A program made the translations under genes and the position numbers. A stretch of DNA of 38,648 bases from the sequence record SRR31156797_177; one strand, given 5' to 3'. Shown here one piece after another: positions 1-38,648 of this stretch; positions within the stretch are counted from its first letter, which is position 1, and each line of letters opens with the position of its first letter. The notes under the pieces were generated by a model. The model searched no databases, was not told the DNA's origin, and was given only the letters and a program-made list of their open reading frames with translations.

Positions 1-273
1 AAAAGCCATATGCTCTAAAAAGTGAGCCAATCCATTCTGATTGTCATTCTCAAGAATAGCACCAACATTCTGAACAATGTAGAAGCTAGCACGATCTTTT
101 GGTTCTTCGTTATGACGCACATAGTACGTTAAACCATTCTCTAATTTTCCGGTCCTTACATTTGGATCCATCGGAAGTTTAGCGTCCATACTACTTTGAG
201 CTGATAGCATTCCTGCTGCCGTCAGAACTAAAGTACCACAAAGGCTAACTTTACCAATAAAATTTTTAATCAT
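1..273 (-). CDS. M16 family zinc metallopeptidase (PqqL-like), N-terminal part, runs off the window
   Basis: Not in the ORF track. Manual translation from ATG at 273 gives [26 protein letters not shown]...[59 protein letters not shown]: a signal peptide plus the inverted zinc motif HxxEH. Confidence 0.9.
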
Positions 274-568
274 TTGTAATCTGTTTTAGTGATTTGATTA
301 TACAAAATACACAACATAAGTGTAAGCGTCTTGTAAATTAACGAAAGAATTAGTTATTTAACAATTCAATTTGCATTTTTTAACAAGTCATCAACTCTAT
401 ATTTACAATATAATTTTACAATGATATTTCCTCACGAAACACTCGAATGTATTGCATTTGATCAATAGACAATTAAGAAAATCATACTGATTTTAACCAA
501 TCGGAAAGCAATATAAATTAAATCTAAATAAAATGATCATCCATTCAAAATGTATTATTATTCAAAAT

Positions 569-598
569 AAAAAAGGAGCACCAACAGGCGCTCCTTTT
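569..598 (-). terminator. Intrinsic terminator after the flotillin gene
   Basis: Minus-strand RNA GGAGCGCC-UGUU-GGUGCUCC followed by U6. Confidence 0.8.
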
Positions 599-622
599 CA
601 ATTCAATTTCTAAAGAAGTTGT

Positions 623-2041
623 TTATTCTTCTTCATTTTTATCCTTATCTGAGACATCTTCGAAAGCTACAGTTTCATCGCCTTCTACCTTTTTACCAAG
701 GTAAGTTGGCAATTCCATTCCAGCCATTTTGAACAATTCTTCCATTGGAGGAATAGATCCCATCATACCTTGCATAAAATTAGCTGTAGATGTTTTACCA
801 TCTTTGCCACCACCATTCTCCCAAACGGTAACTTTATCAATCTTGATGTTCTTGATAGCCTCAACCTGAGTAGAAACCAATTCTGGTAATTTATCTGCAA
901 TCATTAACATTACAGCATCCTTAGCGTCTTCACCTGCAGCATTCACAATCTTATCAAAACCTTCCGCTTGCTTACTCAAAATCTCATAGATACCTTTCGC
1001 TTCTGCTTCCATCTTCATGTAAATCGCATCCGCCTCACCTTTTGCATGACGACGAGTCTGCTCTGCAATCGCCTCTGCAGCAATCTCAATCTTTTCTTTA
1101 TCAATTTGAGCAGGTACAACAATATCCGCTGTTTGAGATGCCTTATCACGAGTTGCACGAGCTGCTTCCGCCAATTGCTCTGCAGCGTAAGCTTCCTCTA
1201 ATGCTCTCGCCTGAGTTACTTTCTCTGCAGCAACTGCCAAACGTTCTGCTTCCGCTTCTTTCTCTCTTCTACTCGCATCCGAATTCGCAACAGTAACTTT
1301 TGCCATATTTTCTCCTTCTACTGCCGACGCATCAGCTGCGGCTACCTGTACACGTTGCTCCTGATGTGCATTTGCCTCTCCAATAGAACCATCACGATTC
1401 TTCTCAGCAACACTTTTCTTAGCATCATTAATTGCTTTCGCAGCTGCTTCCTTACCTAAAGCCTGAATGTATCCCGACTCATCGTTAATATCGGTTACGT
1501 TCACATTGATCAGTTTCAAACCAATCTTGTTCAATTCAGCTTCTACGTTAGATGATACGGCTGCCAAAAATTTATCACGATTACTATTGATTTCCTCAAT
1601 ATCCATAGTCGCAACTACCAAACGCAACTGACCGAAAATAATATCTTTAGCCAAATTACTAATATCTTCCTGAGATAAACCTAACAAACGTTCTGCAGCA
1701 TTAGTCATTACACCTGACTCTGTAGATACACCAACGGTAAATCGAGATGGCACATCCACACGAATGTTCTGCTTACTTAGGGCATTGGTCAAATTAATTT
1801 CTATTGATATCGGTGTTAGATCCAAAAAAGCATAGTCCTGAATAATAGGCCAAATAAAAGCCGCTCCACCATGAATACATTTAGCAGAACGAGATTCTGT
1901 TCCAACTCCTTTACCAACTTTACCATACACAACCAATATTCGATCGGATGGACATCTTTTGTATCGTTTAAAAAACGAAACAATCATCACAAAGACAAAG
2001 ATTGCCGCTGCGGCAAAAAGAAAAACTACATATTCTCCCAT
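623..2041 (-). CDS. Flotillin/SPFH-domain membrane protein (FloT/YqiK-like)
   Basis: N-terminal TM helix, SPFH domain (GGAAFIWPIIQ, GQLRLVVATMDIEEINSNRDKF), long Ala/Glu-rich coiled coil, and IKIDKVTVW motif. Confidence 0.9.
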   Translation of the reverse strand: MGEYVVFLFAAAAIFVFVMIVSFFKRYKRCPSDRILVVYGKVGKGVGTESRSAKCIHGGAAFIWPIIQDYAFLDLTPISIEINLTNALSKQNIRVDVPSRFTVGVSTESGVMTNAAERLLGLSQEDISNLAKDIIFGQLRLVVATMDIEEINSNRDKFLAAVSSNVEAELNKIGLKLINVNVTDINDESGYIQALGKEAAAKAINDAKKSVAEKNRDGSIGEANAHQEQRVQVAAADASAVEGENMAKVTVANSDASRREKEAEAERLAVAAEKVTQARALEEAYAAEQLAEAARATRDKASQTADIVVPAQIDKEKIEIAAEAIAEQTRRHAKGEADAIYMKMEAEAKGIYEILSKQAEGFDKIVNAAGEDAKDAVMLMIADKLPELVSTQVEAIKNIKIDKVTVWENGGGKDGKTSTANFMQGMMGSIPPMEELFKMAGMELPTYLGKKVEGDETVAFEDVSDKDKNEEE

Positions 2042-2054
2042 AGTGTTTTATTAA

Positions 2055-2642
2055 TTAATTGGGTTTTACTACTAAAATTTGATTATTTAATATATCTACA
2101 ACCGTTACGATTGTTCCTGTAGGAATCTCGGTTTCATGATCTGTAACTGCATCTAAGGTTTGAAGCCCTTGAACTTGAATTTGAATCTTCCCCATGGCAC
2201 TACGTTTCGCAGGAATTGGAAGATATACACTTCCTGACTTGCCTAAAGCATTTTTCATTTTTAGGCTTCCATCTTCGACCAATTTGCCCATCATATACAT
2301 GATTGATGCCATAATAAACATCATTATTAAGCCTGCAACAGTAGCAATTAATGCTGAAATTCCAGGAGTATAGCCTGTATGCAAGCAAATAATCCCCGTC
2401 CATCCAAAGATGGTAAAGAAAGCGATCAGGTTTTTAAGACTTAGAAATTGAAAATCGATACCTCCGTCACCGTCAATTGAAGCATCTGCATCTCCATCAA
2501 CGTCCATGTCTTCAACATCTCCACCAAAAAATGTTAATACAGTTTGAATGACAAAAAAGAACGAAAAAAGAATGGCAATTGCCCAAAAAACTTGTTCAAC
2601 CAAACTCATATCGCTCCACCAATTCGAAATAGATACAATCAT
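2055..2642 (-). CDS. NfeD-like membrane protein with C-terminal OB-fold (flotillin partner)
   Basis: Three hydrophobic helices, acidic D-rich loop, C-terminal GKSGSVYLPIP...GKIQI...IPTGTIVTVV; 13 bp upstream of flotillin as in yuaF-floT. Confidence 0.75.
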   Translation of the reverse strand: MIVSISNWWSDMSLVEQVFWAIAILFSFFFVIQTVLTFFGGDVEDMDVDGDADASIDGDGGIDFQFLSLKNLIAFFTIFGWTGIICLHTGYTPGISALIATVAGLIMMFIMASIMYMMGKLVEDGSLKMKNALGKSGSVYLPIPAKRSAMGKIQIQVQGLQTLDAVTDHETEIPTGTIVTVVDILNNQILVVKPN

Positions 2643-2768
2643 AATTATTGTTTTTTATTTGTTTGAAATTACCAATAATTATTGACCTATCATTCATTAT
2701 GCTTAACTGATTTTTGTATTTTAGTTGTATTCTAAATTTCACATGTTTTTTAATGAAATTTTGCCGAT

Positions 2769-2795
2769 AAAAAAAGGAGCACCATTTGGCACTCC
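2769..2795 (-). terminator. Intrinsic terminator after the tricorn protease gene
   Basis: Minus-strand RNA GGAGUGCC-AAAU-GGUGCUCC followed by U7. Confidence 0.8.
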
Positions 2796-2821
2796 CTATA
2801 ATCAAATTATTGTAATATTTC

Positions 2822-5800
2822 TTACTTGATATCCTCTTCAATCCATTCAGAACGATTAGGATCAGCAGGAGCTGAAACTTTTTTCGCCTTCTTCTGCTCA
2901 AGTTCTTTCAATAAGATCTCAACAGCTTTCTTTACAGATGGATCGATTCCTTTAGCTACCAAATGAGGTTCATCGTAAACTTCGATATCAGGATAAACAC
3001 CAATTCCTTCGATAATCCATTTCTGATTCTCATCGAAAATACCGAATCGAGGAACGGCAATGTATCCGCCATCAACTAAACCTGCATTTCCTGACATTCC
3101 AACTAATCCACCCCAGGTACGAGTACCGATTAATGTTCCCAATCCTTTCTTTCTGAAATAGTATGGGAAAGCATCTCCACCAGATGAAGAATAAGAATTA
3201 ATCAACATGGCTTTAGGTCCATCATGAGCAACTCCAGGAGTTTGAGAAGGTTCTAATCCTCTTCTGTGCCAGTACGACAACACATCACGATCTAACAAAT
3301 CTGCCATGTGATCAGGAATAAATCCACCACCATTGTAACGGTCATCAATAATCAAAGCTTCCTTGTCGTGATAAGCATACATTCCTCGGTGTAGTTCACG
3401 ATTTCCTTCGAATGCTGTATTCGGAACATGGATATAACCAATCTTCCCATCAGACAATTTGTTTACCATTTCACGACGCTCATTCACCCAATTTAGGTAC
3501 AACAATTCCAATTCACTAGCGATTGGTTTGATTGTATAAGTTTTTGCTCCTTCGAAAGATGGTTTACTATTCACGGTAATTTCAACAGTTTTACCTACTG
3601 TATTCTCCAAATACAAATATGGATTAACTGCCGTAGTCAACTCTTTGCCATTAATACTTAGCAAGAAATCGCCTTCTTTCACATTTACACCTTGCTCTGT
3701 TAATGGAGAACGACGAGAGCTATTCCAGTTCTCACCTGCATAAATCTTTGAGATGATATACTTTTTATTGCTTAAATCTGCCTCTAGTTTAGCTCCTAAT
3801 AATCCTGTTTCAACAGTTTTTACTTTCTCAAAATCACCATAGTTCACATAAGCGTGCCCTGTATTGGTTTCCGAAATGATTTCACCCAAGATGTAATCCA
3901 GATCAGCACGATGACTTACGTAAGGCATTAGCTTAGCGTAATTGGCTTTAATTTGTGCCCAATCAACACCATGAAGGTTGGCCACGTAGAAATAATCTCT
4001 AAAAATACGCCATCCATCTGTATAGATCTGTTCCCACTCCTTCTTTGGATCGATTTTCATTTCAAGACCATCCAATGACAATTCACCAGCTTTTGCCTTT
4101 TGTCTGGCAGATAAACCTGTAATTCCATAAGTTGATCCGGAACGATACATAATCTTATCTCCTTTTCCAGATAGAACTACTGATGAAACACGATCAAGAA
4201 TTACCTCATCCTTTTCTTTTTTCAGATCAAAACGATGAAGGCTACCATTGGAAGTATACAATACACCTCCCTCAACAGCATTTAAGTTTCCGTATCTTCC
4301 TGATGACAATGGAAGAGCCGTAATTCGATTGGCAATACCGTCAAAATCAATCTCTACTTTTAATTTCTCTTCCGCCTTATCTTCTTTCTTTCCTTTTTTA
4401 TTAGATTTAGGAGCTTCTTTAACTTCCTCTTTTATCTCTTCAACATCATTCTTTAAAGGAAATAATTTTGGACCATCAGCTTTTAATGCCATTGCAAAAA
4501 TGCGAGTTGCATTATTATACAAATAATTGAACTCGAAACTTGAAAAGCTCAAGTTGAAATCTCTATTCGACGTAAAGAAAAGAAAGTTTCCATCGGTTGA
4601 GAATACAGGCTCTGAATCGCTAAAAGTATCATCAGTTAACTGAGTGTTTTTTCCAGTTGAGATTTGATGTACCCAAACAGCACCTTGTCCATTCTTACTA
4701 TCTTTCACATAAGTAATCCATTCCGAATCTGGTGAGAAATTGTAATCGTTGATCTCGTTACGTTTAGCAACATCTGCCACTTTTACTTCCCCACTTTCAA
4801 CATTCAGATATTTCAGTTTTAAACTTCTATCGAAGAACAACAGGTATTTGCTATTTGCAGACCATTTTGCATCATACATCCATGAAGAAGATCCCGAAGT
4901 TATCTGCTTTGCTTTTGCTCCTTTTTTGTTTTCCAGCAAATAAATTTCATATTCTCCAGTAGCATCTGAATAGTAGCTAATGTATTTGCCATTTGGAGAC
5001 CATGTTGGCGAAGTTTCTCTCACTCCCTGAGTTTGAGTAAGGTTTATACTCGGACCATTCTTAGCTGGAACCGAGAAAATATCTCCACGAGCATCGAATA
5101 AAGCACGTTTCCCTGATGGTGAAACTGCCCAACCATCGATAAAATCCTTTACATTTTTGTAATAAGGAAGTATGTTTGGATTATCGAAGTGAATGTTTAC
5201 AATAACTCTTTCCTCTTTTCCTGTTTCCAAATTCAACTTGAATAACTGACCACCATTTTCATAAACCAACTGTCCATTTTCTCCCGATGGCCACATTACA
5301 TCAAAGGTTTTGTGATGGGTTACCTGAGTAATTTCTTTGCTGTCTACATCGTATTTGTAAATGTTTAATTTCAAATCACGATCGGATGCAAAATAGATGG
5401 CATTCTTATACCATGAAGGAATTTGATCGGAACCTACAAATTTTGTAATTCTTTCCGATTGATCATTCTCTAAATCGTAAATCCATAAGTCAGCAGCTCT
5501 ACCTCCTTTATATCTTTTCCATGTACGGAATTCACGACTAATTGGAGCGAAACACATTTTCTTAGCATCTGGTGAGAATACACCAAATCCACCTTCGGGA
5601 ATCTGCAATGCTTCTTCCATTCCTCCATCAATATTTACTTTGTAGTAAGTACCATTTCTCTCTCCAAAAGCTGTACGATTCATACGAACCAATATCGATT
5701 TGCTATCAGGCGTCCAATCCAAAACGGCATTATCGAATCCACCTCTTGGAGGCATCATTCCAACCGAATTGTAGTACGTCAACTGTTTTGGAGTACCACC

Positions 5801-6097
5801 TGTTGATGGCATTACAAAAACCTGACGACTGCCTGAATATTCACCTGAGAATGCAATCCACTTGCCATCGGGTGAGATTTTTGGGAACAATTCCATTCCC
5901 ATATGTGAAGTTAATCTTGTAGCATCACCTCCATTTGCATCAACCGACCAGATATCTCCGGCATAAACAAAGGCAATAAGGTTTCCATTTACATCAGGAT
6001 ATCGCATTAAACGAACATCCTTTTGCGCTTGAGCATTCCCTAAAATGCTCATAAGAACGATACATAAAGCACCTATTCTTAAACTGAATTTTAGCAT
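2822..6097 (-). CDS. Tricorn-like S41 family protease, exported (beta-propellers, PDZ, S41 domain)
   Basis: PD40/TolB-like repeats, ETNTGHAY, PDZ segment, GYIHVP, IIDDRYNGGG, SSSGGDAF and GTRTWGG motifs. ATG at 6097 (MLKFSLRIGALCIVLMSILGNAQA) gives a clean signal peptide; the track start is 6130. Confidence 0.9.
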   Translation of the reverse strand: MLKFSLRIGALCIVLMSILGNAQAQKDVRLMRYPDVNGNLIAFVYAGDIWSVDANGGDATRLTSHMGMELFPKISPDGKWIAFSGEYSGSRQVFVMPSTGGTPKQLTYYNSVGMMPPRGGFDNAVLDWTPDSKSILVRMNRTAFGERNGTYYKVNIDGGMEEALQIPEGGFGVFSPDAKKMCFAPISREFRTWKRYKGGRAADLWIYDLENDQSERITKFVGSDQIPSWYKNAIYFASDRDLKLNIYKYDVDSKEITQVTHHKTFDVMWPSGENGQLVYENGGQLFKLNLETGKEERVIVNIHFDNPNILPYYKNVKDFIDGWAVSPSGKRALFDARGDIFSVPAKNGPSINLTQTQGVRETSPTWSPNGKYISYYSDATGEYEIYLLENKKGAKAKQITSGSSSWMYDAKWSANSKYLLFFDRSLKLKYLNVESGEVKVADVAKRNEINDYNFSPDSEWITYVKDSKNGQGAVWVHQISTGKNTQLTDDTFSDSEPVFSTDGNFLFFTSNRDFNLSFSSFEFNYLYNNATRIFAMALKADGPKLFPLKNDVEEIKEEVKEAPKSNKKGKKEDKAEEKLKVEIDFDGIANRITALPLSSGRYGNLNAVEGGVLYTSNGSLHRFDLKKEKDEVILDRVSSVVLSGKGDKIMYRSGSTYGITGLSARQKAKAGELSLDGLEMKIDPKKEWEQIYTDGWRIFRDYFYVANLHGVDWAQIKANYAKLMPYVSHRADLDYILGEIISETNTGHAYVNYGDFEKVKTVETGLLGAKLEADLSNKKYIISKIYAGENWNSSRRSPLTEQGVNVKEGDFLLSINGKELTTAVNPYLYLENTVGKTVEITVNSKPSFEGAKTYTIKPIASELELLYLNWVNERREMVNKLSDGKIGYIHVPNTAFEGNRELHRGMYAYHDKEALIIDDRYNGGGFIPDHMADLLDRDVLSYWHRRGLEPSQTPGVAHDGPKAMLINSYSSSGGDAFPYYFRKKGLGTLIGTRTWGGLVGMSGNAGLVDGGYIAVPRFGIFDENQKWIIEGIGVYPDIEVYDEPHLVAKGIDPSVKKAVEILLKELEQKKAKKVSAPADPNRSEWIEEDIK

Positions 6098-6165
6098 GTT
6101 ATAAGTATTTGTAATTTGTATGGATATCAACTTTTATATATTCAAAATTGATGAAGTGAAGCTAC

Positions 6166-6200
6166 AAAAAAAGTGGCATCCCCCTAAAGGAATACCACTT
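6166..6200 (-). terminator. Intrinsic terminator at the end of the PUL (after GH97)
   Basis: Minus-strand RNA AAGUGGUAUUCC/GGGAUGCCACUU stem with G-U pairs, followed by a U-tract. Confidence 0.8.
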
Positions 6201-6221
6201 AAAATATTGTTAAAGTTTTAT

Positions 6222-8297
6222 CTACTTTACTTCCATCAAACTAATAGCTGCTCCACCTCCAGCTACCAAATGCAATTTCAGTTTTGAATCTGCATTTACC
6301 GTTTGTTCTTTAATCTCATATTCTGTTGGATTCTCATCCCAATGAGCATCTTTTCCATCGATATAAAGAATCGCCTTATACTCTTTACCTTTTGGAAGAA
6401 AATCCAAATTGATTTCCATGTCGCGTGCATTTTCATCAGTAATGGCACCCACAAACCAATTGTTAGATCCTCTGTCCTGACGAGCTATGGTAACAAAATC
6501 ACCAATTTCACCATTTAATACTTTTGTTTGTTCCCAATTTACGGCAACATCACGAATAAACTGGAAAGCATCATTTCCCTTGTAATTTTCAATCAAATCA
6601 GGAACCATTTGAATTGGGCTATTTAAAACCACGTACAAAGCCAACTGATGTGCTAAAGTTGTATTCACTTGGTTATTTGGCTTATGTGGTGTCAACTTGA
6701 TATTGAAAATACCTGGAGTATAATCAATCGGACCAGCCAACATTCTAGTGAAAGCAACAATTGGTAGATGCTCCGGAGGATTTCCACCATCGCTTGCCCA
6801 TGCATTAAACTCTTGTCCACGAAGTCCTTCACGAGCGATTGCATTAGGATAAGTTCTTCTTAAACCGGTGGCTTTAATCGGTTCATGAGCATTAATCGCT
6901 ATCTTATTTTTTGCTCCTTTTACAATAGCTCTTCTGTAATGATTAACCATCCACTGTCCGTGGTGAAATTCTCCCTTTGGAATGATTTTACCAACATATC
7001 CGGTTTTAACCGAATGAATTCCTAAAGAGTTCATTAAATGGTAGGCTGTGTCCATTTGCTGATCGTAAGTACGAGGAGCTGCTGATGTTTCGTGATGCAT
7101 GATCAACTCTACACCTTTTGATTTTCCATAACGAACAACTTCTGCCAAATCGTAATCTTTATACGGAGTTACAAAATCAAAAACACCTTCACGATCTTCA
7201 AAACCAATCCAGTGTTCCCATCCGGTATTCCATCCTTCAACTAAAATACCACCAATGTTATTTTCTGCTGCAAAATCGATTAATTCTTTAGCATATTCGG
7301 TAGTTGCACCATGCTTCCCGCTAGCCATGTCCCAGCTTTTGGTTCCTACGTGCATATCCCACCAAATACCAACATATTTCATTGGCTTAAAATAATCTAC
7401 CGATCCAATTTTATTTGGTTCATTCAGGTTTACAATCAAATCTGATTCAATTAGATCTCCTGCACTTTCAGCAATTTGAATGGTTCTCCATGGGGTATTA
7501 AAAGGTAAACTTCTTTTCACCTTATAATCATTGTTCTTCGATCCAACCAGGTTACTTTCAAACATCAATTCTTCCTTGTTAACTTTCAAAGTCATTCCTG
7601 AGTAATCCGTTAAATTGGCTTCATGGAAACTCAAATATACACCTTCAGCTGTTTTCATAGTAACTGGTGTATTTACTGCATTCACAGGGATAGAAGTTTG
7701 TGCAAGATTATCGTTATTTCTCAAATCTGTAGCATTAATTCCTGTAAAGTTAGTTGTATGATAAAGATGCTCGTAAATATCCCAATCACCAGGAATCCAC
7801 CATACTTTGTGATCACCCGTAAGATTAAACTGAGTTCTCTCTTCGGTAATCATCACCTCTTTCATTGCCTCCTGTTCAGGAAATTCATAACGAAATCCCA
7901 ATCCATCGTTATAAACTTTAAACACAATGTTCATTTTACGATGTGGCGCCTTTTCCTCTTCTAATGATAATTTCAATCTGTTGTAATTATCCGTAACTGT
8001 TCTTTTCTCTCCCCATTGCATTTCCCAAGTTGTATTGCTTGATATACTCTGAGTAGCAACAATCTTCCATCCTTTTTCGATTGACGGCAAATTCTTAAAA
8101 TCGAAAGCCATTTTTGAAGGTTCAATAATTGACTTTCCGTTAAAAGTTACATTGTAAACAGCTTGTCCTTCTTGCATGACAAACTCAAGCCCAATTTTTC
8201 CATCAGGCGATTTTACTGTGGTGTCCATTTTTTCACTGGAACATGATGCAAATAACATCACTCCTAGAAATGCATAAAGAATTGATCTAAAATTCAT
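6222..8297 (-). CDS. susB: Glycoside hydrolase family 97 alpha-glucosidase (SusB-like), probable lipoprotein
   Basis: KYVGIWW, LVEGWN, MHHETS, KTGYVG, HHGQWMVNHY, RGQEFNAW and GPIDYTPG motifs; lipobox LFASC. Glu in HHET fits the inverting GH97 group. Confidence 0.85.
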   Translation of the reverse strand: MNFRSILYAFLGVMLFASCSSEKMDTTVKSPDGKIGLEFVMQEGQAVYNVTFNGKSIIEPSKMAFDFKNLPSIEKGWKIVATQSISSNTTWEMQWGEKRTVTDNYNRLKLSLEEEKAPHRKMNIVFKVYNDGLGFRYEFPEQEAMKEVMITEERTQFNLTGDHKVWWIPGDWDIYEHLYHTTNFTGINATDLRNNDNLAQTSIPVNAVNTPVTMKTAEGVYLSFHEANLTDYSGMTLKVNKEELMFESNLVGSKNNDYKVKRSLPFNTPWRTIQIAESAGDLIESDLIVNLNEPNKIGSVDYFKPMKYVGIWWDMHVGTKSWDMASGKHGATTEYAKELIDFAAENNIGGILVEGWNTGWEHWIGFEDREGVFDFVTPYKDYDLAEVVRYGKSKGVELIMHHETSAAPRTYDQQMDTAYHLMNSLGIHSVKTGYVGKIIPKGEFHHGQWMVNHYRRAIVKGAKNKIAINAHEPIKATGLRRTYPNAIAREGLRGQEFNAWASDGGNPPEHLPIVAFTRMLAGPIDYTPGIFNIKLTPHKPNNQVNTTLAHQLALYVVLNSPIQMVPDLIENYKGNDAFQFIRDVAVNWEQTKVLNGEIGDFVTIARQDRGSNNWFVGAITDENARDMEINLDFLPKGKEYKAILYIDGKDAHWDENPTEYEIKEQTVNADSKLKLHLVAGGGAAISLMEVK

Positions 8298-8469
8298 AGT
8301 TGATTGATACTTAAATAAAACTGAAAAAATCCTAATGGTTTATAAACCACCGGACTATAAATTTAGGATGTTCGCCGCTAAAAGACGAACATCCCTAACT
8401 AAAATTTCTAATTTATCTCACCTAAGGCTAATACGGTGAAATGCTTTATTAAATTGCCTTTCAACAGAT

Positions 8470-9174
8470 TTAATTCATTTTTAATTCATAGTCGAATTTG
8501 GTTCCCAAAATCAACTTGATTGTGTAATTGCCACTCTCAGGAACCTGAATCGATCCTGGATCAGATTCTGAATCAAACAATCGCAATGATAAACTTCCAT
8601 CTACAACTCCAAATTGAGGTGCCCATTGATCATTGGCTCTGAATTTTAACCATTCGCCTCCAATCAAATCTACTGTTACGGTATAGATATATTCTCCATT
8701 ATCAGAAGATTCCAAAGTCATATTAGTATCCTCTCCCCAGCCTCCTGGAGTTGAACTTCCAATCGCTCCCCAGCTTTCAATTGCTACATGAGAAATTGAT
8801 TTAGCAGTGGTGTCAATTCTAAAAAAGTACTTGCCAGCTGTTTCAGCAAAGTTTATTACATCTCCATCGATAACCAATTCATCAGCTGAATTCAAACCAA
8901 AACTGGTTGTATTTGGCTGTTCTGCTGTAGAATTGTTTTCATGAGTAATTACAATATTCCCATTGCTTAAATCCAAAAATTTAGTGGCTTGTCCTACTAC
9001 ATTACCGGCAACCATTCCACCACCAGTTTCAAGTCCTGAAAAAGGTGTAGCATCACCAGAAATATAGTATCCATTGTAGATTTCCAAAACATTTGGAGCA
9101 TCTACTTCATCATCGCACGAGGTAAAACCTACACTTGCGAAAATGGCTATTAGTATTATTGATAATTTATTCAT
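8470..9174 (-). CDS. SusE/SusF-like surface glycan-binding lipoprotein
   Basis: Lipobox GFTSC followed by acidic DDE; C-terminal module WGAIGSSTPGGW...KFRANDQW...SGNYTIKL; lies right after susD. ATG at 9174 preferred over the track start at 9192. Confidence 0.75.
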   Translation of the reverse strand: MNKLSIILIAIFASVGFTSCDDEVDAPNVLEIYNGYYISGDATPFSGLETGGGMVAGNVVGQATKFLDLSNGNIVITHENNSTAEQPNTTSFGLNSADELVIDGDVINFAETAGKYFFRIDTTAKSISHVAIESWGAIGSSTPGGWGEDTNMTLESSDNGEYIYTVTVDLIGGEWLKFRANDQWAPQFGVVDGSLSLRLFDSESDPGSIQVPESGNYTIKLILGTKFDYELKMN

Positions 9175-9207
9175 TTCTAAATTATTTTTCAATTGGTGAT
9201 TCCACCA

Positions 9208-10692
9208 TTAGTTCAAATTTGGATTACTGTCGATTGCCCATTGAGGAATCGGAAACAAATAATTCGTCTCGGTATCAGGTGATTTTTCCCACCATGAATT
9301 TGTGAATTCTCCAAAGCGAATTAAATCCTGACGACGATGAGCTTCGCACCACATTTCTCTACCTCTTTCAGCTAGAAGATTGTCCAATGTGATATCAGCA
9401 TTATCCCAGATTGTCGCGCCAGCAATAGTTCTGATATCATTAATTTCAGCTTTTGCGATAGCCAAACTTCCTCCTGTTTTTCTTAGTTCACACTCCGCTT
9501 TCATCAACTTGAAATCTGCTAAACGGAAAATAGGAAGATCATTACTCAGGTTATCCTTAACGCCACTCTTAATTTCGAACTTTACCATACGAGCTCCTGA
9601 GAAACGAATTTCTTCAGATGAATAAGAAGCATCCATTCGTAAAGCTGGTACTTCTTTGGTGAAGATTACTGGCGCATTACCTGCATCGGTATCTACCAGC
9701 ATTTCGCCAGTTGACGAATACTGCTGCCCCAATAATAACCCAGCTTTACGCTGATCGGCATCTTCAAACAATTCGACCAATCTTTCCTGAGCACAGAAGC
9801 CATTCCAGAAAGTTGTTTTAGCATTAAATGTTGCTGTATTTGTGTAATGCAAAGTTCTACGATGAAGAATAAATCCCTGATAGTTATCCTCATCGTAAGG
9901 AACTGTAAAAATGTTCTCAGGTGAGTTTTGATTTTCAGTAACAAAAGCACCCAATCTGTTCGATTCCAGACTGTATGGTCCTGCAATAATTAAATCACAA
10001 TATTCTTCACATTTATCCCACATTGCAGTTCCTGTGAATACCTCCGCATTCAGGTATAATTTTGCCAATAATGCATAGGCAGTATACTCGTTAACAGAAC
10101 TCGTTGAAGAACCAGACAAATCATCAATTACACTTTCAATATCTGCTATAATGTTATTAAAAACCGTTGCACGACTAACTTTCACCGGTTCTGCAGGTGC
10201 ATCAGCAAAACTTGTAACGTAAGGTACATCGCCATAGTTATCGATTAACAAATAGTAATAATAGGCACGCAATACTTTCATTTGTGCCACAGCATTTTTA
10301 GAAGCTTCGGCATCTCCCAAATACTCAATTGCCTTATTACATTCCGTAACACCATTGTAAAAATTACGCCACATGTTGTTTACATATTCATGATTGTTAT
10401 CCCATGTGTGAGTGTGTAGAGCTCTCCATTTTCCACCATCATCCCAATCGGAACCACGAGTAGGAGCAACAATAAGATCGGATGTAATTTCCTGTGCAAA
10501 CCACCAGCCACCATCGATATGCGATTGCAATTGTGAGTAGGCATTATTTGTGATTAACTGTGCCTGAGTTTCATTCTCAGGATATTCATCTGCCAAGAGT
10601 TCGCTGTATACTTGATCGTTTAAATCGGTACACGATGCAAACAAAGCGAGTATGGCAAAAAGACCAACTATTTTTATTTTCATCTTGTTCAT
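9208..10692 (-). CDS. susD: RagB/SusD family lipoprotein
   Basis: Lipobox LFASC; LRAYYYYLLIDNYGDVP, LLAKLYLNAEV and ERGREMWCEAHRRQDLIRFG motifs. Confidence 0.92.
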   Translation of the reverse strand: MNKMKIKIVGLFAILALFASCTDLNDQVYSELLADEYPENETQAQLITNNAYSQLQSHIDGGWWFAQEITSDLIVAPTRGSDWDDGGKWRALHTHTWDNNHEYVNNMWRNFYNGVTECNKAIEYLGDAEASKNAVAQMKVLRAYYYYLLIDNYGDVPYVTSFADAPAEPVKVSRATVFNNIIADIESVIDDLSGSSTSSVNEYTAYALLAKLYLNAEVFTGTAMWDKCEEYCDLIIAGPYSLESNRLGAFVTENQNSPENIFTVPYDEDNYQGFILHRRTLHYTNTATFNAKTTFWNGFCAQERLVELFEDADQRKAGLLLGQQYSSTGEMLVDTDAGNAPVIFTKEVPALRMDASYSSEEIRFSGARMVKFEIKSGVKDNLSNDLPIFRLADFKLMKAECELRKTGGSLAIAKAEINDIRTIAGATIWDNADITLDNLLAERGREMWCEAHRRQDLIRFGEFTNSWWEKSPDTETNYLFPIPQWAIDSNPNLN

Positions 10693-10758
10693 TTTTCTAG
10701 TTAAGCTTTGAAATAAATCCCATTCCTGAGATTTTCAATTCATGTAAATTACTTCTCC

Positions 10759-13686
10759 TTAAAAACCTACTTTCATTCCAAAAGTGAAGGTTTTGGTTTT
10801 AGGATAAACATCATACATATCCAAACCTAAGTTCTGATACCCACCATAACTTGATTCAGGATCGATACCTGAATAATTGGTAAGTGTGAACAAGTTGTTC
10901 GAACTAACATAGAATCGACAATTACTTAACCAGCTAATTTTATCCACATCTAGATTGTATCCCAATGTGATGTTATCTAAACGAAGGAATGATCCATCTT
11001 CTATATAATAATCAGAGAATTTAGGAGCATCCGAAAGAATCGGAGCCAATTTCATTGCATCTTTCAATGCATTTCTATTTGGCAGCATATTTGGATTACC
11101 TAGAATCATTCGGGTAACGTTAAGTACATCACCACCAACTACTGCTCTTAATGAGAAATTCAAATCCCAGTTTTTATATGTGAACTGGTTGGTCCAGCTC
11201 ATTGTAAAATCAGGTAATGCATGACCAATTACTTGTCGGTCTTCATCTCTTTGTTCCTTGGTAATGTTTCCATCTTTATCATAGAACAACCACTGTCCAT
11301 TCTGATCGATTCCAGCATTTTTCCAGCCATAGAAAGTTCCTAACTCGCGTCCTGGTTCAATTAGCTGAGTCCAAACACCAACCATTCCTCTACCACTAAT
11401 CCATGATGTATGCATGTTATCCAATGAATATTTATTATCCGATAAGGAAACTACTTCCTGCTTATTGGTAGAAAATGAATAGGTTGATTTCCAAGTGAAA
11501 TTATCAGTACGAATAGGGTTTGCAGTTAAATTGATCTCTAAACCTTTATTGCTAATTTCTCCAGCATTTGCATAGATTCTATCGTATCTGTTTGGAGGAA
11601 CAGGAACTGAATATTCCGCTAACAAATCGTCAGTTGTTTTATCGTAATAATCAATCGAACCTGTTAGTTTGTTATTAAACAAAGAGAAATCTAAACCAAA
11701 GTTCCACTCTCTATTCTCTTCCCATTTCAAATCTGGGTTAGCATTACTCGATTGCTGAATTACAAGAGTTTCTTCACCTGTAGTAGGATCTAAAGTTCTT
11801 CCACCGGTTCCAATACGAGCGATATCGTGATAATTACCAATTTCCTGATTACCGGTAACACCATAACCAACTCTCAACTTTAATTGATCAAGCCAGCTAG
11901 CATTATCCATAAAATTCTCACTTGAAATATCCCATGCTGTTGAAAAAGATGGGAACCATCCCCATTCGTTATTTGCTCCAAATCTTGAAGATCCATCGCG
12001 ACGAATTGTAGTTGTAAAATAGTATTTAGAATTGTAGTTGTAAACAGCTCTACCAATAAATGAAATCAAACGACTTCTCTCTTTCCAAGATTCTATATCC
12101 TGCGGTAAAACGTCATTTGCAAACCTAAGATTATCAGCATTAACATCATCCGAAAGTAAATCTCTTCCTTGCGCGGCAAAGCTCGTTCTTTTATCTTCCT
12201 GCCATGAATATCCTCCCAATAAATTCACATTGTGCTTTTCTTTAAACACTCTGTTGTATTTAATGGTAGCTTCCATCATTTTGGTCTCATTGTTATTGTA
12301 ACTTCTTCTTGCATATCCACCATCACTTGATGTGATTTGATAGGAAGGACGGTGAAACCAAGTCTCATCATCATCTTTTCGATAACTCACATTCATTCCA
12401 GCAACCAAACCATCTACAATCTCAAAATCAGCCTTAGCATTTGCTAAATATCTTTTAGCATCGCGCTCATTTTGAATCTGATTGATTAAGGCAAGAGGAT
12501 TGGAGTTTTCAAAGTCATTTACTTCAAAATAAGATCCATCAGCATTGTATACCGGGTAAGTTGGATTTCTGGAGAACGTCTGAAACAAAACGGCTTCTCC
12601 ATTATTTCCACTTGTCTGTACGTAATTGTTATTCTCAAAAGTACCCGATAAATTTAAACTCAATGTCAACTTATCATTTATACCTTTCTGCATAGCATTC
12701 AATCGAACAATTGCTCTTTCTCTATCTGTTCCTTTTACAACACCATCAAAGTTGGTATAGCCAATACTTGCTCGGTAGGTATGATCTTCTCCACCACCAC
12801 TCATTGAAACATTGTGAGATTGAGACATTCCTGTACGGAATACTTCATCCTGCCAATCGGTATCAGCTCCGCCGTCATCAAGTGTTAAGCTATTCTCGCT
12901 TGCATATTGACGAATTTCATTTGCACTCAGCAAATCCAATTCATTGGCAACAATATCAGAAGAAATATACCCCGAATAAGAGATTTTGCCTTTCTGATTG
13001 CGCTTTCCTTGCTTTGTAGTAATAAGGATAACACCCGTAGCACCACGAGATCCATAAATTGCCGCCGAAGAGGCATCTTTCAAAACATTAAAAGACTCAA
13101 TATCTTCCACCGAAATGGTTGTTGGATCAACACCAGGAACTCCGTCAACAACATATAAAGGAGAAGTACCTGAGAAGAATCCAGCGGTACCACGAATCTG
13201 AACATTAAATCCTGCATTTGGATCGCCACCTTTTTTGGTAATGTTTACACCGGCAACTTTACCCATTATTCCCTGAATAGGATCCTGAAGAACTCCTTGT
13301 TGAAGATCATCTGCTCCAATATTCATAACTGCACCAGTTTTATCCTTTTTCTTTTGGATTCCATAACCAACAACAACAACCTGTTCCAGATTCATAACAT
13401 CTGGCTCTAACAGTACTTCAACGTTTTCGGTTGTACCTATTGCAATTTCCTGATTAATGTATCCAACAAAAGAGAAAATAAGAATTTGACCTTTATCGGC
13501 TGAAAGAGAAAAATCTCCATCAAGACTTGTTGCAGTACCTGTAGTTGTACCTTTTACAACAACGGAAACTCCTGGTAAAGGTTCTCCATTGGACGCATCC
13601 AACACCTTTCCATTTATTTCCTGAGTTTGAGCAAAAATCCCTATAGAAAGGAACACAGCCCAAAACAACAATAATAATTTTTTCAT
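10759..13686 (-). CDS. susC: SusC/RagA TonB-dependent transporter
   Basis: N-terminal GEPLPGVSVVVKG domain, plug LKDASSAAIYGSRG, RRDGSSRFG, NPDLKWE, YIEDGSFLRL, and C-terminal Phe. Confidence 0.95.
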   Translation of the reverse strand: MKKLLLLFWAVFLSIGIFAQTQEINGKVLDASNGEPLPGVSVVVKGTTTGTATSLDGDFSLSADKGQILIFSFVGYINQEIAIGTTENVEVLLEPDVMNLEQVVVVGYGIQKKKDKTGAVMNIGADDLQQGVLQDPIQGIMGKVAGVNITKKGGDPNAGFNVQIRGTAGFFSGTSPLYVVDGVPGVDPTTISVEDIESFNVLKDASSAAIYGSRGATGVILITTKQGKRNQKGKISYSGYISSDIVANELDLLSANEIRQYASENSLTLDDGGADTDWQDEVFRTGMSQSHNVSMSGGGEDHTYRASIGYTNFDGVVKGTDRERAIVRLNAMQKGINDKLTLSLNLSGTFENNNYVQTSGNNGEAVLFQTFSRNPTYPVYNADGSYFEVNDFENSNPLALINQIQNERDAKRYLANAKADFEIVDGLVAGMNVSYRKDDDETWFHRPSYQITSSDGGYARRSYNNNETKMMEATIKYNRVFKEKHNVNLLGGYSWQEDKRTSFAAQGRDLLSDDVNADNLRFANDVLPQDIESWKERSRLISFIGRAVYNYNSKYYFTTTIRRDGSSRFGANNEWGWFPSFSTAWDISSENFMDNASWLDQLKLRVGYGVTGNQEIGNYHDIARIGTGGRTLDPTTGEETLVIQQSSNANPDLKWEENREWNFGLDFSLFNNKLTGSIDYYDKTTDDLLAEYSVPVPPNRYDRIYANAGEISNKGLEINLTANPIRTDNFTWKSTYSFSTNKQEVVSLSDNKYSLDNMHTSWISGRGMVGVWTQLIEPGRELGTFYGWKNAGIDQNGQWLFYDKDGNITKEQRDEDRQVIGHALPDFTMSWTNQFTYKNWDLNFSLRAVVGGDVLNVTRMILGNPNMLPNRNALKDAMKLAPILSDAPKFSDYYIEDGSFLRLDNITLGYNLDVDKISWLSNCRFYVSSNNLFTLTNYSGIDPESSYGGYQNLGLDMYDVYPKTKTFTFGMKVGF

Positions 13687-13865
13687 AATTCTTTTTAATA
13701 GAGTTAGTACTTCACGCGTCAGCTTCGTTTAGAAGCATAATTTGATGTATTCAAAACCGATTTCCCATTTCCGGTCGAAACTAAAATCATCCTGCAGGAA
13801 ATGATATTTTAATTTCGAAGGTCAAAGAAACTTACAGACACATTGAATTACTAAATACCTATAAG

Positions 13866-13956
13866 AAATATAGATAATAAAAGAACTATAAAAATGAAAC
13901 AATACTGACTTAATGCACATTACACAAAATGCACAATCAAGAAAATATAGACGATA
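13866..13956 (-). promoter_or_regulatory. Candidate SusR-family operator: 14-bp direct repeat with 77-bp period
   Basis: AAATATAGATAATA (13866-13879) and AAATATAGACGATA (13943-13956), 12/14 identical, between susR and susC. Confidence 0.5.
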
Positions 13957-13974
13957 TATTGATGTAATATTGGC

Positions 13975-15588
13975 TTAAACCGATTTAATTTCCATTATTT
14001 TTGCGTCAAATTCCTCATTTGGAACCAAAGCTCGGTTCTTAATTTTTGTTTTGTAGGTGTAGATAGTATTTACCGAGAAATTGAGAATACTAGCAATTTT
14101 TTCATTGTCGTTTATGCCTAAACGAATGAGAGCAAATATTCGCAAATCAGTATTTAAACTTTGGGAATCTATTAATGATATTTTATTTTCTTCGCTGAAA
14201 AGTTGATTGAATCGGTTTACAAAATCGGGGAATAGTTTCAAGAAAATACGATCGAAATCTTCGAACAAATTCTGACGTTCTTTCTTCGAATTGTAATTCT
14301 TCAATTCCATTTCAATGGCATCGTACTGCTTGGTCATTAACTGTCGAGAAATGGCTTTTTTCATGGTTTCAATTTTCTCAATAAACTGAGAACTAAAATT
14401 GAAATAATATCCTACGTACTCCTCCTTAATTTTACTTACCTCTCGGAGCATATCATTTACTTCCTGAAGATTCTCATTTGCAGTAAGAACTTCCTTTCTG
14501 GCTTTTCGAATCTCTCTTAATTGTTTGTATACAATTACAATAAATGAAACAATTACAATGGATAAAATGAAAATTATAATGGCAACAGAAAACATTAAAT
14601 CCTTCTCTTTTTCCACCTTATTCAACATGGCAGCTTCAATGTCTGGCTTGATATATGAAATCTCTAATCTTCGCGCATGACTTCCGAAAAAACCTGCATC
14701 CTTCTGAGCATGTTCAATAAATTTATAAGCTTCCTCTACTCTTCCATCGTAATGTAAAAGTTCTGCCAATACCTTTGCTGCCACTGTTTCAGTCGTTGCG
14801 GATTTTATATCATCAATTGTTGCTTTCAACAGATAATACATTGCCTTATCATTCTCGAAGAAACGCGAATAAGCAATTCCTAACCCACAATTGCAAATGG
14901 CTGATTGATGCGAAGTTAATTCGTACTCATTGACCAATTTTTCATAGTATGAAATTGCCTCTCTATTACTCCCAATAATCAAACTATTCAAGCCTTTAGC
15001 CAAAAGGTAATCAAACGAATTAGGATCTCCTTCCTCATATATCTTTTCACAATATTTGTGACCTATTTCTCTATATTTGGGCTGATAATATCCCCACCTT
15101 GAATTGGATAAATCGTAATACGATCTGTATGCAACCGAATAGTATTGAATGCGTTTATCTGCATCTAAAACTATGGGGTTTATTGTTTCTAAGGTATCAA
15201 TGGTTTCTTTAAACAATCCCTTCAACAATAAAATTAGTGCGATATTGGTTTTTGCTTCAGCAATTTTTTTAGGCTGCTTTAATTTATAGGCTGTTTTTAT
15301 TGCCTGGGTTCCATAGTGAAAGGCGGAATCGTACACAAAGGATTCATATTCCTTTGTCATTTTAACCTGCAACTTAAATTCTCCTTCTGTATTCTGCGAA
15401 CTTTTATAAAATTGAAGTGAATCAAATAAAATTTCCAATTTATTCTTTTTCGCTTGTATAATACTATCCTTTTTAAGCAAGTATTTATCTGCTAATTTAA
15501 ATTGATAATCAAGAGAATCATTTTGACCATATGAAATGGTACACAACAGAAAAAGTAAGCTGAAAAAAGAAAATAATGTTTTCCACAT
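13975..15588 (-). CDS. SusR-like membrane-spanning transcriptional regulator (DUF6377)
   Basis: Signal peptide, TPR-like periplasmic region, one TM helix, coiled coil, and C-terminal FDRIFLKLFPDFV...LRIFALIRLGINDNEKIASILNFSVNTIYTYKTKIKN. Confidence 0.85.
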   Translation of the reverse strand: MWKTLFSFFSLLFLLCTISYGQNDSLDYQFKLADKYLLKKDSIIQAKKNKLEILFDSLQFYKSSQNTEGEFKLQVKMTKEYESFVYDSAFHYGTQAIKTAYKLKQPKKIAEAKTNIALILLLKGLFKETIDTLETINPIVLDADKRIQYYSVAYRSYYDLSNSRWGYYQPKYREIGHKYCEKIYEEGDPNSFDYLLAKGLNSLIIGSNREAISYYEKLVNEYELTSHQSAICNCGLGIAYSRFFENDKAMYYLLKATIDDIKSATTETVAAKVLAELLHYDGRVEEAYKFIEHAQKDAGFFGSHARRLEISYIKPDIEAAMLNKVEKEKDLMFSVAIIIFILSIVIVSFIVIVYKQLREIRKARKEVLTANENLQEVNDMLREVSKIKEEYVGYYFNFSSQFIEKIETMKKAISRQLMTKQYDAIEMELKNYNSKKERQNLFEDFDRIFLKLFPDFVNRFNQLFSEENKISLIDSQSLNTDLRIFALIRLGINDNEKIASILNFSVNTIYTYKTKIKNRALVPNEEFDAKIMEIKSV

Positions 15589-15665
15589 AACTGAGAGATC
15601 TTAATTGGAATTGAGTGTAAAAGTAAAACAATTCTCACTTTCACAAAATACATTCACTGATGTAA

Positions 15666-15698
15666 CAAAATAAAGCCCCAACTACAGGTTGGGGCTTT
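15666..15698 (-). terminator. Intrinsic terminator after tldD-pmbA
   Basis: Perfect 11-bp inverted repeat AAAGCCCCAAC/GTTGGGGCTTT, 5-nt loop, U-rich tail on the minus strand. Confidence 0.8.
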
Positions 15699-15720
15699 GT
15701 ATCCTAAATAATCGAATTGA

Positions 15721-17037
15721 CTATAAACCACTAAAATCAATTCCTTCGAACATCATACTCGGAGTTTGCCACGAACGATTCGTTAATGGATCATTACCAA
15801 CCGCTATCAATTGATTCCAAATGTCTTTATGATTTCCAGTAATATTCATTCCCGAAACCGGATGAATTATTACTCCTTTCTTAACGTAAAATCCTTCAAC
15901 ACCAACTGAGAAATCTCCTGTTGCCGGATTGGAATTACCTCCATTAAAACCAGTAACCAAAATTCCCTCATTCATATCTTTGGTTAATCCTTCCAGATTT
16001 TTTGTCCCAGATTTGAAAATCAGATTCGAAGATGAACCTGTGGTAGGTTCCATTTCTAATTTCTTTCCATAATAATCTCCAATGTAATAAGTTTGAAGTA
16101 TACCATTTTCAATAACAGCCATTTTTCTAGCTGCCAAACCATCTCTATCATAAAGGCGGGAGTTACGTCCAGACTCTATAAATGGATTATCGGTAATAGT
16201 CAATAAATCTGAAGCGATTTTATGTCCAATTTTACCTTCTAAAAATGATCTTTTTTGTTGAATATTATAGCCATACAAAGGTTGAAGAAGAGAACTAAAT
16301 ACACGACCTACGGATCTGTTTTCAATCAACATTTCCATTTTCCCTGATTTAATCTTCTTTGCTCCAATTTTCCTTAATGCGCGTTCAACCGCATATTTCC
16401 CCACACCTTCACCTGATAATTGATTCCAAAATCTGGCTGCATTGTAATGATAATCACTCGGACGGCTATCTCCTCCATTTATAGATGCACTTGCACTTAC
16501 CGAGTAAGATGTTGATTCTTTGAAACCCTCAACACCATTGCTCAATACCATATAACTACGATACGATCCATCACCATAAGATCCAGAAACCGTAATAATT
16601 CTATCATCCATTCCTGTTGTTTCCGCCTCAACCTGCATCGCCAAATCAATCTTCTGACGAGGATCAATGGTGTCATAGCTTGAATCGAATAACTTCAGAT
16701 CCTTCTCTTCTCCATCATAGCATAAATGGCGATCTGGCAGGGAGCGATATTTATCTTCAGCTAAATAATTGGTTCCTAATATAGCTTCTTTGATAAATCT
16801 CTCCAATTCATTCTTCTTTAATCGATTGGTAGAATGTGTAGAATATTTTCCATTCACATAGAGTTTAATACTTAATCCACTTTCGATGGATTCCTGTATT
16901 TTTTCTATTTTTTGTTTTCTTACTTCAACTTCGGATTCTTTAGAATCGTAAACCGAAACTGAAACTTCCTTGGCACCATTTTCAGTGGCATATTTGGATG
17001 CCCACTGGGCTAATTCCATTTTTTTATTGTCTTTCAT
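15721..17037 (-). CDS. pmbA: PmbA/TldE family protein
   Basis: SFLEGKIG, ITDNP, YDRDG, NPATGDFSVGVEG and PVSGMNITGN motifs; no HExxxH; directly downstream of tldD. Confidence 0.88.
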   Translation of the reverse strand: MKDNKKMELAQWASKYATENGAKEVSVSVYDSKESEVEVRKQKIEKIQESIESGLSIKLYVNGKYSTHSTNRLKKNELERFIKEAILGTNYLAEDKYRSLPDRHLCYDGEEKDLKLFDSSYDTIDPRQKIDLAMQVEAETTGMDDRIITVSGSYGDGSYRSYMVLSNGVEGFKESTSYSVSASASINGGDSRPSDYHYNAARFWNQLSGEGVGKYAVERALRKIGAKKIKSGKMEMLIENRSVGRVFSSLLQPLYGYNIQQKRSFLEGKIGHKIASDLLTITDNPFIESGRNSRLYDRDGLAARKMAVIENGILQTYYIGDYYGKKLEMEPTTGSSSNLIFKSGTKNLEGLTKDMNEGILVTGFNGGNSNPATGDFSVGVEGFYVKKGVIIHPVSGMNITGNHKDIWNQLIAVGNDPLTNRSWQTPSMMFEGIDFSGL

Positions 17038-17081
17038 CGAAACTTCTTTTTAATTGATAAAATGTTAACTCTAATGCTTTA

Positions 17082-18617
17082 TTAAGCATTAACACCACCA
17101 ACGGTTAACTTTGCAACCTTAATAGTTGGCAATCCCAACGAAACAGGTACACCTTGTCCACCTTTTCCACAGGTCCAAGTACCGCAATCCATTTTAAAGT
17201 CGTTACCAACCATTTCAATGTGTCCTAATGCTTCAGGACCATTACCAATCAAGTTGATATCCTTAATAGGTTGTGTTATTTTACCATCTTCAATTAAATA
17301 TCCAGCCTTCACATAGAATGTGAAATCACCAGCTCCAATTTGAACTTCTCCATTCGTAAATGAATCAACAAAAATACCTTCCTTCACACTTGAAATGATA
17401 TCCTCTTTTGAGTGAGGACCATTTTCCATATAAGTATTTCTCATTCGTGGAAGCGGTGCATAACGGAAAGATTCTCTACGACCGTTACCTGTTGGATTTA
17501 CACCATAATGCTTAGCACTAATTCTATCGTGAATGTAACTTGTTAATACACCATTTTCAACCAATTTGGTCTTTTGTGTATCAATTCCTTCATCATCAAT
17601 ATTAACAGATCCTCTAATATTAGGATTTGTTCCATCATCAACAATTGTAACAAAGTCTTCACCGATTTTCTTGCCCATTTTATCAGCAAAAATTGACGTT
17701 TCCTTGCGATTAAAATCAGCCTCAAAAGCATGACCAATTGCCTCATGTAATAAAATACCAGAACTACCAGCTGCTAAAACCACCGGCATTTCTCCTGCCT
17801 TTGGCTTACCTGCTAAAAACTGTCGTTTTGCACCAGTAACAATTTCATTAGCCATTTCATCCAACAATTCTTCCTTCAAATATTCAAAACCAACTCTCAT
17901 CGAACGTGAAGCACCAAAATCTTCTTTCTTATCTCCATCGATCATTACTGCACTTGCATACAAGCTGAACATTGGTCTGTAATCAAAGCTTAAAACTCCT
18001 TCAGAGTTCGCAAATAGCATGTAACTAGAATCATCATTTAAATAAACCTGAACCTTATCCACCTTATCATCTAGTGCAAAGATCTTGTCATTCAGTTTCT
18101 GTAAATAAGGAATTTTTTGCTTGATGGAAACATCTTCCCACGAAGTTTTAAAATTGTAATACTCAGGATGTACCTTCTCCGATAAATCCACAGCAGGGAA
18201 ATTTTTGCTTTCATTGGCAATACTTGCAGCAGTTTTTGCCACCTTCAACATTGCTTCTAAACTAACCTCTTCGGAAAATGCATAGCCGGTTTGATCACCC
18301 TTCAAAACCCTAACACCAACACCGTAATCAATATTTGAACCCGCGCGATTCACTTCATTATCCTGAAGACCAACATAGTTTGAAAGAGAGTGTTCGAAAT
18401 ACAAATCGCAATAATCTCCACCTCTTGACAAGGCTTCTGAAATCACCTTTTGTAGCATTTCTCTATCAACATTGAAATGAGCTAAGTACTCTTCCAATCC
18501 TGATTGTTCAGTAAGTCGATTACATCCCATACTTAAAAATGAGGGCAAAATCGCCATTCCTGCAAGAGAGACAGATCCTGTTCGGATAAACTCTCTTCTT
18601 GAAAATTCATTCTTCAT
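17082..18617 (-). CDS. tldD: TldD metalloprotease with twin-arginine signal peptide
   Basis: LLHEAIGH zinc motif, PTGNGRRES, PRMRNT and C-terminal CGK. ATG at 18617 gives MKNEFSRREFIRTG...LSMGC; the track start is 18689. Confidence 0.9.
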   Translation of the reverse strand: MKNEFSRREFIRTGSVSLAGMAILPSFLSMGCNRLTEQSGLEEYLAHFNVDREMLQKVISEALSRGGDYCDLYFEHSLSNYVGLQDNEVNRAGSNIDYGVGVRVLKGDQTGYAFSEEVSLEAMLKVAKTAASIANESKNFPAVDLSEKVHPEYYNFKTSWEDVSIKQKIPYLQKLNDKIFALDDKVDKVQVYLNDDSSYMLFANSEGVLSFDYRPMFSLYASAVMIDGDKKEDFGASRSMRVGFEYLKEELLDEMANEIVTGAKRQFLAGKPKAGEMPVVLAAGSSGILLHEAIGHAFEADFNRKETSIFADKMGKKIGEDFVTIVDDGTNPNIRGSVNIDDEGIDTQKTKLVENGVLTSYIHDRISAKHYGVNPTGNGRRESFRYAPLPRMRNTYMENGPHSKEDIISSVKEGIFVDSFTNGEVQIGAGDFTFYVKAGYLIEDGKITQPIKDINLIGNGPEALGHIEMVGNDFKMDCGTWTCGKGGQGVPVSLGLPTIKVAKLTVGGVNA

Positions 18618-18795
18618 AAAACTGTTTTTTAGGGTTTGGGTTTTCTTTGATTTCTTTGGCAGCAAAAAGTTACCACTTTTTATTGTCATAATAAAATATT
18701 AATTCCGAATAATTAAAATCAGTTTTAACTACCATTAGTTATCAATAGTTTTTATTATTTTTGATATTTAAATTAAAAACCATATTCCCAATCTA

Positions 18796-20871
18796 ATGAA
18801 ATACTTTATCAATTTTATAATCTTATTATTAATAGTTCACACTGGTAATAGCCAAAATATAGAATATCCTACATGTAAAAAACATACAGTTATCGATACT
18901 TTTTTCAATGATTATCTTGTCCGTGATAATTACCGTTGGTTAGAAAATATAAGAACAGATAGTGTAATATCCTGGATCGAGGCGGAAAAAAAAATATCCA
19001 AAAAATTCCTTCAAAAAGCTTCTTCAAAATACAATTCGAAGGCAGCAATAAAGAAATATTCATATATAGATGGTTTTTATGCCTCTAAAATAGGACAATA
19101 CTACTTTTGCTATGGTCGCAGAAATAAACTAGCATCTTCAGGATTATATATGGGTGACAGCTTTGATGATATTAATCAACTAATAGTAGATCCCAACTTC
19201 AAAAATAATGGGGATAAAGTTGATATTACCGGCTTTGATGTTTCGCTCGATTCTAAGAATTTGGCTTATATGATTAATCGAAATGGAACTGACTGGAGAG
19301 AGATTAAAGTTGTAGGTTTACCCTCTGGCACCGAGAAGAAAGATCACTTAAAAGGGATTAAATACTCCTCGGTTGCATGGAAAGATAATGGATTTTACTA
19401 TTCAAAATATCCAAATCTAGGAGAATTCTATGCTGCTGTTGGAGAAGAAGTTTACTATCATACTTTAGGTGATGATCAGAAAGATGACAAATTGATTTTC
19501 AAGAGAAAAAATCCTTCAAACAAATTTTCATATCAAACCACCTCGGATGAGCGTTATTTTATTTTAGAAGAAGAAACTGCCAATTATTTCAATTACTTTT
19601 TTATTGATTTTCATTCAGAAAAACCATTTCTACGACCATTGTTAATGAAACAAAGGTCAAACATCTCAATACTAGATAGTCAAGATAATGAATTGATAGC
19701 CATTACTGGTAAAAAATCAAATGGAGGTTCTGTTGTGGCTATTGATCCCTATAATCCATATAAATGGAGACAAATAATTCCACAAATTGAAAACGGTGTA
19801 ATGCTAAATTGCATTCCAAAAATCGATCGTATTCTGGTAACTTACCAAAGTAATCAACATCCTATATTGAAAGTATTCGATTACTCTGGCAAGCAGCTTT
19901 TTAATATGAATTTCCCAAATGGCAGTTCGATTAGTGGTTTTGACGGGGAAAAAGAAGATGAAAATGTTATTTTCTACAGACAGCAATACACCATGCCATC
20001 CATTTCTTATCATTTCAATATCAAAACCTTTAATATTGAATATGGTGAAGCAGTTAACATTACATTTAACTTTAAAAACTACATCACAAAATCCATTCAA
20101 TATCCAGTTAATGACAGCATTAATATTCCAATGAATTTAGTGTATAAAAAAGATTTAAAACTAGATGGTAATAATCCCTGTTTATTAAAAGCCTATGGAG
20201 GTTTTGGATCGATTTCAATGCCACACTTTGATCCAGGTATTGTTCACTTTATCGAAAAGGGAGGAGTTTATGCTTATGCCAATATTCGAGGAGGTGGTGA
20301 TTTAGGTATTTCATGGTCTCGAGCAGGTAAGCGCCTAAACAAACAAAATACCATTGATGATTTTAATGCTGCTGCTGAATACTTAATAACAGAGGGATAT
20401 TCTAAGCCTGAAAAAATGGCTTGTTCAGGAGGTTCACACGGAGGTTTGGTAGTAGCGGCTGCAGCCATTCAACGTCCGGATTTATATGCAGCTGTAATCC
20501 CGGTGGTGGGAGTTACTGATATGATTCGATTTGAAAAATTTACAGTGGGTGCTCTACATATAGATGAGTTTGGAACAGTAAAAGACTCTTTGGATTTTAG
20601 AAACCTTCTTAGTTACTCACCTCTTCATAACATTAAGGAGGATGTAAACTATCCGGCCATGTTGGTTATGACATCTGAAAATGATGATAGAGTTCCTCCA
20701 TTGCATTCCTATAAATTTGTGGCTGAACTTCAAAACAGAAAAGCACAAACAAATCCTATTCTTTTAAGAGTAGAAAAAAATGCTGGTCATTATGGTGGTA
20801 TAAACACCTATTCTCGTGTTAATTTCACTGCTAATTTTTACGATTTCTTAATGAAAATATTAATGAAATAA
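18796..20871 (+). CDS. S9A prolyl oligopeptidase family serine peptidase, exported (paralog 1)
   Basis: Signal peptide, DNYRWLE, YGGF, NIRGGG; catalytic triad in GGSHGG / DDRV / AGH. Confidence 0.9.
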   Translation: MKYFINFIILLLIVHTGNSQNIEYPTCKKHTVIDTFFNDYLVRDNYRWLENIRTDSVISWIEAEKKISKKFLQKASSKYNSKAAIKKYSYIDGFYASKIGQYYFCYGRRNKLASSGLYMGDSFDDINQLIVDPNFKNNGDKVDITGFDVSLDSKNLAYMINRNGTDWREIKVVGLPSGTEKKDHLKGIKYSSVAWKDNGFYYSKYPNLGEFYAAVGEEVYYHTLGDDQKDDKLIFKRKNPSNKFSYQTTSDERYFILEEETANYFNYFFIDFHSEKPFLRPLLMKQRSNISILDSQDNELIAITGKKSNGGSVVAIDPYNPYKWRQIIPQIENGVMLNCIPKIDRILVTYQSNQHPILKVFDYSGKQLFNMNFPNGSSISGFDGEKEDENVIFYRQQYTMPSISYHFNIKTFNIEYGEAVNITFNFKNYITKSIQYPVNDSINIPMNLVYKKDLKLDGNNPCLLKAYGGFGSISMPHFDPGIVHFIEKGGVYAYANIRGGGDLGISWSRAGKRLNKQNTIDDFNAAAEYLITEGYSKPEKMACSGGSHGGLVVAAAAIQRPDLYAAVIPVVGVTDMIRFEKFTVGALHIDEFGTVKDSLDFRNLLSYSPLHNIKEDVNYPAMLVMTSENDDRVPPLHSYKFVAELQNRKAQTNPILLRVEKNAGHYGGINTYSRVNFTANFYDFLMKILMK

Positions 20872-20900
20872 ATCTTTGTGATAACCTAAAATAAAAAACA

Positions 20901-22976
20901 ATGAAATATCTGTTAATTGTTTGTTTTAGTATTTTGTTGATTTTCAAATCTTATTCTCAAAAATTTGAATATCCTCCTTGCCAGAAAAAAGAAGTAATTG
21001 ACACTTTTTTTAACTATTTTCCGGTTAAAGATGATTACAGATGGTTGGAAAATGTTGAAAACTTCGAAGTAAAAACATGGGTGAAAGAACAAAATAAGCT
21101 CTTCAATAAATTTATTAGAAGTGGTACAACTAAATTTAGATGCAAACATGATTTAGACAGATATTCCTGCACAGAGACCAATTACTCAGCCAAGCATGGA
21201 AAGTATTATTTCTCATATAAGATTAGAAATGGGCATGCAAGTGCAGGTTTATATTTTGGAGAAAAAACGGATGAAGTTTACGATCTTTTAGTTGATCCGA
21301 ATTACAATACAAATGGGAAGAAAAAAAACATTCGAGGCTTCTCTGTTTCCAAGGATTCACAAAAGTTATGCTATTTAACAAGCGAAGATGGCTCTGATTG
21401 GATGGAAGCCAGGGTTATAAATTTACCCTCAGGCGCAAAAAACAAAGATCTAATTCAAGGCATAAAATATTCAACAGTAAAATGGTATCGCGATGGTTTT
21501 TTCTATTCTAAATACCCTTTCAATGGTAAATTTTCAGCTTCTGAAGGAGAAGAGGTTTACTATCACAAATTAGGTGAATTGCAAAGTCAAGACAAATTGA
21601 TTTTTAAACGAAAAAACCCAAATGCCAGCTTTTCATATAAAGTCTCTTTCAATGAAAGATTTTTTGTACTGGAAGAAGAGGTATCAGATCATTTCAACTA
21701 CTTTTTTATTGACTACGAATCGGAACAACCATATTTACGTCCTCTTTTAATGAAACAAGCTGAAGAACTTTCATTTATCGACAGTAATAATGGTAAATTC
21801 ATTGTTAAAACATTTTTGAATAACAATTGTGGATCAGTAGTTGAAATTGATCCTTATGCTCCATATCAGTGGCGTGAAATAGTTCCTGCCCATAGTGATG
21901 CCATTCTCACAAAGACTCGTGTAAAAGAAAATTGCATTTTATGTGTATTTCAAACGGATCATCAACCCATTATAAAAGTGTACGATTTCAACGGAAAAAC
22001 ATTGTATACAAAACCAATGCCTATCGCAAGCTCCGTTTATGGATTTGATGGTCCTAAAAATGAAGAAAATCTAGTTTATTATAATGGATGCTATACCTTA
22101 CCAAAAATTCAATACTATTTTAATACCAACACATTTGAAACTAAAAATGGAGAAAAAACACATATTACATATCACTATAAAAACTATGAATACAAACTTT
22201 TAAAATACACTACTAAGGATGGTACAAAAGTTCCATTAACATTGGTCTATAAAAAAGGACTAAAATTGGATGGCAACAATCCAACTCTATTAAAAACTTA
22301 TGGTGGCTTTGGTTCAATATCCACTCCTAAATTTGATCCTGGCATTGTCTATTTTATAGAACAAGGAGGACTTTTTGCCTATGCAAATATTCGTGGCGGT
22401 GGTAATTTGGGATTTGAATGGGCTGAAGCTGGCAGAAGACTAAACAAACAAAACTCAATTAACGATTTCAATGAAGCTGCCGAATTCTTAATTGCTGAAA
22501 AATATACAAATCCAAAAAAAATAGCCATTACAGGAACTTCACATGGTGGTTTAATTGTGACGGCCGCCGCCATTCAAAGACCGGAATTGTATGCTGCAGT
22601 AGTTCCAATAGTGGCAGTAACAGACATGTTAAGATTCGAAAAATTTACTGTGGGTAGTTTTCATTTAGATGAATTTGGAACTGTTAAAGATTCTTTGGAT
22701 TTTTTAAATTTAAGACAGTATTCACCTCTGCACAATATTAAAAAAGAGGTGAATTATCCTGCTATGTTGGTAATGACTTCTGAAAATGATGATAGAGTTC
22801 CTCCTTTTCATTCGTATAAATTTGTTGCTGCCCTTCAAAATAGATCGAGTCAAAAAAATCCTATTCTACTGAGGGTTGAACAAAACGCAGGACATGGCGG
22901 AGCCAATAGTAAAGTTACAGAAGTTGATAGTAAATCAGATATGTTTCGTTTCATTATGAAAGTTCTGACAAATTAA
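20901..22976 (+). CDS. S9A prolyl oligopeptidase family serine peptidase, exported (paralog 2)
   Basis: Signal peptide, DDYRWLE, YGGF, NIRGGG; catalytic triad in GTSHGG / DDRV / AGH. Confidence 0.9.
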   Translation: MKYLLIVCFSILLIFKSYSQKFEYPPCQKKEVIDTFFNYFPVKDDYRWLENVENFEVKTWVKEQNKLFNKFIRSGTTKFRCKHDLDRYSCTETNYSAKHGKYYFSYKIRNGHASAGLYFGEKTDEVYDLLVDPNYNTNGKKKNIRGFSVSKDSQKLCYLTSEDGSDWMEARVINLPSGAKNKDLIQGIKYSTVKWYRDGFFYSKYPFNGKFSASEGEEVYYHKLGELQSQDKLIFKRKNPNASFSYKVSFNERFFVLEEEVSDHFNYFFIDYESEQPYLRPLLMKQAEELSFIDSNNGKFIVKTFLNNNCGSVVEIDPYAPYQWREIVPAHSDAILTKTRVKENCILCVFQTDHQPIIKVYDFNGKTLYTKPMPIASSVYGFDGPKNEENLVYYNGCYTLPKIQYYFNTNTFETKNGEKTHITYHYKNYEYKLLKYTTKDGTKVPLTLVYKKGLKLDGNNPTLLKTYGGFGSISTPKFDPGIVYFIEQGGLFAYANIRGGGNLGFEWAEAGRRLNKQNSINDFNEAAEFLIAEKYTNPKKIAITGTSHGGLIVTAAAIQRPELYAAVVPIVAVTDMLRFEKFTVGSFHLDEFGTVKDSLDFLNLRQYSPLHNIKKEVNYPAMLVMTSENDDRVPPFHSYKFVAALQNRSSQKNPILLRVEQNAGHGGANSKVTEVDSKSDMFRFIMKVLTN

Positions 22977-22979
22977 TTC

Positions 22980-23022
22980 ATCAAAAAAGCGATATCTGAA
23001 GTTCAGATATCGCTTTTTTGAT
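22980..23022. terminator. Bidirectional terminator between the convergent peptidase and ilvA genes
   Basis: Perfect 21-bp inverted repeat ATCAAAAAAGCGATATCTGAA-G-TTCAGATATCGCTTTTTTGAT with A6/T6 flanks. Confidence 0.9.
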
Positions 23023-23039
23023 TGTTATAAACTATTCTC

Positions 23040-24305
23040 TCAGACTATAAACTGAAACAAATCGGTTTTATCATTTAGGTATTCAAAAACAAAATTTCGC
23101 TCTGTCATTCTAGTTTGTAGCCTTTTCAAATCCTCTGGATGTCGGACTTCAATTCCTATTACAGCTGGTCCTTTTTCTCGACTGCTTTTTTTGTAATATT
23201 CGAAATGAGTAATATCATCACCTGAATCTAAAACATCATTTACAAATTCTTTTAAGGCTCCTGATCGCTGAGGAAAACGCACCATAAAATAATGTTTCAA
23301 TCCTTCATATAGCAAGCTGCGTTCCTTGATTTCTTCCATTCGGGTAATGTCGTTATTACTGCCACTAAGAATGCAAACTACATTTTTTCCTCTTAGTTTA
23401 TCCGAAAGTAATTCAAGAGCTGCAATAGATAAAGCTCCTGCAGGTTCAGCAACAATTGCATCCTCGTTATACAGACGTAAAATGGTGGAACAAATCAATC
23501 CTTCCGGTACCACAATTACATCATCCAATACTTTTTGGCAAACTCGCCAGGTAAGATTTCCTACCTTTTGAACTGCTGCTCCATCAACAAATCTATCTAT
23601 GCAATCCAATGAAACATTTTCACCATTCTCAAAAGCCGTTTTCATTGAGGGAGCACCTTCGGGTTCCACTCCAATAATTTTGGTATTCGGGCTAAACTCT
23701 TTAATCCAAGCTCCTAAACCTGATGCTAATCCTCCTCCTCCTATCGGAACTATGATATAATCAATTGGTTCGGTACATTCCTGTAATATTTCCAGACCAA
23801 TAGTTCCCTGCCCTTCAATAATTTTTGGATCATCAAATGGATGGATAAATGTTTTTCCTTGTTCTGCCGCATCGGCTACAGCTTTGCTAGATGCATCATC
23901 GAAAGTATCTCCGGTAAGAATAATTTCTACAAACTCACCACCGAACATCTTCACTTGTTTGATCTTTTGTTTTGGTGTAGTTTCAGGCATATAAATTACA
24001 CCCGTGCAAGCCAATTTCTTACACGAATAAGCCACTCCTTGTGCGTGATTTCCTGCACTGGCACATACAATTCCTTTTTCCAGTTTTTCTTTAGAAAGTC
24101 CAGATATCTTATTGTAAGCACCTCTTATTTTATAAGATCGTACAACCTGCAAATCCTCACGTTTCAACATGATATTGGCATCATATTTAAGCGAAAGGTT
24201 TAAATTTTGAAGAACTGGTGTTGTCTGAACTACTTCCTTAACCGTTCTACCCGCCTTTACAATATCCGACATTTTCGGATAGTAATGTTCCTGTTTTTCC
24301 GTCAC
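23040..24305 (-). CDS. ilvA: Threonine ammonia-lyase, short form
   Basis: PLP-lysine motif RSYKIRGAYN, CASAGNHAQG, PIGGGGL, and a single C-terminal ACT domain (FPQRSGALKEF). Confidence 0.93.
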   Translation of the reverse strand: MTEKQEHYYPKMSDIVKAGRTVKEVVQTTPVLQNLNLSLKYDANIMLKREDLQVVRSYKIRGAYNKISGLSKEKLEKGIVCASAGNHAQGVAYSCKKLACTGVIYMPETTPKQKIKQVKMFGGEFVEIILTGDTFDDASSKAVADAAEQGKTFIHPFDDPKIIEGQGTIGLEILQECTEPIDYIIVPIGGGGLASGLGAWIKEFSPNTKIIGVEPEGAPSMKTAFENGENVSLDCIDRFVDGAAVQKVGNLTWRVCQKVLDDVIVVPEGLICSTILRLYNEDAIVAEPAGALSIAALELLSDKLRGKNVVCILSGSNNDITRMEEIKERSLLYEGLKHYFMVRFPQRSGALKEFVNDVLDSGDDITHFEYYKKSSREKGPAVIGIEVRHPEDLKRLQTRMTERNFVFEYLNDKTDLFQFIV

Positions 24306-24388
24306 GTTTCCCCCTTTGATCTCTGTATTCGATTTAATTCACCACAATATTGCTTTTAAAATTTCAATCAAGATTTATATAAATGATC

Positions 24389-24445
24389 AGCTTCAAGCCA
24401 CAAGTCCCAAGATTTCTTGAAACTGGCAGCTTGTAACTTGAAGCT
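24389..24445 (-). repeat. 7-nt-periodic inverted repeat (RNA hairpin) between leuB and ilvA
   Basis: Plus strand AGCTTCA AGCCACA AGTCCCA AG...TTGAAAC TGGCAGC TTGTAAC TTGAAGC T; pairs fully only as minus-strand RNA using G-U pairs. Confidence 0.7.
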
Positions 24446-24487
24446 ATTAAAAACCAATATTTATAGATTCAATGCAAATATGTAGTT

Positions 24488-25558
24488 TTACGCATTTTGA
24501 ATAAATTCTACCAACCAATCTCCAACTTCAGATGTACTGTATGCTTTTTTATCATCAGCTATATCTTCTGTAACAATACCAGCTTCTAATGATTGATCAA
24601 TGGCTTCACGAATCAAAGCTCCCTCTTTCATCATGCCAAATGCATATTCGAACATCATAGCAGCAGAAAGAACAGTAGCGCAAGGATTGGCAATATTTTT
24701 ACCTGCAGCTTGCGGATAAGAACCATGAATTGGCTCAAAAACCGAAGTATGAACTCCAATTGATGCTGATGGTAACATTCCCATCGATCCTGAAATCACA
24801 CTCGCCTCATCGGTTAGGATATCTCCAAACATGTTTTCTGTTACCATCACATCGAAACGCTTTGGCCAGGTAATAATTTGCATCGCAGCATTATCAACAA
24901 ACATATATTCTACTTCGATATCAGGAAATTCAGGCTCAATTCTCTGAGCTGTTTCTCTCCACAATCTTGATGTTGCCAATACATTTGCCTTATCAACAAT
25001 AGTTAGCTTTTTTCTACGCTTCCCTGCATATTCAAACCCTAAACGAACAATTCTCTCAATTTCATCCGCAGTATAAACGCAAGAATCGAAGGCTGTTTGT
25101 CCGTCTTCGCTTCTCCCTTGCGGGCGACCAAAATAAATACCACCCGTTAACTCACGAATACACATAAAATCTGCTCCATCAACCAATTCGGTTTTCAATG
25201 GTGATTTATGAATTAATGATTTAAAGGTATTTACAGGACGAAGATTGGCATACAAACCAAGCTTTTTACGCATTGCCAAAAGTCCCTGTTCCGGGCGTAC
25301 TTTAGCCGAAGGATCATTATCGAACTTAGGATCTCCGATCGCTCCAAAAAGTACTGCATCCGACTGCATGCACAATTCATGAGTTTCTGTCGGATAAGGA
25401 TCTCCCACCTGATCAATTGCTGTTGCACCAACCAGTGCTTCGGTGTATTCGAAGTTGTGACCAAATTTCTTGCATATTGCATCGGTTACCTTTTTGGCTT
25501 GAGCCACTATTTCAGGTCCAATACCATCTCCTGCTAATACTGCTATTTTATAAGTCAT
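24488..25558 (-). CDS. leuB: 3-isopropylmalate dehydrogenase
   Basis: [42 protein letters not shown] and EPIHGS motifs. Confidence 0.95.
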
Positions 25559-25567
25559 TGTTGTTTA

Positions 25568-27127
25568 TTATTCTGTTGTTACTGTTTTATTTTCTACACT
25601 ATTTTGTTGCTCCAAAAGGTTGAGCATACGCGAAGTTGCTTTAATTGCCGCTTCCAACTGATCAGGATCTAAACCTCGGGTTTTAAAATACTTACCATTA
25701 TAATCCCAGGTAATCAAAGTCTCAACCAAGGCATCCGTTTTTCCTCCAGGTGGTATTCGAACCAAATAATCTTTCAAAATTGGACGTCTTTTATCCAACT
25801 TGGCGTAAATACTCCAAATGGCATTCATAAACGCGTCATACTGACCATCACCAGAAGCTGTTCCTTCGTGCATTTCACCATTAATTTCCAGATTTATAGA
25901 TGCAAATGGTCGCATTCCTTTCGATAGAGACAGTGAATAATGCTTGATCTGAATTGGCATTTCTTCTATGCTCTGATTCAATACATCCGAAACGATGTAA
26001 GGAAGATCTTCTGTAGTTACGGTTTCCTTTTTATCGCCCAATTCAATCACTCGTTGAGTTACCTTTTTCATGGTTTCCTCTTCAAGTGTCATTCCCAGTT
26101 CTTCTAAATTCTTTTTAATATTTGCCTTTCCAGATGTTTTTCCAAGCGCATACTTTCGTTCTCTTCCGAAACGTTCCGGCATTAATCGATTAAAGTACAA
26201 ATCATCTTTTGAATCACCATCGGCATGAACTCCACAAGTTTGTGTAAATACATTTTCTCCAACCAATGGTTTATTAGCTGGAATTCTTATTCCCGAGAAT
26301 GTTTCAACAATTCTACTTACTGTATTTATTTTCTCTTCGTTTACATTGATTTTGCGCGACAAGTGATCTTTTATAACACCAACTACTGATGCCAATGGTG
26401 CATTACCAGCACGCTCACCCAAACCATTTACTGTTGTGTGAACACCATTCATTCCTGCTAGAACAGCCGAATACACATTGGCTAAAGCGAGATCGTAATC
26501 GTTGTGTGCATGAAAATCGAAATGCAATTTCGGATATCTTTCACGACAAGCATAACAGAAATCAAATGCTTGAACCTGATTCATAACTCCAAGCGTATCT
26601 GGAAGCATAAATCGCTGAATGTTTTCCTTTTGCAATTCATCCAATAAATACCAAACGTAATCACGGGAAGTCATCATTCCATTCGACCAATCTTCCAAAT
26701 AAAGATTAACCTTTATTCCTAATTCTGTAGCATAAGCAACTGCATCCTTAACATCTTGAACGTGTTGACCAGGCGTTTTGCGAAGCTGACCTTGCAAATG
26801 TTTAAGAGATCCTTTCGAAAGTAAGTTAACCACTCGAGCACCACTCTCAAAAATCCAATCTAAAGATGCCTTACCGTCAATAAAACCCAAAACTTCAATC
26901 TTATCCAAACAGTCATTCTTTTCTGCCCATTTGGTAATTCGCCTTACCGCTTGAAATTCGCCTTCCGATACTCTGGCAGAAGCCACCTCCATTCTATCGA
27001 CTTTCAGGGATTGTAACATGAGTTTTACAACACCTAACTTTTCGTCGGCATTGAAACTTACACCCGAAGTCTGCTCACCATCCCTAAGGGTGGTATCCAT
27101 AATTTCTAAGCTACGCAGTTCGTTCAT
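25568..27127 (-). CDS. cimA: Probable (R)-citramalate synthase (Leptospira/Bacteroidetes type)
   Basis: DRE-TIM motifs [34 protein letters not shown] plus regulatory domain; second LeuA-family gene in the operon. Confidence 0.8.
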   Translation of the reverse strand: MNELRSLEIMDTTLRDGEQTSGVSFNADEKLGVVKLMLQSLKVDRMEVASARVSEGEFQAVRRITKWAEKNDCLDKIEVLGFIDGKASLDWIFESGARVVNLLSKGSLKHLQGQLRKTPGQHVQDVKDAVAYATELGIKVNLYLEDWSNGMMTSRDYVWYLLDELQKENIQRFMLPDTLGVMNQVQAFDFCYACRERYPKLHFDFHAHNDYDLALANVYSAVLAGMNGVHTTVNGLGERAGNAPLASVVGVIKDHLSRKINVNEEKINTVSRIVETFSGIRIPANKPLVGENVFTQTCGVHADGDSKDDLYFNRLMPERFGRERKYALGKTSGKANIKKNLEELGMTLEEETMKKVTQRVIELGDKKETVTTEDLPYIVSDVLNQSIEEMPIQIKHYSLSLSKGMRPFASINLEINGEMHEGTASGDGQYDAFMNAIWSIYAKLDKRRPILKDYLVRIPPGGKTDALVETLITWDYNGKYFKTRGLDPDQLEAAIKATSRMLNLLEQQNSVENKTVTTE

Positions 27128-27145
27128 TTAATTAGGCTTGAAAGA

Positions 27146-27730
27146 TTAGTTTTTCAGTTCAAAGGCTTTTATACTTTCCTTCTTGTTTAAAAGAAAATCG
27201 ATATCATCGAATCCGTTCAACAAACAATTTTTCTTGTAAGGATTGATCTCAAATTCTTCCTTTTCATCATTCAATGAAATGCTCTGTTTTTCAAGATCAA
27301 CGACTAATTCCTGGTTATTGTCTTTCTCTACAGCATCGAATATTTTAGTAAGAAACTCAGGTGTGACAATTACAGGAAGCACTCCATTATTTAATGCATT
27401 TCCTTTAAAAATATCAGCAAAAAAACTACTTACTACAACTTTAAAACCGTAATCATGAACTGCCCATGCAGCATGTTCTCTTGATGATCCGCTTCCGAAG
27501 TTTTTTCCGGCAACCAAAATCTTTCCAGAGTAATTCGTCTTATTTAATACAAAATCCTCAACAGGAGATCCATCTGGAGCAAATCTCCAATCTCTGAATA
27601 AATTCTCTCCAAACCCTTCACGACTCGTTGCTTTCAAAAATCGCGCTGGTATAATCTGATCCGTATCTACGTTTTCTACCGGAAGTGGCACATAAGATGA
27701 CTCTAGTACGGTAAATTTATCTATTGGCAT
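27146..27730 (-). CDS. leuD: 3-isopropylmalate dehydratase small subunit
   Basis: [13 protein letters not shown] and [11 protein letters not shown] motifs. Confidence 0.95.
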
Positions 27731-27744
27731 ATTATTTTTTTTTG

Positions 27745-27779
27745 AGCTATTAGCTTTTGGCTTGTAGCCTTTAGCTAAA
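27745..27779. repeat. Five degenerate 7-mers between leuC and leuD
   Basis: AGCTATT AGCTTTT GGCTTGT AGCCTTT AGCTAAA. Confidence 0.6.
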
Positions 27780-27798
27780 AAATATTAATGAATTTTTA

Positions 27799-29199
27799 CT
27801 AAAACAATTCTCTGGGATCACTGATCACACCTGTTACAGCGGCGGCTGCAGCTGTTAACGGACTAGCTAACAAAGTTCTAGAACCTGGTCCTTGTCTTCC
27901 TTCAAAATTTCTATTCGATGTAGAAACACTATATTTTCCTGCAGGAACCTTATCGTCATTCATTGCCAAACATGCAGAACATCCTGGCTGACGAAGTTTA
28001 AATCCTGCTTCTTCCAGAATTTCAACCAAACCTTCTTCCTGAGCTTGTTTCTCCACTTGCTTTGAACCTGGAACAATCCAAGCTGTAACAGAATCTGCTT
28101 TTTTCTTTCCTTTAACCACTGAAGCAAGAACTCGCAAATCCTCGATTCTTCCGTTGGTACAACTTCCTACAAATACATAATCCACTTTCTTACCCAGCAA
28201 CTGATCGCCAAGTTCATAGCCCATGTATTCCAAAGACTTTTTAAATGTTGGCAATTCGCTTGCTTCAATATCTTCAGCTTTAGGTATGCTGCCTGAAATA
28301 CCTGTTCCCATTCCCGGGTTGGTACCGTAAGTCAACATTGGTTCAATGTCAGATGCCTTATAAGTATATTCCTTATCGAAAACAGCTTTATCATCTGTTT
28401 TTAATGCTTTCCATTTTGCAACTGCTTTATCCCAATCTTCATCTTTAGGTGCAAATTCTCGACCTTTTACATATTCGAATGTAGTTTTGTCTGGGGCAAT
28501 CATTCCTCCACGAGCACCCATTTCGATACTCATATTACAAACCGTCATTCTACCTTCCATACTTAAACTGCTAACAGCTGAACCTGCATACTCCACAAAA
28601 TAACCTGTAGCTCCACCTGTTCCCAACTGAGCAATTACATACAAGGTCAGGTCTTTTGCAGTAACACCTTTTTGTAATTCACCATCAATGGTAATTCGCA
28701 TTTTCTTTGGCTTAGGCTGCAGAATACACTGTGTTGCCAGAACCATTTCAACCTCTGATGTCCCAATACCGAATGCAACAGCTCCAAATGCACCATGAGT
28801 TGATGTATGACTATCACCACAAACCATAGTCATACCTGGTTGTGTATGCCCCAATTCTGGTCCAACCACGTGAACAATCCCATTGTATGGATGATTTAAT
28901 CCGTAAAGAGAAATATTGTTCTTTTCGCAGTTAGCTGTCAAAGTCTCCACCTGTTTTCTCGACAATTCATCTTTAATTGTCAGGTGCTGATTCTCGGTAG
29001 GAATATTGTGATCGGGAGTTGCTATTGTTTTTTCCGGACGGAAAACCTTTAAGCCTCGCTGCTCCAAACCAGCAAATGCTTGCGGACTTGTAACCTCATG
29101 AATCAAATGTTTATCGATATACAATACGGAGGGACCTCCTTTAATCTTCTCAACAACGTGAGCGTCCCATACTTTATCAAATAGTGTTTTTGGTTCCAT
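27799..29199 (-). CDS. leuC: 3-isopropylmalate dehydratase large subunit
   Basis: [36 protein letters not shown] and [10 protein letters not shown] motifs. Confidence 0.95.
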
Positions 29200-29280
29200 T
29201 CTTATAATTTCTTACTTGCTATTCTCACTTTAAATGAGAGTACCAATTATTCAATATTTATTTAATGAGAATCTTAATAA

Positions 29281-30777
29281 TTAGTAAACAATTTTCGATA
29301 GTGCATCTACCAATGCTTCCACCGAAGCGGTAATAATATCCACATTTGCTCCAAATCCATAAACTACTTTACCATTGTGTTCTAACTGTACATGCACTTT
29401 TCCAAGATCATCACTACCTCGAGTTAATGCTTGAACAAGGAATTCACCCAATGTAAATTTCTGTTTAATCAAGTTCTTAACTGCATTAAAACAAGCATCA
29501 ATTGGTCCATTACCTTCTGCAGTTGCAGCACAACTCTCCCCTTTAATTTTCAAGTGAACCGTAGCCATTGGAATAGTTGATTTTCCAGATACTACCTGCA
29601 ACAACTCCAATTCAACAGTCTTCTCCAAATTCTCCGTTTCGCCCATCAACTCAGAAAGATCCTTTTCACTCAAGTTCTTTCTTTGATCTGCCATTACTAG
29701 GAATCTGTTGTAGGCATCATCCAATTGTTCCTGAGATAATTCATAACCCATTTGGCTTAAATGATGATTCAAGGCAGCACGTCCACTTCTTGCTGTCAAT
29801 ACAATTGCTGATTCCTGAATTCCAACATCAACAGGATCGATAATCTCGTAGTTTTCTCTATTCTTCAATACTCCATCCTGATGGATACCTGAAGAATGAG
29901 CAAATGCATTTCTACCTACAATTGCCTTATTAGGCTGAACTGGCATGTTCATTAATGAAGAAACCAATCGACTAGCACCAAAAATCTCTTGGGTTTTAAT
30001 ATCTGTATGCAATGGCAGATGATGGTGAGTTTTAACAGCCATTACCACCTCTTCCAAGGATGTATTTCCAGCTCGTTCACCAATACCATTAATGGTTACT
30101 TCAACCTGACGGGCACCATTCATCACTCCACTAAGTGAGTTGGCAGTTGCCATTCCCAAATCGTTGTGACAATGTGTTGATAATATGGCTTTATGAACGT
30201 TGGATACGTTCTCCATCAAATACTTGATTTTTGCTCCGTATTCCGATGGAAGGCAATACCCTGTAGTGTCAGGAATATTAATTACCGTAGCACCTGCTGC
30301 AATTACCGCTTCCACAACTCTTGCTAAATATTCGTTATCCGATCTACCCGCATCTTCTGCATAGAATTCAACATCCTCTACATAGCGCTTGGCGTACTTA
30401 ACAGCGCGAACAGCACGATCTAATATTTCATCGGGATTGGAATTTAATTTCGACTTGATATGGTAAGGTGAAGTACCTATTCCGGTATGAATACGACCTC
30501 GTTTCGCAAATTTCAGAGCCTCAGCAGCAACATCAATATCTTTCTCAACTGCACGTGTAAGTGCACATATGGTAGGATTGCTTACTGCCTTAGCTATTTC
30601 GACGACCGACTGAAAATCCCCCGGACTCGAAACAGGAAATCCTGCTTCTATCACATCCACTCCAAGAGCTTCCAGAGTTTTAGCTACTTCAATTTTCTCA
30701 ATTGTGTTTAGCTGGCACCCTGGTACTTGCTCACCATCTCTTAATGTGGTGTCGAAAATAAATAATTTATCACTCAT
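29281..30777 (-). CDS. leuA: 2-isopropylmalate synthase
   Basis: [43 protein letters not shown], and regulatory domain GNGPIDA. Confidence 0.93.
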
Positions 30778-30822
30778 TTTTTTCGTGTTTTGTTAACGTG
30801 ATTTACTATTAGTTTTTGTTGT

Positions 30823-30855
30823 AAAAAAAAAGTTCCCCCACTTAGGAAGAACTTT
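30823..30855 (-). terminator. Attenuator terminator upstream of leuA
   Basis: Minus-strand RNA AGUUCUUCC-UAAGU-GGGGGAAC followed by U9; G-U pairs fix the orientation. Confidence 0.85.
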
Positions 30856-30883
30856 GTATTATGATCGTTTAATCTTGTTCAGA

Positions 30884-30967
30884 TTATAACACAGTCTTCC
30901 AATTTGATCCTTCAATAATGAGGTCAAGAATGAGAATTAAACCTATAATAATTGAGTTCGTATTCAT
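30884..30967 (-). CDS. Leader peptide of the leu/cimA operon: MNTNSIIIGLILILDLIIEGSNWKTVL
   Basis: Manual translation: 27 aa with 7 Ile and 5 Leu; stop lies 28 nt before the terminator; GGAAGA in the leader is complementary to UCUUCC of the terminator 5' arm. Confidence 0.85.
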   Translation of the reverse strand: MNTNSIIIGLILILDLIIEGSNWKTVL

Positions 30968-31018
30968 CTCGATTTTGTTAGCTGTGATTATTTATTGTGG
31001 ATTCTCTCAAATCCTGAA

Positions 31019-31026
31019 CAAACCTA
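31019..31026 (-). promoter_or_regulatory. Candidate Bacteroidetes -7 promoter box for the leu leader
   Basis: TAGGTTTG matches TAnnTTTG, 51 nt upstream of the leader ATG; no well-spaced -33 TTTG. Confidence 0.45.
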
Positions 31027-31187
31027 AAAACTTATGATTGTAGTGGAAAACAAGATTTTAATTACAATTACGATATTCAAACTGAATCTTCTGTTCTACA
31101 TCTTCAACTCAATATCTACAATCAATCTAAATAGCAATCACTTACAAGCTTCACTCCCTTTCAAAAAATGGGATATTCAAGCACTTA

Positions 31188-31224
31188 TAAAACCTAACAG
31201 ATTGTTAGAATCTGTTAGGTTTTA
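31188..31224 (-). terminator. Stem-loop after ilvC (terminator or mRNA stabiliser)
   Basis: Perfect 16-bp inverted repeat TAAAACCTAACAGATT/AATCTGTTAGGTTTTA, 8 nt after the ilvC stop; short U-tract only. Confidence 0.65.
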
Positions 31225-31232
31225 GTGTATTT

Positions 31233-32279
31233 TTAGTTGTTTTCCGGACGAAGTTTACGAACAGCATTACCCGCCTGCCACATTTCACTTTCACGAAGTT
31301 CTTTCAACTCGTCTTCCAATTTAACACGATAGTCTTCCTGACTGTTTGAATCAATTGAACGCTGAGCTTCATTTCCTGCTGCCACTTCCTTATACAATTT
31401 ATCAAAAACTGGCTTGGTTGCATCGCGGAAAGGCTTCCACCAATCCAATGCGCCGCGTTGTGCAGTAGTTGAAGTATTCGCATACATCCAGTCCATACCA
31501 TTTTCAGCAACCAAAGGCATCAAACTTTGAGTTAACTCTTCAACCGTTTCGTTGAAAGCTTCAGAAGGAGAGTGACCATTGGCACGAAGCACCTCATACT
31601 GAGCAGCAAAAATTCCCTGGATACATCCCATTAAAGTTCCACGCTCACCAGTAAGATCAGAATACACTTCTCTCTTGAAAGTGGTTTCGAAAAGATAACC
31701 TGAACCAACACCAATACCCAAAGCAACAACTCTATCGAATGCTTTTCCTGTTGCATCCTGGAAAATTGCATAGGATGAATTCAAACCTCTTCCTTCCAGG
31801 AACATTCTTCTCAAACTGGTTCCTGATCCTTTTGGAGCAACTAAAATCACATCCACATCATCTGGAGGAACAATTCCTGTGCGCTCCTTGTAAGTGATAC
31901 CAAATCCGTGAGAGAAATACAATGCTTTACCCGGCTTCAAATATTTCTTAACCGTTGGCCAAACTGCAATCTGACCTGCATCCGACAATAAATATTGAAT
32001 AATCGTAGCTTTATCCAGAGCTTCCTCAATTTCGAAAAGAGTTTCACCTGGAACCCAACCATCAGCTACTGCTTTATCCCATGTTTTTGAATCTTTACGC
32101 TGACCAACGATTACATTGAAACCATTGTCTTTTAAATTTAAGGATTGACCTGGTCCCTGAACACCATAACCAATAACTGCAATAACTTCATCTTTTAATA
32201 CTTCACGAGCTTTTTCCAATGGAAATTCTTCACGAGTTACTACCTGTTCTTCTGTGCCGCCAAAGTTTATTGTTGCCAT
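31233..32279 (-). CDS. ilvC: Ketol-acid reductoisomerase (Bacteroidetes type)
   Basis: IGYGVQG, FSHGF, VAPKGSG, SDLTGERG and EAFNETVEE motifs. Confidence 0.95.
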   Translation of the reverse strand: MATINFGGTEEQVVTREEFPLEKAREVLKDEVIAVIGYGVQGPGQSLNLKDNGFNVIVGQRKDSKTWDKAVADGWVPGETLFEIEEALDKATIIQYLLSDAGQIAVWPTVKKYLKPGKALYFSHGFGITYKERTGIVPPDDVDVILVAPKGSGTSLRRMFLEGRGLNSSYAIFQDATGKAFDRVVALGIGVGSGYLFETTFKREVYSDLTGERGTLMGCIQGIFAAQYEVLRANGHSPSEAFNETVEELTQSLMPLVAENGMDWMYANTSTTAQRGALDWWKPFRDATKPVFDKLYKEVAAGNEAQRSIDSNSQEDYRVKLEDELKELRESEMWQAGNAVRKLRPENN

Positions 32280-32328
32280 TTCTTTAATTTTTTATTTTGG
32301 TTAAATATTATTAGATATTGTCTTTATT

Positions 32329-32844
32329 TTAGTGAGTTAACTCTTTGAGATAACTGGTAAATTCTTTCTGTTGACAGGATACTGCAACCCTACCCGAACG
32401 TGCAAATTGCAATACTCCAAACTGTTCCAGTTCATTAAACAATTCCTGATTTTCTGCTTTATATCCTACCTTTTCAATCACTAAAAATTCTGGTTGAACC
32501 GTTAGAATTTTTGCATTCTGCTTTCTCATTAAAGCCTCCAGATTCCCATTTAATGTAGGAGAATTCGCAATTTTAAATAGTGCAACCTCTTGATGAACAA
32601 TTTGATCTGCTTCGAAATAAAAGGCTTTAAATACGCCAATAATTTTTTCGATTTGACGCACTACATTTTCAACTCTATGGTCATCCATAAATGCCACAAT
32701 GGTATATCTAAATACGCCCTTTACTTCTGATTCGGAAACTGTTAAACTTTCGATATTTATTTTTCTTCGCGAGAAAACTATGGTTACCTCATTCAAAAGG
32801 CCTATATCATTTTCTGAAAAAATTGTTACTGTATATTCTCTCAT
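32329..32844 (-). CDS. ilvN: Acetolactate synthase small regulatory subunit
   Basis: ACT domain with FSRRKINIESL; C-terminal FARSGRVA. Confidence 0.92.
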   Translation of the reverse strand: MREYTVTIFSENDIGLLNEVTIVFSRRKINIESLTVSESEVKGVFRYTIVAFMDDHRVENVVRQIEKIIGVFKAFYFEADQIVHQEVALFKIANSPTLNGNLEALMRKQNAKILTVQPEFLVIEKVGYKAENQELFNELEQFGVLQFARSGRVAVSCQQKEFTSYLKELTH

Positions 32845-32892
32845 GTCTTTATTTTATTAGTCTCAATGATCTACTTCCTGTTTTACACAATT

Positions 32893-34638
32893 TTACTCTA
32901 ATCTCATATCAGATACTGCTGCTCCTGGTGCAATCATCGGAAGTACGTTACTTTCCGTTTCAACCACCACCTCAAGGAAATAAGCTCCCGGAGTTTCCAG
33001 CATTTCTTTAATTGCGGCTTGTAAATCATCTCTCTCGCTTACACGCTTGGCTTTAATTCCATAACCTTCAACAATCTTTACAAAATCAGGATTGTCCATT
33101 TGTGTGTAAGAAAATCGTTGATCGAAAAACAGATCCTGCCACTGACGAACCATTCCTAAAAATGAGTTATTCAAAACAATCGATTTAACAGGTAATTTGT
33201 ATTGACGAATTACAGCCAATTCCTGAATTGTCATTTGAAAACCACCATCTCCTGATACCGATACTACTGTAGATTCCGGTGCTGCGATTTGTGCTCCAAT
33301 AGCCGCTGGCAAACCAAATCCCATAGTTCCTAATCCTCCTGATGTTACCTGTGTATTTGGATTTTTAAACTTGTAATATCGAGCACTTGTCATTTGATGC
33401 TGACCTACATCGGTACACAAAATTGCTTCCCCATTGGTTGCTTCTGATAAGCCATCGATTACCTCAGCCATGTTGATATTATCGCGAGTAGAATGCGTCT
33501 GATTCTTAATTACTTTATCGTATTCCAACTGATAGTAATTCGAAAAAGATTGCATCCACTCTTTTCTTTCACCTCCATTTACCAACTTGTTCAAGTCAGT
33601 TAATGCTTGTTTGGCATCTGCCAAAACCGGGACATCAACCCGAATATTTTTATTGTGTTCCGATTTATCGATATCAACATGAACAATCTTTGCCTGCTTT
33701 GCATATTTCGATGTATCACCAGTAACACGATCATCGAAACGCATACCAATAGCAATCAAAACATCACACTCGTTGGTGTTCATATTAGGACCATAATTGC
33801 CATGCATTCCCAACATTCCAACATACAATGGATGATTGGTAGGAAACGCCGATAAGCCCAATAGTGTACAAGCAACCGGAGTTTGTGTTTTTTCAGCGAA
33901 CTCCATCAATTCCTTCTCAGCTCCCGATAATAAAATTCCTTGTCCTGCTAAAATCAATGGCTTTTTTGCTGCGTTGATCAATTCAACTGCCGCCTCTATT
34001 TCCGATTGATTTACCTTTGGTACTGGCTGATATGAACGAATCCCTTCACACTTTTTATACTCGTAATCTGCTTCTGCAATTTGAGCATCCTTTGTAATGT
34101 CAATCAACACCGGACCCGGTCGACCTGATCTTGCGATGTAAAAAGCCTTAGCCATCACTTCAGCGATTTCTTCAGACTTGGTAATTTGATAATTCCATTT
34201 GGTTACAGGCATGGAAAGACCCACCATGTTTGTTTCCTGAAAGGCATCGGTTCCCAGCAAACCACTTGCTACCTGACCTGTAATTACAACCATAGGTGTT
34301 GAATCCAAATATGCATCTGCCAAACCTGTAATTAGGTTGGTTGCTCCAGGACCTGAGGTGGTAAAACACACACCAGGTTTCTTTGTAATTCGTGCGTATG
34401 CCTGTGCACTATGAGTAGCACCTTGTTCATGTCTCGACATGTAATGCTTCAATTCTTCCTGATAGTCATACAATGCATCGTATACAGGCATTATCGCCCC
34501 ACCAATGTATCCAAACATTGTATCAACACCTTCCTGAATCAGGCTTCGAACCAATATTTCTGCTCCTGAAATTCTTTCACCGGTATCATTCATTCCTTTT
34601 ATATTTTCGGTTTTTGCTGCTGTTTCCATGTTGTTCAT
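32893..34638 (-). CDS. ilvB: Acetolactate synthase large subunit
   Basis: RHEQGA, TSGPGATN, GMLGMHG, RFDDRVTG, DVGQHQM, GDGGFQM and GMVRQWQ motifs; exact start uncertain. Confidence 0.95.
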   Translation of the reverse strand: MNNMETAAKTENIKGMNDTGERISGAEILVRSLIQEGVDTMFGYIGGAIMPVYDALYDYQEELKHYMSRHEQGATHSAQAYARITKKPGVCFTTSGPGATNLITGLADAYLDSTPMVVITGQVASGLLGTDAFQETNMVGLSMPVTKWNYQITKSEEIAEVMAKAFYIARSGRPGPVLIDITKDAQIAEADYEYKKCEGIRSYQPVPKVNQSEIEAAVELINAAKKPLILAGQGILLSGAEKELMEFAEKTQTPVACTLLGLSAFPTNHPLYVGMLGMHGNYGPNMNTNECDVLIAIGMRFDDRVTGDTSKYAKQAKIVHVDIDKSEHNKNIRVDVPVLADAKQALTDLNKLVNGGERKEWMQSFSNYYQLEYDKVIKNQTHSTRDNINMAEVIDGLSEATNGEAILCTDVGQHQMTSARYYKFKNPNTQVTSGGLGTMGFGLPAAIGAQIAAPESTVVSVSGDGGFQMTIQELAVIRQYKLPVKSIVLNNSFLGMVRQWQDLFFDQRFSYTQMDNPDFVKIVEGYGIKAKRVSERDDLQAAIKEMLETPGAYFLEVVVETESNVLPMIAPGAAVSDMRLE

Positions 34639-34652
34639 TTTTGCTGTTTGCT

Positions 34653-36488
34653 TTACAATTGTCGAATAGCTCCTTTATCTGCTGATGAAACCAGTTTTGA
34701 ATAAGCCTGTAGTGCTTTTGAGACTTCTCTTCCTCTACCTCTTGGGGTAAAAGCTCTATCTCCAAAACTGAGTTCTTCTGCTCTCCTGCTTTCCAGTTCT
34801 TCCTCCGAAATACAGATATTAAGTGTTCGATTTGGAATGCTAATTTCAATTTCATCTCCCTCTTTTATCAGAGCAATTGCTCCTCCTGCTCCTGCTTCCG
34901 GCGATACATGTCCTATCGATAATCCTGAGGTTCCGCCTGAAAATCTTCCATCGGTAATCAGAGCACATTTGGCTCCCAATCCCATTGATTTCAGATAAGA
35001 AGTTGGATAGAGCATCTCTTGCATTCCCGGTCCTCCTGAAGGTCCTTCGTAGCGAATGACCACCACATCACCAGCATTAATTTGCTTGGTCAAAATTGCT
35101 TCACATGCATCTCGCTGAGACTGATATACTTTAGCTGTTCCTTTAAAATTGAAGACTTCTTCAGCCACACCTGCTGTCTTCACAACGCATCCATCAGGAG
35201 CGATATTTCCGAACAATACAGCCAATCCACCATCCTGAGTGTAGGCATTCTCCATGCTTCGGATACATCCATTTTTTCTGTCCTGATCCAAATCTGCATA
35301 CACCTCATTCTGTGAGGCAAAACTTAGGTTTCTGCCTTTTCTTCCTGGTGCCGAATAGTAATTCGCCAAAGCCTTATCCGAAACTTTTTCTGATCTAAGA
35401 TTGTTTTCTTCCAATGCTATTTTCAGGCTTGGATAATCCACACGATAAACATCTGTATTCAGTAATCCGCCATCTGCCAGTTCACCAAGAATACTCATGA
35501 TGCCTCCTGCATGATTTACATCTTCTATGTAATATTTTTCTGAATTCGGTGCCACTTTGCACAAGTTTGGAGTCTTGCGTGACAACAGATCCATATCTTT
35601 CATTGTAAAATCAACTCCTGCTTCATGAGCAATTGCCAATAGATGAAGAACCGTATTAGTCGATCCTCCCATAGCAATATCCAATGTCATCGCATTTTCG
35701 AATGCTTCAAACGTAGCTATGGATCTTGGCAAAACACTATCATCTCCATCTCTGTAATATCTGTTGGTGATGTTTACAATGCATTCTGCAGCATCCAAAA
35801 ACAATTGCTTGCGATTTTTGTGAGTAGCCAATACTGTTCCATTTCCTGGCAGTGCCAAACCCAATGCTTCATTCAAACAATTCATTGAATTAGCAGTAAA
35901 CATTCCCGAACAGGATCCGCAAGTTGGACATGCCGACTCTTCGATTTCCTGCATGCGTTCATCACTCACGCTATCATCACCAGCCTTTACCATGGCATCA
36001 ACCAAATCAAGCTTTTCACCTTTCGATTCACCTGCTTCCATAGGACCGCCCGATACAAAAACAGCAGGGATATTCAAACGCATTGCTGCCATCATCATTC
36101 CTGGTGTAATCTTATCACAATTCGAAATGCAAATCATTGCATCTACTTTGTGTCCATTGCAAACATATTCAACACTATCAGCGATCACATCTCGAGACGG
36201 CAAGGAGTACAACATTCCGTCGTGTCCCATGGCAATGCCATCATCTATTGCAATGGTGTTGAATTCAGCAGCAAAAAATCCAGCTTTTTCGATCTCCTTT
36301 TTCATCATTTGCCCTACATCCTTCAAATGAACATGCCCTGGCACAAACTGTGAGAAAGAGTTCACTACCGCGATAACCGGCTTCCCGAACATCTCCTCTT
36401 TCATACCATTGGCACGCCACAGACTGCGGGCTCCAGCCATTCGTCTACCTTGTGTGGTTTGATTGCTACGTAGTTGATTTTTATACAT
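34653..36488 (-). CDS. ilvD: Dihydroxy-acid dehydratase
   Basis: [38 protein letters not shown] and TDGRFSG motifs. Confidence 0.96.
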
Positions 36489-36537
36489 TTTGGTTAATTC
36501 GTTAAATAGTTATTTTGTGTTTGTCTTCATTTTGAGC

Positions 36538-36569
36538 AAAAAAAACGCTCTTCCGTTTCGGGAAGAGCG
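36538..36569 (-). terminator. Proximal ilvD attenuator terminator
   Basis: Minus-strand RNA CGCUCUUCC-CGAAAC-GGAAGAGCG followed by U8, 49 nt before the ilvD ATG. Confidence 0.9.
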
Positions 36570-36593
36570 CTCATAATTTCGTTTGATTCGAAG

Positions 36594-36683
36594 TTATTGT
36601 GTGTGCACGTCTTCCCTGATCCTCATTAGAATAATGACGATAGAAATAATAATGACGATAATGACTACGTTAAATGATAACAT
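36594..36683 (-). CDS. Proximal ilv leader peptide: MLSFNVVIIVIIISIVIILMRIREDVHTQ
   Basis: Manual translation: 29 aa with 9 Ile, 5 Val, 2 Leu; GGGAAGA in the leader is complementary to UCUUCCC of the downstream terminator. Confidence 0.88.
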   Translation of the reverse strand: MLSFNVVIIVIIISIVIILMRIREDVHTQ

Positions 36684-36696
36684 ACAATAACCTGAT

Positions 36697-36730
36697 AAAA
36701 AGAAAGCCTCTTCGTTTCGGAAGAGGCTTT
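36697..36730 (-). terminator. Distal ilvD attenuator terminator
   Basis: Minus-strand RNA AAAGCCUCUUC-CGAAAC-GAAGAGGC followed by UUUCUUUUU. Confidence 0.9.
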
Positions 36731-36769
36731 GATATTTTGTAAAACTAATTTCGTTTAATTTAAATATGC

Positions 36770-36838
36770 TCAACCTCGATTCGTGTCCAGAAGGACGCGA
36801 ATAATGACGTTAATAATAATGACTGTATTAAATTGCAT
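36770..36838 (-). CDS. Distal ilv leader peptide: MQFNTVIIINVIIRVLLDTNRG
   Basis: Manual translation: 22 aa with 5 Ile, 3 Val, 2 Leu; its 3' end GAGGUUGA can pair with UCAA(AG)CCUC at the terminator 5' arm. Confidence 0.85.
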   Translation of the reverse strand: MQFNTVIIINVIIRVLLDTNRG

Positions 36839-36933
36839 ATCTTTTTTTACTTGTTCGAATCTTTAAAGATTCGTTTTGTTTTTAACTTTGTCAACGAACA
36901 TTTACAATCTTTCTTTCGATCTGATTACGTTGA

Positions 36934-36979
36934 CAAATCTATGTGACAAATGTATGTGAAAAAATCTTCTTTTTCCAAA
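36934..36979 (-). promoter_or_regulatory. Bacteroidetes housekeeping promoter for the ilv operon
   Basis: TTTG (36979-36976), 21-nt spacer, TACATTTG (36954-36947); a second TAGATTTG at 36941-36934. Confidence 0.65.
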
Positions 36980-37177
36980 TCTTACGATTCCCAATTGTCC
37001 TTTTTCACTAATATTTCTTCTAAATAAAAAATACAACACATTGATTTACTGTGCTTTTTATTTTTAAATGTTTTTTATTAAAATGTAAGCTTCAATTCCG
37101 AAATAATGTGAAAAGATATTTTATGCAAAGCTTTGCATCAATTGATCTGAGACAAATTATTTCCCTTACATCGCCTT

Positions 37178-37218
37178 AAAAAAAGAAAGGTTATTGAAAT
37201 TTTGTTATCAACAACCTT
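37178..37218 (-). terminator. Terminator of the YtxH/holin-like/hypothetical unit
   Basis: Minus-strand RNA AAGGUUGUUGA/UCAAUAACCUU stem followed by UCUUUUUUU. Confidence 0.7.
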
Positions 37219-37292
37219 CATTTTTATTAAATCTTTTACTCAATGTTTTTAAATGATAACCTCACTGCTCAAATTATAATATTCATGGAAAT

Positions 37293-37496
37293 TTAAGTTT
37301 TGGGTTTCTTCCGAATTAATCCTCCAATTAGCCTCCCCACCCAATTACCTATACTTTCTTGAAATAGGTTTTCAATGCTATAATTCGTTTTAGCATTACG
37401 AAAAAAATATTTCAATTTGTACCCAGCCAACTCCTTTTCAAGATATAAGCGATACCTCTCTCTTTCAATATCTTTCAGCGAATAAAATCGTTTCAT
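37293..37496 (-). CDS. Small hypothetical protein
   Basis: 67-aa ATG ORF in line with the two upstream genes and followed by a terminator. Confidence 0.65.
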   Translation of the reverse strand: MKRFYSLKDIERERYRLYLEKELAGYKLKYFFRNAKTNYSIENLFQESIGNWVGRLIGGLIRKKPKT

Positions 37497-37588
37497 ATAG
37501 AATCTTCTTTTACAGAATCCTGTAGTAATTATTAATGTCTAAAATAATTATCTCGTAAATGTAATGTTCGAATCAATTGAATTCAGCT

Positions 37589-37951
37589 TTATTTACTTTT
37601 TCTCTCCTCCTCTTTGTATAGTAATTGATAGAAGATTTTGATTAAAGGGCGCTCAATCAATGGTTTCTTAAGCAAGTAAACCAATAGTAACAAAAGCAGA
37701 TAAAAGAAAGCTACGCATAGATAACCAACTGGTTCATTTTCCAACAAATTGCCTAACCATATTGCTAAAGCAAAACCGAAAAGTAGTAAAGCTAATATCA
37801 ACAGTACGAAAACTACTGCAATAAACGTCATGGCTACGACGAGTCGTATTAATTTTTCGAAACCGGCAAACTTATAATATTCAACATTCGAGTCAAAATA
37901 CTCAATTAGTAATTCTTTCAATTGCGTGAATTGTTCGGCGAGCTTTTCCAA
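37589..37951 (-). CDS. Two-TM membrane protein resembling the 'phage holin family' (YqjE-like)
   Basis: Amphipathic N-terminus, two long hydrophobic helices, basic C-terminus; follows the YtxH gene; TTG start. Confidence 0.65.
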   Translation of the reverse strand: MEKLAEQFTQLKELLIEYFDSNVEYYKFAGFEKLIRLVVAMTFIAVVFVLLILALLLFGFALAIWLGNLLENEPVGYLCVAFFYLLLLLLVYLLKKPLIERPLIKIFYQLLYKEEERKSK

Positions 37952-38021
37952 TACTTTTTGATTTAGTAAACTGATTCTTTAACAATCTAATTCCAGTAAT
38001 AAGCAGTCGTCAAAAAGAAGG

Positions 38022-38288
38022 TTAAACCACCTCCTCTTCTTTTGTCTCTTTTCTTCTGAAGTCTTCTAATTTCTTCTCTAACTCCACAATTAATTCGTCC
38101 ATTTTAACCCGCATTTTCTCCATATTTTTATCGAAAGCGGCATCCATTTCCTCAACCTTTTCTTTTGCTTTCGCCTTCACTTTCTTACGAGTTACCTCCC
38201 CTTTATCAGGAGCGTATAAAACACCTAATCCAACTCCAATTGCACAACCAGCTAAAAAACCTGCAATAATTCCTCCTGTACTTGACAT
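38022..38288 (-). CDS. YtxH domain-containing protein
   Basis: GFLAGCAIGVGLGVLYAPDKGEVTRKK signature followed by a charged coiled coil. Confidence 0.9.
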   Translation of the reverse strand: MSSTGGIIAGFLAGCAIGVGLGVLYAPDKGEVTRKKVKAKAKEKVEEMDAAFDKNMEKMRVKMDELIVELEKKLEDFRRKETKEEEVV

Positions 38289-38648
38289 AGTATATGATTT
38301 TTTAATGAAACAATAAATCGATCACAATAATCTGATGTATAACACCTTACATAAAGTTAAGGAATTTTACTTCAGCAGTCAATTTTTTCATTGCCCGGCA
38401 ATCACTTTATTTTAAAAAGGGAATATTTCAATTCTTTGGACGCCTAGAAGCTAGTTAATCAAAAATAAGATATTATTAAATCCATGATGATATTTACAAG
38501 TATCTACAATAACATTTTCCACTTAGGTAGCTAAGCTACTCTACCACTAACATCAGTATTACCAACAAAATCTTATTTATTCCTTGTAATTGAGCAAACA
38601 CAATTAAATTAAAACAATGAATCCTCTTATTATTAATAATAAGAGGAT

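Follow-up and report, generated by a model that had tools for sequence, protein, structure and literature searches.

The ilvD leader and its gene cluster

The minus strand of the window, by which we mean the whole 38,648-nt stretch of DNA that was analysed, carries a cluster of genes for branched-chain amino acid biosynthesis headed by ilvD. The ilvD product shares 98% identity with a protein of an uncultured Marinifilum and 85-91% with those of other Marinifilum, Ancylomarina and Labilibaculum, and by this measure of protein identity the source bacterium is a Marinifilum, a marine member of the Bacteroidota in the family Marinifilaceae. The gene ilvD was named from these relatives, ilvN and ilvC were named by NCBIfam, and the 581-aa ORF between ilvD and ilvN is read as ilvB purely from its position and length. 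Downstream of ilvC a 455-nt gap is followed by leuA, leuC, leuD, a citramalate-synthase-like gene that scores below the NCBIfam cut-off for CimA, leuB and ilvA, so that the Ile/Val/Leu pathway cluster comprises 10 genes, and a strong terminator-like hairpin is present at 23022-22980. On the minus strand from 36954 to 36488 the order of elements is TAnnTTTG boxes, a 5' hairpin, a first short ORF, a first terminator (T1), a second short ORF, a second terminator (T2) and ilvD. The features of the region, all on the minus strand, are as follows.

36947..36954 (-), putative -7 promoter box TACATTTG, of the Bacteroidota TAnnTTTG type, by pattern match
36934..36941 (-), second TAnnTTTG box TAGATTTG, which overlaps the 5'-UTR hairpin on its 5' strand, by pattern match
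36888..36936 (-), 5'-UTR hairpin with the 9-bp stem UUGUCAACG/CGUUGACAA, from RNAalifold
36762..36842 (-), closing helix C1, AGAUAUGC (36842-36835, includes AUG1) with GCAUAUUU (36769-36762, just after stop 1), from RNAalifold
36770..36838 (-), leader ORF 1, ATG at 36838 and TGA at 36772-36770, 22 aa, MQFNTVIIINVIIRVLLDTNRG, from the ORF list
36723..36777 (-), antiterminator 1 (AT1), GAGGUU (36777-36772, overlaps stop 1) with AGCCUC (36728-36723, T1 5' arm), from folding
36697..36730 (-), intrinsic terminator T1, stem 36730-36703 of 11 pairs with the 6-nt loop CGAAAC, then CUUUUU, from the terminator scan and folding
36592..36692 (-), closing helix C2, GGUUAUUGU (36692-36684, directly before AUG2) with ACAAUAACU (36600-36592, spans stop 2), from the MFE fold
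36594..36683 (-), leader ORF 2, ATG at 36683 and TAA at 36596-36594, 29 aa, MLSFNVVIIVIIISIVIILMRIREDVHTQ, from the ORF list
36560..36616 (-), antiterminator 2 (AT2), GGGAAGA (36616-36610) and GUGC (36608-36605) with GCGCUCUUCCC (36570-36560, T2 5' arm), from folding
36535..36572 (-), intrinsic terminator T2, stem 36572-36543 of 12 pairs with the loop CGAAAC, then U8, from the terminator scan and folding
36488 (-), ilvD start ATG
31233..36488 (-), regulated genes ilvD, ilvB, ilvN and ilvC, from the ORFs

The consensus used in the search for promoters (TAnnTTTG at -7) is that given for Bacteroides in the portion of Ryan et al. (PMC7366714) on which we draw. The first box, TACATTTG, has TTTG 21 nt upstream (36979-36976) and is conserved in our alignment A2, which holds 32 distinct sequences, including that of the window, from family genomes and ilvD loci after 8 duplicate rows were dropped; its pattern and conservation make it likely to be the main promoter of the leader transcript. 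The second box, TAGATTTG, is invariant in all 32 rows, and could act as an additional promoter or be no more than a portion of the RNA. The 5' hairpin, in which a 4-bp stem lies inside the 9-bp one and the loop hardly varies, is paired in 99% of alignment cells, and its 21 variant cells without exception read G-U on the sense strand, with no A-C. This restriction of variation to sense-strand G-U suggests that the hairpin is RNA, which in turn would place the transcription start upstream of 36936, at the first box. The hairpin has no match in Rfam. It was considered as a repeated element and rejected as such, since only the ilvD copy was found in 5 genomes, each of which holds the hairpin once, with otherwise short chance matches. 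A sigma-70 promoter scan gave 5 sites against 5.6 expected, and is of the wrong promoter type for this phylum.

Two paralogous units and their conservation

Both units between the 5' hairpin and ilvD contain the elements of a classical attenuator, namely an ORF rich in end-product codons, an intrinsic terminator, and a maskable antiterminator on the 5' arm of that terminator. The codon run of leader 1 is V-I-I-I-N-V-I-I, followed by R-V-L-L, and that of leader 2 is V-V-I-I-V-I-I-I-S-I-V-I-I, such that Ile and Val together account for 7 of 8 run codons in the first and 12 of 13 in the second. The terminators are of similar construction, with calculated stabilities of -15.7 kcal/mol (T1) and -18.6 kcal/mol (T2), and although T1 is followed by CUUUUU in the window, U7-U10 is found at this position in most relatives. 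ATG2 lies just 13 nt beyond the T1 U-tract. The 321-nt stretch as a whole folds at -87.2 kcal/mol, compared with -55.4 +/- 4.6 for 100 shuffles (z -6.9), and there are 4 terminator-like sites in 1.4 kb where 0.8 would be expected. An initial annotation of this DNA had described two complete attenuator units in series before ilvD, with leaders of 22 and 29 aa, hairpins, U-tracts (U8 in the second unit) and a spacing of 13 nt; each of these details proved correct on checking, and anatomy, folding and conservation (31 of 32 sequences) agree on two complete units. The same annotation had proposed aligning the regions upstream of ilvD in related genomes, and it is this alignment that shows the pair kept in 31 of 32 Marinifilaceae sequences.

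The two units are identical at 91 of 122 positions (75%; z 8 against shuffles), and this identity extends to the non-coding spacer, the loop CGAAAC and the terminator, with spacer and terminator alone giving z 8.9. Identity at this level that includes non-coding parts indicates that the units are duplicates, and hence paralogues. Among 96 family genomes, matches to the leader DNA occurred in 31 and were strong in 30, and both Ile/Val-rich ORFs are present in 31 of the 32 distinct sequences aligned. A strict scan for the succession leader, terminator, leader, terminator was passed by 27 of the 32; one terminator was missed in L090, L103 and L108 and both in L106, the hairpins missed by the scan being visible in alignment A2, and the remaining sequence, L009 (from genome G062), has lost the Ile/Val run of its second leader, from which it follows that the pair is not indispensable.

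Within the leaders, the ATG of leader 1 is invariant in A2. The Ile positions of the leader 1 run are Ile in 30-32 of 32 sequences, with Val or Ile at the others (Val at position 1 in 24 of 32 and at position 6 in 31 of 32), while those of the leader 2 run are Ile in 25-30 of 30 sequences. Elsewhere in the runs V, I and L replace one another, variation is lowest at the second codon position (2 of 8 columns in the leader 1 run, 2 of 13 in that of leader 2), and the single indel in the leader 1 run (in L106) and the sole indel in leader ORF 2 (in L109) are both of 3 nt. Conservation of Ile, exchanges among V, I and L, and indels of 3 nt are what selection on translated regulatory codons would predict.

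Conservation of the RNA structures was assessed separately for the two alternative states. The terminator state comprises 8 helices with 61 pairs; pairing is retained in 96.3% of its 1929 cells, compared with 41-51% when partners are slid, and 6 of the 61 pairs have changed on both sides, amounting to 32 cells against 11.0 +/- 2.4 in shuffles, a number reached by 0 of 500. In the antiterminator state (17 pairs), 92.3% of cells are paired, compared with 38-66% for slid partners, and 5 of 17 pairs have changed on both sides, a number equalled by 49 of 500 shuffles. The terminator helices are 96-100% paired in the 32 sequences, with the inner helix of T1 at 100%. The 6 pairs of the AT1 core are standard pairs in 191 of 192 cells (32 rows), and the 10-pair AT1 helix that includes a 4-pair extension is 90.2% paired; the 7-bp core of AT2 is 95% paired, with both-sided changes in 4 of its 7 pairs. 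The clearest compensatory pairs lie in C1, C2 and T2: pair 186/265 of C1 is U-A in 25 sequences and C-G in 7, pair 346/444 of C2 (96% of C2 cells paired) is G-C in 17 and A-U in 11, and pair 480/489 of T2 is C-G in 21 and U-A in 10. As the sequences are those of close relatives, this covariation is supportive but short of decisive. Judged by comparison across the family, a doubled classical attenuator is under selection here as a pair.

Paired units are also found at greater distance. A covariance model (R1) gave two adjacent full-length matches in 29 of its 30 source genomes, where a match is expected by construction, and one in G062; it also gave pairs of weaker matches in three further family genomes, G048, G050 and G035, in which a scripted scan located two complete units of leader and terminator directly before ilvD. 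The leader peptides of these three genomes are quite different, for example MLHTSSILVNVIIINLVVIRD and MNHTLSIIIVVLISVIIIQ, and their ilvD N-termini are 89%, 71% and 77% identical, respectively, to that of the window. When the 80 best ilvD loci of species genomes were examined with a relaxed scan (2 of them with less than 300 nt of upstream sequence), 13 had two units, 45 had one and 22 had none. The 13 consist of 8 Marinifilaceae loci, the loci L014, L021, L030 and L042, and a doubtful case, L050. In the pairs outside the Marinifilaceae, read by eye, each unit has its own antiterminator complement, and pairwise scores among the Marinifilaceae, L014/L021/L030 and L042 pairs fit either one old duplication or several.

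Alternative folds and the proposed control of read-through

Folding of the nascent RNA was carried out with and without a ribosome. With a ribosome footprint on the codon run and the terminator 3' arm not yet made, the nascent RNA adopts both antiterminators; in the folds with no ribosome these give way to the terminators and the closing helices C1 and C2, unit 1 forming C1 together with a UUAAC:GUUGA pairing. Each antiterminator uses the 5' arm of its own terminator, and the pairings are as such mutually exclusive. The complementarity of each leader's 3' end to the 5' arm of its own terminator, noted in the initial annotation, is thus present in both units, and folding refines it to AT1 and AT2. 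With the ribosome stalled in the run, AT1 is extended by CAUAUUU:AAAUAU and AAAC:GUUU to a fold of -11.8 kcal/mol, and AT2, as GGGAAGA(C)GUGC:GCGCUCUUCCC, reaches -18.7 kcal/mol; the antiterminator extensions CAUAUUU:AAAUAU and GUGC:GCGC are based on folding of the window sequence alone. A gap of 14 nt lies between the run and the 5' strand of AT2, and 8 nt separate the end of that strand from stop codon 2. When the ribosome is stalled, the fold has the 3' strand of C1 paired with AAAUAU upstream of T1, within antiterminator 1, and because this strand is also part of the extended antiterminator, C1 would compete with read-through.

We consider it probable that the ilvD-ilvB-ilvN-ilvC leader consists of two complete, paralogous, ribosome-mediated transcription attenuators in series that respond to the same Ile/Val signal. 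The signal for both units would be charged tRNA-Ile and tRNA-Val. With ample supply, the ribosome would reach the stop codon and cover the 5' strand of the antiterminator, such that the terminator forms and the polymerase stops. Under starvation, the ribosome would stall in the Ile/Val run, and the freed antiterminator strand would pair with the 5' arm of the terminator, giving read-through. With no ribosome on the leader, C1 and C2 would join the start-codon region to the stop region, closing the leader and withholding part of the antiterminator, which would make termination the default. Beyond the classical four-segment logic, the initiation region of each leader would also be sequestered once the whole leader had been made. 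We infer that both leaders are translated, that transcription terminates at T1 and T2, that the outcome depends on amino acid supply, and that the units act independently. The polymerase would reach ilvD only after passing both checkpoints, each with a freshly loaded ribosome, and as both must be passed, read-through would be approximately the product of two probabilities. Such serial, multiplicative read-through would be the most economical explanation of the doubled arrangement. If this is true, basal expression would be lower, the range wider and the response steeper, and starvation would have to persist over two successive samplings; the doubled switch probably makes the response both tighter and sharper.

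The assumption of independence can be questioned. The T1 3' arm contains GAAGAG, which is complementary to CUCUUC in the T2 5' arm, so that cross-talk between the units is possible, and the T1 3' arm lies 19 nt from AUG2. If the pair were one coupled device rather than two independent repeats, which we regard as rather unlikely, read-through of T1 would leave its 3' arm unpaired, and the state of the first switch could bias how ribosomes load on leader 2 or how T2 folds. Such a device would show cooperative or memory-like behaviour, not a simple product of probabilities. The closing helices between start and stop would then serve as timers that admit one ribosome per passing polymerase, and the arrangement could be a general way for Bacteroidota, poor in Shine-Dalgarno sequences, to cope with loose coupling of transcription and translation.

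The origin of the units through duplication also raises the question of whether both still sense. It could be that one unit only is a working sensor, and that the other is a duplicate that acts as a constitutive partial terminator, gives rise to a small RNA or peptide, or is in decay. The degenerate unit 2 of L009 would fit such a reading, as would the weakness of AT1 in the window, where its 6-bp core includes one G-U and the alternative fold reaches -11.8 kcal/mol against -15.7 kcal/mol for T1. The start context of leader 2 is also poor, being U-rich where those of AUG1 and the ilvD start are A-rich; with this context, and with AUG2 sequestrable in C2, codon conservation carries the whole case for translation of leader 2. 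However, 31 of 32 sequences retain the ORFs, runs, terminators and antiterminators of both units, each unit shows compensatory changes and indels that preserve the frame, two full units occur also in three diverged genomes and in four other lineages, and invariant Ile codons are not expected of a decaying copy, and we find a single working sensor unlikely.

The two working attenuators of the preferred reading could also differ in what they report, unit 1 for example responding to Leu as well as Ile and Val and unit 2 to Ile and Val only. Leu codons do follow the leader 1 run (as R-V-L-L or R-V-L-I), within a small hairpin that is conserved, the leader 2 run is nearly pure Ile/Val, and the published precedent for tandem attenuators is heterotypic according to the text drawn on from PMC3641672. 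Such a gate is nonetheless quite improbable, given that the same codons dominate both runs (ATT/ATC for Ile, GTC/GTA for Val), that leuA, within the same ilv-leu cluster, is preceded by a third, related leader attenuator of its own, of the Ile/Leu type, and that on our reading of the folds a ribosome stalled at the Leu codons of leader 1 would cover part of the antiterminator strand.

Two attenuators in series for a common signal also presuppose that both are transcribed together, and several observations suggest that both units lie on a single transcript. RNA-library contigs extend across T1 into leader 2 (36616-36766, with 0 mismatches, and 36630-36717), and T2 is bridged by an RNA-library contig of a relative (36534-36667 plus a loose end); these contigs come from four (X13-X16) of six RNA runs that contain small shares of the stretch, are of low depth, possibly with DNA, and are not such that ends, strand or level can be read from them. 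A pattern scan of the mRNA strand from 36934 to ilvD, including the interval between the units, found no TAnnTTTG box; as the whole window contains no excess of this motif (39 against 49.5 expected), its absence between the units is weak evidence. It is very improbable that unit 1 is instead an independent small gene, with an ilvD promoter between the units and unit 2 as the sole attenuator, since, although unit 1 has promoter-like boxes and a terminator of its own, like an intergenic sRNA gene, and the RNA-library contigs give no cover upstream of 36866 (which counts as no evidence), there is no box between the units, the distance from the T1 U-tract to AUG2 is only 13 nt, the contigs run from T1 into leader 2, the unit is always beside ilvD, and its conserved antiterminator would be needless in an autonomous gene.

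Relation to known attenuators

Leader-peptide attenuation is a textbook mechanism that is known almost entirely from single units. The enterobacterial ilvGMEDA (leader peptide ilvL) and ilvBN (ivbL) operons are both controlled in this way, by a single unit each, and the mechanism proposed for each Marinifilum unit is the one known from enterobacterial ilv, leu and trp attenuation. The Marinifilum leader resembles these systems in that a short ORF of end-product codons precedes branched-chain biosynthesis genes and the position of the ribosome would decide between terminator and antiterminator. In contrast to them, it has two units, a Bacteroidota host and TAnnTTTG promoters, no obvious Shine-Dalgarno sequence before the leaders, and an additional helix between start and stop in each leader, and it has no detectable sequence or Rfam relationship to the enterobacterial leaders. 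In a permissive search of the leader, no Rfam family reached its gathering threshold: Phe_leader scored 28.5 bits against a threshold of 55 and aligned to the terminator hairpin only, Thr_leader scored 17.8 against 55, and BTnc231, at 14 bits against 80.4, was noise. The single attenuators at 45 of the 80 related ilvD loci share the gene context, the Ile/Leu/Val leader and the kind of terminator, and differ in having one unit, not two.

Leader-peptide attenuation has hardly been studied in the Bacteroidota, where promoters and translation initiation are unlike those of E. coli. Attenuators have reportedly been predicted in Bacteroidetes/Chlorobi by Vitreschak et al. in 2004 (FEMS Microbiol Lett). 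Short ORFs reminiscent of leader peptides are described in B. thetaiotaomicron in the part of Ryan et al. (PMC7366714) used here, and the passages drawn on from Naville and Gautheret (PMC2965389) describe leader peptides outside the Proteobacteria, together with a second tandem terminator in some rimP leaders.

The general leader-peptide mechanism, as known from trp attenuation, is summarised in the excerpted text of PMC3641672, and the same text contains the nearest published precedent for a tandem arrangement. This is the mgtCBR leader of Salmonella, with the ORFs mgtM and mgtP (Lee and Groisman 2012), whose elements are there termed tandem attenuators and a singular example (PMC3641672). 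As described in that excerpt, mgtM senses ATP and mgtP senses proline, their effects are additive, and the stem-loops are unlike intrinsic terminators, Rho having been suggested (PMC3641672). To the extent that it is described there, the mgtCBR leader is like the one proposed for ilvD: a single mRNA leader contains two short translated ORFs, and each of these governs a choice between stem-loops that control transcription into the coding region. Unlike mgtCBR with its two signals, the ilvD leader has paralogous units with the same Ile/Val codons and a canonical hairpin and U-tract in each. The initial annotation had known of no characterised tandem leader-peptide attenuator; this does not hold in general, as mgtCBR has been published under that name, but it does hold for two units that share a signal, in that no natural tandem leader-peptide attenuator of this kind was found in the literature searched, from which many subscription papers and supplements fell outside. 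For two leader peptides or tandem attenuators, that literature gave erm resistance, mgtCBR and synthetic RNA circuits, among the matches listed.

Another parallel is provided by riboswitches and T-boxes. Where complete units for the same ligand occur in tandem, a more digital, pseudo-cooperative response is expected, according to the section of PMC12452182 cited here. As portrayed in that section, such tandems are similar to the ilvD leader in placing two units of sensor and terminator in series under the same input, and T-boxes likewise report tRNA charging; in contrast to their aptamer or tRNA-binding RNA sensor, the sensor here would be a ribosome translating the leader ORF. A same-signal pair maintained by selection would as such stand beside tandem riboswitches and tandem T-boxes as their ribosome-based equivalent. 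The pair has persisted while a whole family diverged and recurs in other Bacteroidia, and it would offer a simple test system for multiplied and sharpened read-through, with L009 as a natural single-unit variant for comparison. The ilv pair together with the leuA unit also gives a compact view of one duplicated module reused across the 10-gene Ile/Val/Leu pathway.

A predicted attenuator between ilvC and leuA

The 455-nt gap that separates ilvC from leuA, within the gene cluster, is the site of a third predicted leader-peptide attenuator. The features of this region are as follows:
31188-31224: 16-pair hairpin directly after the ilvC stop codon
31026-31019, minus strand: TAGGTTTG box accompanying the attenuator
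30829-30967, minus strand: predicted leader-peptide attenuator
30855-30829, minus strand: terminator stem, downstream of the ORF and followed by the U-run

The leader ORF encodes 27 aa (MNTNSIIIGLILILDLIIEGSNWKTVL) in which Ile and Leu are abundant, and the leuA ATG lies 51 nt downstream of the terminator and its U-run. In appearance this attenuator is a distant paralogue of the two units that precede ilvD. A search with R1, the covariance model built from the ilvD attenuator unit, returned weak matches in six relatives approximately 6 kb downstream of their ilvD leaders, and these are taken to be the leuA-side element, identified by distance alone. The hairpin after ilvC, which was flagged as terminator-like on the plus strand and has a poor U-tract on the mRNA strand, may set the ilvDBNC transcription unit partly apart from that of leuA.

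Hairpins preceding the ilvD leader ORFs

Two further hairpins lie upstream of AUG1, the start of the first leader ORF:
36888-36936, minus strand: nearly invariant 49-nt hairpin where the leader transcript is predicted to begin
36856-36873: small hairpin CGAAUCUUUAAAGAUUCG, between the 5' hairpin and AUG1

The 5' hairpin overlaps the second TAnnTTTG box and is present in one copy per genome. Across the 32 aligned Marinifilaceae leaders its 31-nt loop is almost unchanged, and G-U pairs are the sole variation in its stem. It had no match in Rfam; an RNA stabiliser, a protein site and a pause element are all candidate roles. The small hairpin varies in sequence with pairing kept in most relatives, is longer in Ancylomarina-like rows, and is missing from the M. 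fragile-like group (7 of 32 rows). Its plus strand scores as a terminator-like site.

A natural variant of the second unit

In one naturally occurring variant, the Labilibaculum MAG L009 (also G062), unit 1 is intact but the Ile/Val run of unit 2 has been lost. At the unit 2 position, between roughly 200 and 40 nt upstream of ilvD, there is instead the ORF MGIFLLFRMERKIKPNNFRNK (translated by eye), with a weaker terminator. This locus would serve well as a comparison for the two-unit model.

Genes upstream of the leader

The ilvD leader is preceded by a pair of small genes:
37589-37951, minus strand: small gene with a 120-aa product
38022-38288, minus strand: small gene encoding an 88-aa protein

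The 120-aa product contains hydrophobic stretches and had no match in NCBIfam, and the 88-aa protein matched the ssl2009 family weakly and below threshold, scoring 29 bits where the cut-off is 58. A hairpin at approximately 37190-37240, which gave a weak Rfam alignment, may end the transcript of these two genes.
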